64,000 bases of DNA. Source: an uncultured Aquificales bacterium (GTDB lineage Bacteria > Thermosulfidibacterota > Thermosulfidibacteria > Thermosulfidibacterales > Thermosulfidibacteraceae). How positions within the stretch are numbered: the stretch's first letter is position 1; each line of letters starts with the position of its first letter. The position numbers and the translations under genes were made by a program. Below the pieces are notes generated by a model that did no database searches, was not told the DNA's origin, and saw only the letters and a list, made by a program, of their open reading frames with translations. The stretch is from assembly GCA_964453345.1 (NCBI GenBank), contig CAYVOC010000003.1:4997-68996 (forward strand). The letters run 5' to 3'. Below, piece by piece: positions 1 to 64,000 of the stretch.

Positions 1-1826
1 GGTATCTCCTTGGATGCTATTTTCGCCATCTTTTTTAGCTCTTCCATAAGGTTGCTCTTTGTGTGGAGCCTTCCCGCCGTGTCTATTATCACCACATCCA
101 TGTTGCGGGCCTTGGCGGCCTTGACCGCATCGTATACCACCCCCGATGGGTCGGCTCCCTGCTTCTGTTTGATAACGGGGATGCCTATTCTTTCTCCCCA
201 CATCTCGAGCTGTTCTATGGCCGCAGCCCTGAAGGTGTCTCCGGCGGCGAAGAGAACCGAGTATCCCCTGTTTTTTAGAAGATACCCGAGCTTGGCTATG
301 GTGGTGGTCTTTCCGGTTCCGTTCACTCCCACCACCATTATCACGGTGGGCTTGTGGGATAGATCGAGCTTGCCCTCAGCCTTCTTTAGGATCCTGAGGA
401 TCTCCTCCTCCAATGCCCTGAGCAGTCCCTGTCCGCTTTTTATCTCGCCTATCTCTATCCTTCTTTTGAGGTTTCGTATGATCTCCTCTGTGGCCTCAAC
501 CCCCACGTCTGCGGCAAGGAGTATCTCCTCAAGCTCTTCAATGCTCACCTCTTTTATCTGCCTTTTGTCCTCTATCAGGGCCTCTATTCTGCCGAGTATG
601 GAGTCCTTGCTCTTCTTAAGTCCCTCTCTCAGGCGCTTGAAGAGGCTGTCTTCGGAGAGGATGGTTTCGCAGATGCTTACTATCTGTTGGTCTTCGGCCT
701 CCTTTTTGATCCTTTTGACCAGGGATTTGGCCTCCTTCTTGAGGGGGGTGTCCATCAGGGGTGCAAGGATCTTCAGCGCCCTGGGAAAGTCCTTCGCTTC
801 CGCGTATCCCCTGGCCAGCTTCAGCTTGAGCTGGTCGCTCAAGCTTCCGGAGATCTCAAGGGGGGAAAGGAGGCTTGTGAGATTCTTCCACATTCCCTTC
901 TCCTCGTAGTAGTCGGACAGCACCTCCAAGGCCTTTTCTTTTAGCCTTCCCGTCAGGAAGCGGAAGTTCTCCTTTATGAGGGTGATGCCCCTTTCCGGAT
1001 CCTCCTCATACAGGGCGCATCCCACTATGGTTTTGGCCTCCGGGGTTTCAATGCCCTCCACAAGTCTGCAGGCCTCCCCGGTCTTTCCCTTGGACAGCAG
1101 GGCCAGGGCCGCCTTGACCTTGAGGTTTTCTGAGTCCACTTCCTTGGCTATTCTCTCCGCTTCTTTTAGGTTTCCGGATTCCAGGTGGCACATGAGGGCC
1201 TTTTCAAGATCCCCCACCTCCTCGAAGAGGGATGCCGCCTTGCGGAAATCTCCCTGCTTGAGGTGCAGATCCGCAAGCATGTTTTTTGCCTCTTTCAGGT
1301 TGGATTTGGCCGCCTTTTCTAAGTAGTCCTTCGCCCTGTTCACTATGCCCTTTATCTGGTAGGCCCAGCCCGTGTAGAACCAGACTTCAGGGTCCTTCAC
1401 CTTCTCCACCTGGTTGAGGAAGAACAGGGCCGTGTCGGCGTCGCCCTTCTCAAGAAGTTCCCTCACAAGATCCCTGCACAGCTCCCACTTTACCACGGCC
1501 GAGGGTATCTTGCTGAAGGCCTCTTTGAATCCCTGATCGATCTTTCTCTCCTCAAGGGCGCTGAAAAGATCTCCCATGCCGTGGCCGAGACTTTTCAGCG
1601 GGGAGAGGTTTTTCTCCTTGAGATAGTCAGCGGCGGCCTTCTCTATCTCTTCCGCATCGGGCACCTTGGATGCGTCCTTTCTGACATTCTTCAGCTCCTT
1701 TTCGTTGTTCAGTATGTGGGCTATCATGAAGGCGCAGAGGGCTGCCCAGGGATCCTTCTTCTTTTTGGCGAGCTTCTTTAGATCCTTCAGCTCCTTTTTC
1801 AGGTCCTTTTCGCTTACTGTTGACAA
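1..1826 (-). CDS. ftsY: Signal recognition particle receptor FtsY with a long N-terminal TPR-like extension (3' end runs off the window)
   Basis: Manual translation of the minus strand is open from a TTG at 1826 (SD GGGAGG upstream, in-frame TAA just before) to the window edge. It contains LLAADVGVEAT, VGVNGTGKTTTIAKLG, AAGDTFRAAAIEQL and IIDTAGRLHTK. It is not in the ORF track because it has no stop in the window. Confidence 0.93.
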   Translation of the reverse strand, partial: MSTVSEKDLKKELKDLKKLAKKKKDPWAALCAFMIAHILNNEKELKNVRKDASKVPDAEEIEKAAADYLKEKNLSPLKSLGHGMGDLFSALEERKIDQGFKEAFSKIPSAVVKWELCRDLVRELLEKGDADTALFFLNQVEKVKDPEVWFYTGWAYQIKGIVNRAKDYLEKAAKSNLKEAKNMLADLHLKQGDFRKAASLFEEVGDLEKALMCHLESGNLKEAERIAKEVDSENLKVKAALALLSKGKTGEACRLVEGIETPEAKTIVGCALYEEDPERGITLIKENFRFLTGRLKEKALEVLSDYYEEKGMWKNLTSLLSPLEISGSLSDQLKLKLARGYAEAKDFPRALKILAPLMDTPLKKEAKSLVKRIKKEAEDQQIVSICETILSEDSLFKRLREGLKKSKDSILGRIEALIEDKRQIKEVSIEELEEILLAADVGVEATEEIIRNLKRRIEIGEIKSGQGLLRALEEEILRILKKAEGKLDLSHKPTVIMVVGVNGTGKTTTIAKLGYLLKNRGYSVLFAAGDTFRAAAIEQLEMWGERIGIPVIKQKQGADPSGVVYDAVKAAKARNMDVVIIDTAGRLHTKSNLMEELKKMAKIASKEI

Positions 1827-1848
1827 GGTATACCTCCCGAAGTAGCTT
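1820..1848 (+). promoter_or_regulatory. Putative sigma70 promoter for the 1859 ORF-trmB-MBL unit
   Basis: TTGACA (1820-1825), 17 nt spacer, TAGCTT (1843-1848). Confidence 0.5.
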
Positions 1849-1858
1849 TATTGCAGCC

Positions 1859-2170
1859 ATGTCTCATATCATTCTCAATGCGGATTTTGAAGATGTAAAG
1901 CGTCTGTTTGCCGGTGAGATGCTTGAGGGGGAGGGGGGAGGTGTGGTGCTCGTTGAGGCCTTCGGTTTTGTTCTGCCGGTGGTGGTTGCTCCTTCCCCCG
2001 GGGGCGTGATCGTGAGGGTGGAGAACGGGGATGGCCATCTGGATCAGGATATGGTTCAGATGGTTATAGCCTCCGTTGCTTCCCGGATAGCTGAGGCCCT
2101 TGCTGCAAAACCCGTGAGGGCTACCCTTTCGAGGAGGATTTTGCGCCACTATGGTCTACTTGACGCCTGA
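1859..2170 (+). CDS. Hypothetical protein (~103 aa)
   Basis: The ORF fills the gap between ftsY and trmB, overlaps the trmB start and has genome-typical codon use. No family recognised. Confidence 0.6.
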   Translation: MSHIILNADFEDVKRLFAGEMLEGEGGGVVLVEAFGFVLPVVVAPSPGGVIVRVENGDGHLDQDMVQMVIASVASRIAEALAAKPVRATLSRRILRHYGLLDA

Positions 2171-2951
2171 GGAGGCCTTGGGGGTTGTTCCGAGGCAGAG
2201 GGGCTGGGTTGTTGAGATAGGCTTCGGGAACGGGGCCTTTCTGAAGTGGTTGTCTACCCGCTTTGATCTCGTTCTGGGGCTGGATATAGCGAATCTCGCC
2301 TTTGAGAAGGCTAAATCCAGGCTTTCCGGGACCAATGCGGTGGTTGTTAAAAGCGATGCCCGTTTCTTTCTCAGGTATCTTGTTGCACCCCGGAGCCTGT
2401 CTGAGGTCTATATTCTCTTTCCCGATCCCTGGCCCAAAAACAGAAAGAGAAGGCTTATTGATGCGGATTTCGCCCGGCTTCTCTCCTCGCGCCTTGAGGC
2501 GGGGGGGAGGGTCTATGTGGCGACCGATCACGAGGATTACGCCCTGCAGATAGAGGAGACTCTGGGATCCGTTATGCGTAAAGATGATTGGCGGCTGCCT
2601 GTGGCCACAAAGTATATGCTCAAGTGGCAGAGGATGGGGAGGGGATACAGGGGCTTCTGCTTTGTGAACCATCGGCCCGTGGAGATGGACTTTACTCCCG
2701 CCCTCAGAAGTATTAGCTTGAGGCATGAGATAACCGCCCGTGTGGGAAGGGTTGTGAGATCGGAGGACGCCCTTCTGAAGGTTGACGGGCTTTTTGAGCG
2801 CGGCAAAAGAAGGCTTTACAGGCTGATCTACTCCGAGGGCGGTCTTTCCAGCAGATACTTCTTTCTTCAGGAGGACGGGTTTCTCTTTTCTCTGAACACC
2901 TGGGGGGAGGTCTTTCCGCCCCGGATGGTGGAGTTGCTGAAGCTTTTATAA
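2151..2951 (+). CDS. trmB: tRNA (guanine-N7)-methyltransferase with C-terminal extension
   Basis: Motifs EIGFGNG, FPDPWPK, ATDHEDYA and TKY. Confidence 0.9.
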   Translation: MVYLTPEEALGVVPRQRGWVVEIGFGNGAFLKWLSTRFDLVLGLDIANLAFEKAKSRLSGTNAVVVKSDARFFLRYLVAPRSLSEVYILFPDPWPKNRKRRLIDADFARLLSSRLEAGGRVYVATDHEDYALQIEETLGSVMRKDDWRLPVATKYMLKWQRMGRGYRGFCFVNHRPVEMDFTPALRSISLRHEITARVGRVVRSEDALLKVDGLFERGKRRLYRLIYSEGGLSSRYFFLQEDGFLFSLNTWGEVFPPRMVELLKLL

Positions 2952-2972
2952 TGTCGGCTGCGGAGGTGGGAC

Positions 2973-3821
2973 ATGTTCTACAAGGCACCTTGCAAAATAA
3001 AGGATGGTGTATGGGCGCTGGGGAATGAGCTTTTCCCGTGCTTCCTCGTTGAATGCAAGGGACGGCTTTTCCTTTTTGAGCCTTCCCTTTCGGGTGCCTA
3101 CCCTGAGCTTAAAGGGCAGATGGGGGATCTCGGTTGCTCCTTGGAGGATGTGGAGGCGGTTGTTGTGCTCCACTCCCATTACGATCATGTGATGATGCTT
3201 TTCCCCCTCCTGGATGAGGTGAAGATTCCGGTTTACGCCCACCCCTCTGCCAAGGGAGCCTTGGGTAAGCTGAAGGTTCTCTCCTTCTTCAGGGGAGCCG
3301 ATGACTACAGCAGCCGTAAGGTTTACGGGACCGTGCCTGAGTATTCCCTGAGGGAGGTGGAGTTTGAGGATATTGAGAGGCTGAAGGATATGGGGCTGGA
3401 GGTCTATCACCTTCCCGGTCACAGCCCCTGCTCTGTGGGGATAGGGTGCGGCGGTGCTCTCTTCGTTTCGGATGCCATCGGATTCTTCGGCAAGGAGCTT
3501 GGCCACAGTCCCCTCTTCTTCTACAGCTACGACCTATACATGGAATCCATAGAGAAGGTGGGCTCATTGGCGAAGGATTACGATGTGGTGATCATCGGAC
3601 ATAACTGTTATTTTGAGGGGAATGAGGCCCTGGAGGCCGTTGAGAGGGCGAGGGAGGAGGCGAGGGCCCTGAAAGATTCTATACTCTCCAGAGGCTTTAC
3701 CCCGGATAACCCCGATGAGCTGTTCAGGGAGCTGTATGTGGGAGAGTATCTCTACTATCCGCCGGAGATCATCAAGAACTGCGCCGTTTACCTCATAAAG
3801 AGGGCTTTAGAAGCCTCCTGA
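2973..3821 (+). CDS. MBL-fold metallo-hydrolase
   Basis: HSHYDH motif, PGHS, SDA and IIGH; SD GGAGGT upstream. Confidence 0.85.
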   Translation: MFYKAPCKIKDGVWALGNELFPCFLVECKGRLFLFEPSLSGAYPELKGQMGDLGCSLEDVEAVVVLHSHYDHVMMLFPLLDEVKIPVYAHPSAKGALGKLKVLSFFRGADDYSSRKVYGTVPEYSLREVEFEDIERLKDMGLEVYHLPGHSPCSVGIGCGGALFVSDAIGFFGKELGHSPLFFYSYDLYMESIEKVGSLAKDYDVVIIGHNCYFEGNEALEAVERAREEARALKDSILSRGFTPDNPDELFRELYVGEYLYYPPEIIKNCAVYLIKRALEAS

Positions 3822-4191
3822 TCCTCTCCCATGCCCTTTTATCTGCCGGGGCGAGGCTGTATTTCTCAACCTCCTCAGGGGGAACCAGGGCGACATTCTG
3901 GCACTCTATCGCCTTGGGATTCTCCTCTGTTCTTGCAAGCACAAAATGAAGCTTCACCTTCTTTTCGGGGTAGCTGTGGGTGAGGCTGAAGAGCACCTTC
4001 TCCGGTTTCACCCTTATGCCCAGCTCCTCCTCTATCTCCCTGATGAGGGCATCTTCAGGGGTCTCTCCCTCCTCGATCTTGCCCCCGGGGAACTCCCACA
4101 GGCCCTCTAAGTGATCCCCCTTCTTGCGCTGGGCAAGGATGATTCTGTCTTGCAACAGGATGACCCCTGCAACCACGTCAATCGCTTGCAT
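3793..4191 (-). CDS. mutT: MutT-like Nudix hydrolase (8-oxo-dGTP diphosphatase)
   Basis: WEFPGGKIEEGETPEDALIREIEEELG Nudix box. Start moved to ATG 4191 (SD GGAGGG). Confidence 0.85.
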   Translation of the reverse strand: MQAIDVVAGVILLQDRIILAQRKKGDHLEGLWEFPGGKIEEGETPEDALIREIEEELGIRVKPEKVLFSLTHSYPEKKVKLHFVLARTEENPKAIECQNVALVPPEEVEKYSLAPADKRAWERIRRLLKPSL

Positions 4192-4214
4192 GGCTGATCC
4201 CTCCTGCATATACT
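4186..4214 (+). promoter_or_regulatory. Putative sigma70 promoter of rsmH-murE (leaderless geometry)
   Basis: TTGCAT (4186-4191), N17, TATACT (4209-4214), then 7 nt to ATG 4222. Confidence 0.6.
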
Positions 4215-4221
4215 TGCTTGC

Positions 4222-5124
4222 ATGGGTGAGTCGGTTCATGTTCCGGTGCTTTTAGAGGAGGTTATAACCTATCTTCTGCCCTATCAAGACGGGATCATTG
4301 TGGATGCCACCGTTGGGGAAGGGGGGCATTCAAAACACATACTTGAGCGTGTCAAACCCAGAACCCTTGTTGCCGTGGACAGGGATATAGAGATCCTTTC
4401 GGTGGCGAGGGAGAGGCTGGCGGGCTACGAAAATGTTGTTTTCATATACGGGAACTACTCCAAGCTTCCGGAGCTTCTTGCGAAGGAGGGAATCGAGAGG
4501 GTTGATGCTGTTCTGATGGATCTGGGTATATCCTCCTACCATCTTGAGGATCCGGAGAGGGGATTTTCCTTCCTTGAGAAGGGTCCCTTGGACATGAGGC
4601 TCGACAGGGTCGGTTCTTCAAGGACGGCCTATGAGATTCTGAACGAGTGGTCGGAGAAGAGGCTTGCTTCTATCATTAAGGAGTATGGCGAGGAGCCCTG
4701 GGCCAAGAGGATAGCGAGAAGAATTGTTGAGATGAGGAAGGAAAGGCCCCTTAAAACCACGGAGGATCTGGTGAGAGCCGTTAAATCCGCCATCCCCAGG
4801 AAATACTGGCCCAAGAGGATACACGTTGCCACGAGAACCTTCCAGGCCATAAGAATAGCCGTGAATGAGGAGCTTGATCATCTGAAAGAGGCTTTGAAGG
4901 CGATAGTGAATCTGCTCAACCCCGGGGGCAGGCTCATTGTCATATCCTTCCACTCCCTTGAGGACAGGATAGTGAAGCACTCTTTTAAGAACTTTGAGAA
5001 AAAGGGTTGGGGATCTGTTCTCACCAAAAAGCCCCTTGTGCCGACCGAGGAGGAGGTTGAGCGCAATCCCAGGGCGAGAAGCGCCAAAATGAGGGTATTT
5101 GAGAAGAGCCATGAGGCTGAGTGA
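4222..5124 (+). CDS. rsmH: 16S rRNA m4C1402 methyltransferase
   Basis: HVPVLLEE, DATVGEGGHS, DLGISS, GPLDMR, ISFHSLEDRIVK and NPRARSAKMR. Confidence 0.97.
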   Translation: MGESVHVPVLLEEVITYLLPYQDGIIVDATVGEGGHSKHILERVKPRTLVAVDRDIEILSVARERLAGYENVVFIYGNYSKLPELLAKEGIERVDAVLMDLGISSYHLEDPERGFSFLEKGPLDMRLDRVGSSRTAYEILNEWSEKRLASIIKEYGEEPWAKRIARRIVEMRKERPLKTTEDLVRAVKSAIPRKYWPKRIHVATRTFQAIRIAVNEELDHLKEALKAIVNLLNPGGRLIVISFHSLEDRIVKHSFKNFEKKGWGSVLTKKPLVPTEEEVERNPRARSAKMRVFEKSHEAE

Positions 5125-6538
5125 GCTTGTCAGGACCGTGGGGGGGAGGGTTGTAAAGGGAAATCCTGAGGTTGAGGTGAGGGACCTTGTCTGCCATTCC
5201 CGCTTTTGCACTCCGGGATCCCTCTTTTTCGCCATGAAGGGTGAGTCCCTGGATGGGCACGATTTTGTAGGGGATGCGGTGGCGAGGGGAGCCGCTGCGG
5301 TTGCCGTCGAAAGACCCGTTGAGGTTGAGGGTGCATCCCTCTGGCTTGTGGATGATACGGCAAGGGCCTCGGTCGGGGCCTTGAGGAGGTTCTACGGGTC
5401 GGTTGATCGGAGGCTCTTTAAGGTGGGAATCACGGGCACAAACGGAAAGACAACGGTGGCTTATCTATTGTGGCAGTTCTTCAACCTGACCGGCAGACAG
5501 TGCGCCCTTGTGGGGACGGTGAAGTATGTGATCGGGGGGAGGGAGAGAAAGGCCCTGAACACCACTCCCGGGCTGTTCGAGCTGTGGAGGATCATGAAGG
5601 AAGCTAATCAGGGTGGTGATGAGGCGTTGGTTATGGAAGTCTCTTCCCACGGACTCAAGCAGGGCAGACTCGGAGATATAAGATTCCAGGTTTCCGTGTT
5701 CACCAACCTATCAAGGGATCATTTAGATTACCACGGAAGCATGGAGGATTACTTTTTAAGCAAGGCCCTTCTGTTCAGGGAGCATACGGAGGGCGTGTCC
5801 GTTGTAAATCTTGACGATCCCTGGGGAGAGAGGCTGGCGCGGGAGGTCCCCGCCAAGATTATTGGATACGGCATGGAAAAGGGTGAGGTGAGGGGAAGGG
5901 TGCTTGAGAGGTCCGTTGAGGGCATGAGGGTTGTTATTGATGGGGTTGAAGCGAGGACGAAGCTCATAGGCGATCACAATCTATACAACATCCTTGCCGC
6001 CTACGCCGTCGCCGGATCCCAGGGGCTCGGCAGCAGCTTCCTGGAGGCCCTGCCGGAGCTTGAGCCTCCCCCGGGCAGGCTTGAGCCGATAGAGGGCGAT
6101 GGTTTCTGGATCTTTGTTGACTACGCCCACACTCCGGACGCCTTGGAGAAGGTTCTTTTGGAGCTTAAGAGAATCTGTCCCGGGAGGCTCATGGTTGTGT
6201 TCGGGTGCGGCGGCGACAGGGACAGGGGCAAAAGACCCCAGATGGGCAGAATAGCGACCCAAATTGCCGATCTTGCCATTATAACCTCGGACAATCCGAG
6301 AACGGAGGATCCCGATGGCATAATAGAGGATATACTGAAGGGCGTTGTGGGGGATAACTATCTGGTGGAGGTTGACAGAAAAAGGGCCATAGAGAGGGCT
6401 ATCTTACTGGCGTCCGAAGGGGATGTGGTTCTGGTGGCAGGCAAGGGGCATGAGGATTATCAGATTGTTGGCGAAAGGAGGTTGCACTTCGACGACAGGG
6501 AGGTTGTCAGGGGCGTATTGAAAGAGAGGGGGATTTAG
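5111..6538 (+). CDS. murE: UDP-MurNAc-tripeptide synthetase (meso-DAP type)
   Basis: GITGTNGKTT, MEVSSH, FTNLSRDHLDYH, VDYAHTPDAL and the DNPR specificity motif. Confidence 0.96.
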   Translation: MRLSELVRTVGGRVVKGNPEVEVRDLVCHSRFCTPGSLFFAMKGESLDGHDFVGDAVARGAAAVAVERPVEVEGASLWLVDDTARASVGALRRFYGSVDRRLFKVGITGTNGKTTVAYLLWQFFNLTGRQCALVGTVKYVIGGRERKALNTTPGLFELWRIMKEANQGGDEALVMEVSSHGLKQGRLGDIRFQVSVFTNLSRDHLDYHGSMEDYFLSKALLFREHTEGVSVVNLDDPWGERLAREVPAKIIGYGMEKGEVRGRVLERSVEGMRVVIDGVEARTKLIGDHNLYNILAAYAVAGSQGLGSSFLEALPELEPPPGRLEPIEGDGFWIFVDYAHTPDALEKVLLELKRICPGRLMVVFGCGGDRDRGKRPQMGRIATQIADLAIITSDNPRTEDPDGIIEDILKGVVGDNYLVEVDRKRAIERAILLASEGDVVLVAGKGHEDYQIVGERRLHFDDREVVRGVLKERGI

Positions 6539-6576
6539 TGTATTGTTTCACAAAATCTCTTTTGCCGGAGGTTGCC

Positions 6577-6783
6577 ATGGAGTCCAACAGGGACTGGCTG
6601 GACTGGGTGTGGGGGTATGAGAGGCTTGGCGACTGGTTCTTCATGAGGGTTTTTCTGGCCTTGGTCTTTCTCATTATAGCAGCCGTTGTGCTCCACTTTG
6701 TGTTCCACAGCTACTACAAGATAGTTGAGGGCAAGACAGCCGTCTCCTTCATAAAGGGGATTGTGGGGCTGTTCACGGGTTAG
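6577..6783 (+). CDS. Small single-TM hypothetical protein (68 aa)
   Basis: SD GGAGG then ATG 6577; one hydrophobic stretch [19 protein letters not shown]. Confidence 0.6.
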
Positions 6784-7754
6784 TCCGTGTATCTTATCCT
6801 CGGGTCTATAAGTGCGTAGCTTATATCGGCCAGGAGGTTTCCTATAAGGGTCAGCACGGCTCCTATGGTCAAAATGCCCATTATTGTCGGGTAGTCTCTC
6901 GCCATGGCGGCCTCGTAGAACAGCTGCCCCATCCCTGGGATGGCGAAGATGGTTTCAAAGATCACGCTGCCTCCTATCAGTCCCGGGACGGAGAGTCCAA
7001 GCAGGGTGACTATGGGCATCAGGGCGTTTCTCAGAGCGTGCCTTGTTATAACGAGCCTCTCCGGCAGCCCCTTCGCCCTTGCAGTCGTTATGTAGTCCTG
7101 GTGCAGCACCTCAAGCATGCTCTGCCTCATGTAGCGGGAGAAGCCGGCGAGTCCCCCGAAGGCGCTTATGAAGACGGGAAGTATCAGGTGCTTTGCCCTG
7201 TCGATCCAGAGCGCAAGCCCTTTAAGCTGGGAGGCGTTTATGCTTTCGAGCCCCGATATGGGAAGTATTCTCAGCTTTATGCCAAAAAGTATCATTAAAA
7301 GAAGGGCAAGCCAGTATCCGGGCATGGAGAATCCTATGAAGACGAGAACCGTCAGCCCCTTGTCAAGCAGAGAATTTCTCTTAACCGCCGAGATGATCCC
7401 TATGGGTATGGCCACAATTAGTATCAGGCCTAAGGAGAGGAGGTTTATTATCAGGGTGACGGGCAGCCTCTCTTTTATCTTCTCTATCACCGGTTTTCCA
7501 TCAATAAAGGAGTTCCCGAAGTCCAGATGTATCACCCTCTTGAGCCAGATCAGATACTGCTCGTGCAGGGGCCTGTCCAGCCCGTAGAGCCTCTCCAGCT
7601 TCTTGACCGCCTCAGGCTTTACCTTGGGGTTGAAGGCCCCTTCATAAAAGGTTGGATTTCCCGGTGCAAGCCTTATAACAAAGAAGGTTATGAGGGTGAT
7701 GCCCATGAGAAGGGGCACGCAGTTTAGAAGCCTTATAACGATGTATCTCAGCAT
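6780..7754 (-). CDS. Peptide/nickel ABC transporter permease, OppB/DppB type
   Basis: RLAPGNP, GLDRPL..QY..WL, DFGNS and the EAA loop [10 protein letters not shown]. Confidence 0.92.
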
Positions 7755-7761
7755 GGAACTT

Positions 7762-7790
7762 GATATATTGGTGCGGGTTGTTTATTTCAA
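7762..7790 (-). promoter_or_regulatory. Possible sigma70 promoter of the OppB-type gene (leaderless geometry)
   Basis: Minus strand TTGAAA, N17, TATATC, then 7 nt to ATG 7754. The -10 lacks the final T. Confidence 0.4.
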
Positions 7791-7875
7791 GGGTTAGGGG
7801 TCCCTGTGATGTTGACTAAGCGGTTCTGTTTGGATAAAGGCAAAAAGCTCAAGATATCGGAGGCGGAGGTAACGG

Positions 7876-8184
7876 ATGTTTGCCATAGTTGAGACGGGCG
7901 GAAAGCAGTATGCGGTCCAGGTAGGAGATATTCTCAGGGTTGAGAAGCTCCCCTATCAGGAAGGGGAGACCATAGAGCTTGACAGGGTTCTGCTCGTTGA
8001 GGGGGATTCCAGGAAGGTTGGCACCCCCTACATTGAAGGGGCCAGGGTTGTGGCAAAGGTTCTTAAGCACGGCAGGGGCAGAAAAATTATAGGGATGAAG
8101 TTCAAGCGCAGAAAGAACTATCGCCGCAAATGGGGCCACAGGCAGTGGTTCACAGAGCTTGAGATCCTTGAAATAAAGGCTTAG
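7876..8184 (+). CDS. rplU: 50S ribosomal protein L21
   Basis: [12 protein letters not shown]...[14 protein letters not shown]. Confidence 0.98.
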
Positions 8185-8196
8185 GGAGGTTGAGCC

Positions 8197-8460
8197 ATGG
8201 CGCATAAAAAGGGCGTTGGCAGCTCTAAGAACGGAAGGGATAGCATATCAAAAAGGTTAGGTGTTAAAAGGCACGATGGCCAGTTCGTTAAGGCTGGGAA
8301 CATCATCGTTCGCCAGAGGGGAACCAAGTTCTATCCCGGCGATAATGTGGGTATGGGCAGCGATTACACCCTCTTCGCCAAGATTGATGGCTTTGTGAAG
8401 TTTGTTTCCAGAAGGGGAAGAAAATACGTCTGCGTCTATCCCCAGCCAGTATCCGCTTGA
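8197..8460 (+). CDS. rpmA: 50S ribosomal protein L27
   Basis: [16 protein letters not shown]...RQRGTK. Confidence 0.98.
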
Positions 8461-8467
8461 TGCTTGA

Positions 8468-9468
<1,001 letters not shown>

Positions 9469-9469
<1 letters not shown>

Positions 9470-10659
9470 TGGGCAAAGAGGAAAGGAGGAGGCAGCTCTT
9501 CTCCCATCCCATAAGAAGGGTTCTGGTGAAGGTTGGGTCCGGGGTTATAGCCTCCAAGGAAGGGGGATTGAGGGAGGAGAAGGTTGAGGAGGTGGTGGAT
9601 AACCTGCTCTTTCTGCGCTCCAAGGGCGTTGATGTGATACTTGTCTCGTCGGGTGCCGTTGCATGCGGTATGTCCATCCTCGGCATAAAAAAGAGGCCCG
9701 CCGAGATCCCGAAGAGGCAGGCCCTTGCGGCCGTTGGTCAGGCCCATCTTATAAGGGTGTATGAGCGATACTTTGACAGGGCCGGGGTGAAGGTGGGGCA
9801 GGTGCTTCTCACAAGGGACGATGTGGAGAACAGAAGAAGATACCTCAATGCGAAAAACGCCATAAACGAGCTTTTAAAGATGGGAATTGTTCCGGTGATA
9901 AACGAGAACGACACGGTTATGGTTGAGGAGATCAAGTTTGGGGACAACGATAGGTTATCGGCCCTGGTTGCCATTATGATGGATGTGGATCTTGTTATTA
10001 TGCTTTCCACTGTTGAGGGTCTTTACACCAAAAACCCTTCCTTGAAGGGCGCCAGGCTTATAGGCGTGGTGGATTGTGCCAAGGAGGATCCCTTTGAGAT
10101 CTGCTCTGTGGAGGGAAGCTCCTTTTGGGGAACGGGCGGGATGGAGTCAAAGCTTGTGGCTGTGTCTCAGCTTGTCTCTTCCGGCATTCCCGTGGTGATA
10201 GCCAAGGGGGAAAGGGGAGTTGTAGAGAGGATCCTCTCGGGGGAGAGTGTGGGAACCCTCTTTATCCCCGGCCGCAGGAGGGTTTCGGGCAAAAAGAGGT
10301 GGCTTGCCTTCGCCTCCCATCCTGCAGGTAGGGTGATCATAGACGACGGGGCCTATGTGGCCATAGTCAAGGGGGGCAAAAGCCTTCTTCCATCCGGTGT
10401 AATCGATGTCGAGGGAAGGTTTGAGGTGGGAGATGTGATAAGCTGCTGCACCGTTGACGGCAGGGAGGTTGCAAGGGGACTGTCCAACTACTCTTCAGAG
10501 GAGCTGGCGAAAATTAAGGGGTTGAAGACTTTTGAGATAGAGGCCGTTTTGGGTTATAAAAATTCTGATGAGGTTATACACAGGGACAACATGGTTGTGT
10601 GTGAGGGGCTTTTGACCAATACCACAACCCTGGAGGAGGTGTCGGGGAATGGATGTTAG
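9469..10659 (+). CDS. proB: Glutamate 5-kinase with PUA domain
   Basis: [30 protein letters not shown] and a C-terminal PUA (LLPSGV...IHRDNMV). Start placed at the TGATG overlap. Confidence 0.96.
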
Positions 10660-11905
10660 AGAGTATGTTCTGGAGAGGGCCAAGGCTGCCAAAAAGGCTT
10701 CAAGGGTTCTTGCCACCCTTTCAACCGATGTTAAGAACAGGGCTCTTAATCTCATGGCGGATGCCATAGAGGAGAAGGCGGATCTCATAAAAGAGGAGAA
10801 CCGCAAAGACCTTGAGGCCGGGGAGGCCAAGGGGCTTTCAAAGGCCCTCCTCGACAGGCTTCTTCTGAACGATAAGCGCATAAAGGCCATGGCGGTTGGG
10901 CTTCGTGAGATAGCTGCTCTCCCCGATCCGGTGGGTGAGGTCGTGAGGATGTGGAAAAGGCCCAACGGGCTTATGATAGGGAAGATGAGGGTGCCCCTGG
11001 GGGTTGTGGGCATAATATACGAGTCGAGGCCCAACGTGACCGCCGATGCGGCGGGCTTGTGTGTGAAGTCTGGCAACGCCGTTCTTTTGAGGGGAGGGTC
11101 CGAGGCCATTAACTCCAACAGGGTCATAGTCCAGATCCTGAGGGAGGCCTGCGCCAAGGCCGGTGTTCCCGAGGATGCGGTGAGCTTTATCGATATAACC
11201 GACAGAAGCGCGGTTAACGAGATGCTGAAGCTGGAGGATTACATTGATCTTATAGTGCCCAGGGGCGGGGAGGGGCTTATAAGGTTTGTGGCGGAAAACT
11301 CGAGGATCCCTGTGGTTTACCACTACAAGGGCGTTTGCCACACCTACGTTGACAAGTATGCGGATCTGAAGATGGCGGAAGAGATCTGCTTCAACGCCAA
11401 GGTCCAGAGGCCCGGTGTGTGCAACGCCATGGAGACCATGCTGGTTCACAGGGATGTTGCGGAAAGCTTTCTGCCCTCCATGTGCGAAAGGTTCAGAGAG
11501 GCGGGCGTTGAGATAAGGGGATGCGAAAGGACAAAGAAGATCGTTCCCTGGGTTAAGGAGGCCACCGAGGAGGACTGGTATGCCGAATACCTTGATCTGA
11601 TACTTGCCGTGAAGGTGGTTGATAGCCTTGAGGAGGCTATAGATCACATAAACACCTACGGTTCTCATCATTCAGATGCCATTGTGACGGAGAACTACGA
11701 GAGGGGTATGAGGTTTTTGAGGGAGGTTGATTCGGCTGCGGTCTATATAAACGCTTCGACCAGGTTCACCGATGGGTTTGAATTCGGCCTTGGAGCGGAG
11801 ATGGGTATATCGACCCAGAAGCTGCACGTCAGGGGTCCCATGGGGCTTGAGGATCTGACGTGTCTTAAGTTTGTGATCCTGGGTTGTGGGCAGATAAGGG
11901 AGTGA
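10649..11905 (+). CDS. proA: Gamma-glutamyl phosphate reductase
   Basis: [23 protein letters not shown] and [33 protein letters not shown]. Confidence 0.97.
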
Positions 11906-11909
11906 TGCT

Positions 11910-12596
11910 ATGGGCGAGTTGGAAAGGCTTGGAATATTTGGAGGAACCTTTAACCCCATACATGTGGGGCACCTCATCGTTGCGGAGAATGTCAGGGACA
12001 GGTTGTCTCTGGACATGGTGCTCTTTGTGCCCTCCTATATGCCTCCCCACAAAAGCGTCGATATAGCCCCCGCCAAGGACAGGCTTGAGATGGTGCGGCT
12101 GGCCGTCAGCGATAATCCCCTCTTTGGGGTTTCCGATGTGGAGGTGAAAAAGCCGGAGAAGTCCTACACGGTGAATACGCTGTGGGAGATAAAGGCCACA
12201 AGTGAGGCCGAGCTCTTCTTCCTCATAGGCTCTGAGGCCTTTTTGCAGATACACACCTGGATGGCTCCGGAGCAGCTCTTCACCATGACCAATTTCGTGG
12301 TCATGGAGAGGCCCGGTAAGGTGGTGGGTCCGGGGGACTTTGAGGAGTATCTGAAGGAGCTTGAGAGAAAACTACCCTATGTTTACTACAGGGGACACGA
12401 ACAGCTGGACGATATTCACATATACACCCTTGAGTCCGAGAAGATGGAGTCTAAGATTTATCTTATGCCGGTTATAAGCGTTGATATATCCTCCACCATG
12501 ATAAGGCGTTTCTTAAGGGAGGGGCGCAGCATCAAGTATCTGGTTCCCAAAAGCGTTGAGAACTACATAAAAGAGAAGGGGCTCTATAGGCCATGA
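11910..12596 (+). CDS. nadD: Nicotinate-nucleotide adenylyltransferase
   Basis: [25 protein letters not shown] and ISSTMIR. Confidence 0.95.
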
Positions 12597-12934
12597 GGCT
12601 TGAGGAGAAGCTTCAGATTATCAAAAGGGCCATAGAGGATAAGAAGGGTAGAGACCTTAAGGTTCTTGACCTCAGGGATCTTACAACCGTGTGCGATGCC
12701 TTTGTTATATGCTCCGTGGATCTGCCCCTTCAGGCCAGGGCCATTGCCGACGAGATAGATTTCTTGCTTTCAAGGGAGGGGGAGTATCCCATTTCCGTTG
12801 AGGGCTATGAAAACTCTGAATGGCTTCTTATGGACTACGGGGATGTGGTGATCCACATATTTACCGAGTCTGCCAGGGTCTTTTACGATCTCGATAGATT
12901 GTGGGCCGATGCCCCTGAATTTTGCTTAGTCTAA
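12593..12934 (+). CDS. rsfS: Ribosome silencing factor
   Basis: DKKGRD..VLDL and [14 protein letters not shown]...FYDLDRLW. Confidence 0.94.
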
Positions 12935-12953
12935 ATACTTGTTGGAGGAGCCT

Positions 12954-14162
12954 ATGCTGAGGGTTCTGCTGAGTGTGGGGCTGTTTGCCGTCCTTTTTAT
13001 CTACATAACCCTGCTTAATCCGCAGACTGTGCGGGTGGCCTTAACCACAAAATACGCCTTCACCCTTCCCCTTTCGGTGCTGATAGTGGTGACGGCGGCT
13101 GTGGGGTTTGTTGTGGCTTACATCATGGGGCTGCTCAGGGATGTTCGCCTCGTCATGCTCAAATCGGAGTTGAAGAAGCAGGGCAAAAACAAGTCCAAGA
13201 TAGTTGAGTCCCTTAAGGTTGGGAGAAGGTTCGGGGATGAGGCTTCTGTAAAGTATCTTGAGAATGTGAGGGTGGGGAAGGATCCCTATCTGCTTGGTCT
13301 TTACGGGGCCCTTTTGAGGGAGACTGGAGATGTGGAGCAGGCCAAGGAGATACATGCCGATTTGAGGATAAAGGAAGAGGACAGGATATTCCTCGCGGAG
13401 TTTCTCTGGGATCTGCACGCGGAGGGCAGGGATTCGGAGGTTCTGGCCATAGTGAAGGACCTTTCGCCGTCGGATATAACCCCTTCTGTGGCCATGGTGG
13501 CGGCTGAAGCTGCCCTCGCCCTTGGCGAGTATAAGCTGGCGGAGTTTGCGGCGGAGAGATTGTTCAGGATGGTTCCCGTTGCATCCACGGAGTCCTTCCT
13601 GCTGGGGGTGAAAACAGAAAGGCTTAAGGCTTCGGAGGACACGAAGGGCCTTAAGAAGCTTTTGAAGAAGAAGCCCGGGTTCATTCCAGCCATAGAGGCG
13701 CTCATTGAGCTGGAGGATGTGGCTTCCGCCCTTGGTGCCTTGAGGGAGGCTTACAGGGAGACCAAGGACCCCACCTATGTTTTCTGGTTGATAGATGTTG
13801 TCGTCAAGAGGGAGGGGGCTGATCCTGGAAAGACCATGGAGTTTATAAGGAAGGCCATCCCGGAAAAGGACGAGACAGCCTCTTTGATAGTGGCCTATCT
13901 CTACGCCAAGCTTGGCATGTATGAGGAGGCCCTCAAGATGCTTGGAGAGTCCGAGACCTCCGATACCGGACTGGCCCGATATGTGCGCTTCCTTGCCCTT
14001 AGAGGGCTTGGCCGCTATGAGGAGGCGAGCAGGGTGTGTGAGGAGCTGGCCGAAAGGGGGGCATACTCCTACGTGTGCGGTGTGTGCGGGAGCAGATGGC
14101 CGGTGCTTTACGGTCGCTGTAGGAATTGCAATTCCTACGACAGCATCAGACTGGAGGTATGA
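12954..14162 (+). CDS. LapA/LapB-like fusion: two N-terminal TM helices, TPR-like repeats and a C-terminal rubredoxin-type CxxC...CxxC
   Basis: LLNPQTV between two hydrophobic helices (LapA-like); ends YVCGVCG...YGRCRNCNSYDSI. Confidence 0.7.
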   Translation: MLRVLLSVGLFAVLFIYITLLNPQTVRVALTTKYAFTLPLSVLIVVTAAVGFVVAYIMGLLRDVRLVMLKSELKKQGKNKSKIVESLKVGRRFGDEASVKYLENVRVGKDPYLLGLYGALLRETGDVEQAKEIHADLRIKEEDRIFLAEFLWDLHAEGRDSEVLAIVKDLSPSDITPSVAMVAAEAALALGEYKLAEFAAERLFRMVPVASTESFLLGVKTERLKASEDTKGLKKLLKKKPGFIPAIEALIELEDVASALGALREAYRETKDPTYVFWLIDVVVKREGADPGKTMEFIRKAIPEKDETASLIVAYLYAKLGMYEEALKMLGESETSDTGLARYVRFLALRGLGRYEEASRVCEELAERGAYSYVCGVCGSRWPVLYGRCRNCNSYDSIRLEV

Positions 14163-15373
14163 ATGTGAAATTCAGGTATGTGGCCAAGACCCTTTCAGGT
14201 GAGAATGTGGAGGGGACCTTAGAGGCTGCAACCCCCAAAGAGGCTTCGATGCTTTTGAGGGACGAGGGGCTTATTCCCATAACCATAGAGCCTGTTAAGA
14301 GCATATTTGACATAGAGATCAGCCTGCCTTTCTTAAACAGGGTTTCTCTGAAGGAGCTCACCATCGCCACAAGACAGCTTGCCGCCATGGTTGGGGCCGG
14401 AATACCTCTTCCAGCTGCGCTCAAGGCCATAGCGACCCAGTCCAGAAACAAATATTTCAGGCAGGTGCTTGAGGAGATAGTTGACAGCGTGGAAGCGGGA
14501 ATGAAGTTTTCCGATGCCCTTAAGAATTACCCTTCGGTCTTTCCCCCTCTCTATGTGAGCATGGTTGAGGCGGGGGAGACCACAGGAGAACTCGATGTGA
14601 TGCTCAGAAGGTGGGCCTTCTCCGCCGAAAAGGTCCTCGCTTTGAGAAGGAAGGTCCGCAATGCCATGATATACCCTGTGGCCGTTCTAATTATTGCCAT
14701 TCTGATATTCATATTTCTGCTCGTGAAGGTGGTCCCAACCTTTGCTAAAATATTCAGGGAGTCAGGAGTTGAGCTGCCGGCTTTGACCCAGTTTGTTTTG
14801 GCGCTCAGCGATGTGGTTAAGCACAGAATAGGGGTTGTGCTTCTCTCTGTGGTGATCTTCTTTGTGGCCTTTAGATTCGCCCTGCGCTTTGAGGGCTTCA
14901 GATATGCCTGGGATAAGGTTAAGCTGAATCTGCCCATCTTTGGAACTCTGATAAAAAAGAGCGTTGTCGCTAGATTCTCACGGACCCTTTCGGCCATGTT
15001 GAGAAGCGGAATAAACATAATAGATGGCCTCGATGCCGTGGCTCGAACTGCGGGCAACAAGGTCGTTGAGAGGAGCCTCCTTGAGGCGAGGGACGCCATA
15101 GCAAGGGGAGAGATGCTGTCGGAGGCTCTTAAGGATAATCCTGCCTTTCCTCCCATGGTGATAGAGATGATATCTGCAGGTGAAAAGACAGGTGGGCTGG
15201 ATGAGATGCTGGAGAAGGTGGCGGAGTTCTACGAGGAAGAGGTTGATGCCGCCGTTGAAGCCATGACCACCATGATTGAGCCGATAATGCTCATCATTAT
15301 CGGCGGGATGATAGGAACCATCGTGATCGCCCTTTATCTTCCCATATTCAAGCTCGGGTCAACCATTCGCTGA
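14159..15373 (+). CDS. pilC: Type IV pilus/T2SS inner-membrane platform protein (GspF/PilC family)
   Basis: TRQLAAMVGAGIPL, AGETTGELD, AMIYP, AGEKTGGLDEML and EP..I...G..IG.IVIALYLPIF. Confidence 0.92.
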   Translation: MNVKFRYVAKTLSGENVEGTLEAATPKEASMLLRDEGLIPITIEPVKSIFDIEISLPFLNRVSLKELTIATRQLAAMVGAGIPLPAALKAIATQSRNKYFRQVLEEIVDSVEAGMKFSDALKNYPSVFPPLYVSMVEAGETTGELDVMLRRWAFSAEKVLALRRKVRNAMIYPVAVLIIAILIFIFLLVKVVPTFAKIFRESGVELPALTQFVLALSDVVKHRIGVVLLSVVIFFVAFRFALRFEGFRYAWDKVKLNLPIFGTLIKKSVVARFSRTLSAMLRSGINIIDGLDAVARTAGNKVVERSLLEARDAIARGEMLSEALKDNPAFPPMVIEMISAGEKTGGLDEMLEKVAEFYEEEVDAAVEAMTTMIEPIMLIIIGGMIGTIVIALYLPIFKLGSTIR

Positions 15374-16107
15374 TGCAGTATTTTCTTGCGGTGGGTCTTT
15401 TCGCGGGTTTCCTTTCGGGTTTTCTTGGTATAGGCGGCGGGGTTGTGATGGTCCCCTCTCTGCTTTTTTTGTTCCCCTATCTGGGCATAGGCGGCGAACA
15501 TTACGTCCACATGGCCCTTGCAACAAGCGTGACCACTGCCTTCTTCCTCACCCTTTCAAGCGCCGTCGCCCATATAAGAATGGGCAATGCAAGCCGATCC
15601 ACCGTTCCGCTTCTTGCCCTTGGCGGTGTGTCTGGGGCGGTTTTCGGCACCCTTCTGGCCTCCTTCATATCGGGGGTTGTTTTGAAGAAACTTTTTGCCC
15701 TCTTTTTGATCTTTTCCGCCTTCAGGATGCTTGGAAGGGGCCCGGGAAGCGGCGTTAGTCTCCGCATGCCCGTGTGGCTCATAGGCTTTACCGCAGGATT
15801 TGTGGCTGCCTTCTTCGGGGTGGGTGGAGGGATAGTTGCCGTTCCCGCCCTCGTTGTTTCCGGCTTCTCTCCCTTGGAGGCGGTGGGGACCTCTGCTACG
15901 CTGTTGCCCTTTTTAACCGCCTCTGCCGCTGTGGGATACGGGATAAGGGGGTACATATACTTTCCGGCGGTTGTGGCCATGGCCGCCTCTGGCGTCGTAG
16001 CCGCCCAGGTGGGGGCGCGCCTTTCAAGTAAAGCTCCTAAGGATCTTTTAAGGAAGCTTTTTGCTTGCCTGTTGTTCTTGGTTGCTATAAGAATTTTACT
16101 TGACTAA
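15373..16107 (+). CDS. Sulfite exporter TauE/SafE family membrane protein
   Basis: Duplicated GFLSGFLGIGGG..MVP / GFVAAFFGVGGG..AVP motifs. Confidence 0.88.
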   Translation: MQYFLAVGLFAGFLSGFLGIGGGVVMVPSLLFLFPYLGIGGEHYVHMALATSVTTAFFLTLSSAVAHIRMGNASRSTVPLLALGGVSGAVFGTLLASFISGVVLKKLFALFLIFSAFRMLGRGPGSGVSLRMPVWLIGFTAGFVAAFFGVGGGIVAVPALVVSGFSPLEAVGTSATLLPFLTASAAVGYGIRGYIYFPAVVAMAASGVVAAQVGARLSSKAPKDLLRKLFACLLFLVAIRILLD

Positions 16108-16119
16108 ATACCTGGAGGT

Positions 16120-16347
16120 GTGGTTGTGCGGGATAAGGTGAAGGAGGCCATCGATAAGATAAGGCCCTATCTGCAGGCGGATGGGGGTGATATTGAGCTG
16201 GTTGAGGTTGGGGAGGACGGGGTTGTCAAGGTGAGGCTGACGGGTGCCTGTAGTGGGTGTCCCTTCGCCCAGATAACCCTCAAGCAGGGCGTGGAGGCGG
16301 CTCTTAAAAAGATGGTTCCGGAAGTTAAGGAGGTGGTGGCGATTTAG
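16120..16347 (+). CDS. NifU/NfuA C-terminal-type Fe-S carrier
   Basis: IRPYLQADGGDIELV...GACSGCP. Confidence 0.92.
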   Translation: MVVRDKVKEAIDKIRPYLQADGGDIELVEVGEDGVVKVRLTGACSGCPFAQITLKQGVEAALKKMVPEVKEVVAI

Positions 16348-16349
16348 AG

Positions 16350-17177
16350 GTGCTCAGGGAGCTTGTTAGAAACAGGCTTGCCCTTTTGGGACTTGTTATA
16401 GTTGTGACGGTTGTTCTTGTGGCCGTGTTTGCTCCGTGGATAGCACCCTACGATTACGCCAAAATAGATCCCAAGGCGGTTCTTATGCCTCCCTCTTTTA
16501 AGCATCCCTTCGGAACCGATCAGCTGGGCAGGGATGTCCTGAGCAGGATCATATGGGGGGCGAGGGTTTCCGTTGAGGTTGGAGTGGTTTCTGTGGGCAT
16601 AGCGTGTCTTGTGGGAACGGTTGTGGGGGCCGTTGCGGGTTATTTTGGCGGATGGGTTGACGAATTGATTATGAGGTTTGTGGATATAATGCTCTGCTTT
16701 CCAACCTTCTTTCTGATACTTGCGGTTATATCCGTTCTTGAGCCGAGCATCATAAATATAATGGTTGTCATTGGACTTACGTCCTGGATGGGGGTTGCGA
16801 GGCTCGTCAGGGCCGAGGTGCTCTCCTTGAGAGAGAGGGAGTTTGTGCTGTCGGCCAAGATCTCCGGGGTTCCTCACTGGAGGATAATTGTCAGGCATAT
16901 AATCCCTAATTCAATGGGTCCTGTGCTTGTTGCCGCCACCTTGGGAGTTGGATCGGCCATTCTTACGGAGAGCGCACTCAGTTTTTTGGGGATAGGGGTT
17001 CAGCCTCCCACCCCCAGCTGGGGAAGTATCCTCGCCCTCGGTAAGGATACCATACAGGTCGCCTGGTGGTTGTCCTTCTTCCCCGGCTGTGCGATTCTCA
17101 TAACCGTTTTAGGATACAACCTTCTTGGGGAGGGATTGAGGGATCTTCTCGATCCGAGACTCAGGGGAGTGGAGTAG
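16350..17177 (+). CDS. Peptide/nickel ABC transporter permease, OppC/DppC type
   Basis: HPFGTDQLGRDVLSR, REFVLSAK..G..H.IPN and PPTPSWG. Confidence 0.92.
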   Translation: MLRELVRNRLALLGLVIVVTVVLVAVFAPWIAPYDYAKIDPKAVLMPPSFKHPFGTDQLGRDVLSRIIWGARVSVEVGVVSVGIACLVGTVVGAVAGYFGGWVDELIMRFVDIMLCFPTFFLILAVISVLEPSIINIMVVIGLTSWMGVARLVRAEVLSLREREFVLSAKISGVPHWRIIVRHIIPNSMGPVLVAATLGVGSAILTESALSFLGIGVQPPTPSWGSILALGKDTIQVAWWLSFFPGCAILITVLGYNLLGEGLRDLLDPRLRGVE

Positions 17178-17926
17178 TGGTTTGGGTTCTGTTTCTGGTT
17201 GTGCTTCTCTCTTCCTGTGCTCAGCCTGAGCCGCAAATCTCTGTCAAATCCCCCCTTGAGGAGAGATACGGCTATCAGCTTAACGTGGTGAAGGGCTATA
17301 TAGTGGCGGGTGACTTCAACAGGGCGAGGATAGAGGCGGTGAAGCTCCTCAAAATCAAAAGGACCCCTGAAGCCTACAACCTCCTTGGGCTTGCCTACAT
17401 GGGTCTGGGGGAGATGGAGGAAGCTGAAAGGGCCTTCAGGATGGCGGTAAAGCTCGACGACGGCTACTCAACTGCCTGGACGAATCTGTCCGCCTGCTAC
17501 CTGAAAAAGGGGCGTTATGAGGAGGCCCTCAGGGCGGCCTCTATGGCCCTTGCCAATCCCATGTATATGAACCCGGAGAAGGCCTATCTGAACATGGCCG
17601 AGGCCTATTTCGGGATGGGTAAGGACGAGGAGGCCCTGCGCGCTCTGGAGAAGGCCATAAGGTATAATGTTGGCTTCGCTCCGGCGTATGAGAGGTTGCT
17701 GAAGTATTACGTTGAGAGGGGAGAGATCGGTGAGGCGAAAAACGTTCTTTATGATGCCGAGGCTGCGGGGGTGGATAGTCCCGGTGTCAATTTTTATAAG
17801 GCGCTTATACTTATTAGAGAGGGGAAGGTGCTTGAGGCTAAGGCCATACTCAAGGGCATTTTGAGGGATTACCCCTTAACCACCTGGGCGAAGAGGGCTC
17901 TTGAGTATCTGGAGAGCATAGAATGA
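17177..17926 (+). CDS. TPR lipoprotein, PilW/PilF-like
   Basis: Lipobox LSSC after GTG 17177; TPRs AYNLLGLAY, AWTNLSACY and ALANPMYMNPEKAYLN. Confidence 0.7.
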   Translation: MVWVLFLVVLLSSCAQPEPQISVKSPLEERYGYQLNVVKGYIVAGDFNRARIEAVKLLKIKRTPEAYNLLGLAYMGLGEMEEAERAFRMAVKLDDGYSTAWTNLSACYLKKGRYEEALRAASMALANPMYMNPEKAYLNMAEAYFGMGKDEEALRALEKAIRYNVGFAPAYERLLKYYVERGEIGEAKNVLYDAEAAGVDSPGVNFYKALILIREGKVLEAKAILKGILRDYPLTTWAKRALEYLESIE

Positions 17927-18822
17927 GTCTGTATTTGGAGAATCTCAATCGCCTGAAGGAGAGGGCCGAGGAGCTGGAGGCCATATATGAGTCCTGCGAG
18001 CTCTGCCCGAGAAGATGCGGGGTGAACAGGCACAGGGAGCTCGGCTACTGTAAAGCCCCGTCTCAGCTCGTTATCTCCTCGTGGGGTCCCCACTTCGGCG
18101 AGGAGCCTCCCCTTGTGGGACTGGGTGGATCGGGCACCATATTCTTCACCTACTGCAACCTTCTATGTGTTTTCTGTCAGAACTACGAAATATCCCATTT
18201 GGGCTATGGGGAGGTGTGCACGGAGGCGGAGCTTGCCGATATCATGCTTGCGCTGCAGAGAAGGGGATGTCACAATATAAACTTGGTGACCCCGACCCAT
18301 TACCTTCCCGGAATACTTAAGGCCCTCTATATCGCTGCAGGCAAGGGTCTGTCCCTGCCGGTTGTGTATAACTGCGGCGGTTACGAGAATCCGGAGATTA
18401 TAGAAAGGCTGGAGGGCATCATAGACATCTACATGCCGGATGTGAAGTTCCTTTCTACAGAGTCATCCAGAAGGTATATGAATGCTCCGGATTACCCCGA
18501 GGTTGTAACCCGGGCTGTCAGGATCATGCACTCTCAGGTAGGGGATCTTGTGGGTGAAGGGGGGATAGCCAAAAGGGGCCTTATAATAAGACACCTTGTT
18601 ATGCCCAATCACCTTGAGGATTCAAAAAAGGTGGTGGATTTCGTGGCCTCCCTTTCACCTAACACTTACTTCAACATAATGTTTCAGTATCGACCCCTTT
18701 ATAGGGCGGGGGAGTATCCGGAAATTGCCAGAAGGCCCTATCTTTGGGAATATGAAGAGGTGGTGAAGTATGCATTGAGCCGGGGACTCAGGAGGGGATT
18801 CGGTGGAAGAGAGACCCTGTGA
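17923..18822 (+). CDS. Radical SAM protein, PflX-like
   Basis: CELCPRRCGVNR, HFGEEPPL, CNLLCVFCQNYEIS and NINLVTPTH. Confidence 0.88.
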   Translation: MSLYLENLNRLKERAEELEAIYESCELCPRRCGVNRHRELGYCKAPSQLVISSWGPHFGEEPPLVGLGGSGTIFFTYCNLLCVFCQNYEISHLGYGEVCTEAELADIMLALQRRGCHNINLVTPTHYLPGILKALYIAAGKGLSLPVVYNCGGYENPEIIERLEGIIDIYMPDVKFLSTESSRRYMNAPDYPEVVTRAVRIMHSQVGDLVGEGGIAKRGLIIRHLVMPNHLEDSKKVVDFVASLSPNTYFNIMFQYRPLYRAGEYPEIARRPYLWEYEEVVKYALSRGLRRGFGGRETL

Positions 18823-19549
18823 GGAAAGGATAGAGCAGCTTTTCCGCGAGATAGAGAACAGGTTTGGAAGCCTTGAGGCCTTCGCTGATTCTGCCAATGT
18901 TCCGGTTTCGTTCCTTGAGGCCCTGAGGGATGGAAGGTGGGATGAACTTCCCGAGGCGGTGTATGTGAGGGCCTTCCTGAAAAAGGTGGCAAAGGTATTG
19001 GGGTGGGATGAAGAGGAGCTGGTTTCCATATTTTCGGATTGCGTTTGCAAGAGGCAGGTCTCCACGGAGATAGAGGAGGTTCCGGTTAAGAGATCCGGTG
19101 GTCTGGGGTTGTTCGGAAGAGGCGGGTGGATTTTTTTGATTGCTGTGCTTTTCTTTCTGGTTGGCGGCCTGGTTTACACTTACGTTTCCAGTTTGCCTAA
19201 GGAACCCGTTCTGGAGAGGGTAGAGAGGCCCAAAACGGAGCCCGTTCCCCCTTCTGGCAACCTGTCGGAGCCGAGTCTGGACTACAAATACGAGGTGAAG
19301 CTGTTTTCCGCTAAGGGCAAAAGCTGGTATAGATGGGTCTCTCCAGGCTTCAGGGAGCAGGGGTTTATTCTGCCCGAAGGTAATAAGACCTTTGAGTGCT
19401 CCGCCAATAGCACCTGCTATCTAAAACTTGGGAAGCCTGAAGTCGTTGAAATAAAGTTTAATGATAAGTTGTGGCATTTTAAGGGCACCAAGCCCATTCT
19501 CTTGAGATTCGCCAATGGAACCATTGAGATTGTGAGAGGTGGATTGTGA
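18803..19549 (+). CDS. rodZ: RodZ-like protein (HTH, TM, periplasmic C-terminus)
   Basis: LEALRDG..DELPEAVYVRAFLKKVAKVLG, a single TM and a C-terminal LKLGKPEVVEIKFN. Confidence 0.75.
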   Translation: MEERPCEERIEQLFREIENRFGSLEAFADSANVPVSFLEALRDGRWDELPEAVYVRAFLKKVAKVLGWDEEELVSIFSDCVCKRQVSTEIEEVPVKRSGGLGLFGRGGWIFLIAVLFFLVGGLVYTYVSSLPKEPVLERVERPKTEPVPPSGNLSEPSLDYKYEVKLFSAKGKSWYRWVSPGFREQGFILPEGNKTFECSANSTCYLKLGKPEVVEIKFNDKLWHFKGTKPILLRFANGTIEIVRGGL

Positions 19550-21705
19550 CGGTCACAAATCGTTTGAGGATTGGTTTTGCTGTTATAGCTTTCTTTGCCT
19601 TTCTTTTAGGGTATATGGGGTTTGTGGGTGTCATGCACGTTAGGCACTCTTTTATGATTACAAAGACGTTAACGAGCATTCTATACCACGTTTCCATTTC
19701 AACAAGGGGAGAGATGCTATACATCATGAGCGGTGATAGGGGATACGAAAAGGAGGTTGAGAACGCCAATATGAACCTGCTTAAGTATGTCGAAAAGGCG
19801 GAAAATGAACTAAAGAATGGCGATAACATAATGGAGATGCTGGCGCTGATTAGAAATGGACTTAGTCCCAATATAGAGGACATATTCCAGTCCGTTAGAC
19901 TTTTTGTGAAAGTGGTTTCAGATCTGAATGCAAATATTGAAAGATTAAGATCCGATAAGCTCTCCATTGAGCTGAGTAAAAGATCTACTGCTCTTGCAAA
20001 GATCCTATTTCAAAAGGGATACGTTAGAGAGGCCATGGAGATAAAATATCTCGAGAAGTCCATACTTTCGGGATACGATCTTGATATGATTAAAGATATA
20101 GAAAAGATGCTCTCTGAAGTGATGCTCTCGGTAAATGATCCGCTTCTAAGGACAAAAATAAAGGATTATCTCGATCTTGTGAACAATATATCCCCTTTGG
20201 TGTCAGGTGTGGTTAATGGAATTGCAAAGTATAATGATATTTCAAATAAACTGTATAGAAACATATGGAGCGAGATAGGGGAACAGAAGGATTACATAGA
20301 TAGAGCAATACTTTACACCATGTTTACGACAACCATTATCTTTTTGTTCCTGGTCTTTCTCCTCGGTGTCATCGGTTACACGTTAACCAGGCTTTTATCC
20401 CGCTACTTCAATATTACCATAAGGACCCTTGATAGGGTGAGGAGGGGAGATTTCAGTAAGAAACTTGTCTATTCAGCTAAGGATGGTGAGTTTGGGATTA
20501 TGGCGAAGGAGTATAACCAGATAATGGAGATGCTGAATGAGAATGTGGGATACATAATCGATATTTCAAAGGAGGTTCTGGGAAGCACGCTTGTTAAGAT
20601 GTCGGTTTCTCAGGCTATTGAAGGGAATCCCCTCACCATGGCTCGCAGGGTGGTGGAGTCTCTCGTTGAGCTGAACAGATACAAGAGTGTTATAGAAAAC
20701 GATTATACCAAGGATGAAATATACAACCATCTGTGGATCGTTCTTAATGAGAGGTTCAATGTCAGCAGGGTTATAATACTGGAGCTGAACGAGAGCAAAA
20801 ACAGGCTGGAACCGGTTTTGAAAAAGGGGCTTGGGGATGTTCCCATAGATGTTGTGGTCAATCCCAATATATGCCGGGCCAAAAGGACGGCCAGGGTGGT
20901 CAGCGCTTTGGATTTCAGAAGGATATGCGCCTATTCCGTTGAGGAGGAGGATCTCTTTTCCGTTTGTATTCCCATAATGATGGGTGGAGAGGTAAAGGGA
21001 ATTGTGAAGATCGTTGAGGAGAAAAAGAACAGGGACAGGCTTTATAGAGATCTACCCTTTATAATCAAGTATGTTGAGACCACGGCGCCTGTTGTGTATG
21101 CGGCGAAGCTTCTTGAGATAACAAGGGAGCAGAGCCTGAAGGATAGTCTTACCGGACTCTACAACAGAAGATTTCTCGATTCTTACCTTGAAAAGTATCT
21201 CAGCTTCGCCGACAGGAAGGGCTTTGTTGTTGGTTTCATAATGATAGACATAGATAACTTCAAGAAGGTGAATGATACCTACGGGCACAAGAACGGGGAT
21301 GTGGTTCTGAAGGAGGTGGCTCACGCCATTGTTTCCTCTGTGAGAGCCTCCGATGTGGTTATAAGATACGGCGGGGAGGAGTTTCTTGTGATTCTGCCGG
21401 ATGTGGCTGAGGGCAAAACCGCACAGGTTGCGGAGAAGATAAGAAGGGCGGTGGAGATGACCTCGATACAGATAGAGGGAAAGGTTCTGCATGTGACCAT
21501 AAGTTGCGGGGTCGCTGAGTATCCGAGGCATTCAAGGGATCCCTATCAGGTTATAAAATTTGCAGACATAGCTCTCTATAGAGCTAAGAAGACCGGCAAA
21601 AACAGAGTGGTGGTTTTTGATGAAAAGGAGATGGGGGATCTTCTTGCAGAGGCTTCCGGTGGAGCAACTCCTGATGAGAATATGGATAGTAACCCTCGCA
21701 GTTAA
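19546..21705 (+). CDS. Membrane diguanylate cyclase (TM, periplasmic domain, TM, HAMP, GAF-like, GGDEF)
   Basis: DSLTGLYNRRF, DIDNFKKVNDTYGH and RASD..IRYGGEEF (intact A-site and RxxD I-site); two TM helices. Confidence 0.92.
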   Translation: MTVTNRLRIGFAVIAFFAFLLGYMGFVGVMHVRHSFMITKTLTSILYHVSISTRGEMLYIMSGDRGYEKEVENANMNLLKYVEKAENELKNGDNIMEMLALIRNGLSPNIEDIFQSVRLFVKVVSDLNANIERLRSDKLSIELSKRSTALAKILFQKGYVREAMEIKYLEKSILSGYDLDMIKDIEKMLSEVMLSVNDPLLRTKIKDYLDLVNNISPLVSGVVNGIAKYNDISNKLYRNIWSEIGEQKDYIDRAILYTMFTTTIIFLFLVFLLGVIGYTLTRLLSRYFNITIRTLDRVRRGDFSKKLVYSAKDGEFGIMAKEYNQIMEMLNENVGYIIDISKEVLGSTLVKMSVSQAIEGNPLTMARRVVESLVELNRYKSVIENDYTKDEIYNHLWIVLNERFNVSRVIILELNESKNRLEPVLKKGLGDVPIDVVVNPNICRAKRTARVVSALDFRRICAYSVEEEDLFSVCIPIMMGGEVKGIVKIVEEKKNRDRLYRDLPFIIKYVETTAPVVYAAKLLEITREQSLKDSLTGLYNRRFLDSYLEKYLSFADRKGFVVGFIMIDIDNFKKVNDTYGHKNGDVVLKEVAHAIVSSVRASDVVIRYGGEEFLVILPDVAEGKTAQVAEKIRRAVEMTSIQIEGKVLHVTISCGVAEYPRHSRDPYQVIKFADIALYRAKKTGKNRVVVFDEKEMGDLLAEASGGATPDENMDSNPRS

Positions 21706-23854
21706 TTTTATATGTTTTTCATTTGCCCGTGCTTCGCTTCTTAGATTCAACGCTAAGGTTCTTGTCCCGAAAAGCCTAAAAGCAAAGGTTTTTTCTCTGC
21801 CTGAAGTGGCTCTGCCTGAAGCTGGAGTGAGACTTAAAAATATACATGTGGATCTATCCAATGGAACCAGATTGACTGTAGCTCAGGTATTAATCGATAT
21901 TAAAAGAGCCAAGGAATTTGCAAAGCTGTTCCCAGAATTGAAGAAAGATGTGGATAAGTTTCCTGTTGATAAAGGCAATGTTTTTCTGAATGGACTTGTT
22001 TTGATTCAGAATAAGAAAGAGATTAGAGCTGTTGTCAACAGAGTGTTTGTTAATAAAAGTGATTTAGGTAATTTTACCGTAAGTGATATAGTGGTTATTG
22101 CAAATAATTCAAGGTTCACCTTCACGGCTTCTTCAGTTAAATCTGACGATTTAAAGGTTAAGGATTTGCTGTTCAGCAAGATCTCCAATGGGATTAAAGT
22201 CTCCACCTCTGACCTATATGTGAGGGTTTCTTACATTATTCCTGTTGTAAAAAAGTTCTTCCCTGAGTTGTATAAAAACGCGATTGATAAGGTTAAAAAC
22301 TTTTTATCTATAAGATACGAGGATTTGAAATTTGGTGGATTTATTTCTATTAAAGGGTTGAATGCTACTGTGGATAATGAAACTGCAAATGTAACGGCCT
22401 TGGCAAGTGTTGATGCTCTTTCCCTTTCCGATAATGGCAGCAGAGAGATGTTAAGTCTCAACGCCACTGCTTTCATCAATAAAGTGGGTAAATCTGTAAA
22501 GATTGGTAGGGGTAAGTTTCAGCTGAAAGTCAGCAGGATTTCTCTTAAACCCGCTAATATTTCTTTGTCATTGGCCGATGGTAGAATAGCATCGGATAAC
22601 TTTTCGGTGATGGTGGGTGGTAACTCTACAAGATTTGTTTTTCCCGTTGTAGTTTCGGGTCTTAAGATTGACATTTCAGGTAAGGATTTTGCAGAGAAGT
22701 TTAGAGTGAAGAAGCTTTCCTTTGTTGCTTCAGGTAGCCATCCTGGCAGGATTGATGTAAAGAGCGTTGCTGCTGAAATTTTCCAAGGTAAAAGTGGCCG
22801 TATAATGCTAACCGGGGATTTTAAAGTGCCTGAAGATCCAAGAAATGTTCTGTTTGGTGAATACAACTTTGATGCGAAAGTCAATAATGTTTCTTTTAGA
22901 GATCTGCTCTTAGAAAATCTTTCTTTAGTATCCAAGGGGTGCGTTGTGAATTTCTCGTCGGCCTTGATGTTTTCTGGGAGAAAGATAGAGGCTTCGGGTG
23001 AAGTGAAGAGGGAGGTGGCTGGTAGAAGCATAGATCTGTATATCCCCGTGGTCAGGGTTTTTGGTTCTGGCCAGATCAAGAAAAAAGGTTCTTCCGGGAA
23101 GAAGGCATCAAGCAAGGGCCCTGAGGCGAAGGAAAAATTTGACTTTTCTGGTCTGAAGACAGTGGGTAATTACGTTGATAAGTTGAGAGTGAGGGTTAAC
23201 CATGTGGAAGTTCAGGGGTTGGCACCCTTGACAGGTGTGGAGGCTGTTGTTGTGTTCAGGAATGGAGGTGCGGAGTTTTCCGGCGGGGGGGACTACTGCC
23301 ACATCTCCTTTGGCTTTTCTGGTGCCGCAGAGGGGAAGTCTCATCTTCAGGTCTCCTTGGGCCTCAACGTTATCTCGGGGCCTGTGGATTCGGTTCTCTC
23401 ATGCTTTGTCAAGAGGGCGCCTGTTTATGTTAAGGGCACTCTGCATCTTGACAGTGATCTGGAAACGGAAGGAGAGTCCCCGGATGAGCTAAAAAAGAAC
23501 CTGAATTTTAAGGTTCTTATCAATATCAGAAACGGGACCATTTTGAAGTTGTCGAATATCGATAAAAGGCTAAGGTGGTTTCTTGATATTCTTGAGATGG
23601 TTAGGCTTAAGAAAGAGGGCTTGTTACACGACGCTATAGCCTTTGATAGAATGGACGCTTACTTGAGCGGTGGATTGTCTGATGCGGAGTTAAAGAGGTT
23701 TTCTCTCTTTTCCTCCAACTTGAAGATGAACATCTTTCTTACCGGAAAGCTGAGGTTCTGGCCCAAGTTTGAGAAATGCTTGAGGGGCAAAGTTAAAACC
23801 TATATACTGGAGAAAAATGTGGAGGTGTGTGATAGGTCTTACAAAAAACATTAG
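21674..23854 (+). CDS. Exported beta-rich protein with AsmA-like C-terminus
   Basis: Signal-like N-terminus ending SFARA; about 700 aa of amphipathic beta-strands; C-terminal KGTLHLDSDLETEGES.DELKKNLNFKVLINIRNG...FDRMD pattern resembles AsmA_2. Confidence 0.6.
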   Translation: MRIWIVTLAVNFICFSFARASLLRFNAKVLVPKSLKAKVFSLPEVALPEAGVRLKNIHVDLSNGTRLTVAQVLIDIKRAKEFAKLFPELKKDVDKFPVDKGNVFLNGLVLIQNKKEIRAVVNRVFVNKSDLGNFTVSDIVVIANNSRFTFTASSVKSDDLKVKDLLFSKISNGIKVSTSDLYVRVSYIIPVVKKFFPELYKNAIDKVKNFLSIRYEDLKFGGFISIKGLNATVDNETANVTALASVDALSLSDNGSREMLSLNATAFINKVGKSVKIGRGKFQLKVSRISLKPANISLSLADGRIASDNFSVMVGGNSTRFVFPVVVSGLKIDISGKDFAEKFRVKKLSFVASGSHPGRIDVKSVAAEIFQGKSGRIMLTGDFKVPEDPRNVLFGEYNFDAKVNNVSFRDLLLENLSLVSKGCVVNFSSALMFSGRKIEASGEVKREVAGRSIDLYIPVVRVFGSGQIKKKGSSGKKASSKGPEAKEKFDFSGLKTVGNYVDKLRVRVNHVEVQGLAPLTGVEAVVVFRNGGAEFSGGGDYCHISFGFSGAAEGKSHLQVSLGLNVISGPVDSVLSCFVKRAPVYVKGTLHLDSDLETEGESPDELKKNLNFKVLINIRNGTILKLSNIDKRLRWFLDILEMVRLKKEGLLHDAIAFDRMDAYLSGGLSDAELKRFSLFSSNLKMNIFLTGKLRFWPKFEKCLRGKVKTYILEKNVEVCDRSYKKH

Positions 23855-25391
23855 ATCTGCCTGCCTCATCGCTTTTGCGATGCTCTTCTTCTGCTCTTTA
23901 TCTGTTGCTCAGAACCTTCCGGTTGACGTTGAAACTGAGAGGCTTGCCAGGTGGTATATAAATTATGCGAGCTACCTCATAGATGTTGGTAAATATATGG
24001 AGGCTCTTGAGAACTACGAGACTGCCTATGAAATATCCAAGCATCCCAAAATAAAGGTAGAGGCCCTTTTAGGAAAGGCTATGTTGCTTGCCACCTTTCT
24101 TGATGCTCCGGAGGCGGCCCTGAAGACCTACCGGTTGATTGCTGAAAAATATCCCGATAAGGCTGAGCTTGCCCTCTATAGGCAGGCCTTGCTTTTGTAT
24201 CAGCTTGAGAGGTATTCCGAATCCAAAAGGGTCCTCTTGAAATATCAGAGAAGCTTTCCTTCAGGTAGATTCAGATTCCAGGTGGAAGCCCTTTTAAAGG
24301 AGATTGAAAGGGCTGTTCCTGCAAAACCCAAACCTTCCAGGCCAGAGATGGAAAGGGTTCCGGTTCCCGTTCTCAGGGTTCGCATAGGCAGACCTACCAA
24401 AAGGGTGATTTTGGGCGCAAGGCGTCTTTGCATTAAGGAAAGGGGAATTTGCAGGAAAAGATTCGAGATCTATTTGAAGGGTAGTTCCCTTTACGAGGAG
24501 ACACTGGGAGATTTGGGGAGAAAGCTCTGCTTTTCCTCTCAAACTCCAATAAAAGTGGTGTCCCAGAGGGTTAAAAAAAGACTGAGGGGAGATGTGTGTC
24601 TTTCCATATACAGGGGCAGAATACTTATCGTTAACTGGGTGGATATAGAAAGCTACCTGCTCTCTGTGGTTCCCTCCGAATCCATAGCATCCTGGCCCAT
24701 AGAGTCCCTCAAGGCGCAGGCCGTGGCGTCCAGGACCTATGCCTACTATCAGAAGCTTCACAGGAAAAACAGGGCCTATGATCTCGTGGATAACGAAGGG
24801 GATCAGGCCTATGGAGGAGTCGATAGGGAGCATCCACGGGCTACAAGGGCTGTTAGAGAGACGAAGGGACAGATCCTTGTGTATAACAAAAGGCCTATAC
24901 TTGCCATGTTTTCAGCAAACAGCGGTGGATACACTGCGGATCCCAAGGCTGTTTTTGACTTGAAGAAGCCCTATCTTGTGGCAAAGCCGGATCCGGAAAG
25001 CTTGAAGGGGAAGATGGCTAAATGGAAAAGGCGTTTCACCGTTGGGGAGGTTGAGAGAAGGTTAAACCGCATAGGCATAAAAGTTAGGGGACTTGTCAGC
25101 ATAGAGCCTGCGGTTCTTGGCCCTTCTGGAAGGGTGGTAAAGGTGAGGATTGTGGATTCAAGGGGTAGCAGAGTGTTGAGAACAAGGACCACTTTGAGAA
25201 GGGCGCTGCGTCTTCCGGATATTCTCATGAAGATTTACAAAAATGGAGATGAGTTTATATTTGTAGGTAGGGGATTTGGGCACGGAGTGGGTTATTCCCA
25301 GTGGGGATCCGCCTATATGGGCAAGAAAAAGAGTTACAGGGATATACTGAAGTTTTATTATCCCAATACCTATCTGGTAAAGCTGTGGTGA
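23829..25391 (+). CDS. TPR plus SpoIID/LytB-domain lytic transglycosylase-like protein
   Basis: ESYLLSVVPSESIASWPIESLKAQAVASRTYA, DQAYGG and GRGFGHGVGYSQWGS; N-terminal TPRs and signal peptide. Confidence 0.9.
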   Translation: MIGLTKNIRSACLIAFAMLFFCSLSVAQNLPVDVETERLARWYINYASYLIDVGKYMEALENYETAYEISKHPKIKVEALLGKAMLLATFLDAPEAALKTYRLIAEKYPDKAELALYRQALLLYQLERYSESKRVLLKYQRSFPSGRFRFQVEALLKEIERAVPAKPKPSRPEMERVPVPVLRVRIGRPTKRVILGARRLCIKERGICRKRFEIYLKGSSLYEETLGDLGRKLCFSSQTPIKVVSQRVKKRLRGDVCLSIYRGRILIVNWVDIESYLLSVVPSESIASWPIESLKAQAVASRTYAYYQKLHRKNRAYDLVDNEGDQAYGGVDREHPRATRAVRETKGQILVYNKRPILAMFSANSGGYTADPKAVFDLKKPYLVAKPDPESLKGKMAKWKRRFTVGEVERRLNRIGIKVRGLVSIEPAVLGPSGRVVKVRIVDSRGSRVLRTRTTLRRALRLPDILMKIYKNGDEFIFVGRGFGHGVGYSQWGSAYMGKKKSYRDILKFYYPNTYLVKLW

Positions 25392-27664
25392 GAAAGTTAG
25401 GCTTTATCTACACAATAGCTTTTGTATTGGTGAGCTTTGTATGTTCTTGCGTTTCCACCGGTGGTGCCGCTGCCAAGGAGAAGAAGGCCTTAAAGGGTGA
25501 AACCGGGCCTCAAAAGAGGGAAGAAAAGGGGATTGTTTATATTCCGGAGCACAAGCTTCCTAAAAAGGTTCTGGTTCTGTTTCCGGTTGCGGACAAGGGA
25601 GTAAAGGTTGATAAACAGTTTTCCTTGATGCTCAGATCGGTTTTGCAGAACTACTTAAGCAGCAAGGGGTATATTGTAAGATACGCGGACAAGCTTCCAG
25701 CTTCCCTATCCGGTGCCATTAATCCTGATGATTTTAAGGATATCTTCTCTAAGGTTCCGGATATTGACGGGTATATATCGGTTAAGGTTTTTAGCTTTTC
25801 GGGCGTTAACGCTGTCTTTGTGAAGCTGTATAGACTTGATGCTCAGATTTGTATGTATAGCAGAAAATACGGGAAGTTGGGGTGCTGGAGGGATTCTGTA
25901 AGCAGAAGGAGGATATCTATATCTACCGATCCTATAGGAATAGCTGCTCAGGTTCTGGGTAGCGTGCTTAGTGATACCTCTACTACCAAGAAGAAGACCC
26001 TCATTATGGAGTGGGCCTACAATATATCCTCTTTGATTCCGGGTTTTTCGTTTGCGGAGAAAAAACCCAAAATTTACAGAGTCATAACAAATGTGTCGGG
26101 TAAATTTTTCAAGATGGGCGACAGGATAGTTGTGGCTGCTGAAGGCGACCCGGGAATGGATGCATACTTTGATATAGGAACCTTCAAGAGAAACATAAAG
26201 ATGGTTGAGACAAGCAAGCCGGGAATATACCAGGGAGTCTATGTGGTTCAAAGGGGGGATGATGCCGTTAATCAGTATATTGTTGTTAGACTGTTGAATT
26301 CCCAAGGGGAAAAAAGCGAATGGCTTGAACTTGAGCCGCCTGTGAACATAGATGGTATTCCTCCTAAACCACCGGTTGACGTTTCTTATGCCGTTCTTCC
26401 AGAGGGGGTTAGATTAAGCTGGAGATGCGTGGATGGGACGACTGTTGCTTTTGAGATTTTCAGAAGTCTGCAGCCTCTGTCGGGCTATTCCCTCTTGGGA
26501 AAAACGGCGGATCTGAAGTTTGAGGATAGGACTGCTAAACCGGGGGTTGAGTATTACTACAGAATAGTGGCCCTCGATAGCGTTGGTAACAGGTCGGCTC
26601 CTCTGCAGGTGGGACCTGTAAGGGTTCCCGTAAGGAACGCTCTTTTGAATGGAACCGTAGTGGGTAGCCTTGTTCCTGGAACCTATCTTCTTGGTGGTAA
26701 ACTTGAAATTCCTCCCGGCAAGAGTCTGGTTGCTTCGGAGGGGGTCCACTTTAGAATCACCAACAGCACTGAGTTAAAGGTTGGTGGAACCCTTGAGTTG
26801 TATAATGCCGATTTCGATTTTGAAGGAAACGGAACTCTGATTGTTCGTGCTGAATCGGGATCCGCTTTGAAGGTTAGAAATGTGAATTTCAAAACCGCAA
26901 AAATCTTCTTAAATGGGACCGCCAACATTGAAGATGCCAGGTTTTATGATCGGGTTGTGGTTGGGAAGGATGCGGATGTTGTGATGAAGAGGGTGAAGTT
27001 CAGTTCGGAAACACCTCTTGTTGTAAACGGGGGAAGATTGAGGCTAATTGAATGTGAATTTAGAAAATGCAAGGTAGGTGTGGAGGTTGTGGAGGGAAAT
27101 GTTGTTGTTGAAAAGTCCAACTTCTTTGATGTGCATCTTTTGGTGAAAAATAGAAGGGGTAATGTTCTTGTTAAAGAAAGTTACTTGGGATCTTCCGATC
27201 CGGCGACCTTCAGGGTTGAGGGTGAGGTTAAAATTGCATCATTTCTTGATATGCCCTACCCCGATGGGAATGTTGTGAAGTATGATCCTGAAAGGCTCAA
27301 AAAGGAGGCCGAAAGCTTAGTTTCCCAGGCTGTTTCCTATGTTAAAAAGGGCAACTATGGCAATGCCCTCGAGCTTCTTAATAAAGCTTATAGGTTAGAC
27401 AAATCAAAGCAGGTGTATTACTGGTTAGCCTATGTTTACACGATGATGGGAGAGGATGATAAGCTTTCCAGGGTTATAGATGAGGCAATGGAGAGGTATC
27501 CCTATGAAGTCAACATATACCAGCTGGCTGTTAGGTATTACATTTTCAAGGGCAATTACAAACAGGCCGGGAAGATACTTGAAAGGGCCTTAAAACTTCA
27601 GCCTAACAATCCGACTCTGTTGTCTTTAAAGGCGCTGTTAGATAGTATGATGAAAAAGAGATAA
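25388..27664 (+). CDS. Multidomain lipoprotein: GNA1162/DUF799-like, Ig-like, FN3, beta-helix-like, TPR
   Basis: Lipobox-like VCSC; KKVLVLFP...SKGYIV; FN3 VRLSW...YYYRIVALDSVGNRS; C-terminal TPRs YYWLAYVY and ALKLQPNN. Confidence 0.7.
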   Translation: MRKLGFIYTIAFVLVSFVCSCVSTGGAAAKEKKALKGETGPQKREEKGIVYIPEHKLPKKVLVLFPVADKGVKVDKQFSLMLRSVLQNYLSSKGYIVRYADKLPASLSGAINPDDFKDIFSKVPDIDGYISVKVFSFSGVNAVFVKLYRLDAQICMYSRKYGKLGCWRDSVSRRRISISTDPIGIAAQVLGSVLSDTSTTKKKTLIMEWAYNISSLIPGFSFAEKKPKIYRVITNVSGKFFKMGDRIVVAAEGDPGMDAYFDIGTFKRNIKMVETSKPGIYQGVYVVQRGDDAVNQYIVVRLLNSQGEKSEWLELEPPVNIDGIPPKPPVDVSYAVLPEGVRLSWRCVDGTTVAFEIFRSLQPLSGYSLLGKTADLKFEDRTAKPGVEYYYRIVALDSVGNRSAPLQVGPVRVPVRNALLNGTVVGSLVPGTYLLGGKLEIPPGKSLVASEGVHFRITNSTELKVGGTLELYNADFDFEGNGTLIVRAESGSALKVRNVNFKTAKIFLNGTANIEDARFYDRVVVGKDADVVMKRVKFSSETPLVVNGGRLRLIECEFRKCKVGVEVVEGNVVVEKSNFFDVHLLVKNRRGNVLVKESYLGSSDPATFRVEGEVKIASFLDMPYPDGNVVKYDPERLKKEAESLVSQAVSYVKKGNYGNALELLNKAYRLDKSKQVYYWLAYVYTMMGEDDKLSRVIDEAMERYPYEVNIYQLAVRYYIFKGNYKQAGKILERALKLQPNNPTLLSLKALLDSMMKKR

Positions 27665-27686
27665 AAAACTTGAGGAGGTGTTTGTT

Positions 27687-28826
27687 ATGAGGGGAGCATT
27701 CAGAAGACTTTTGGTTGTTGAGTTGTTTATCTTTCTGTTTTCGCTTTCGGCTTTTGCTGTGACGGTTGAGGTTGTTGGACAGGGGCCAACGAGGCAGGCT
27801 GCCATAAATAACGCTCTCAGAGCTGCTATAGAGCAGGCTTTGGGGACCAGTATAGAGTCAAAGACAAGGGTCAATATGGGAAGACTCGATTACGACAGGA
27901 TAATAACCGCAAGCGCTGGATACATTAAAAACTACTCTGTCATAGCCGAGGGGAAGGACCCTGTTGAGGGCATTTATAAGGTGAAGCTCAGAGTTACCGT
28001 TGATGACTACAAGCTCAAAGAAGACTTCTTTAACGAGTTCAAGCGCAATCCCAGGGCGCAGAAGATTTTTGTAAAGAGCAGGCTTGATAGCAAAAGGGTG
28101 GTTGTTCTTTACTCCAAGCGCGCTCACAACTCCCTTCCATACAACACGATGCCGGTTAAGGAGATTATCGATAGGATAGAGGATAAGTTGGCCGGTTACG
28201 GCTTCAGGGTTTTTCTGCCGGAGCAGATTGCCAGGATAAAGACCAGGGCCACTGAACTTGCCATCGATGAGGAGACGGCTATTCAGATAGCCCGTCAGGA
28301 AGATGGAGATGTGGTGGTCCTGGTGGATGTTCAGGCCGGTAAGAGAAGAACCCCCGATGGCTTTTACATCATATACGCTACCGTTTCCCTTAAAGCCTTT
28401 GATGTTACAACGGGGGAGTTGTTTGCCAATGTTATAAAGAGGGGCAAAACCATAGCAAGGGGAGGATCCTACGGCCTTGAAGAGGGAGCTGCAAGAGCCG
28501 TGGCCAAGGTCGCTCCCAAGGCGGTTGATCAGCTTGTCAAGAAGATCGTTGCAAGGTTGAGCACCAGCCACGAGAAGTTCATTGTGTTTATCTTCAGGGA
28601 TGTTGATATGGATACGCAGCTCAAACTGCAGGATCTTTTTGCCAATCAGCTTGGCTGGGACTTCAGGGTTGCAAGGCAATATGGAACCTACCTTGAGGTT
28701 GAAGTCTTTTCCGAAAATGATCCCACATCTGCCAATCTGCAGTTTTACAGGGCCGCTAAGCAGGCGGGAATTCTGTTGAACCTTGTGGAGATGAAGGGAT
28801 CGAGGATTGTTTATTCTGGAGAATAA
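27687..28826 (+). CDS. Exported protein with a FlgT-N/LPP20-like domain and a CsgG/FlgT-M-like domain
   Basis: Signal ending AFA; VEVVGQG.TRQAAINNALRAAIEQALG...AGYIKNYSVI...YKVKLRVTV; second domain ends SLKAFDVTTGELFA. Confidence 0.7.
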   Translation: MRGAFRRLLVVELFIFLFSLSAFAVTVEVVGQGPTRQAAINNALRAAIEQALGTSIESKTRVNMGRLDYDRIITASAGYIKNYSVIAEGKDPVEGIYKVKLRVTVDDYKLKEDFFNEFKRNPRAQKIFVKSRLDSKRVVVLYSKRAHNSLPYNTMPVKEIIDRIEDKLAGYGFRVFLPEQIARIKTRATELAIDEETAIQIARQEDGDVVVLVDVQAGKRRTPDGFYIIYATVSLKAFDVTTGELFANVIKRGKTIARGGSYGLEEGAARAVAKVAPKAVDQLVKKIVARLSTSHEKFIVFIFRDVDMDTQLKLQDLFANQLGWDFRVARQYGTYLEVEVFSENDPTSANLQFYRAAKQAGILLNLVEMKGSRIVYSGE

Positions 28827-28844
28827 TACATGTGGAGGGGAAAG

Positions 28845-29873
28845 ATGCGAAGGGTTTTTGTGAACTATAAATTGTTGGTTGTGCTCTTACTGGGTTTGTT
28901 TTTGGTGGCTTGTGAGGTTGCCCCCACGGTTGATATGGGCAAGCTTTCTAAGAATCCAGAGGATATGAAGATTGCAAAAATAAAACCGCCAACTTACGTT
29001 GTGAAAAAGCAAAAACCCAGAATAGTTGTTCTCCCTTTTGAAGATAACACCAATGTTTCTAATTGTAATCTCGGGAAAATTGCCACGGATACCGTTCACA
29101 ATGTTCTCGCTTCTGCTGGTTCCTACAGAGTGGTTGAGAGATCGAAGGCAAAGGCCATTGCAAGGGAACTTGGATTCCAGGAGAGTCACGGAGTTGATTG
29201 GGACAAGATAGAGCAGAAGTATTTTGCCCTGGGTAAGAATATAAATTATGCTGTTGTTGGCACGGTAACAGCAGCAGATTATGAAATTAATCGCGGAAAG
29301 GTTCCCGGCGTTACTGCTAAGGTTATTCTCAATGTTAGGATCATAGATCTTCGCAAGGGTGAAGTCGTTCAGGCCTTTGAGGTTAGCGGTGATGTTTATA
29401 AAAGCGGAACAACCATGCTGAACTGTGGTATGTTCCAGGAGGCTGTTAAGGAAGCCGTTACCTGTCCTCTCTTGGTTAAGCTTAGAGAAACTATTCCCCA
29501 GTTTGGTTACATAAGAGAGATAAGAACGTATCCCATGAAGGATAACAAGGTTGCCAAGGTTCTCTTTATAAATCTTGGCAGCTCCGATGGATTAAAACCG
29601 GGTGACAAGGTGAAGATTATAAGGCTTGAGAGAAGCAGGGATCCTGTTACCGGCAAAGTATCTTTCAGATACGTTGAAATAGGTGAGGGAGTTGTGGCGA
29701 AAAACGGACTTATGCCTAATGAGAGTATGGTGTTGGTTAACGATCCGGCGGTTATCCCGAAGTTGAGGGTGGGATACCTTGTGAGACCTACTGCTGCCAA
29801 GGTCGAAGCCCGTTGTGCTGCTGGTGCCTTTGGAGAAGGTTTTATGAAGTTCTTGGATTCTCTTTCCAAGTAA
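28845..29873 (+). CDS. CsgG/HfaB-like lipoprotein with a FlgT-C-like domain
   Basis: Lipobox LVAC; KPRIVVLPFED, YRVVERSK and LNVRIIDLRKGEVV; C-terminal FINLGSSDGLKPGD...DPVTG. Confidence 0.75.
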   Translation: MRRVFVNYKLLVVLLLGLFLVACEVAPTVDMGKLSKNPEDMKIAKIKPPTYVVKKQKPRIVVLPFEDNTNVSNCNLGKIATDTVHNVLASAGSYRVVERSKAKAIARELGFQESHGVDWDKIEQKYFALGKNINYAVVGTVTAADYEINRGKVPGVTAKVILNVRIIDLRKGEVVQAFEVSGDVYKSGTTMLNCGMFQEAVKEAVTCPLLVKLRETIPQFGYIREIRTYPMKDNKVAKVLFINLGSSDGLKPGDKVKIIRLERSRDPVTGKVSFRYVEIGEGVVAKNGLMPNESMVLVNDPAVIPKLRVGYLVRPTAAKVEARCAAGAFGEGFMKFLDSLSK

Positions 29874-29892
29874 GCTTTGAGGAGGGTTAGAT

Positions 29893-31086
29893 ATGAAGCG
29901 TATAGCTGCTTTGTTTGTGGTTTTAGGGTTGGTTTTGGCTTGTGCCAAGCCGAAACCTAAGCCTGTGTCGCTGGAGGATACGCCTCAGCATCACTATTTG
30001 CAGGGGATGGAGCTTGTTGAAGAGGGGAAGATAGATGAGGCTGAACAGAGATTTGATAGGGCAGTATATCTGGATCCTGACTATGCCCGGGCTTATGCTG
30101 GTAAAGCCTTGGTGTATGCCATTAGAGCCGGCTCTCAGAGGGATAAAGAGCATGCAGCAGTGGACCTTGAGAGGGCTCTCGATTATCTGAAGAAGGCCTG
30201 TAAGAAGGCAAAAGACGATACGGATAAGTTCTCGGTGTATGTGACGGCTATTAGGGTTTATACCGAGGGTCACCCTGATGGCTGGCTTGATAGGGCCAAG
30301 GAGTATTATGATGATGCCATGGAGCTTGAAAAGGTCGATGAGGGCGGATTGATCTACTACCAGACTAAGGCTGCGGCTCCCTATTTCATGGGAATTGCCT
30401 ACTATAAGGCATACGCTTTCCACAAGGCTGAGGAGATGTTAGGAAGGGTTCTTTCGATGAAGCCAGGCAAATGGCATGATCCTGCAGATAGACTCTATAA
30501 AAAGATCCAGAAGATATTGAGGGCTTCTGCGGAGTATACTCTGACCAAGGTTGCCAAAAAAATCGCCGTTAAGGATAGGGTAGGCAGAGGGGATGTGGCA
30601 GCTTTGCTGGTTGATGAGTTGCACCTGGATAAGTTCTTTGCGGGAAGGATATCATCCAGGACCAACAGGCCTGAGCCCGATTTCGTCCCCGCTGATGTTG
30701 TGAATCACATGTTCAGGCGTGAGATAATGACGGTGCTGAAGTGGCATATAAGGGGACTTGAACCTCAGTATGATCCAACCACAAAGGCCTACCTGTTTAA
30801 GCCTGATGAGCCTCTCAAGAGGAAGGAGCTGGCTTTGATCCTTGAGGATTTGCTCATCAAGATAACCGGTGATCAGAGTTTGGCGACCAAATATTTTGGA
30901 GCGGATCACTCCCCCTTCCCCGATGTTCCTCCTACGGTTCCCTGGTTTAATGCTGTGATGAATGTGGTGAGCAGGGGCTTGATGGAAACGGATCTTTCCG
31001 GTGATTTTAGACCCGATGATTACGTTGATGGTGCCGAATTGCTACTTGCCATTATGAAATTGCGCAATGTGCTTCATAACTATTAA
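29893..31086 (+). CDS. TPR lipoprotein with C-terminal SLH-like repeats
   Basis: Lipobox VLAC; TPRs (YLQGMEL...AVYLDPDY); SLH-like PFPDVPPTVPWFNAVMNVVSRGLM...FRPDDYVDGAELL and FKPDEPLKRKELA. Confidence 0.72.
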   Translation: MKRIAALFVVLGLVLACAKPKPKPVSLEDTPQHHYLQGMELVEEGKIDEAEQRFDRAVYLDPDYARAYAGKALVYAIRAGSQRDKEHAAVDLERALDYLKKACKKAKDDTDKFSVYVTAIRVYTEGHPDGWLDRAKEYYDDAMELEKVDEGGLIYYQTKAAAPYFMGIAYYKAYAFHKAEEMLGRVLSMKPGKWHDPADRLYKKIQKILRASAEYTLTKVAKKIAVKDRVGRGDVAALLVDELHLDKFFAGRISSRTNRPEPDFVPADVVNHMFRREIMTVLKWHIRGLEPQYDPTTKAYLFKPDEPLKRKELALILEDLLIKITGDQSLATKYFGADHSPFPDVPPTVPWFNAVMNVVSRGLMETDLSGDFRPDDYVDGAELLLAIMKLRNVLHNY

Positions 31087-31104
31087 AATTCTGGAGGTGT
31101 AAAA

Positions 31105-32013
31105 ATGCTGAGAAGGGCGGTCAGTTTTTTGGGGTGTTTGCTTTTGGCCTTTGGCACCCTTTGGGCTCAGGGGTGGGAGGAGATAACTACACCGGTTAAA
31201 ATATTTGAAGAGGGCTACATCCAGGTTATTGGTCTGTCGGAGGAGGGACAGAGCCGCTTCAGGGCTATAAGGGCGGCGGAGGTTGATGCCCAGAGGAAGC
31301 TTTTAGAGATCATACAGGGTCTCTCTCTTTATGGGGAGACAACCGTCAGGGACGGGATGCTCCAGAGCGATGTTGTGAGAACAACGGTCAGAGGATTTCT
31401 CAGGGGAGCGGTAAAGTGTGGAGAGAAGTATTACCCCGATAGAGGATACGCTGAGGTTTGCATGAGGCTTTACATAAGGGGCAGAGGCGGAATGTATGAT
31501 GTGATTCTGCCCCTCATGAAGAAGGAGAAGCTTCTCCCACCGCCTCTTCCGGAGTATAAGCCTAAGCTGATCCCCAAGGTTGTTGAGGAAGGGAAAAAGG
31601 AGGTTGTGGTGCCCGAAAAGAAGGAGGAAGCGCCTTCTAAGCCTGAGGTGGCTGCTCCCTCTGAGCTCAAGACGGTTTATGATGGGCTTATAGTGGATGT
31701 TAGAAACTTTAACTTCAAGCCCGCCCTTGTTAACAGGATCATAACGGAGAAGAAGGAAGTGGTTTTTGATCCTTCCAAGATTGCAAGCAACATACTTATC
31801 GAGAGGGGATGCGGCGGCTTTACCACCGATCTCGGCAAGGCAAAGGCTCTTCTCGCATCCTGGGGTTCCAAGAATCCCATGGTTGTGAAGGCTGTGGGTG
31901 TTTATAAATCCACCGACGCTGAGGTTTCCTCTGACGATGCCGCTGCTATCTTTGTCCACGATCAGAAGAGCAACTTCCTCGCTGAGGCAAGGGTTGTTTT
32001 TCTACTGAAATAG
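31105..32013 (+). CDS. LPP20-like exported protein
   Basis: Signal ending LWA; AIRAAEVDAQRKLLEIIQG...ETTVRD; C-terminal YDGLIVD.R...KPAL...NPMVVKA...DAEVS..DA. Confidence 0.7.
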   Translation: MLRRAVSFLGCLLLAFGTLWAQGWEEITTPVKIFEEGYIQVIGLSEEGQSRFRAIRAAEVDAQRKLLEIIQGLSLYGETTVRDGMLQSDVVRTTVRGFLRGAVKCGEKYYPDRGYAEVCMRLYIRGRGGMYDVILPLMKKEKLLPPPLPEYKPKLIPKVVEEGKKEVVVPEKKEEAPSKPEVAAPSELKTVYDGLIVDVRNFNFKPALVNRIITEKKEVVFDPSKIASNILIERGCGGFTTDLGKAKALLASWGSKNPMVVKAVGVYKSTDAEVSSDDAAAIFVHDQKSNFLAEARVVFLLK

Positions 32014-32021
32014 ACCTTTTA

Positions 32022-32052
32022 AAGAAGGGGGCTGTAAATCAGCCCCCTTCTT
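32022..32052. terminator. Perfect 13-bp hairpin, probable bidirectional intrinsic terminator
   Basis: AAGAAGGGGGCTG-TAAAT-CAGCCCCCTTCTT, starting 9 nt after the stop of the last gene of the exported-protein block. Confidence 0.8.
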
Positions 32053-32092
32053 GGGCCTTCCCTTCTATCTTTCCGTGGAGAGTGATGGGTCG

Positions 32093-32992
32093 ATGAATCT
32101 TATCGGGAAGAGCTGGTGGGAGCTTTTTTCTGAGGCGGTTCGCTGCAGGTTTGAGGTGAGGGGGGATTTCTTTGAGTTCTGTTCCATTATAAATGCGAAA
32201 AGCGGCATATGTAATGGCGGTTGTGGTTTTTGTGCTCAGGCCTATCCCTCTAAAACTAAGGCTCCTGTCTATCCGCTTGTGGGTGTGGATGAGATGCTCA
32301 AAGGAGCCGTTGAAGCGAAGAAGAACGGAGCTATACGCTATAGCATTGTGACAAGCGGTAGATCTCTTGGCGAGTCTGAGATAGGGATTGTCGCTGAGGC
32401 GGTTGGGAGGATCAAAAGGGAGGTGGGGATAGAGGTTGATGTCTCCCTTGGAATTATACCCGATGAGTTTATTGAGGAGCTGAAGGCGGCAGGGGTCAGA
32501 AGGATACATCATAATCTGGAGTCCTCTGAAAGATTTTATCCTGTGATAACCGATAGGATTGACTGGAGGGAGAAGTTCAAATTCTGCGAGAGGGTTAAGG
32601 AGCATGGTCTTGAGCTTTGCTGCGGGGGGCTTTTCGGGTTGGGGGAGGGAGAGGAGGACTGGAAGCTGCTTGCCGATGCCCTTGAGTCCTTAGAGGTTGA
32701 TTCTATACCCTTGAACTTTCTTATTCCCATACCAGGGACTCCTCTCGGTGGTGAGAGAAGGCTTTCACCGGTGGATTGTATAAAGATCGCTTCTTACTTC
32801 AGGTTGAGGTTTCCCAAGGCTGAGCTTAGGGTCTGTGGGGGTAGAGAGTATAACCTCGGTCAGTTGCAGGCCCTTCTGCCATTGGTTGTTGACGGCTTTA
32901 TGGTGGGAGGGTATCTGACCCGTCCGGGAAGGGATCCGGCTCTGGATAGGGAACTTATAGAATCCCTGGGGCTGAGGCTTGCGGGGCTTTGA
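32093..32992 (+). CDS. bioB: Biotin synthase-like radical SAM enzyme (short N-terminus, altered auxiliary-cluster ligands)
   Basis: CSIINAKSGICNGGCGFCAQ, HHNLESS, CCGGLFGLGE, SIPLNFL.PIPGTP and LRVCGGRE. The start is uncertain. Confidence 0.85.
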   Translation: MNLIGKSWWELFSEAVRCRFEVRGDFFEFCSIINAKSGICNGGCGFCAQAYPSKTKAPVYPLVGVDEMLKGAVEAKKNGAIRYSIVTSGRSLGESEIGIVAEAVGRIKREVGIEVDVSLGIIPDEFIEELKAAGVRRIHHNLESSERFYPVITDRIDWREKFKFCERVKEHGLELCCGGLFGLGEGEEDWKLLADALESLEVDSIPLNFLIPIPGTPLGGERRLSPVDCIKIASYFRLRFPKAELRVCGGREYNLGQLQALLPLVVDGFMVGGYLTRPGRDPALDRELIESLGLRLAGL

Positions 32993-35495
32993 TCTGGAGG
33001 GGCTGCCTTCCGGGCTTAGGGACAGGCTTGCAAAAGAGGGTTTTGTTGAGCCTCTAAGCTTCTGTTTTTATGTGAGCAATTACCTGTCCAATCAGCTTCT
33101 CAGGCATCCGGAGTGGATAGAGGAGTTTTTTCTGAATAGGGGTTACCTGAGGAGTTTGACAAGGCAGGAGTATATGGAGCTTTTTGCCAATCTTTCGCCG
33201 CAGCAGATCAGGTCTGTTTTCAGAAAAGAGCATGTGAGGCTTGGGATAAGGGATCTTTTGCGGGCCGCCGATACGCCGAGGGTGCTGAGGGAGCTGAGTC
33301 ATCTTGCGGATGGGGTTATAGGCAGGGCTCTGGATATAGCCCTTGAGGATGTCTCTTTAAATAGTGTTCCGCCGGAGATGCCTGTTTGCTGCGTGGTTGC
33401 TCTGGGAAAACTTGGGGGGGAGGAGCTCAATTATTACTCCGATGTGGATGTTATGTATGTTTACCGCAAGTTCAGGGGAAGGTGTTCTGACGGGAGGGGG
33501 GATCTGGAGTTCTTCACGAGGGTTTTTTCAAAGCTCGGCAGGATCCTTTCGGAGTATGGGGAGGATGGGCCTATATACCATGTGGATCTCAGGCTCAGGC
33601 CCCAGGGAAGGAGAGGACTTTTGTGCATGCCGGTTGAGGCCTATGAGGCCTATTACGAGTCCTTCGGGAGGACCTGGGAACGGGCCATGCTCATAAGGTC
33701 GAGGCTGTGCGCTGGAGATTCTTCCCTTTTTGATGATTTTTTTAAGAGGATCACGCCCTTTGTTTACAGAAAGCATCTGGATTTTTCTGCGCTTGAAGAA
33801 ATCCGGCAGCTCAAGGAGATGATTGACAGGGAGGCTGAGGGGAAGGATTCGGATATAAAGGTGGGCAGGGGGGGAATCAGAGAGATAGAGTTTATTGTCC
33901 AGGCCTTTCAGCTTGTCTTTGGGGGAAGGAACGACTGGTTGAGGGTGGGGAATCTCTTTTTGGCCTTGGACAGGCTGAAGGCTTCAGGCCTTATAGGCTA
34001 TGAGGAGCACAGTATTCTGAGCCAGGCCTACGCCTTTTATAGAAAGCTTGAGAATAGGCTCCAGATGATGAACTGCACCCGGACTCATGCTCTGCCTGCT
34101 AAGGGAATTGATAGGGTGGCGACCTCCATGGGCTATCAGTCTGAGGAAGCCTTTCTTGAGGATCTGGAGTTTTATCGGAGCAATGTGAGAAAGATTTTTG
34201 AGGAGGTTATGGAGACGCCCGAAGGGGATAGACGTCACGTTGTCTATCAGTGGAGGGCGCCGGGCATTAGCAGGGTCATTGATTTTATAACCCGGGAGCA
34301 CAGGGAGAAGGCTGAGGAGGTTTTATACCGGGTTATGGAGGAGGCGCAGGATGTGGCAAGTCCCTCAATGGTGATCAAGAATCTGGCCGATCTGATCGGC
34401 ATCATGAAATATTCAAAGCTTGCCTTTTTTGATCTTTTTCTGGAAAGCCCGGGATTCAGAAGAGCGTTGATAAGGCTTTTTGGGAACAGCCAGTATCTTT
34501 CAAGGTTGCTTCTCGGTCATCCGGAGCTGATGGACACCCTTTTTGAGCCGAAGGGGATGGAGGAGTTCCCCAAAGAGGATCTGGAGAGATGGGTTCTTGG
34601 AAGGATTTTGTATGTTGGCGTGGCCGAGGTGACCGGAAGGTTTAATATTTTCAGGGTGTTTAGCGAGCATTCAAAGACGGCGGAGGTCTTTATAAGGGAA
34701 TACTGTAGAAGGTCCTCCGGCAATAGGCCCTCTGTGGTTGTGCTGGCCCTTGGAAAGCTTGGCAGCAGGGAACTCACCTATCACTCCGATCTTGATCTGG
34801 TTTTTGTGGGAGAGGTGAGCGACGATGAGCTGTATCGGGACTTTTACACTGGGCTTTTGAATAACGGGGTGTATGAGGTTGATGTCAGGCTGAGACCCTT
34901 CGGAAGCAGGGGCGTTATGGTTAATACACCGGATAGTCTCGGTGATTATTTCAGCAGACACGGCAGAACCTGGGAGCGGCTGGCCTACAGCAGGGCCAGG
35001 GTGGTATATGCAGAGGGGGAGGCCCTTGCTGGAAAAACCCTTGAGATTGTCAGGGATTTTGTCTTTTCTGGGGATCTGTCGGCGGATGAGGTCTGGGACA
35101 TGAGGATGAGGCTTGAGAGGGATCTTGGAAGGTCTCCCTATGATGTGAAGTATTCTTCAGGCGGCTTGGTGGATCTTGAGTTTGCGGCTCAGTTTTTGGC
35201 CATAACTGAGGGCATAGATGTGAGGCACCCCTTGGGGATTTTTGCAAGGGCCTGTAAAATGAAAAGGGTTGCTGACTGGGATGGCGTCAGGGAGAGCTAT
35301 CTGTTTTTGAGGAGGCTTGAGAATCTTTTGAGGTTGGTGTTTTATCCCCCTCTTAAGGAGCTGCCGAGGAAGGGGGACAGGCTCTCCATGCTTGCAAGGG
35401 CCATGGGGATGGGGGAGCATGAGCTTGTGGATAAATACATGGAGGTGAAGGAATACAACAGGGGCCTTCTAAAGAGGGTTCTGGATATGCGATAG
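32979..35495 (+). CDS. glnE: Glutamine synthetase adenylyltransferase / adenylyl-removing enzyme
   Basis: Two nucleotidyltransferase motifs, ALGKLGGEELNYYSDVD and ALGKLGSRELTYHSDLD; VDLRLRPQG; KVGRGGIREIEFIVQ. Confidence 0.93.
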   Translation: MRGFDLEGLPSGLRDRLAKEGFVEPLSFCFYVSNYLSNQLLRHPEWIEEFFLNRGYLRSLTRQEYMELFANLSPQQIRSVFRKEHVRLGIRDLLRAADTPRVLRELSHLADGVIGRALDIALEDVSLNSVPPEMPVCCVVALGKLGGEELNYYSDVDVMYVYRKFRGRCSDGRGDLEFFTRVFSKLGRILSEYGEDGPIYHVDLRLRPQGRRGLLCMPVEAYEAYYESFGRTWERAMLIRSRLCAGDSSLFDDFFKRITPFVYRKHLDFSALEEIRQLKEMIDREAEGKDSDIKVGRGGIREIEFIVQAFQLVFGGRNDWLRVGNLFLALDRLKASGLIGYEEHSILSQAYAFYRKLENRLQMMNCTRTHALPAKGIDRVATSMGYQSEEAFLEDLEFYRSNVRKIFEEVMETPEGDRRHVVYQWRAPGISRVIDFITREHREKAEEVLYRVMEEAQDVASPSMVIKNLADLIGIMKYSKLAFFDLFLESPGFRRALIRLFGNSQYLSRLLLGHPELMDTLFEPKGMEEFPKEDLERWVLGRILYVGVAEVTGRFNIFRVFSEHSKTAEVFIREYCRRSSGNRPSVVVLALGKLGSRELTYHSDLDLVFVGEVSDDELYRDFYTGLLNNGVYEVDVRLRPFGSRGVMVNTPDSLGDYFSRHGRTWERLAYSRARVVYAEGEALAGKTLEIVRDFVFSGDLSADEVWDMRMRLERDLGRSPYDVKYSSGGLVDLEFAAQFLAITEGIDVRHPLGIFARACKMKRVADWDGVRESYLFLRRLENLLRLVFYPPLKELPRKGDRLSMLARAMGMGEHELVDKYMEVKEYNRGLLKRVLDMR

Positions 35496-35533
35496 TTCTG
35501 AATTACAAAAGCCTTACGGGTCCTGCTGCTCCC

Positions 35534-36316
35534 ATGCTTCTGCTGGCGGAGAGGCTGGGAGCGGTCGTCTTTGCCCTACCGGGCGGTTCTGTTGAAAGGC
35601 GGGCTTCAGAGCTTGGCCTGGCCTTTAGGCCTTTGAATTTTGCCGGGCTTCTCTCCTTCAGGGGCACCTTTATAACCGTCAGAAGCAGGGATACTCTAAT
35701 GGCCCTTCTTGCATCTCTTGTTGGGGGATCGGGGGTCGTCAGGCTTGATTTTGTGGGAAGGGACTGCTTCTGGGACAGATTCTTAAAGAAAGTGCCCCTT
35801 GAGAGGCTTGGGTGGGTGCGGGTTGAGAAGGGACTTCCCAAGAAGAGGAGGGGATGGGTGACGGTTGCTGTGGTTTCGAGGCTGAAGCCCGGAAGGGGAC
35901 TTGAGGGCCTCTTTGATGGGCTTTCCCTTTGCAGGTTGAAATTTAGGCTTTACGTTATTGGCGGGGGCGATTTCGGCATACTCGGTGGGCCAAGGGGGCT
36001 GGATGTTGTATGGATAAAGAAGAAGGTTTCCGATTTCAGGAGGCTTTTGGGAAGCATGGATCTTCTTCTTTACACTTCAGCCGGAACGGATAAGAGCTGC
36101 AGAGCCGTTCTTGAGGCCATGGAGGCGGGGGTGGCGGTCGCTACTATGGAGCCCCTATCCTACAGGTATGTGGATGACAGGGTGGGTTTGAGGGTGAGGG
36201 AGGCTTCCGCTGTTGATAGGCTTCTCTCTGTTCCCAAGGAGCTTAAGAAAAGGCAGCTCAACTCCAGAAGGAGGGCTTTCTCCTACGATTACAGGAAGGT
36301 GGAGGTTCCGTTTTGA
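35534..36316 (+). CDS. Short/divergent GT4-like glycosyltransferase (start uncertain)
   Basis: VAVVSRLKPGRG and AVLEAMEAGVAV. The frame is open upstream to 35435. Confidence 0.6.
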   Translation: MLLLAERLGAVVFALPGGSVERRASELGLAFRPLNFAGLLSFRGTFITVRSRDTLMALLASLVGGSGVVRLDFVGRDCFWDRFLKKVPLERLGWVRVEKGLPKKRRGWVTVAVVSRLKPGRGLEGLFDGLSLCRLKFRLYVIGGGDFGILGGPRGLDVVWIKKKVSDFRRLLGSMDLLLYTSAGTDKSCRAVLEAMEAGVAVATMEPLSYRYVDDRVGLRVREASAVDRLLSVPKELKKRQLNSRRRAFSYDYRKVEVPF

Positions 36317-37347
36317 GGATTGTTCAGGCCATATCAAGGTCCGGCTGTTCCTCGGGGGGGAGCATCCAGGCCCTTCTTCTTGCCAAGGCCCTGAAGGATC
36401 TGGGACACAGGGTGCTCTTTGTTTCGAGGGGCGGTGATTGTGAAAGGCGGGCTGTGGAACTCGGGGTTGAGCATGCGTCCAACCCCATGGGTAATAATCC
36501 GGCGGATCTTGCAAGGTTCGCCCTTTTGTGCAGGAAAGCCGATGTTATCCACGCCCACAAGGGAAGGGCCCTCTTCTACGCCCTGTTTGCCAAGCTGGTG
36601 GCGGGCGGAATCAGAGTCTTTGCCAACAGGGGAGTGAGCTTTCCCTTGGAGTGGGGAAACAGGTGGAAGTATAGGCTTTCAGATGGGGTGGTGTGTGTTT
36701 CCTTCGGGATAGTGAGGGATCTTGCAAGGGAAGGGCTTGATCCCCGAAGGCTGAGGGTGGTTTACGGGAGCGTGGATGGCAGGTTCTTTGGCGCTGCTCC
36801 CTGCAGGATACCCGGGCTTGAGGATGGGGATTTTGCGGTTCTTCTTGTGGGCAACTTCAGACCCTGGAAGGGGCATTTGATACTTGCAGAGGCTGCCTCC
36901 CGTCTGCTTGATAGGGCCAAGAATCTCACCCTTGTGTTTGCCGGTAAAGAGAAGAAGAGCCTTCTGGAGCAGGTGAGGAATAGATTTGAGGGTAAGCTTA
37001 TAAGCCTCGGATACAGAAGGGATGTGGAGAGGGTAATGGCGGCGTCCCAGATACTGGTCAACGCTTCAACGGAAGGTGAGGGGGTTCCCGGAGTGTTGAG
37101 GGAGGCCATGGCTGTTGGGGTGTGTGTTGTTGCCTCATCCCTTGAGGGAAACAGGGAGATGATTGAGCACAAAAAGAACGGGTATCTTTTTGGGGTGGGA
37201 AGGGCTGAAGAGCTTTCCGCTCTGCTTGAGAAGCTCTTCCATAACCCCAAGCTCAGGATGCGGGCCGCTGTGAACGGTAAGAGATACGCCACAAGATTCA
37301 CCTTGGAGAACAGGGCCAGGGCCATGCTGAGGGTTTACGGTGGTTGA
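36313..37347 (+). CDS. GT4 family glycosyltransferase
   Basis: SGGSIQAL, IHAHKG, VGNFRPWKGH and EGVPGVLREAMAVG. Confidence 0.9.
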   Translation: MRIVQAISRSGCSSGGSIQALLLAKALKDLGHRVLFVSRGGDCERRAVELGVEHASNPMGNNPADLARFALLCRKADVIHAHKGRALFYALFAKLVAGGIRVFANRGVSFPLEWGNRWKYRLSDGVVCVSFGIVRDLAREGLDPRRLRVVYGSVDGRFFGAAPCRIPGLEDGDFAVLLVGNFRPWKGHLILAEAASRLLDRAKNLTLVFAGKEKKSLLEQVRNRFEGKLISLGYRRDVERVMAASQILVNASTEGEGVPGVLREAMAVGVCVVASSLEGNREMIEHKKNGYLFGVGRAEELSALLEKLFHNPKLRMRAAVNGKRYATRFTLENRARAMLRVYGG

Positions 37348-38173
37348 TAGATGGCGTCTGCTGGATGCTGCTCACAGAGCGCTGGAGCTGGCCGGTGCGG
37401 ACGGGAAGAATCTGGAGCCGGCCTCTTCCGGTAAGAAGGGGCTGGTTTTTCTGGCGGATTCTGTGGTGGTTCGCCTGTATACGAATCCCCTCTATTATCT
37501 GCGCAGAAGGCTGGTTGATGCAAGGCTTCTAAGGCTGGGGATCCCTCTTTCTCCGGAGGTTGTTGCAACAGGCTGCTTCTTCTTTAAGAGGCCCCTGTGG
37601 TTTGTGGTTGAGGAGAGGTTGCAGCAGCCGGGTGCCCTTTCGCCTGATCAGAAGCTGGACTTTGTGAAAAGGCTGGGGCTTCTCCATGCGGAAACTTCTG
37701 TCAAGGTGGGAGCAGGATTCATCTGGAGAAAGTGGGCAAAGAAAACGGATGCAAACGCAAAGTTTTTGTTGAATAACACAACCTTGGAGTTTTCAAAGAC
37801 TCTGGCCGGGATGTGGACGGATCTGAGGGCGAGGGGGGTTACTCCCTCATCTGTTTCTCTGTGCCACAGGGATGTGGGGCTGTCCAACATGGGGCTCAAG
37901 GGGGAAAGGCTTCTGCTCATTGATTGGGACAGGGCGTCTCTTTTCTTCCCCCTTTATGAGCTGATTCAGGCGTGCTACTTTCTTGATCTGGATCCCGTTG
38001 ATGCCCTTTGTGCCTGCGGGATTCCCGTATGTAGGGATGAGCTTGCGCTTATGCTGGTCTCCTTTTGCATTTCAAGGGCGAAGAAGGAGTATAAGAGGGG
38101 ATCTGTTTCCGAGAGACTCGGGAGGTTTGTGAAATGGGCAGAGAGGATCTTTTCAGAAGGTTACCAAAGGTAG
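37340..38173 (+). CDS. APH / LPS-kinase-like phosphotransferase
   Basis: HRDVGLSN (HxDxxxxN) catalytic loop and LLIDWD metal-binding motif. Confidence 0.75.
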   Translation: MVDRWRLLDAAHRALELAGADGKNLEPASSGKKGLVFLADSVVVRLYTNPLYYLRRRLVDARLLRLGIPLSPEVVATGCFFFKRPLWFVVEERLQQPGALSPDQKLDFVKRLGLLHAETSVKVGAGFIWRKWAKKTDANAKFLLNNTTLEFSKTLAGMWTDLRARGVTPSSVSLCHRDVGLSNMGLKGERLLLIDWDRASLFFPLYELIQACYFLDLDPVDALCACGIPVCRDELALMLVSFCISRAKKEYKRGSVSERLGRFVKWAERIFSEGYQR

Positions 38174-39519
38174 ATGCCTTTCTCAAAAGGCCGGAGGTTG
38201 AGAGGCTCTGCTCCTCCTATCCCAGGTGGGTGGTTGTGGAGTCCATCAGGCGGATGCTGGAGGAGAAGAGAAGACAGATAAGGGAAGGGCTTGAGCCTTC
38301 GGTCGATCTGGAGGATCTGGTTGCGGAGCTTGAGAGGAGGGTCCCCTACGAGGCGCTTCCCTCCCTAAGAAGGGTCATCAACGCCACAGGAGTCGTTTTG
38401 CACACCAACCTGGGCAGGGCTCCTCTGGCCCATGAGGCCGTTGAGTCTATAAGGAACGTCTCCGTCTGGTATTCAACCCTTGAGTATGATCTGGAAACTG
38501 GAAGGAGGGGATTGAGGTATCTTCATGTGGTTGATGTGATAAAGCGGATAACCGGTGCTCCGTCTGCTCTGGTTGTCAACAACAACGCTGCGGCCGTCTT
38601 TCTGGTTTTGAATACCCTCGCTTGTGGGAAGGAGGTGATTGTATCCAGAGGTGAGCTGATAGAGATAGGCGGCTCCTTCAGGATTCCCGATGTGATGAGA
38701 TCGGCCGGTGCTGTGTTGAGGGAGGTGGGGACCACCAACAAGACCAAGCTTGAGGATTACAGGAGGGCCATAGGGGAGAACACGGCCCTTATACTGAAGG
38801 TTCATACCAGCAATTACCGGATAGTGGGGTTTACGGAGAGCGTCCCTCTCAGGGATCTGGTGGGACTCGGCAGGGAATACGGAATACCGGTCTATGAGGA
38901 TCTGGGAAGCGGCCTTTTTGTTGATGTAAGAAGGTTTGGTCTTCCCTATGAACCCACGGTCCAGGAGTCCATAAGGGCGGGGGCTGATCTGGTTTCCTTC
39001 AGCGGGGATAAGCTTCTCGGTTCCACACAGGCGGGGATAATTCTGGGCAGGGAGGATCTGATAGAGAGGATACGCAGGAACCCCATAAACAGGGCCTTGA
39101 GGATAGATAAGCTCACCCTTGCAGGGCTTGAGGCTACCTTTAGGATCTACCTCGAGGGTGAGGATGCCGCTGTAGATAAGATCCCGGTTTTGAGGATGCT
39201 TGCCCAGTCTGTTGATGAGATAAGGGGAAGGGCCGAGAGGGTTCTGGAGGCCTTGCGGGAAATTGATGGATACGCCTTTGAGCTTGTTGAGGATGTGGCG
39301 ACAGTCGGGGGTGGTGCCCTTCCCACTGCTCAATTGCCCACCTTTTGCGTTGCCATTTCAGGAGGATCTCCGGAGGAGCTGGAGGAAAGACTCAGGAGGC
39401 GTCCCATGGTTCCCGTGATAGGCAGGATAAAGAACGATAGGCTTCTGCTTGATATGAGGACGGTGAGGGATGAGGAGGTTGATCTGCTTGTGAAAAGTGT
39501 TAGGGAGGCGCTTTCATGA
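38134..39519 (+). CDS. selA: L-seryl-tRNA(Sec) selenium transferase
   Basis: [44 protein letters not shown] and PLP Lys motif SFSGDKLLG. Confidence 0.97.
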
Positions 39520-41363
39520 AGTATGTTATAGTGGGAACGGCGGGGCACATAGACCACGGCAAGACCTCTCTGGTCAAGGCCATAACGGGGATTGACACGG
39601 ACAGGCTGCCCGAGGAGAAGCGCAGGGGGATCACCATAGATCTCGGATTTGCCCATCATAGGCTTGCCGATGATCTGGCTGTGAGCTTTGTCGATGTGCC
39701 GGGGCATGAGAAGCTGGTGAAGACCATGATAGCGGGTGCCTGCGGCATAGATATGGTGCTTCTTGTTGTGGCGGCGGATGAGGGCATCATGCCCCAGACC
39801 GTTGAGCATCTCCATATATGCGAAATACTGGGGATAAACAGGGGAGTGGTGGCCCTCAATAAGGCGGACAAGGTGGATCCTGATACCTTAGAGATCGTCC
39901 TCGATGAGGTGAAGGAGTTTCTCAAAAGAACCCCCTTCAGGGATGCCCCTGTGATACCCGTCTCTGCCAGGACCGGCGAGGGGGTGGATGAGCTTGTGAA
40001 GGCGCTGGTTGATGTTGCAAGAAGGGTTGAGAGAAAGCCAAAATCAAAGATTCTGAGGATGCCCATAGACAGGGTCTTTAAGGTGAAGGGCTTTGGAACG
40101 GTGGTTACCGGAACCATATTCTCAGGATCGGTGAGGGTGCAGGATACGGTCCAGATACAGCCCGGTGGCTCCCTATACAGGGTCAGAAACATTCAGGTCA
40201 GGGGCGAAAACGTTGAGGAGTCGAGGTGGGGAACCAGAACGGCCCTTAACCTTCAGGGGCTTGAGGCGGACAGGGTATCCCGGGGGGATGTGGTTGTGCA
40301 GCCGGGTTTCTTCCCTCCCACCAGGATTCTTGATGCGAAGATATTCCTGCTCGAGGATGCTAAACCTCTCAGAGATATGGCTCCTGTCAGGGTGCATGTG
40401 GCCACGGCCGAGGTGGTGGGCAGGATCAAGCTCCTTGACAGGGAGGTTTTGAAGCCCGGGGAGGGGACCTACTGCAGGATACACCTCGAGGAAGAGGTTG
40501 TGGCTGCCAACACCGATCCTGTTGTTTTGAGAAGTTATTCACCCGTCCTCACCATAGGGGGCGGGGTTATACTGGACGCCCTTCCGGACACTAAGCGCAT
40601 AAAGAGGTCCGAGCTTGCCCGCAGGCTAAGGTTGCTGGACGGGGCGGATGATGTTCAAAGACTCCTTCTCTTCCTCGGGTGGTCCGAAGGGGGAGTTGAG
40701 CCTGAAAGGCTTAAGCACAAGCTTATGGATCCTGCTGCCTTTGAAGAGATCCTTTCCGGGCTTGAAGCCAAGGGGGAGGTGATCAGGCTTGGCGATAGGG
40801 TGGTGGATAGAAGGGGCCTTGATGGGCTGCTTCAGAAGTTGAAGAAGCTCGTTGAGGAGGCTGCATCCGAAAGGGGATACGATCTGCTCTCCTACGCTGA
40901 GCTTTCCCACAAACTCAGACTTTCAGAGGCTGCGGTCAGGGACCTTGTCAAGCTTTCAGGGCTAAAATACGGCTCAAAGGGTGTGCAGCTTTCCGATGGA
41001 CTTGAGGATGAGGCTGTGAAAAGGGTTGAAAGGATTTATAGAATGTCCGGTTTTACGCCTCCTACTATAGATGAAGCCTTTGCAAAAGCGGGGGTTCCGC
41101 AGGGGGAGAGAAGAAAAATTTTGCGATACCTGCTTGACAAGGGGATATTAGTTAGGGTGAACTTAGAACTTGCACTGCATTCAAAATATGCAAGGGAGAT
41201 GATAAAGAAAGTTGAGGAGTTTTTTGAAGGGAAGGGGGAATTGACAGTTTCCGAATTTAAAAATATGTTTGGCATAACCAGAAAGTATGCAATCCCCTAC
41301 CTTGAATTCCTTGACAGGGTAGGGGTTACAAAGAGGAGGGGAAACGTTAGAGTGAAGAGGTGA
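39516..41363 (+). CDS. selB: Selenocysteine-specific elongation factor
   Basis: [23 protein letters not shown] and C-terminal winged helix [16 protein letters not shown]. Confidence 0.97.
41241..41269 (+). promoter_or_regulatory. Near-consensus sigma70 promoter inside selB, upstream of the LysR gene
   Basis: TTGACA (41241-41246), N17, TATGTT (41264-41269), in an AT-rich patch. Confidence 0.55.
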
Positions 41364-41368
41364 GAAGG

Positions 41369-42268
41369 ATGGAGCTGAGGCACATTGAGGTATTTGTGGC
41401 TGTTGTCAAAGAAAAGAGTTTTACAAAGGCTGCCGAAAGGTTGGGGCTTTCGCAGCCTACTGTAAGTCTGCATCTGCAGAGCCTTGAGCGGGAGCTGGGG
41501 GTCAGGCTCCTTGACAGGGACGGCAGAAAGATCTCCATGACCCCTGCCGGTAAGCTCTTCTACCAGTATGCGGTTGAGATCGTGGATCTCAAGAACAAGG
41601 CCATACTGGAGCTAAAAAGGTTTTTGGGAAGCGTTGAGGGCAACTTCACCATAGGTGCGAGCACCGTTCCCGGAGAGTATATCCTTCCGAGGTTGCTGCC
41701 CGGCTTTGTCAACCAGTATCCCAAAACGAGGTTCCGCATTCAGGTGATGGATTCTCGAGAGGTCAACCTGGCCGTGGCTGAGGGCGAGATGGATATGGGT
41801 GTTGTGGGCGCCAGGGCCGATGATGACAGGCTTGATTACACCCGGCTGTGTGAGGATGAGGTTGTGGTCTTTGCTCCCGCCGGGATGGACCTGGAGGGGA
41901 GCGTGGATGTTGAGGGGCTGAGGGAGATTCCCTTGGTTATGAGGGAGAAGGGTTCCGGCACAAGAGAGGCCTTTGAAGAGGCTGTGGCGCAGCTGGGGTT
42001 GAGGCCCGAGGAGCTGAAGGTGGTTGCTGAGGTGGGCAGCACCACAGCGGTTAAGGAGGCGGTGAAGAGCGGGCTTGGCTGCGGGATAGCATCAAAGATG
42101 TCCATAAGGGATGAGGTTTCATCGGGCCTGTTTAAGGTAATTGATGTAAAGGGGCTGAACATCTCCAGGGAGTTCCTCATTGTAGTCAGAAAGAACAGGA
42201 CCCTGGCCCCGGCGGTTGAGCTGTTTATAAACTACCTTACCCAGAAGGCCCCCGAGCTTTGTGGATGA
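41369..42268 (+). CDS. LysR-family regulator (selenium-metabolism-associated type by context)
   Basis: SFTKAAERLGLSQPTVS...LERELG..LLDR HTH; IGASTVPGEYILP; directly follows selA-selB. Confidence 0.9.
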   Translation: MELRHIEVFVAVVKEKSFTKAAERLGLSQPTVSLHLQSLERELGVRLLDRDGRKISMTPAGKLFYQYAVEIVDLKNKAILELKRFLGSVEGNFTIGASTVPGEYILPRLLPGFVNQYPKTRFRIQVMDSREVNLAVAEGEMDMGVVGARADDDRLDYTRLCEDEVVVFAPAGMDLEGSVDVEGLREIPLVMREKGSGTREAFEEAVAQLGLRPEELKVVAEVGSTTAVKEAVKSGLGCGIASKMSIRDEVSSGLFKVIDVKGLNISREFLIVVRKNRTLAPAVELFINYLTQKAPELCG

Positions 42269-43130
42269 GGTAGGAGACGGCTCCCGTTGCAACCGAGAAT
42301 ATGAGAAGGACAGAGTGGAATATGAACCCGGTGGTCAGGGCGGTGGATTTTTCTACACCGAGGATCATAAAGGCGCCGGTCCATCCAGCTTCGAAGGTGC
42401 CAAAGCCCCCTATGCTGTGTATGGGAAGGACCGTTGTCAGCTCTGAGAAGCTGAGTCCGAATACCGCCTGGGGGAAGCTTATCTGGTGTCCGACTGTGGC
42501 AAGTATCTCCTTGGCCAGAATGTAAAAGGATGTGTATTTGATGCCCCATATGAGGGCTGATACGGCGAAGATCTGCGGGAGGGCTGATTTCTGATCCGCC
42601 AGCCCTTCCGCCATATCCTTAAGAAAGCCTTTGATTTTTGTCCCGGCAAGCCTTGAGGCCATGCAGGCTGCGATTGCAAGGATTGCTGCAAAGGCGAGGG
42701 CTAAGCCTGTGGCTGCGGCGATTTCCTTCATCCTTTGGGGTATGACGGCGAGGGTTGCCGCTGAAAAGAAGAGGGCTATGCAGCAGATGTCGGCTATTCT
42801 TGCGGCAAGCAGTATGGATGTGAGCCTGCCCTTGGGGTATTCGCCGAGCAGATACAGAAAGCTCAGTTCCCCCGTTCTTGCAGGGTATATGTTGTTGGCC
42901 ATTGTGTGGATGGCAACGATTCTGAAAAGCTTTTTCATGCTTTCCGATGGAAGGGTGATCTTCCACCTCAGGGCCCTGGCCACAAAGCTTAAAAGATAAA
43001 GAGCGTATGCGAGAAGAATCCTGTGGGCCTTAGCCTTTCTTAGAAAATCGCCGATCAGCTCCCACTTAAGATTGAGGAGTATCGCCCCTATCAGGAGTAT
43101 TGTCAGAAGCGGTATGAGGGTTCTCTTCAT
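42237..43130 (-). CDS. Flippase-like / lysylphosphatidylglycerol synthase TM-domain protein (YbhN/AglD-like)
   Basis: RALRW, MANNIYPARTGE and PIHSIGGFGTFEAG; multi-TM. Confidence 0.85.
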   Translation of the reverse strand: MKRTLIPLLTILLIGAILLNLKWELIGDFLRKAKAHRILLAYALYLLSFVARALRWKITLPSESMKKLFRIVAIHTMANNIYPARTGELSFLYLLGEYPKGRLTSILLAARIADICCIALFFSAATLAVIPQRMKEIAAATGLALAFAAILAIAACMASRLAGTKIKGFLKDMAEGLADQKSALPQIFAVSALIWGIKYTSFYILAKEILATVGHQISFPQAVFGLSFSELTTVLPIHSIGGFGTFEAGWTGAFMILGVEKSTALTTGFIFHSVLLIFSVATGAVSYLIHKARGPSG

Positions 43131-44067
43131 GTTTAACGATCCTTCTGATGTAGTAGGGTCTTTTGTCCTGGCCCTCGAAGTATATTCTTATCATCAGCTC
43201 CCCGAGGATGCCCAAGGATATGAGCTGTATTCCGGCCATTATGAAGAGGGTGGAGATCGTGAGAAGGGGTCTGTGGCCTATGGGGTTTCCGGTGAAGATC
43301 TTGTAAAGGATCAGGTATGTGAAGGGAAGGAATCCGGCGAGGAAAATTACGCTTCCTATTCCGCCGAATATGCGCATGGGTTTTGCCTTGTATAGGAGGA
43401 GAAATTTCACCACTATGAGGTCGAGGAGCACCTTGAAGGTTCTGGATAGCCCGTATTTGCTTTTCCCTCTGGTTCTCGGCCTGTGGTTGACAGGGATTTC
43501 TGCTATGTTGCAGCCCAGCTCCGATGCAAGGGCGGGAATGAACCTGTGCTGTTCTCCGTATAGTTTCAGGTTCTTGAGGATCTCGCTTCTGTAGGCCTTG
43601 AGGCTGCAGCCGTAGTCGTGGAGCTTGACCCCTGTTACGTAGGAGATGAGGGCGTTGGCCACCTTCGATGGGAACACCCTGGTCCAGTAGGGGTCCTTTC
43701 TGTCCTTCCTCCATCCGCTGACGATATCGTATCCCTCCTCCATCTTCTCCAGAAGTTTGGGAATGTCTTTGGGATCGTTCTGAAGATCCCCGTCCATGGT
43801 CACAATGATCTTCCCCTTAGCCTGGTGGAAGCCTGCGGACATGGCGGCGGTTTGCCCGAAGTTCCTCCTAAGATGCACCACAACCACCTTGGGGTCTTTC
43901 GCCGCTATCCGGTCAAGTATCTCGGCGCTGCCGTCTGTGGAGCCGTCGTTTACGAAGATTATCTCGTAGCTTCTCCCCAGCCCCTCCAAGACCTCCTTCA
44001 ACTCCCTGTAGAGTTCTTCGATGTTTTCTCTTTCGTTGTATATGGGAATGACCACCGATATCTCCAT
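43066..44067 (-). CDS. GT2 polyprenol-phosphate glycosyltransferase (ArnC/DPM1-like)
   Basis: ISVVIPIYNE, VNDGSTDGS, RNFGQTAA, MDGDLQNDP and two C-terminal TM helices. Confidence 0.92.
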   Translation of the reverse strand: MEISVVIPIYNERENIEELYRELKEVLEGLGRSYEIIFVNDGSTDGSAEILDRIAAKDPKVVVVHLRRNFGQTAAMSAGFHQAKGKIIVTMDGDLQNDPKDIPKLLEKMEEGYDIVSGWRKDRKDPYWTRVFPSKVANALISYVTGVKLHDYGCSLKAYRSEILKNLKLYGEQHRFIPALASELGCNIAEIPVNHRPRTRGKSKYGLSRTFKVLLDLIVVKFLLLYKAKPMRIFGGIGSVIFLAGFLPFTYLILYKIFTGNPIGHRPLLTISTLFIMAGIQLISLGILGELMIRIYFEGQDKRPYYIRRIVKHEENPHTASDNTPDRGDTPQS

Positions 44068-44078
44068 GGGTCTACCTC

Positions 44079-44576
44079 CTATCTGAGGATGGCGTAGAGG
44101 GCAAGGAACCCTATGGTATTCACAGGCACCCTTACGAGAAGGGTGCTTGCAAGCAGGCTTTGATCGATTCCCCCCTTGGTCAAAAGAGAAGCTATGATGT
44201 ATTTGATGGTGGTGTCGGCTGCAAAAAGCAGTATCGCCAGGGGTATCTGAAGGGTTACGTTGCCTATCTCAAACTTTCTGCCGAGAAGCTGAGCGGCTTC
44301 GGCGAGCATCAGCTTTGACAGGGCGTTGATGCCGAGAATGGTTCCGGTGAAGAGATCTTCGGCGAGTCCTCCGATCCAGGCCCATATCAGAAGCGGGCTT
44401 CCGGACAACCCCAGCCGGAATATGATAAATGCCAGAAATATGCAGAAAACGTCTGCGTATCTGGCCACCCTCGCCGAGAAGAAGAGCAGGAATACCCTCA
44501 GACACAGGAAAAAGATGAATATGCCTATGATCTGGAGGCCGTTATCTTTTTGCCTTTTTGATCTTCTTCTTGCCAA
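44079..44576 (-). CDS. mreD: Rod shape-determining protein MreD
   Basis: Hydrophobic, GGLAEDLFTG..LGINAL; directly after mreC. Confidence 0.75.
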   Translation of the reverse strand: MARRRSKRQKDNGLQIIGIFIFFLCLRVFLLFFSARVARYADVFCIFLAFIIFRLGLSGSPLLIWAWIGGLAEDLFTGTILGINALSKLMLAEAAQLLGRKFEIGNVTLQIPLAILLFAADTTIKYIIASLLTKGGIDQSLLASTLLVRVPVNTIGFLALYAILR

Positions 44577-45360
44577 CGGGCATCTCCCCCATTACGAGAA
44601 CGTAGTGGTTGTTCTCTATCCTGTCGGTTGGTATGGCCTGCACGTTCAAAAACTTTGATTCTATGCTTCTTTCAACCTTGACGATCTTTCCCACGAACAA
44701 TCCTGGTGGAAAGACTCCGCCTATCCCGGTCGATACGATTAGATCTCCCAGCTTCACATCCATTGAGGGGGGGATGTAGTCAACAATCAGCATCCTGCCG
44801 TTTCCCCTGGCTATTCCCCTCACCTTTGATCTGTAGTCCTCAACGTGGATGGAGAATTCCGGATCGGTGGTTCCGGTTGCTATGCAGTGATCCCTGTATA
44901 CCACCCTCACCTGTCCCACTATGCCCCCTGCCCCCACCACGGCCATGCCCCTCTTTACGCCGTGTATTTTGCCTTTATCCAAGATGAACCTGTGCTGCCA
45001 GTAGTCCCCGGTCCATCCCACCACCCTTGCGGGTATGGATACAAGCCTGTAGTGCTTTTTTATTCCGAGAAGGGCCTTGAGCCTTTCGTTCTCCTCCTCA
45101 AGGGCCCTTAAAAGCGCCAGCTTCTGCTTTAGCTCCACCAGTTCTCCCTTTAATCTCTCATTCTCCTCAAGCGCCCGATAGGCCTCCACTATGGAGCTTA
45201 TGGTTTTGCCTCCCGTTGCCTTCACCTGGCTGAAGAGCAGGGCTATCTGGGAGGATACCCTCTGGGGGGCTTCTCTTATGGTGTCTATCTTCAAACGGAA
45301 GCTTATAAGGGCAAGGCTGATGAGGGCAAGGATTGTGAAGGAAAAGATCTCCCTCTTCAA
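44542..45360 (-). CDS. mreC: Rod shape-determining protein MreC
   Basis: Coiled coil [37 protein letters not shown]. Confidence 0.92.
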
Positions 45361-46382
45361 GCTACGGATATCCTCTTGAGCAGGGGTAGATGCTCAAGAA
45401 CCTTGCCGGCGCCCTCCACCACGCAGGTGAGGGGATCTTCAGCTATTATGACGGGAAGCTTGGTCTTTTCCGCTATGACCCTGTCGAGGCCGGGAAGTAG
45501 CGCTCCCCCACCTGCAAGCACGATGCCCCTTTCGGCAAGATCAGCGGAGAGCTCAGGCGGAGCCTTTTCAAGGGCCTCTTTGACGGCGCTCACGATCTTT
45601 GAAACGGTATCGGTTATGGCTTCCCTTATCTCTGCGGAGGTTATCTTCACGGTTGCCGGTATCCCTTCTGTCAGGTTTCTGCCCTTGACCTCCACATAGC
45701 CCTCCCTGTCCGCATCCGGATGGGCGGAGGCGATCTCAAGCTTTATCTTTTCCGCGGTCTTCTCGCCGATTATAAGGTTGTGCTTTTTCTTGATATACTG
45801 GGCTATCGCCTCGTCCAGTTCATCTCCCGCTATTCTCAGGGAGTAGCTGTAAACTATCCCGGACAGAGATATTATGGCTATCTCGGTGGTGCCGCCGCCT
45901 ATGTCCACGATCATGTTTCCCACAGGCTCCTGAACCGGAAGCCCCGCTCCTATGGCCGCGGCCATGGGCTGTTCAATAAGGTAAACCTCCCGTGCGCCTG
46001 CCGACAGAGCCGAATCTATCACCGCCTTCTTTTCCACCTGGGTTATGCCCGATGGGATGGCCACGACTATTCTGGGCCTGACAAAGGATTTCCTGTTGTG
46101 CACCTTCTTTATGAAATGGGCCAGCATGGCCTCGGTGACCTCAAAGTCGGTTATGACGCCGTCCCTTAAGGGCCTTATGGAAACAATGTTGCCGGGGGTT
46201 TTTCCCAGCATCCTTTTGGCCTCTTCTCCAACCGCAAGGATCGTGTTGGTGTCCTTGTCTATGGCCACAACGGAAGGCTCTCTTAAAACAATCCCCTTCC
46301 CCTTCACATAGACTAAGGTGTTGGCGGTTCCCAGATCAATGGCAAGATCCTTTGAAAAAAAGCCGAGGAATTTGTCCAGCAT
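45357..46382 (-). CDS. mreB: Actin-like MreB
   Basis: [26 protein letters not shown] and LAGGGALL. Start set at ATG 46382 (SD GGAGG). Confidence 0.98.
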
Positions 46383-46406
46383 GACCCCTCCTGCGTGCAG
46401 CATAAA

Positions 46407-46480
46407 TGCCCCCGGGGCGACTTGAACGCCCGACCTACGGCTCCGGAGGCCGTCGCTCTATCCAGCTGAGCTACGGGGGC
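46407..46480 (-). tRNA. tRNA-Arg(CCG), CCA not encoded
   Basis: Reverse complement GCCCCCG-TAGCTCAGCTGGATAGAGC-G-ACGGC-CT-CCG-GA-GCCGT-AGGTC-GGGCG-TTCAAGT-CGCCC-CGGGGGC-A folds into a full cloverleaf. Confidence 0.95.
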
Positions 46481-46492
46481 TTGCCTTGCCAA

Positions 46493-46520
46493 AGTATAAC
46501 CCGTTGACTTGAGGTGTCAA
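46493..46520 (-). promoter_or_regulatory. Putative sigma70 promoter for tRNA-Arg-mreBCD
   Basis: Minus strand TTGACA, N16, TATACT, ending 12 nt before the tRNA 5' end. Confidence 0.6.
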
Positions 46521-46562
46521 GAATGCTTGAAATTCTGTATCTTACTGCTGGAGGTGTTCCCC

Positions 46563-47741
46563 TTGAGGCTGGTTGTGAAGAGGAGGTTCGTCCAGCGAAT
46601 AAGAGAGGGCTACCCGTGGATATACAGGGAGTGGGTTGAGAAGCTGGAGGAGGTTGAGCCTGGAGGTGTGTGCTCCGTTCACTCGCCAACGGGTAAATTC
46701 CTCGGCATGGCCTATGTGAATCCGGATTCCTACATTGTTGGGCGCATATACTCAAGGCGTCAGGAGCCCCTTGATAAAGATCTGGTGAAGAGAAGGCTTG
46801 AGAGGGCCATGGCCCTGAGGGACTCCCTTGACATAGACTCCTCCGCCTTCAGGATACTTTTCAGCGAGGCCGACGGGCTGCCCGGCCTCATAGTGGACTG
46901 GTATTCGGGGGTGGTGGTCTTTCAAATCCTCACCCTCGGAATGGAGAGGATAAGGGATCAGGTGGTTGAGGCCATAAGGGAGTTCCTGAATCCGAGGGCC
47001 CTTGTGGAGAGGAGGGATGCTCCCGGAAGGCACCTCGAGGGACTTCCCGTTGAGAGGGCTGAGGTTTACTTCGGTTCCAAGTGGATAGAGCACGGCAGGG
47101 TCAGGATAGAGGAAAACGGGGTCAAGTTCTGGGTGGATCTCTTCCACGGCCATAAGACCGGACATTATCTGGATCAGAGGGAAAACAGAAAGGAGGTGGC
47201 GCAGCTTGCCAAGGGCAAGAAGGTTCTTGATTGTTTCTGCAACACCGGTGGTTTCGGGATAACCTGTGCGGTTTACGGGGCTGAAGAGGTTATCGGGATA
47301 GATCTGTCCGAGAAGGTGCTTGAGCTTGCAGAGGAGAACGCAAAGCTCAATCGGGTTGACGGCAAGGTCTTCTTTGTGAAGGGCAACGTCTTTGACGAGC
47401 TGAGAACCCTTGTCAGGAGGGGCAAGGAGTTTGACGTAGTGATCCTTGATCCTCCCTCCTTCACCAAATCCAGAAAGACCCTTGACAATGCGCTTAGGGG
47501 ATACAAGGACATAAACGTCAATGCGCTTAAGCTTGTCAAAAAGGGTGGTTTTCTGGTTACAGCCTCCTGTTCCCATCACGTCACCCTTGATCTCTTCATG
47601 GGGGTTGTGGAGGAGGCCCTGAGGGATGTGGGTAGGAATGCAAGGGTTGTTTCCATAAGGTTTCAGGCCAAGGATCATCCCGTTATCATGCAGATGCCGG
47701 AGTCCCTGTATCTTAAGCTGCTCATTCTGGAGGTGGACTGA
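46563..47741 (+). CDS. rlmI: RlmI-like rRNA m5C methyltransferase (PUA plus class I MTase)
   Basis: YPWIY, SEADGLPGLIVD, GHKTGHYLDQRENR, ILDPPSF and ASCSHH. Confidence 0.85.
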   Translation: MRLVVKRRFVQRIREGYPWIYREWVEKLEEVEPGGVCSVHSPTGKFLGMAYVNPDSYIVGRIYSRRQEPLDKDLVKRRLERAMALRDSLDIDSSAFRILFSEADGLPGLIVDWYSGVVVFQILTLGMERIRDQVVEAIREFLNPRALVERRDAPGRHLEGLPVERAEVYFGSKWIEHGRVRIEENGVKFWVDLFHGHKTGHYLDQRENRKEVAQLAKGKKVLDCFCNTGGFGITCAVYGAEEVIGIDLSEKVLELAEENAKLNRVDGKVFFVKGNVFDELRTLVRRGKEFDVVILDPPSFTKSRKTLDNALRGYKDINVNALKLVKKGGFLVTASCSHHVTLDLFMGVVEEALRDVGRNARVVSIRFQAKDHPVIMQMPESLYLKLLILEVD

Positions 47742-47742
47742 G

Positions 47743-48366
47743 GTGTTCACGGGTCTTGTGCAGAAACTTGGCAGATTGAAGTCTCTGACCCCTTATGGTT
47801 CGGGATATAGACTTGATGTGGAGGTGGAGGAGCCCTGGGATGACCTTGAGATAGGAGAGAGCATAGCGGTAAACGGAGCGTGTCTCACCCTTGTGGAGGA
47901 TAAAGGCAACATACTGAGCTTTGATGTTTCTCCTGAGACCCTTCGCAAAACAACCATGGGAAGTCTAAAGAAGGGTTCCCTTCTCAACCTTGAAAGGGCC
48001 TTGAGGTTGTCGGATAGGCTTGGCGGCCATTTGGTCCTCGGCCATGTGGATGGGGTTGGAAGCATCACCTTTATAAGAAACCTTTCCGGTTTCTACTCGC
48101 TTGGGGTAAGGGTTCCGGGTCATCTTTTGAGGTATGTGGCTGTTAAGGGATCCATAGCCGTTGATGGGATAAGTCTCACCGTTGCCGAAAAAAGCGGCGA
48201 GGTGATAACCATAGCCGTAATTCCCCACACCTTTGAGAACACCAATCTTAGGGAAAGAAGGGTGGGGGATGCGGTCAACATAGAGGTGGATGTGATAGCA
48301 AGATACATTGAGGCTTTAATGGGCGCAGGAGAGGATAGGTTGAAGAAACTTCTGGAGGAGTGGTGA
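47743..48366 (+). CDS. ribE: Riboflavin synthase (alpha)
   Basis: MFTGLV, GESIAVNGACLT, LNLERAL..RLGGHLVLGHVDG and GSIAVDGISLT. Confidence 0.96.
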   Translation: MFTGLVQKLGRLKSLTPYGSGYRLDVEVEEPWDDLEIGESIAVNGACLTLVEDKGNILSFDVSPETLRKTTMGSLKKGSLLNLERALRLSDRLGGHLVLGHVDGVGSITFIRNLSGFYSLGVRVPGHLLRYVAVKGSIAVDGISLTVAEKSGEVITIAVIPHTFENTNLRERRVGDAVNIEVDVIARYIEALMGAGEDRLKKLLEEW

Positions 48367-49436
48367 TGGAGGGATGGCTTGAGGAGGTTCTTTCCAGAAT
48401 TGAGCCGGTTCCCAAGGAATTGCTTGAGGAGGCCCAGAGAAGGCTTGATAACCTGACCAAGCCCAAGGGCAGCCTTGGAAGGCTTGAGGAGCTCGGCAAA
48501 AGGTTTGTCTCCATAAGGAGAAACCTTGACGAAAGGGTCAACAAGAAGGTGGTCTTTGTTTTTGCCTGTGATCACGGGGTTGTTGAGGAGGGAGTCAGCG
48601 CCTTTCCCAAGGAGGTGACCCAGCAGATGGTCGCCAACTTCCTCGCTGGAGGTGCCGGGATCAACGTGATTTCCAGGTTTGCAGGGGTCGATGTGAAGGT
48701 GGTGGATGTGGGGGTTGATGCGGATCTGTCTCACTTTGCCCATCGGGGCCTGATAATAAAGAAGGTGGGATACGGAACGGGCAACATAGCGAAGGGGCCC
48801 GCCATGAGCAGGGAGCAGGCCATAGAATCACTAAGGGTGGGTTTTGAGCTTGCCGAGTCCGCCCTTGCCGAGGGGTATAATCTCTTTGCGGTGGGAGAGA
48901 TGGGCATAGGAAACACAACCCCCTCAAGCGCCGTTTATGCCGTGATCACGGGAAGGCCCGTTGAGGAGGTTACGGGAAGGGGAACCGGTATTGATGATGA
49001 AGCGCTGAGAAGAAAAAGGGAGGTGGTCAAAAGGGCCATTGAAGTGAATAGGCCCGATCCCAAGGATCCCGTGGATGTGTTGGCAAAGGTTGGCGGCTTT
49101 GAAATAGGGGCCATGGCGGGGGTTATGCTTGCAGGCGCTGCCTTGAAGGTTCCGGTGGTTGTTGACGGCTTCATATCAACGGCCTCGGCCCTCATTGCCA
49201 CGTCTCTCAACAAGGATGTGGCCGATTATCTGATCTACGCCCACAGATCCAAGGCCTTCGGCCACAATGCGGCCCTTGAGTATCTGGGAGCGAGGCCCCT
49301 GCTCGATCTGGGCCTGAGGCTCGGGGAGGGAACGGGTGCCGCCATAGGCTGCTGGCTGGTTCAATTGGGAGAGAAGATACTGCACGAGATGGCCACCTTT
49401 GACGACGCCGCCGTTGCTAAGGGTAAAGAGGTGTGA
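48366..49436 (+). CDS. cobT: Nicotinate-nucleotide:dimethylbenzimidazole phosphoribosyltransferase
   Basis: LTKPKGSLGRLE, DHGV, GEMGIGNTT, GGFEI and LRLGEGTGA. Confidence 0.96.
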   Translation: MEGWLEEVLSRIEPVPKELLEEAQRRLDNLTKPKGSLGRLEELGKRFVSIRRNLDERVNKKVVFVFACDHGVVEEGVSAFPKEVTQQMVANFLAGGAGINVISRFAGVDVKVVDVGVDADLSHFAHRGLIIKKVGYGTGNIAKGPAMSREQAIESLRVGFELAESALAEGYNLFAVGEMGIGNTTPSSAVYAVITGRPVEEVTGRGTGIDDEALRRKREVVKRAIEVNRPDPKDPVDVLAKVGGFEIGAMAGVMLAGAALKVPVVVDGFISTASALIATSLNKDVADYLIYAHRSKAFGHNAALEYLGARPLLDLGLRLGEGTGAAIGCWLVQLGEKILHEMATFDDAAVAKGKEV

Positions 49437-50356
49437 TCTTCAGGCTTCCTGTTCTCTGCGCCGCCTTCGCCCTGGATCTTGTCATAGGGGATCCTTCCTA
49501 TCCCCTTCATCCGGTCAGGCTTATAGGAAAGAGCATATCTCAAATTGAGAGGGTTATTTATCCCCTTGCCCCGGGATACTTGGGGGGATTCCTGCTCTTT
49601 GCAGTCTGCTCTGTTTTCTGGACGGCTGTTGGTTTTTTGCTTGCTCCCTTCTGGTGGGCGCACCTTTTCCTTCTCTACAGCTTTCTTGCCGAGGGGCAGC
49701 TCATAAGAGAGGTGATTTCTGTCGCCCGGTCTTTGTCATGCGGGGAGCTGGATAGGGCGAGGTCCCTTCTCTCTTACCTTGTCACCAGGGACACAGGTTC
49801 CTTCGATGCTTCTGAGGTGTCCAGATGTGCCCTGGAGACCCTTGCCGAAAACACATCCGACGGCTTTTTCGGACCCGCCATTGCCTATTTAGTGGGAGGC
49901 CTGCCCCTGCTTCTGCTATACAAGGTGGTTGAGACCGGCGACTCAATGGTGGGTTACAAAACCGAACGCTACAGAAGGTTCGGCTTTTTCTTTGCAAGGG
50001 CTGACGATCTTTTCAACTATATCCCTGCAAGGGTGTGCGCTCTGTTTCTGGCGCTTGCGGCGCCTATGCTGGGGGCAAGCCCCCTTTACGTTCTCAGACG
50101 GACCTTCCACATGGCTTCTCTGCACGAAAGCCCCAATGCAGGGTGGCCTGAGGCCGCCTTCGCCAGTATCCTGGGGATAAGATTCGGCGGAGTTTACGTC
50201 TATTTCAAAAGAAAAGTATTTAAAACGCCCCTGGGGGAAGATAAAACTCTTCCCCCAGATGTCGCTTCAATATACGCAGGCGCTCTCATAAGCCTGTGTT
50301 CCTGCATTTTGTTTACCCTGTCTTGTGCTGCATTTTTATGTATTTTTGCCGTTTAA
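49433..50356 (+). CDS. cbiB: Adenosylcobinamide-phosphate synthase CbiB/CobD
   Basis: DLVIGDP...HPVRLIG, LVTRDT, ETLAENTSDG, DSMVGYK and SPNAGWPEAA. Confidence 0.92.
   Translation: MIFRLPVLCAAFALDLVIGDPSYPLHPVRLIGKSISQIERVIYPLAPGYLGGFLLFAVCSVFWTAVGFLLAPFWWAHLFLLYSFLAEGQLIREVISVARSLSCGELDRARSLLSYLVTRDTGSFDASEVSRCALETLAENTSDGFFGPAIAYLVGGLPLLLLYKVVETGDSMVGYKTERYRRFGFFFARADDLFNYIPARVCALFLALAAPMLGASPLYVLRRTFHMASLHESPNAGWPEAAFASILGIRFGGVYVYFKRKVFKTPLGEDKTLPPDVASIYAGALISLCSCILFTLSCAAFLCIFAV
50231..50258. terminator. Perfect 11-bp hairpin within the 3' end of cbiB, possible terminator for the convergent minus-strand transcript
   Basis: CTGGGGGAAGA-TAAAAC-TCTTCCCCCAG; a U-rich run follows shortly on the minus strand. 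Confidence 0.45.
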
Positions 50357-50841
50357 TCCCTCCTCCAGAAGACCCGAACGAATTTTTCGCCTTCGTTATA
50401 GGAGAATTCAAGCTTCCCCTTGTGGGCCCTGTAGAGGGCTTCTCCAAGTCTGCGTGCAAGGGTGGGGTAGGTTACGTATATTGTTATGCCGTCCTCATCC
50501 TCTTCCGTCCACATTATGCGCTGCAGCGGCCTGAGGTTTTTGGCGTTTTCCTCCTCGTTTCTTATCAGGTTCATCAGCTCGTCCCTTCTCGCCTTGAAGT
50601 ATTCTCCTTCAACTCTCACTATCCCTCCCGGATACTTGTCCTGGATCCTTCTGCAGGCGGGGCACAGCGCCTCGTTTACCCTTTCGGTTCCATCTATCTT
50701 ATCCCAGGTCCACTTACCATCCTTGTAGCAGGCCTTGCACATGGGGCATACGGTTGGTTCCGGGTATTTTTTGAATTCGTAGTAGGGGTTTCCCGGATCC
50801 TGAGCCTCAAACTCCTTCCTCCATGCGCTGTAGTAGGTCAT
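50353..50841 (-). CDS. BCAM0308-family protein (two CxxC motifs)
   Basis: EPTVCPMCKA...W, CPACRRIQDKYPGG, PLQRIM and LARRLGEAL..AHKG. Confidence 0.75.
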   Translation of the reverse strand: MTYYSAWRKEFEAQDPGNPYYEFKKYPEPTVCPMCKACYKDGKWTWDKIDGTERVNEALCPACRRIQDKYPGGIVRVEGEYFKARRDELMNLIRNEEENAKNLRPLQRIMWTEEDEDGITIYVTYPTLARRLGEALYRAHKGKLEFSYNEGEKFVRVFWRRD

Positions 50842-50888
50842 TCTTTTACCTCCCTTGGCTGTTTTCTGAGTATAAATTTAGGCCTTTT

Positions 50889-51635
50889 TCAGACAAGTTC
50901 CATAATTTTCATGCAGGTGAAGTGGTAGGCCACGTTTGCGTGAAAGATGATCACTCCCGATGTGGCGCCAAAGGAGGCGCTAAAGGGAATCCCTGCCATG
51001 CCGAGGATGATGGCTGGAATGACGGAGATTATCAGCGCTAATATGGTTATGAGGGTGATTCCCACAGATGGCTTCCACAGGCCGGGTTTGAGGGATAGCA
51101 GAAAGTATTTGGGCGTAAGCCCCTTCAGGGTCTCTTTCAGGGCGCTTGAGAAGTCGTTTTCTGTGAGGCCCTTTGCCATTGCCACGGTTGCGGTGAAAAA
51201 GAGGTTGAAGGCCACATAAAGGGCGAGCAGACAGACCAGGGCTATGTATATCGCTGTGTATTCGGCGGATTTTATCTGTTTAAGGATGACGGGTATCATG
51301 AGGAACGCTGTAAATATGATTGATGCAAGGCCTATGGCGAAGGTGTTCACCATCATTCCTAAGTAGGCTCCGGCCACGGCGAGCTTGTGGGTCTCCTTTA
51401 GAAGTTCCCAGACGCCTTTTTCGGACAGCGCCCTTTTGACTCTTTCGGGGTCCTGGTTTTCCTTAACCACCTTTATCACCGATGCCATGAAGAGCAAAAG
51501 CACGTATCCGCTCAGCAGTCCGGATCCACCGAGGGGCGGCAGAAGCATGGAGCCGGATGTGATCAGAAACCAGAGAAACAGCACCAGATTCAGCCTCTGG
51601 TTTGCGGTTATGAGGGCCTTGAAAAGCTCAAACAT
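50889..51635 (-). CDS. Hypothetical polytopic membrane protein
   Basis: Several hydrophobic segments; lies in the co-directional minus-strand run. Confidence 0.7.
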   Translation of the reverse strand: MFELFKALITANQRLNLVLFLWFLITSGSMLLPPLGGSGLLSGYVLLLFMASVIKVVKENQDPERVKRALSEKGVWELLKETHKLAVAGAYLGMMVNTFAIGLASIIFTAFLMIPVILKQIKSAEYTAIYIALVCLLALYVAFNLFFTATVAMAKGLTENDFSSALKETLKGLTPKYFLLSLKPGLWKPSVGITLITILALIISVIPAIILGMAGIPFSASFGATSGVIIFHANVAYHFTCMKIMELV

Positions 51636-52950
51636 GTTCTATTTTCAGTCCCCTTCTGTTCAACGTTTCCTTCGCTGCCCCGAGGGCCTCTTCTGTGAGC
51701 CGTTCGGCGTATTTTTTCCCCTTTACTGTTCCGTATACCGCATCCAGAATCTCCGAGGGTTCAAGGACTTCGAGGGGCCTTGCGGGGAGGTATCCCCCGT
51801 TTTCGGTCCTTTTAAGAAGGTTCTTTTTCTCAAGTTCCTCTATTATTTCGTCTATCATGTATTGGGGGTATCCGGTGAGCTGGGATGCGAGTTCCGCCTT
51901 GAGCTCGGCTCCCCTTATGAACTGGATGTAGGCGAGCCTTGCTATCTCTATGGCCGCGGCGAGTTTAAGGGCGGGTTTGGGTTCAACTCCCGGTCTGTAG
52001 GTGCGCCAGTATTGTATCACGTAGGATGCCTGGGCGCCGCACAGAAATACAAGCCAGTCCCAGTATACCCATATCAGGAACAGGGGAATGGTTGCAAAGG
52101 ACCCGTATATGGCGTTGTATCTTGTGATGCCTATCTGCAGCTTTATGTATAGGATCTGAACCAGAAGCCACCCGATACTTCCTATTATGCCCCCTGCGAG
52201 GGCGGCCGAGGTTTTGACCTTTGTGTTTGGAAGAAACTTGTAGAAGATCACGAATGTGGCAACCAGTATCAGCAGGGGCACTATCTTTATGAAGAGGGTG
52301 GTCAGCAGGGGGAAGGGAAGGTATCTGTCCACGAGGCTCAGGGTCCTTTTGATGTGGCTTGCGGCCAAGGTTCCCCAGGCCAGGTTTATGGAGATGGGCA
52401 TGATCACTGTCAGGGCTGTGTAGTCCAGTATTCTTCGTCCTAAGGGACGGGTTTTCTGGACCTTCCATATCTGGTTGAGCGCCTGTTCTATCTTTGTGAG
52501 GGCGGAAACAACCGCCCATATCAGTCCAAGGATGCCGACGATACCGAGGGTGGCGAAGTTGGTCCTTTCCACATAGACGAAGATTTTGTCCACGGCCTCC
52601 TTTATGTGCTGGGTGAAGGGGCTTTTCTTCGGTTCCTGGGGATTGGTGGAGGTCATTTCGTCTAAGCGTTCTATGAGCTGGTATACGGTTCTCTTTACCT
52701 CCTTGCCGGCTCCGAGCCCCTTAAGCACAGCGGTGCTCAAGGCCAGCAGGGGAACCATGGAGAGGATGATGATGTAGGTGAGGGCGCTTGCCCTTAAGGT
52801 CAGAGCGTTCCTTCTAACCTCATGGTAGAAGAAGTAGCACATGCGAAGGAAATTTCTGATTCCCCTTTCCCAGAGAGAGGCATCCGGTTTCTCTTCCCAC
52901 ACCCATCTGTCAAGGCTTAATGCCTTTTCCTTCAGCTTTTCCTTTTTCAT
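51628..52950 (-). CDS. YihY/BrkB (UPF0761) membrane protein with C-terminal HTH
   Basis: RASALTY...SMVPLL, IEQALNQIW, FYKFLPN and YNAIYGSFATIPLFLIWVY. Start set at ATG 52950, overlapping the mgtE stop. Confidence 0.88.
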   Translation of the reverse strand: MKKEKLKEKALSLDRWVWEEKPDASLWERGIRNFLRMCYFFYHEVRRNALTLRASALTYIIILSMVPLLALSTAVLKGLGAGKEVKRTVYQLIERLDEMTSTNPQEPKKSPFTQHIKEAVDKIFVYVERTNFATLGIVGILGLIWAVVSALTKIEQALNQIWKVQKTRPLGRRILDYTALTVIMPISINLAWGTLAASHIKRTLSLVDRYLPFPLLTTLFIKIVPLLILVATFVIFYKFLPNTKVKTSAALAGGIIGSIGWLLVQILYIKLQIGITRYNAIYGSFATIPLFLIWVYWDWLVFLCGAQASYVIQYWRTYRPGVEPKPALKLAAAIEIARLAYIQFIRGAELKAELASQLTGYPQYMIDEIIEELEKKNLLKRTENGGYLPARPLEVLEPSEILDAVYGTVKGKKYAERLTEEALGAAKETLNRRGLKIEHV

Positions 52951-54359
52951 TTCTTGAATTCGATGATGATGATGGTTGCAAGGGACAGGTAGATGAAGTT
53001 GGCAAGTATGTCGCTGAAGGTGGTTATGAAGGGACCCGATGGCAGGGCGGGATCTATGTTCAGCTTCTTGAATATGAGGGGGGTGAGGGTTCCAACCGTT
53101 GCGGTTATCACCATGGACGCGAGAATTGATAACCCTATGGTTACGCTCAAAAGGAGTTGTTTTTGCAACACATACACGAGCAGGGCTGCTATGGTCCCTG
53201 CTATTATGCCCATTATGAATCCCACGCCTATCTGTCTTACCACAACCTTCCAGGGCCTTTCGGCCTCTATCCTCCCCGTGGCAAGGGAACGGACAACGAT
53301 GGTCTGGGACTGGTTGCCCACATTTCCCGCCAAGGCCATTACCAGCGGGATGAAGAAGGATATGGAGACGAACTCCCTTATGGTGTCGTTGTAAAGGTGA
53401 ATTATGTATCCAGATATAAGTTCTCCTATGAGGCTGAAGCTGAGCCAGGGAAGCCTGTATAGGGCGATTTTGAAGAGGGACTTTTCCCATATCTCTTCGT
53501 CGGTGGTTCCCACCATCTTGTATATATCTTCAGTTGCCTCCTCCACAATGACGTCTATCACGTCGTCCGCTGTGACTATGCCCACAAGCTTCTTGTCCCT
53601 GTCCACCACGGGGATTGCCAGAAGGTCATACCTTCTGACTATGCGCGCCACCTCCTCCTGATCCGTATCCACGGTGACGTATATTACATCCGGATTCATT
53701 ATCTCTTTCAGCTTCTTGTGGGGATCGGACAGAAGAAGCTCCCTCAAAGACAGAACTCCCACCAGGTGGTTTCTTGAATCCACCACATACAGGTAAAACA
53801 CTTCCTTGTTTCTTGACTCTCTGACCTTCTGTATGGCCTCTTCCACGGTCATGTCCTCGTGCAGGGCCACAAATTCCGTGGACATTATGCGCCCTGCGGT
53901 CTCCTCACTGTATTGGAGGAGCTTCCAGATCTCAGGGTGCTGCTCTTCAAGCAGGGGCAACAGCTTCTCCTGCTTTTCCTTGGGCAGGGCGTCTATTAAA
54001 AGAATGGCATGATCCGAGGGCATGTATTTAATGAATTTTATAAGCTCTTCTGGGGAGAGTTCGTCCACTATCTCTGTGAAGGTCAGGGAATCCAGCTTGG
54101 GGAGTATGTTTGCCATCTGTTCGGGGGACAGGATCTCCAGAAGCTGCTTCCTTTCTTCCTTGCTCAAGTTTTTTAGAACATAGGCGAGATCCGCTGGATG
54201 CAACTTTTCAAGCAGCTTTTTTATATGGGTCTGCGCCCTTTTGCGCAGAAACCTCCTTACGGTGGCAACTATGATCTTCTTGTTTTTGGAGGCTTGCTCT
54301 TCTATTCTTTCCTCAGATAGTATCCCAGCTCTCTCAGGCTCCCGCTTTTGCGTCTCCAT
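52947..54359 (-). CDS. mgtE: Magnesium transporter MgtE
   Basis: HPADLA, ETAGRIM, CBS pair, [13 protein letters not shown] and [15 protein letters not shown]. Confidence 0.95.
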
Positions 54360-55219
54360 TTCTCCTTTACCTTCACCCAGAGATTCAGATAAACCTTTTT
54401 GCCGTATATGTGCTCCAGCTCTTCCCTCGCAAGCTGGCCTATCTTTTTCAGCATGCTGCCGGACTTCCCTATGATTATCCCCTTTTGCGAGTCCTTTTCA
54501 ACAAAGATGTTTGCGTCTATCACCACAACATCGCCCTTGTCCTTGATGTTTTCAACGGTTACGGCGGTGCTGTAGGGTATCTCCTGTCTTGTGAGGTTGA
54601 ATATCTTCTCCCTTATGATCTCCGATACCATGAAGTATTCCGGCTGGTCGGTGATCATGTCCTCCGGGTAGTAGGGGAAGCCCTCGGGCAGAAGCTCGAA
54701 GATGCTGTTGACAAGTTCACCGAGCCCCTCGCCGGTGACGGCCGATGTGGGAACGGCCCCCTTCAGTTTCAGATACTGCTCTATCTGCTCCCTTATCTCT
54801 TCGGCCCTTTCACGGGTTGTCAGATCAATCTTGTTGAGGGCGCAGATTATGGGGGTTTTCTCCTGTATCTCCGCCAAATGCTCTATAACCAAGGAGTCCT
54901 CCTCGGTCAGACCCTCCTTTACATCAACCACCAGTGTTACCACATCCACATCCTTCAGGGCCCTTACCGCCACCTCCACCATGTATTCGTTGAGCTTGTG
55001 CTTGGGCTTGTGGATACCCGGGGTGTCCAGGAAAACGATCTGTCCCTGGGGCAGGTGCTTCACGCCCAGGATCCTGTTTCTGGTGGTCTGGGGTTTGTCG
55101 GACACTATCGCAACCTTGTGTCCCAAAATGGCGTTGAGAAGGCTTGATTTCCCCACGTTGGGCCTGCCTATGAAGGAGACAAAACCTGCCCTGTATCCTT
55201 CCGGCACTTCAATTTGCAT
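54302..55219 (-). CDS. era: GTPase Era
   Basis: [27 protein letters not shown] and KH domain [11 protein letters not shown]. Confidence 0.97.
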
Positions 55220-55250
55220 AAAGACCTCCGGAGGCAAAATCGGCTTGCGA

Positions 55251-55280
55251 ATTTTACTTGTCTTTTTTGGGGTTTGTCAA
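55251..55280 (-). promoter_or_regulatory. Putative sigma70 promoter of era
   Basis: Minus strand TTGACA, N18, TAAAAT. Confidence 0.55.
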
Positions 55281-55302
55281 GCAAGATTCTGAGTGCTATT
55301 CT
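55274..55302 (+). promoter_or_regulatory. Putative extended -10 sigma70 promoter of the prmA-like gene (leaderless geometry)
   Basis: TTGTCA, N17 ending TGc, TATTCT, then 7 nt to ATG 55310. Confidence 0.6.
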
Positions 55303-55309
55303 TGAAGCC

Positions 55310-55906
55310 ATGGACGAGATACTTGTCGGGGAAAGGCTGAGGATTGTCAGGGACGGGCAGGCCGGAGAGGTTCCGGGGAGGATAACCCTCATCGTTAAGA
55401 GGGGGGCCTTCGGCTCCGGGGAGCATGAGACGACTGTGAGCTGTTTAGAGGAGCTTGAAAGGCTCGATCTTGAGGGCAAGAGTGTCCTTGATATAGGCTG
55501 CGGGACGGGGATACTTTCCATAGCCGCTTTGAAGCTCGGTGCCGATTACGCCGTTTGCGTTGATATAGCCAGGGAGGCCATAGACACCACCTCTGAAAAC
55601 GCCCGTTTGAACGGTCTTGACTCCAGGATCTATCCCGTTCTCGGAACGGTGGATATGATTCCGGATCATCTGCGCAAACCCTATGACGTTATTCTTGCCA
55701 ACATATACCCGGAGGTTTTGAGGAGCATAGTTTGCAAGGTGGCTGAGCTTTCAAAGCCGGGGACCCTTTTCGTGGGCAGCGGCGTCATGTGGGGTGATAA
55801 CACTGAGATAATAGAGCTATACAAAAAAGTTGGTTTCAGGCTTCTGGTGAACAGATGGCTTGAACAGTATACCACCTTTGTTATGGTGAGGGAGGGCTGT
55901 TTATAA
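55310..55906 (+). CDS. Short PrmA-like (L11 methyltransferase) SAM-dependent MTase
   Basis: AFGSGEHETT, VLDIGCGTGILSIAALKLG and DVILANI. Confidence 0.8.
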   Translation: MDEILVGERLRIVRDGQAGEVPGRITLIVKRGAFGSGEHETTVSCLEELERLDLEGKSVLDIGCGTGILSIAALKLGADYAVCVDIAREAIDTTSENARLNGLDSRIYPVLGTVDMIPDHLRKPYDVILANIYPEVLRSIVCKVAELSKPGTLFVGSGVMWGDNTEIIELYKKVGFRLLVNRWLEQYTTFVMVREGCL

Positions 55907-56696
55907 GCTCCCACAGGTGCCTTAGATCCCTCGCTATGTAGCGGGGCTTGAGCAATCCCGTTGCCCTTATGGCCTCTTCTCTTCCCGTGACACCGGTCAG
56001 AACCAGGGCCGTCTGCGTCTTTGCCCTGTTTCCCATAAGTATATCACTGTCAAGTTTGTCCCCCACCATGAGGACCCTTTCGGGCGGCACCTTTTCCCTT
56101 TCCATGGCGAGCTTTATCATGAAGGTGTTGGGCTTGCCCACTATGTAGGGCCTTTTCCCGCTTGCGGCTCTCAAGGCCGCCACAAACATCCCCACCCCCG
56201 GCATAAATCCGTCTTCAACGGGCCACAGGGCGTCGTTGTTCACGCCTATGAACCTTGCTCCGGCGAGCAGGTCCCTTGTGGCCTTGCAGAGCTTTTCGTA
56301 GGTGATGCTCCTGTCGAGTCCGACAACCACGTAGTCCGCAGGCAGGGTTTCCGTCTCCTTCTGGAATCTACATTCCAGGCGGGCAAGCTCGTTTCTGAGT
56401 CCCTCCTCGCCGAGCAGAAACACCGTGAAGGATCTGTTCTTCTCCCTTCGCTTCAGGTATCTGTAGGTTGCGTAGGCTGCGGTTATTATCTTCTCGTCAT
56501 TTGCGGGTATCCCCATCCTGTTGAGTTTATCTGCGTAGAAGCTTCTGGGGCGAAGGGTGCTGTTGGTGACAAAGGCATACTTTATGTTGTGCTCTATGAG
56601 CTTGTGGACAAACCAGCTTGCCCCCTCTATGGGCCTGTCTCCCCTGTATACAACTCCGTCAAGGTCTATGCAGACAAGCTCTATCGAAGTCTCCAA
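55881..56696 (-). CDS. HAD-IIA hydrolase (NagD-like)
   Basis: DLDGVVYRG, FVTNS, GKP and MVGDKLDSDI. Confidence 0.92.
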   Translation of the reverse strand: METSIELVCIDLDGVVYRGDRPIEGASWFVHKLIEHNIKYAFVTNSTLRPRSFYADKLNRMGIPANDEKIITAAYATYRYLKRREKNRSFTVFLLGEEGLRNELARLECRFQKETETLPADYVVVGLDRSITYEKLCKATRDLLAGARFIGVNNDALWPVEDGFMPGVGMFVAALRAASGKRPYIVGKPNTFMIKLAMEREKVPPERVLMVGDKLDSDILMGNRAKTQTALVLTGVTGREEAIRATGLLKPRYIARDLRHLWELINSPPSP

Positions 56697-57265
56697 GTGA
56701 GATCTATCCTCCCCAGGAGGCTGGCGAATTCTAAGGTGATCTCCTTTGCATTTTCAAGACCGGCCCTTCCGAATTTCACAAGATACACCTTCATCCACGG
56801 CTCAACGAAGGGATAAAAGGTGGATATCTCGTCGTCCTTCAATTTAACTTCTTTTACGCTTTCGGGGGGTCTTCTGGTGCCCTCTGCTTCCAGAAATACC
56901 CTGAAAAAGGGGTTGTCGTCGCTCAGATTGTTCCAGCTGGATTTCTTTGTGTAGAGGGCGACCAGAAAGGTGTAGTGGGCCCTGCAGCTTTGTGAGACCT
57001 CCTTTAGTTTCTCTTCTGCTTCAATTTCCGTTAACGTTCCCGCCTCCTTCTGATACTCGACCATGGATTTCTGAAGCTGACAGCTCAAAAAAACGGCGTC
57101 CACGGAGGCGAGGATGCTTGTGGGGTCCTCTTTGAGGAGTCCGTATCTGTGCCAGGGCTTCACCATGAGGGTGTAGGCGGTGGCCTTGGGAGCCACCGCC
57201 TCCTTCAGGCCCGCGCAACCCACGCAAAGCATGAAAAGGACAAGAAGCGCTCTTTTAAAGCTCAT
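56681..57265 (-). CDS. Hypothetical lipoprotein
   Basis: MSFKRALLVLFMLCVGC signal with a lipobox-like VGC. Confidence 0.7.
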   Translation of the reverse strand: MSFKRALLVLFMLCVGCAGLKEAVAPKATAYTLMVKPWHRYGLLKEDPTSILASVDAVFLSCQLQKSMVEYQKEAGTLTEIEAEEKLKEVSQSCRAHYTFLVALYTKKSSWNNLSDDNPFFRVFLEAEGTRRPPESVKEVKLKDDEISTFYPFVEPWMKVYLVKFGRAGLENAKEITLEFASLLGRIDLTWRLR

Positions 57266-57947
57266 AGCTTTCTCCGGGCTTGACAACCACGCACTCGGAT
57301 GAGGTCTCCTTTTTGACCATCTCACGGAACTTTTCGGGGTCCTGGGCGATCAGATCCCAGGTGTTGTAGTGCATGGGGATAACCACCTTGGGCTTGATGA
57401 GTTTTACCGCCTCCAAGGCGTCCTCGGGCCCCATGGTGAAGTTGTCGCCTATGGGGAGAAGGGCTACGTCTATCTCGTATCTTTTGCCTATCAGCTCCAT
57501 GTCGGCTATCAGGCCGGTGTCGCCTGCATGGTAGATGAGCTTGCCGTCGGTTTTGTAGAGGAATCCGCAGGGGTTGCCCGTGTAAACCACGCTGCCGTCA
57601 TCCCCCACGTAGGCTGATCCGTGGGATGCGGGAACCAGCTTCACCCAGCCGAAGGGGAACTCTCTGGAGCCGCCTATGTGCATGGGATGGATGTTTGCCC
57701 CCTTGGATGCGCAGAAGTTCGCCAGCTCGAAGGGAGCGACTATCAGGGCGTTGCAGCGCCTTGCTATGTCCACGGCATCGCCGAGGTGGTCTCCGTGTCC
57801 GTGGGTGACAAGTATTGCATCCACCGTTATCTGTTCGGGTTTGGCTGCGGCCTGGGGATTGCCCGTCAGGAAGGGATCGATGATCACCTTACCGGAAGAG
57901 CTTTCGATCAACCAGCATGCGTGTCCCAAGAAGGTCAGTTTAACCAT
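57255..57947 (-). CDS. UPF0173 metal-dependent hydrolase (MBL fold)
   Basis: FLGHA, IDPFLTGNP, THGHGDHLGD, YHAGDTG and PMHYNTW. Confidence 0.92.
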   Translation of the reverse strand: MVKLTFLGHACWLIESSSGKVIIDPFLTGNPQAAAKPEQITVDAILVTHGHGDHLGDAVDIARRCNALIVAPFELANFCASKGANIHPMHIGGSREFPFGWVKLVPASHGSAYVGDDGSVVYTGNPCGFLYKTDGKLIYHAGDTGLIADMELIGKRYEIDVALLPIGDNFTMGPEDALEAVKLIKPKVVIPMHYNTWDLIAQDPEKFREMVKKETSSECVVVKPGESYEL

Positions 57948-58045
57948 GGCCTACCTCCTCTCTGTTGTTTTCTTGGCCTTTCCTGTTTAAGATTTATATT
58001 GCAAGTTTGGTTTGTTCAAGGATAGACGGTTGTGGGAGGTGGGTT

Positions 58046-58453
58046 ATGGACTGCATCTTTTGTAAGATTGTGTCCGGTGAGATACCGGCTGTGAAGGTAT
58101 ATGAGGATGATGGTTTTCTGGCCTTCATGGACATAGGCCCTGTTAACAAGGGGCATGTGCTTGTCATCCCCAAAAGGCACGCCGCCACCTTTCTGGATCT
58201 TTCAGAGGAGGAGGCGGCTGAACTCTTTAGGAGGGTCAACAGAATCGCCAAGGCGGTGAAGGAGGCCCTGGGGGCTGACGGGCTGAACATTATTAACAAT
58301 GTGGGCGACGCCTCCGGGCAGGAGGTGTTTCATGTGCACGTCCACATCATCCCCAGGTTCTACGATGACGGCATGAAGTTCGGGTGGCGCAAGCTCCAGT
58401 ATGAAGGCGATGAGATAAGGGAGTATGCCGAAAGGATAAAGAGCCGTCTGTGA
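58046..58453 (+). CDS. HIT family hydrolase
   Basis: CIFCKI, GHVLVIPK and HVHVHIIPR. Confidence 0.94.
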   Translation: MDCIFCKIVSGEIPAVKVYEDDGFLAFMDIGPVNKGHVLVIPKRHAATFLDLSEEEAAELFRRVNRIAKAVKEALGADGLNIINNVGDASGQEVFHVHVHIIPRFYDDGMKFGWRKLQYEGDEIREYAERIKSRL

Positions 58454-59433
58454 TGAGAAGAATCACCCTTGGACACGGGGGAGGGGGGGAGCTAACCCGG
58501 GAGCTTATAGAGGGGGTTTTTGCCCGCCGCTTTGAAGGGCTTGAGCTGGAGGACGCTGCGATTTTAAATCTTTCCGGGAGGGTCGCCTTCACCACCGACA
58601 GCTTTGTGGTAAATCCTGTTTTCTTCCCCGGAGGGGATCTGGGGAAGCTTGCCGTGTGTGGAACCCTCAACGATCTTGCCGTTAGCGGCGCCCGTCCCCT
58701 CTTTCTCTCCTGCGGCTTCATCCTTGAGGAGGGGCTGGAGCTTGACATCCTTGAGCGGATAGTGGCCTCCATGGCCGAAGCCATCAGGGAGGCGAAGGTC
58801 AGGGTGGTTGCGGGGGACACCAAGGTGGTGGAGAAGGGGAGGGGGGACGGGGTTTTTGTGAACACCACCGGACTTGGCCTCGTGGAGAGGGATCTTTCCC
58901 ATGATAATGTGAGACCGGGGGATTGTCTGATTGTGAGCAACTTTATAGGGAGGCACGCCCTTGCCGTATTTATGGAGAGGGAGAAGCCGGACATTGATGT
59001 GGAGCTGGAAAGCGACTGCGCCAATCTGTATCCCCTTTTGAGCCGGCTTTATCCCCTTGAGGGACTCAGGTGGATGAGGGATGCCACCAGGGGAGGGGTT
59101 GCTGCGGTTGCATGTGAGCTCGCGCACCTTACCGGTTTGGGGGTGGAGATTTACGAGGATGCCCTCCCCGTGGATGAGCAGGTTGCCTTTCTGTGCGAGA
59201 TGTTCGGCTTTGATCCGCTTTCTTTAGCCAACGAGGGGGTGGCGGTGATCGTTGTATCTCCAGAGGATGCGGAAAGGGCATTGGAGATGCTCAAGACCCA
59301 TCCCTTGGGAGCGGGGGCGAGGGTGGTCGGAAAAATTAAAGATGATTTTTCCGGGGCAAAACTCGTAACCCCCTTCGGCGGGGAGAGGGTGATAGAGGTT
59401 ATCGGCGAGGATCTTTTGCCGAGAATATGCTGA
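58450..59433 (+). CDS. hypE: Hydrogenase maturation carbamoyl dehydratase HypE
   Basis: ITLGHGGGG, FTTDSFVV.P.FFPGGDLGKLAVCG, RDATRGG, ANEG and terminal PRIC. Confidence 0.95.
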   Translation: MMRRITLGHGGGGELTRELIEGVFARRFEGLELEDAAILNLSGRVAFTTDSFVVNPVFFPGGDLGKLAVCGTLNDLAVSGARPLFLSCGFILEEGLELDILERIVASMAEAIREAKVRVVAGDTKVVEKGRGDGVFVNTTGLGLVERDLSHDNVRPGDCLIVSNFIGRHALAVFMEREKPDIDVELESDCANLYPLLSRLYPLEGLRWMRDATRGGVAAVACELAHLTGLGVEIYEDALPVDEQVAFLCEMFGFDPLSLANEGVAVIVVSPEDAERALEMLKTHPLGAGARVVGKIKDDFSGAKLVTPFGGERVIEVIGEDLLPRIC

Positions 59434-59475
59434 GGGCTTGAGTTTTCTCCTTTAAAAGTTTATCAGTCTTTGCTG

Positions 59476-60261
59476 ATGAAGGAGTTTTCACCCATAGAGC
59501 TTGTGGCGGCGCTTGGAAGATACGGTGTGGGCTTTGTTCAGACCTTGGGTAATGCGGGAATCTTTCTTTTAAACACCCTTCTGTGGACCTTCACCCCGCC
59601 CATCAAGTGGAGAAGGGTCCTAAAACAGATAGAGTTTATAGGCTCAAGGTCCATAAGCATTGTTGCCCTCACCGGCGGTTTCACGGGCATGGTTCTCGCC
59701 CTTGAGACCTACTATGCCATGCGCAAATTCGGGGCGGAGGCCCTTCTCGGTCCCACCGTCGCCCTTTCCATGGTGAGGGAGCTGGGGCCTGTGATTTCCG
59801 CCCTCATGATAACCGCAAGGGCGGGGTCTGCGATAACAGCGGAGATCGGTATCATGAAGATAACCGAGCAGATAGACGCCCTTGAGATGATGGCCCTCAA
59901 TCCCTTCCGGTATATAATGGTGCCGAATTTTATAGCGGCTGTGGTCTCCTTCCCCCTGCTGTGCGCCATCTTCAACGTGGCGGGGATATTCGGAGGGTAT
60001 CTCGTGGGTGTTAAGCTTCTGGGGTTGAGCCACGGAACCTATTTCGGGGAGATGAAGAACTACCTTGATATGAGCGAGATACTTAACGGAACCTATAAAT
60101 CCCTGGCCTTTGGGGTTCTGGTATACTGGGTTTGCTGCTACTGTGGCTATTATACGGGATACGGGGCAGAGGGGGTGAGCAGGGCCACCACAAGGGCGGT
60201 TGTGCTCTCTTCGGTATTGATCCTTGTGTGTGATTATGTTCTCACCTCCATTCTCTTTTGA
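59476..60261 (+). CDS. mlaE: Lipid asymmetry ABC permease
   Basis: VRELGPVISALMITARAGSAITAEIGIMKITEQIDAL and AEGVSRATT. Confidence 0.93.
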   Translation: MKEFSPIELVAALGRYGVGFVQTLGNAGIFLLNTLLWTFTPPIKWRRVLKQIEFIGSRSISIVALTGGFTGMVLALETYYAMRKFGAEALLGPTVALSMVRELGPVISALMITARAGSAITAEIGIMKITEQIDALEMMALNPFRYIMVPNFIAAVVSFPLLCAIFNVAGIFGGYLVGVKLLGLSHGTYFGEMKNYLDMSEILNGTYKSLAFGVLVYWVCCYCGYYTGYGAEGVSRATTRAVVLSSVLILVCDYVLTSILF

Positions 60262-60272
60262 AGGGATGAGGG

Positions 60273-61046
60273 ATGATTGAGGTTGTGGATCTGCACGCCA
60301 CTTTGAAGGGACAGAGGGTGCTCAGGGGAGTGAATCTGAAGATAGATACGGGCGAGGTGGTGGCCCTTATAGGCAGAAGCGGCGAGGGCAAAAGCGTTCT
60401 TGTGAAGCACATCGTCAGGCTTATGAAGGGCGACAGGGGCAGGATAATAGTGGACGGGGAGGATATAACCCACGCTAAGGGTAAGAGGCTTGAGAAGGTG
60501 AGGGAGAAGATGGGCTATCTCTTCCAGGAGGGTGCCCTTTTCGATTCCTACACGGTCTTTGAGAATGTGGCCTTTCCTCTGGTTGAAAAGACCGATCTGC
60601 CCTTCGAAAAGATAAGGGAGATTGTGCTCTACGAGCTTGAGCAGGTGGGTCTGAAGGGCATGGAGCACAAGTATCCTGCGGAGCTTTCGGGAGGCATGAA
60701 AAAGAGGGCGGCCCTTGCAAGGTGCATGGTGCTTAAACCCAAATACATGTTTTTTGATGAGCCGACCACGGGGCTGGATCCCCTGACCGCCCGATCCATT
60801 CACAGGCTTATAAGGGAAACCTACGAGAGGACAAGGTTCACCGGCATCATTATATCCCACGACATACCGGAGATATTCTCCTTGGTGCACAAGGTGGCCA
60901 TGCTGCATGAGGGAAGGATAATTTTTTACGGAACCCCTTCGGAGCTTGAAAGAAGTGATAACCCGATTGTCAGGGAGTTTATAGAAGCCGCGCTTGAGGA
61001 GCATAACCCTTTGGGGAGGAGCCATGGAGAGGAACTACAGGCTTGA
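60273..61046 (+). CDS. mlaF: Lipid asymmetry ABC ATPase
   Basis: [30 protein letters not shown] and DEPTTGLDP. Confidence 0.93.
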
Positions 61047-61512
61047 GCTTACCGTTGGTTTCTTTATGCTTCTGGGGATAATCTGTTTGGGCTATCTTTC
61101 CATAAAGCTGGGCAAGATGGAGGTTATAGGGGGCAGGGGGACCCTGCTATACGCCAAGTTTGTGAATGTGGGAGGTTTGAAGGAGGGGGCTGAGGTTGAG
61201 ATAGCGGGGGTCCCCATAGGCAGGGTGAAGAGCATAGAGCTTGATCCCAACACCTATGAGGCCAAGGTTGCCCTTCTGATAAAGCCGGGCATAAGGATTC
61301 AGGAGGACGCCATAGCGGCCGTCAAAACCAAGGGGCTTGTGGGTGAGAAGTTTATAGAGATAACCCCCGGTGCCTCCGACAGGTATCTGAAGAGCGGGGA
61401 CTACATAAAGGAGACCCAGTCCGCCTTCAGCCTCGAGGACGCCATAGGAAGGCTCATCTTCGGTAGCACCTCCGGGGGTGAGAAGAAGGACGAGGACAGT
61501 CTGGAGGAGTAG
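61024..61512 (+). CDS. mlaD: MCE protein MlaD
   Basis: [27 protein letters not shown] and [10 protein letters not shown]. Confidence 0.93.
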
Positions 61513-61513
61513 A

Positions 61514-62224
61514 ATGAGGTGGTTAGCCCTTCTTTTTGTCTTTTTTCTGCTCGCTGTTTGCCCCTTGAGGGCGGGCATTGTTCTTGAGAGTGTGCCCGCC
61601 GGCATGTCCTACGAGGAGGAGCTGGAGATTCCCGATCCCCTTGAGCCCGTGAACAGGGCCTCCTTCTCCTTCAACGACAGGTTCTACTACTGGTTTCTTA
61701 AGCCCGTTGGCAAGGCCTATTCCACCGTTGTTCCCGAAAGGGTGAGGCGCTCGGCGGATAACTTTCTGTATAACCTCATGACCCCCGTCAGGATGGTGAA
61801 CGATATTCTGCAGTTTGACTTCAAAAAGTTTGTTGTTGAGTTTGCCAGATTCTTGGCCAACACCACGGTGGGCGTGGGCGGGCTCTTCGATGTGGCCAAA
61901 ACCTGGGGGCTTCCGCGGCAGGATGAGGACTTCGGACAGACCCTTGGCAAATGGGGGGTTGGAGAGATAGCCTATGTTGACTGGCCGGTTATGGGGCCTT
62001 CGGATGTCAGGGATACCGCCGGGACGGTGGTGGATTCCTTCTTTGATCCCCTTTATTATGTTGTGAACTTCTGGAGCTATGTGGGGATAAAGGCCTTTTA
62101 TGAGTTCAACAGGTTCTCCTTTAACGTTGACATGTATGACGACATAAAGCAGGATTCCCTTGACCCCTACACGGCGGTCAGAAACATGTATTTCCAGCAT
62201 AGAAGGTATCTGGTTGAACACTAA
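61514..62224 (+). CDS. mlaA: MlaA/VacJ family protein
   Basis: [36 protein letters not shown] and [10 protein letters not shown]. Confidence 0.92.
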
Positions 62225-62235
62225 GGGGGTGGAGG

Positions 62236-62820
62236 ATGTTCAGGGTCTTTCTGAGCCTTGTTTTTCTCTTTGTGGCGGTTGCCGCCCATGCTCAGACCCC
62301 TTCTCAGGTGGTGAAGGGCTATGTCGATTCGATAATATCGGTCCTCAAGGATAAGAGGCTCTCTCCTGAAGAGAAGAAGAAGAAAATAGAGCGCATAATG
62401 GACGGGGCCATATACTGGGACAGGGTCGGCAGGATGGTGCTCGGAATACACGCCCGCAGGCTGCCCAAGAAGAAGGTGGAGGAGTTTACTCAGGTCTTTA
62501 GGAGGTTTGTCGCCAAGGTCTATGCCAAGAAGTTTGTCAAATACTCCACAGGAAACGATCTTGACAAAATAAAGGTGGCATACAAGAGGGAGATAAGGGG
62601 CGAGGATACCGCCACCGTTCTCATGGACCTTACCACCGCCGAGGGCAAGGTGGTTCCCATAAGCTGCAAGCTTGTTAGGGTGGGGGACAGGTGGTTGATA
62701 TACGATGTGTATGTTGAAGGGATAAGCATGGTCAACAACTACAGGGTTCAGGTGAACAGGGTGATAAACAAGAGGGGCTTTGAGCATCTGATGAAGGTTC
62801 TCAGGAGGAAGGTTGGTTAG
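62236..62820 (+). CDS. mlaC: MlaC/ttg2D periplasmic lipid carrier
   Basis: WLIYDVYVEGISMVNNYRVQ. Confidence 0.9.
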   Translation: MFRVFLSLVFLFVAVAAHAQTPSQVVKGYVDSIISVLKDKRLSPEEKKKKIERIMDGAIYWDRVGRMVLGIHARRLPKKKVEEFTQVFRRFVAKVYAKKFVKYSTGNDLDKIKVAYKREIRGEDTATVLMDLTTAEGKVVPISCKLVRVGDRWLIYDVYVEGISMVNNYRVQVNRVINKRGFEHLMKVLRRKVG

Positions 62821-64000
62821 AAGGGGACTTTGGGTTTTCCTTTTGCTTTTCCTCTTTGCGGAGTGCTGGGCCCATCAGCACATAGAGGTTGAGCTCGGTG
62901 CTCCCGAGGTAAGGTTCTTTGTGGAGAGGTATCTTTCCAGGGACAGGGCCTGGGTTGAGGCCTCCTTCCGGAGGCTTTCCTATTACAGGGATGCAGTCGT
63001 TGCCACACTTAGAAGGCACGGGCTCCCAGAGGAGCTTGTGGTGCTTCCCATACTTGAGAGCGGATACAGGGCAGATGCACGCTCTATCAGCGGGGCCTAC
63101 GGGTTCTGGCAGTTTATGCGGTTCACCGCAAGAAGGTTCGGGCTAAGGGTCAACTACTGGATTGACGAAAGGGCACATATAGAAAGGGCCACGGAGGCGG
63201 CCGCCTCCTATCTTGAGTATCTCTATTCAAGGTTCGGGGACTGGGCCCTCGCCCTTGCCGCCTATAACGCGGGAGAGGGGTATGTGAGGGATGTGATGGA
63301 GGCCACAGGTATCGACGATTACTGGCTTTTGTGCAGGCTCGGGCTTCTGGACAGGCAGGTGAGGGAGTTCGTCCCGAGGTTCATGGCCCTTCTGTGGATA
63401 TACGAAAATAGGTCTTCTCTGGGTCTGGAGATACCAGCCGGAGAGGGGCTTGCGAAGGTGTGGGTCCCCGGGGGGATCCACCTGGAGAGCCTGGCGAGAA
63501 GGGCGGGGATTGATCCTGCCCTTTTCAGGGAGCTGAACGCCTTTGTCAGAAGGGGGGTGACCCCTCCGTCAGGCGTCAGGCTTTTCGTTCCCAAGAGAAA
63601 GGTGGCGGCGGTTGTCAGGGCATACAGGTGGATGGTGGCTTCTATGAAGGCCAAGGAGAGGGGAATTGGCAGGCTTGCGGGATACTGGATGGGGTATGTG
63701 GTGAGAAGGGGGGATTCTCTCTGGACCATATCGAAAAGGTTCGGGGTTTCTGTTTCGCTTATCAGGCTTGTTAACGGTGTGAGGGGTAATCTGATAAGGG
63801 CTGGAGATGTTCTGCTCATTCCCACGAAGAGGTTGAAGGCGAAGATAGTGGCCCTGGATGAAAGGAGGGGAATTCTGCTCTACAGGGTGGACAGAGGAGA
63901 TACCCTGTGGAAGGTGGCGAAGATCTTCGGGGTGACCTATCGTGATCTTGTGAAGGAGAACGGTCCCGCTGTAAAAAGAAGGCTTGTTCCGGGGCAGTTT
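62813..64000 (+). CDS. mltD: MltD-like lytic transglycosylase with LysM repeats (3' end runs off the window)
   Basis: Manual translation from TTG 62813 (SD AGGAGG): LPILESGY, GFWQFM, DER, ALAAYNAGEG and two LysM (YVVRRGDSLWTIS, YRVDRGDTLWKVA). Not in the ORF track. Confidence 0.9.
   Translation, partial: MVRRGLWVFLLLFLFAECWAHQHIEVELGAPEVRFFVERYLSRDRAWVEASFRRLSYYRDAVVATLRRHGLPEELVVLPILESGYRADARSISGAYGFWQFMRFTARRFGLRVNYWIDERAHIERATEAAASYLEYLYSRFGDWALALAAYNAGEGYVRDVMEATGIDDYWLLCRLGLLDRQVREFVPRFMALLWIYENRSSLGLEIPAGEGLAKVWVPGGIHLESLARRAGIDPALFRELNAFVRRGVTPPSGVRLFVPKRKVAAVVRAYRWMVASMKAKERGIGRLAGYWMGYVVRRGDSLWTISKRFGVSVSLIRLVNGVRGNLIRAGDVLLIPTKRLKAKIVALDERRGILLYRVDRGDTLWKVAKIFGVTYRDLVKENGPAVKRRLVPGQF

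Follow-up and report, generated by a model that had tools for sequence, protein, structure and literature searches.

The gene at the left edge of the window, the 64,000-nucleotide stretch of DNA analysed here, is ftsY, the gene for the SRP receptor, from an uncultured hydrothermal-vent bacterium of the order Thermosulfidibacterales, and its product is predicted to carry a folded alpha-solenoid of the TPR type in place of the A-domain of the E. coli protein. Of the bacterial SRP receptor FtsY, the N-terminal region is the part about which least is understood. No structure of the E. coli protein shows this region, although it tethers the receptor to both lipid and SecYEG (PMC5094494). A predicted rigid domain of 390 residues would offer a natural, structurally tractable version of this tether, and our literature search found no paper describing such a TPR-FtsY.

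Results

A continuous frame encodes the extension and the GTPase

The ftsY frame lies on the minus strand and stays open over 608 codons, from position 1826 through the left window edge, with in-frame stops directly upstream (Table 1), confirming the claim of an earlier note on this DNA that one uninterrupted frame joins a repeat region to the NG domain. A full-length copy that is 99% identical to the window gene (P0001, locus L011) encodes 695 aa. The TTG start is common to the clade of about 695 aa (the window gene, L001, L002, L005 and L006), with ATG used in the 729-aa clade, and GGAGG is found 5-8 nt upstream of the start in seven of the seven orthologous loci examined. Relatives of this TPR-FtsY form two or three subclades with identities down to 29%, all with a single frame, and in loci L001-L014 as well as in all family clusters this frame is continuous and contains both the P-loop and DTFRAAA. 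One GC-rich copy, L010, is truncated. In every relative found, a ribosome-binding site precedes the gene and the neighbours are the same, in the conserved order trmB <- small ORF <-> ftsY -> SLT -> thiL-like -> SIR2 -> relA. The comparison of orthologues proposed in the earlier note thus found the fusion kept in all relatives, with no split genes, and a stop or frameshift between the two parts, which that note had named beforehand as a refutation, was found neither in relatives nor in metagenome contigs.

Table 1 Features of the ftsY gene in the window
Feature	Position	Strand	Details
ftsY CDS	1..1826	-	codons 1-608 of 695; 3' end outside the left window edge
TTG start codon of ftsY	1824..1826	-	
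Shine-Dalgarno sequence GGGAGG	1833..1838	-	6 nt upstream of the ftsY start
N-terminal lysine-stripe amphipathic helix, SEKDLKKELKDLKKLAKKKK	1755..1814	-	aa 5-24
Short hydrophobic helix, PWAALCAFMIAHIL	1710..1751	-	aa 26-39; AF2 helix 26-39
Predicted TPR-like alpha-solenoid, ~22 helices	657..1703	-	aa 42-390; AF2, Foldseek, PDB profile search
Two canonical TPR motifs, most conserved block, GWAYxxKGIxNxAKxxxEKAAK	1215..1394	-	aa 145-204; Pfam
Membrane-targeting amphipathic helix (alpha-N1), SLFKRLREGLKKSKDSILGRI	585..647	-	aa 394-414; NG start
N domain, SRP54_N four-helix bundle	399..593	-	aa 412-476; Pfam PF02881, E = 4.8e-11
G domain, SRP-type GTPase	1..350	-	aa 493-608, window-cut; Pfam PF00448, E = 2.6e-45
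P-loop GVNGTGKTT	303-329	-	G domain
DTFRAAA motif	219-239	-	G domain
DTAGR motif	69-83	-	G domain

Locus contigs from four metagenome runs, belonging to several studies, contain no indel and no stop, and their ten substitutions comprise seven synonymous changes together with S79N, K363R and Y515H, none of which creates a stop. An artefact in which a lost stop, a frameshift or a chimeric assembly fuses two genes, or in which an internal start yields the NG domain only, could draw on the rarity of TTG as a start codon, on the NCBI annotation of the orthologue P0173, which starts at an internal Met for a product of 493 aa, and on the result that none of the RNA runs searched for the locus contains it. 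We nevertheless regard this explanation as barely credible: it is already largely refuted by the identical continuous frame at every locus examined across identities of 29-99%, the strong Shine-Dalgarno sequence before the upstream start in all of them, residue-level conservation of the protein that reaches up to K7 near the N terminus, a confident AF2 model over residues 10-390, and independent contigs that are free of indels and differ mostly by synonymous changes. A lost stop codon and a split gene were rejected on the same continuity of frame and contigs. By sequence P0172, which was located on no contig, is a truncated call of this family gene, as is P0173. At least one public record starts ftsY at an internal Met and so hides the N-terminal domain.

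The C-terminal part is an FtsY NG domain

Residues ~394-695 constitute a bona fide FtsY NG domain, in which SRP54_N is followed by an SRP54 GTPase with the motifs GxNGxGKTT, DTFRAAA, DTAGR, TKLD and GxGE; TKLD and GVGE fall outside the window and were seen in P0001. The Pfam SRP54 GTPase match spans aa 493-605, where it is ended by the window edge, and Pfam TPR, SRP54_N and SRP54 matches occur in one frame, as the earlier note had anticipated. On the NCBIfam equivalog model for FtsY, TIGR00064 (cut-off 260.7 bits), P0001, P0007 and P0010 score 362.7, 366.7 and 335.3 bits, respectively; the window fragment alone scores 225.4 bits because the gene is cut by the window edge. Against solved FtsY NG structures the domain shows ~50% identity, and alpha-N1 and every motif align. 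Its start had been placed near position 645, in good agreement with the membrane-targeting helix SLFKRLREGL, which begins at aa 394 (nt 647) and has a hydrophobic moment of 0.54. SLFKRLREGLKKSKDSILGRI is aligned, residue by residue, to E. coli NG+1 FFARLKRSLLKTKENL and to T. maritima GLFDFLKKGLQKTKETF, and alpha-N1 is present directly before the N domain, with SLFKRLREGLKKSK aligned to E. coli FFARLKRSLLKTK. As in any FtsY, the NG domain would form a GTP-dependent heterodimer with Ffh. Neither ffh nor 4.5S RNA was found within the window, where Rfam reported one tRNA only.

An identity as FlhF was rejected, the score on TIGR03499 being 87.6 bits against a cut-off of 174.15. Repeatedly, SRP-type GTPases have been put to use with a novel N-terminal domain, FlhF being an example, and the gene might on this precedent be a specialised, FlhF-like FtsY paralogue beside an ordinary short FtsY encoded elsewhere; the flagellin gene that lies near the 729-aa ftsY copy would be in keeping with such a role, as would a gene count that is known at locus level and not from whole genomes. 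Such a paralogue appears improbable to us, given that the NG domain clears the FtsY equivalog cut-off by a wide margin and stays well short of that of FlhF, that the housekeeping gene order is conserved between subclades, that an NG search (in an index with gaps) gave no short FtsY more than 61% identical, and that one family gene per locus was present in every MAG seen. Judged by its gene order, the ftsY locus is a housekeeping one.

The TPR-FtsY family is small: out of billions of proteins it comprises about a dozen clusters at 90%. It maps to the order Thermosulfidibacterales, for which it is a candidate lineage signature. A contig scan with a single protein returned no match, and an alignment-based contig scan returned four species representatives. 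The word-indexed protein search is incomplete, in that the NG query did not retrieve the family's full-length members and the family search did not retrieve P0173. Thermosulfidibacter takaii appeared in none of the searches, and with such gaps this absence carries no weight. Beyond the family, the closest NG sequences lack an extension, their median length being ~307 aa, which argues that the N-terminal domain was gained in the Thermosulfidibacterales lineage.

The extension is predicted to fold as a TPR-type solenoid

Foldseek on a full-length AF2 model returned FtsY NG matches only, and the N-terminal domain was therefore modelled and searched separately. The full-length model has a pTM of 0.47, with no confident TPR-NG or membrane geometry, and its NG domain is poorly modelled because the alignment is shallow. 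The model of the N-terminal 405 aa, built on an alignment of six sequences, reached a pLDDT of 91.0 and a pTM of 0.74 and is all helical, with ~24 predicted helices across the domain arranged as antiparallel pairs in a superhelical array. Its best Foldseek matches are the consensus-TPR, OGT, SPY, APC/C and IFT-A TPR superhelices (E = 6e-6 to 4e-4, TM up to 0.58), and a PDB profile search agrees, finding TPR superhelices with E down to 9e-9. As generic TPR folds, the Foldseek matches give no hint of a ligand.

At the level of sequence profiles, matches to the TPR superfamily (Pfam clan CL0020) above the gathering cut-offs are confined to aa 146-204 (TPR_19, 35.7 versus 25 bits; TPR_2, 29.3 versus 27; TPR_14, 26.2 versus 23.5), and G153, Y156, K159, G160, A165, K166, E170, A172 and K174 are invariant in this block. 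Canonical 34-residue TPRs number only two or three, and for the rest of the 390 aa the TPR-like character comes from structure prediction and not from sequence profiles. The length of the helix pairs varies between ~20 and 36 residues, and aa 190-260 resemble the shorter repeats of the IFT or clathrin type. This resemblance to IFT-A and clathrin is at repeat level only. The earlier description of about 390 aa of TPR-like repeats holds as an AF2-predicted all-helical solenoid, with profile support for aa 146-204 only, and the three repeats quoted then map to aa 145-174, 179-204 and 333-354, each on a predicted helix pair. MamA, LapB and SctY were considered and rejected, as their NCBIfam scores of ~30 bits against cut-offs of 70-395 represent generic TPR noise.

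The earlier note had also set the extension apart from the usual FtsY N termini, namely an acidic disordered A-domain, a transmembrane anchor or none at all, and this distinction is borne out by isoelectric point, pLDDT and Kyte-Doolittle hydropathy. With a pI of 5.5-8.9 (5.55-8.94 across homologues), a pLDDT of 91 and an all-helical model, an acidic disordered A-domain was rejected; a transmembrane anchor was rejected on a 19-residue Kyte-Doolittle maximum of 0.67-1.55 in all homologues and a hydrophobic stretch of 13-14 residues. The net charge of the central solenoid varies among members from -17 to +7, and this speaks for a specific interface and against attraction by charge.

A solenoid that serves without an external partner, by self-association or as a stabiliser or spacer of the receptor at high temperature, seems very improbable. 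TPR superhelices can dimerise and the source organisms are thermophiles of vent deposits, but other thermophiles (Thermotoga, Thermodesulfovibrio) keep FtsYs of ~300 aa, and the strongly conserved surface-type K, E, N and Y residues in aa 141-174 suggest a binding site.

Basic amphipathic helices flank the predicted solenoid

The first 40 aa of the protein form a basic amphipathic helix and a hydrophobic helix. In the former, K7, K10, K11, K14, K18, K21 and K22 are invariant between subclades at 29% overall identity, and these seven lysines fall within a 120-degree arc with leucines on the opposite face. The helix has a hydrophobic moment of 0.53-0.62 and a net charge of +4 to +6, AF2 predicts it for residues 6-22 with pLDDT > 90, and the N-terminal 26 aa have a charge of +5 to +8 in every member. 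The helix at aa 26-39 is, by its sequence, neither long nor hydrophobic enough for a transmembrane segment. The invariant features of the extension are the lysine-striped N-terminal helix and the basic helix that precedes the membrane-targeting helix.

Discussion

To rationalise these features we reason by analogy with the E. coli receptor and consider it probable that the N-terminal domain is a structured replacement of the A-domain tether. Two basic amphipathic elements, the lysine-stripe helix (aa 5-24) and a basic helix together with the membrane-targeting helix (aa 363-414), would lie on either side of the central module and keep the receptor bound to anionic lipid, as in E. coli, and the rigid TPR superhelix would probably provide a surface for specific protein docking, the likeliest partner being the translocon (SecYEG or YidC) or the ribosome-SRP complex. 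The standard NG domain would then pair with Ffh and hand over the nascent chain. The lysine-stripe helix and the retained membrane-targeting helix, neither of which the earlier note had mentioned, suggest that the tethering logic of the A-domain has been kept and that the function is not wholly new. The lysine stripe could also bind RNA (rRNA or 4.5S RNA) and not lipid, and its Leu face may do no more than pack against the solenoid.

A more far-reaching and doubtful reading takes the solenoid as a dedicated docking module, a structured second interface that would be functionally akin to the eukaryotic pair of SR-alpha SRX and SR-beta, with binding of a defined partner coupled to release of the membrane-targeting helix and to GTPase activation; candidate partners would be loops of SecYEG or YidC, a ribosomal protein or a lineage-specific membrane protein. 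If this were true, a folded domain, and not a disordered electrostatic tether, would gate receptor activation.

It is likewise rather unlikely that the solenoid is a receptor for a chaperone, a class of nascent cargo, the ribosome or SRP (Ffh/4.5S RNA) that regulates or specialises targeting, comparable to Tom70, Sgt2, SRP72 or cpSRP43; such a receptor would correspond to the extra partners suggested in the earlier note. TPR superhelices typically dock peptides or proteins (the fold matches OGT, APC/C, P58IPK and LapB), conservation in the block at aa 121-197, the highest in the domain, exceeds the structural TPR consensus, and RNA binding by the lysine stripe would also suit such a receptor. 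However, the flanking basic and membrane-targeting helices resemble in their arrangement the lipid-binding elements of the E. coli A-domain, and the conserved neighbourhood holds no linked candidate partner gene. Against chaperone docking in particular, bacterial chaperones are not known to carry the eukaryotic EEVD tail.

If the structured-tether reading is right, the tether is replaceable by a folded scaffold while both flanking basic lipid-binding helices stay. The question of the partner would be directly testable if the cultured Thermosulfidibacter takaii has the domain.

Comparison with known systems

In E. coli FtsY the central module, a disordered acidic chain, makes non-specific contacts with SecY. 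At ~195 aa, with a pI of 4.08 and a Glu content of 25%, the A-domain is intrinsically disordered; lipid is bound by the basic N terminus and the membrane-targeting helix, SecYEG by the central A-domain (PMC5094494). The window protein resembles E. coli FtsY (A-NG; PDB 2yhs, 2qy9) in its NG domain and GTPase motifs, in the membrane-targeting helix at the A/N junction, and in having an N-terminal extension that is basic at its extreme N terminus; in contrast, its extension of ~390 aa is predicted to be folded and has no sequence similarity to the A-domain. The closest NG domains are those of short FtsYs (Thermotoga maritima 1vma, Thermus aquaticus, Thermodesulfovibrio, Geobacter), with 1vma at 324.8 bits and the Thermodesulfovibrio, Geobacter and Desulfobacterota proteins 55-61% identical to the window NG. 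These also have an N-terminal amphipathic membrane-targeting helix, but at 300-312 aa they start at it, whereas the window protein has 393 further residues ahead.

With the TPR superhelices (CTPR 8chy, OGT 1w3b, SPY 8dtf, APC/C, IFT-A, LapB 4zlh) the extension shares, as a predicted fold, a right-handed helix-turn-helix array; unlike in the window protein, none of these generic superhelices is fused to an SRP GTPase, and at 11-19% identity there is no specific family kinship. Some actinobacteria have a membrane-anchored FtsY with a transmembrane N terminus. SR-alpha, with its SRX domain bound to SR-beta, and FlhF, with its B domain, combine an NG GTPase with a lineage-specific N-terminal anchoring or positioning module. 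SRX has an alpha/beta longin-like fold, whereas the domain described here is all-alpha in the AF2 model and shares no homology with it, and it likewise shows no homology to the B domain of FlhF, below whose model cut-off the window protein falls.

The C-terminal half of the protein is FtsY

Sequence comparison places the window protein in the FtsY family, with every testable defining feature present. P0001 (JGI contig L011), a full-length public copy that is 99% identical and 695 aa long, passes the 260.7-bit cut-off of the NCBIfam FtsY equivalog with a score of 362.7, and an FlhF identity was rejected at only 87.6 bits on the FlhF model (cut-off 174). Among solved structures, the top-scoring are FtsY of T. 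maritima, at 324.8 bits, and FtsY NG+1 of E. coli, at about 315 bits, and the alignment to solved FtsY includes GVNGTGKTT, DTFRAAA, DTAGR, TKLD and GVGE. It opens exactly at LFKRLREGL, the counterpart of E. coli FFARLKRSL in the membrane-targeting helix alpha-N1, which places NG+1 from aa 394-395 at nt about 645, where the earlier note had begun the NG domain.

The extension and the NG domain share one frame

Within the window, 608 codons of an uninterrupted minus-strand frame extend from nt 1826 to the left edge; as P0001 has 695 aa, the final 87 codons fall outside the window. Upstream of nt 1826, stops occur in frame at 4, 12 and 14 codons, and the first start codon in the frame is a TTG behind a ribosome-binding GGGAGG with a 6-nt spacer. 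A plus-strand 299-aa ORF at 10-909 was dismissed as an antisense shadow of ftsY. The locus is present in eight hydrothermal-vent metagenome runs, and locus-covering contigs from four runs and several studies contain no indel and ten substitutions, seven synonymous, three conservative (S79N, K363R, Y515H) and none creating a stop. All relatives found (six clusters in a single-protein search, eleven in a profile search, four GTDB species representatives and four JGI contigs) have an unbroken frame through the P-loop and DTFRAAA, and each of the seven orthologous loci examined carries GGAGG 5-8 nt 5' of its start. Protein-level conservation of the long FtsY begins at K7. The intact contigs, shared frame, conserved GGAGG and conservation from K7 all speak against an artefact, and the single-frame fusion to about 390 aa of TPR-like repeats claimed in the earlier note holds in both the metagenome contigs and the orthologues.

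The rare TTG start behind a strong GGAGG is conserved across the ~695-aa clade and may fix ftsY translation at a low level; the 729-aa clade uses ATG. The NCBI nr orthologue P0173 (contig JAADEW010000108.1), titled 'signal recognition particle-docking protein FtsY', is annotated from an internal Met as 493 aa. The SD-preceded TTG would give 699 aa, and the annotation conceals the first 206 residues of the N-terminal domain.

Coordinates of ftsY and neighbouring features (L numbers denote related loci)
Feature	Location	Strand
ftsY TTG start	window 1826-1824; L001 714; L002 6001; L005 3907; L006 1105	window minus
Ribosome-binding GGGAGG	window 1838-1833	minus
SRP54_N (Pfam)	aa 412-476	
SRP54 GTPase (Pfam)	aa 493 onward	
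P0173 gene	L006 1105-3204	
P0174 gene	L010 1-1351	
~100-aa ORF (MSHIILNADFEDVKRL...)	window 1862-2170; L002 5665-5967; L005 3567-3929; L006 766-1071	window plus
SLT-domain (lytic transglycosylase) gene	L001 2746-3327; L002 8039-8653; L005 5942-6541; L006 3149-3757; L007 6976-7632; L010 1341-1994	
trmB-like methyltransferase	window 2151-2951	
MBL-fold hydrolase	window 2973-3821	
NUDIX	window 3793-4239	minus
rsmH/mraW	window 4222-5124	
murE-like ligase	window 5099-6538	
ABC permease	window 6780-7754	minus
obg	window 8468-9469	
proB	window 9439-10659	
proA-like	window 10649-11905	
nadD-like	window 11910-12596	
tRNA (Rfam)	window 46407-46480	

The N-terminal domain is a predicted helical-repeat fold

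Pfam TPR models pass threshold solely at aa 146-204. AlphaFold2 modelling of the N-terminal 405 aa from six sequences (pLDDT 91.0, pTM 0.74) gave about 24 helices and no strands, and the full-length run concurs over residues 1-390 (pLDDT 85-93), its NG domain being poorly modelled because the alignment is shallow. Foldseek against the PDB returned TPR-type superhelices only (8-repeat consensus TPR, OGT, SPY, APC/C subunits, IFT-A, P58IPK and LapB; E 6e-6 to 4e-4, 11-19% identity), and a PDB sequence profile search found the same classes. Its best matches, over aa 180-260 (window about 1050-1290, minus strand), are IFT-A TPR regions (IFT144, IFT140, IFT122, WDR19) and clathrin heavy chain (E = 9e-9 to 3e-3), probably a repeat-level resemblance only. 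A transmembrane anchor was rejected on a 19-residue Kyte-Doolittle maximum below 1.6, and an acidic E. coli-type A-domain on an extension pI of 5.5-8.9. The N-terminal 390 residues are thus modelled as a folded, all-alpha helical-repeat domain, and we are nearly certain of the overall architecture joining such a domain to an FtsY NG.

Distribution and gene neighbourhood

An N-terminal profile HMM, run in full against 1.84 billion representative proteins, matched over the whole domain in only three: P0007 and P0010, which carry SRP-GTPase motifs, and P0005, a 348-aa fragment from this family. The remaining hits were confined to the generic TPR stretch (aa 170-260), with no SRP-GTPase motifs among those listed. 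At 90% identity the family falls into about a dozen clusters, with ~20 sequences in all, every one MAG- or metagenome-derived. The L003 MAG belongs to Thermosulfidibacter, sister to T. takaii, the L005 MAG to genus JAADEW01 of the Thermosulfidibacteraceae, and the 729-aa clade (JALVIX01) to a novel family within the Thermosulfidibacterales (Zhou et al. 2022, supplementary tables and trees, PMC9793634). Two other MAGs are labelled 'Aquificota bacterium' and 'Deferribacteres bacterium' by NCBI. P0174 (L010, JGI 3300010332), a GC-rich FtsY cut by the contig start, with 61% NG identity and SLT downstream, has a helical-repeat N terminus homologous to the domain's C-terminal part (hhalign 92.5%, E = 5e-7) and may represent a third subclade, perhaps from family B14-G1. 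Among the 120 closest NG matches listed (median length 307 aa; named organisms include Thermodesulfovibrio, Geobacter and Desulfobacterota), none has a comparable extension save P0174 and the family's truncated copies P0172 and P0173, so a single gain of the domain, at the base of the Thermosulfidibacterales or close to it, is most likely. The word-indexed search missed the family's own full-length members with NG alone as query and P0173 with the N-terminal profile, and the absence of Thermosulfidibacter takaii from its lists is therefore uninformative.

Across subclades ftsY is followed by SLT, thiL-like, SIR2 and relA genes, with the ~100-aa ORF and then trmB running divergently, a neighbourhood that is housekeeping in character; a rival reading makes the long FtsY a specialised paralogue. 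The SLT gene always directly follows ftsY, and in the ~695-aa clade the two genes share about 55 nt at the 3' end of ftsY, suggesting that they are translationally coupled. The ~100-aa ORF has no Pfam match and runs 20 nt into trmB, which starts at 2151. As the first 100 residues of the 392-aa TrmB of the 729-aa clade have a weak, collinear similarity to it (E = 0.11), the small protein and TrmB may be fused there. The window neighbours at 2151-12596 are ordinary housekeeping genes, and Rfam has a single match in the window, a tRNA.

A putative structured tether and its relation to known receptors

Three features are invariant across subclades at only 29% identity in the N-terminal domain. Lysines K7, K10, K11, K14, K18, K21 and K22 fall within one 120-degree arc of helix 5-24, opposite leucines (hydrophobic moment 0.53-0.62), and the first 26 residues carry a net charge of +5 to +8 in every member. 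In the canonical TPR block (aa 121-197), conserved polar E141, K159, K166, E170 and K174 exceed the structural TPR consensus, and a basic helix (A366, K367, K374) runs into the retained membrane-targeting helix. Solenoid net charge is unconserved (-17 to +7). Rival explanations cast the N-terminal domain as a receptor for a cytosolic partner or cargo, or assign the solenoid to self-association or stability. We favour, at even confidence, a structured tether or adaptor, because end elements like those of E. coli bracket a rigid solenoid of unconserved charge. The basic N-terminal helix and the basic and membrane-targeting helices would provide two lipid attachment points, between which the solenoid would display a docking surface whose contacts are specific and go beyond electrostatics. 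The translocon or the ribosome-SRP complex would be its likeliest partner, with NG functioning as it does in other FtsYs.

The SRX domain of SR-alpha is not all-alpha, in contrast to this extension, which also fails the FlhF B-domain test. No account of a TPR-FtsY turned up in literature searches. The protein is a real, conserved, lineage-specific new form of a known one; it is a moderate surprise for an SRP specialist and would be of structural use if a partner can be found. In E. coli, FtsY binds lipid through its basic N terminus and membrane-targeting helix, and the acidic centre of its A-domain (pI 4.08, 25% Glu, disordered by NMR) touches basic SecY loops non-specifically (PMC5094494). 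The end elements are alike in the two receptors, whereas the centre is acidic and disordered in E. coli and a rigid predicted solenoid here.
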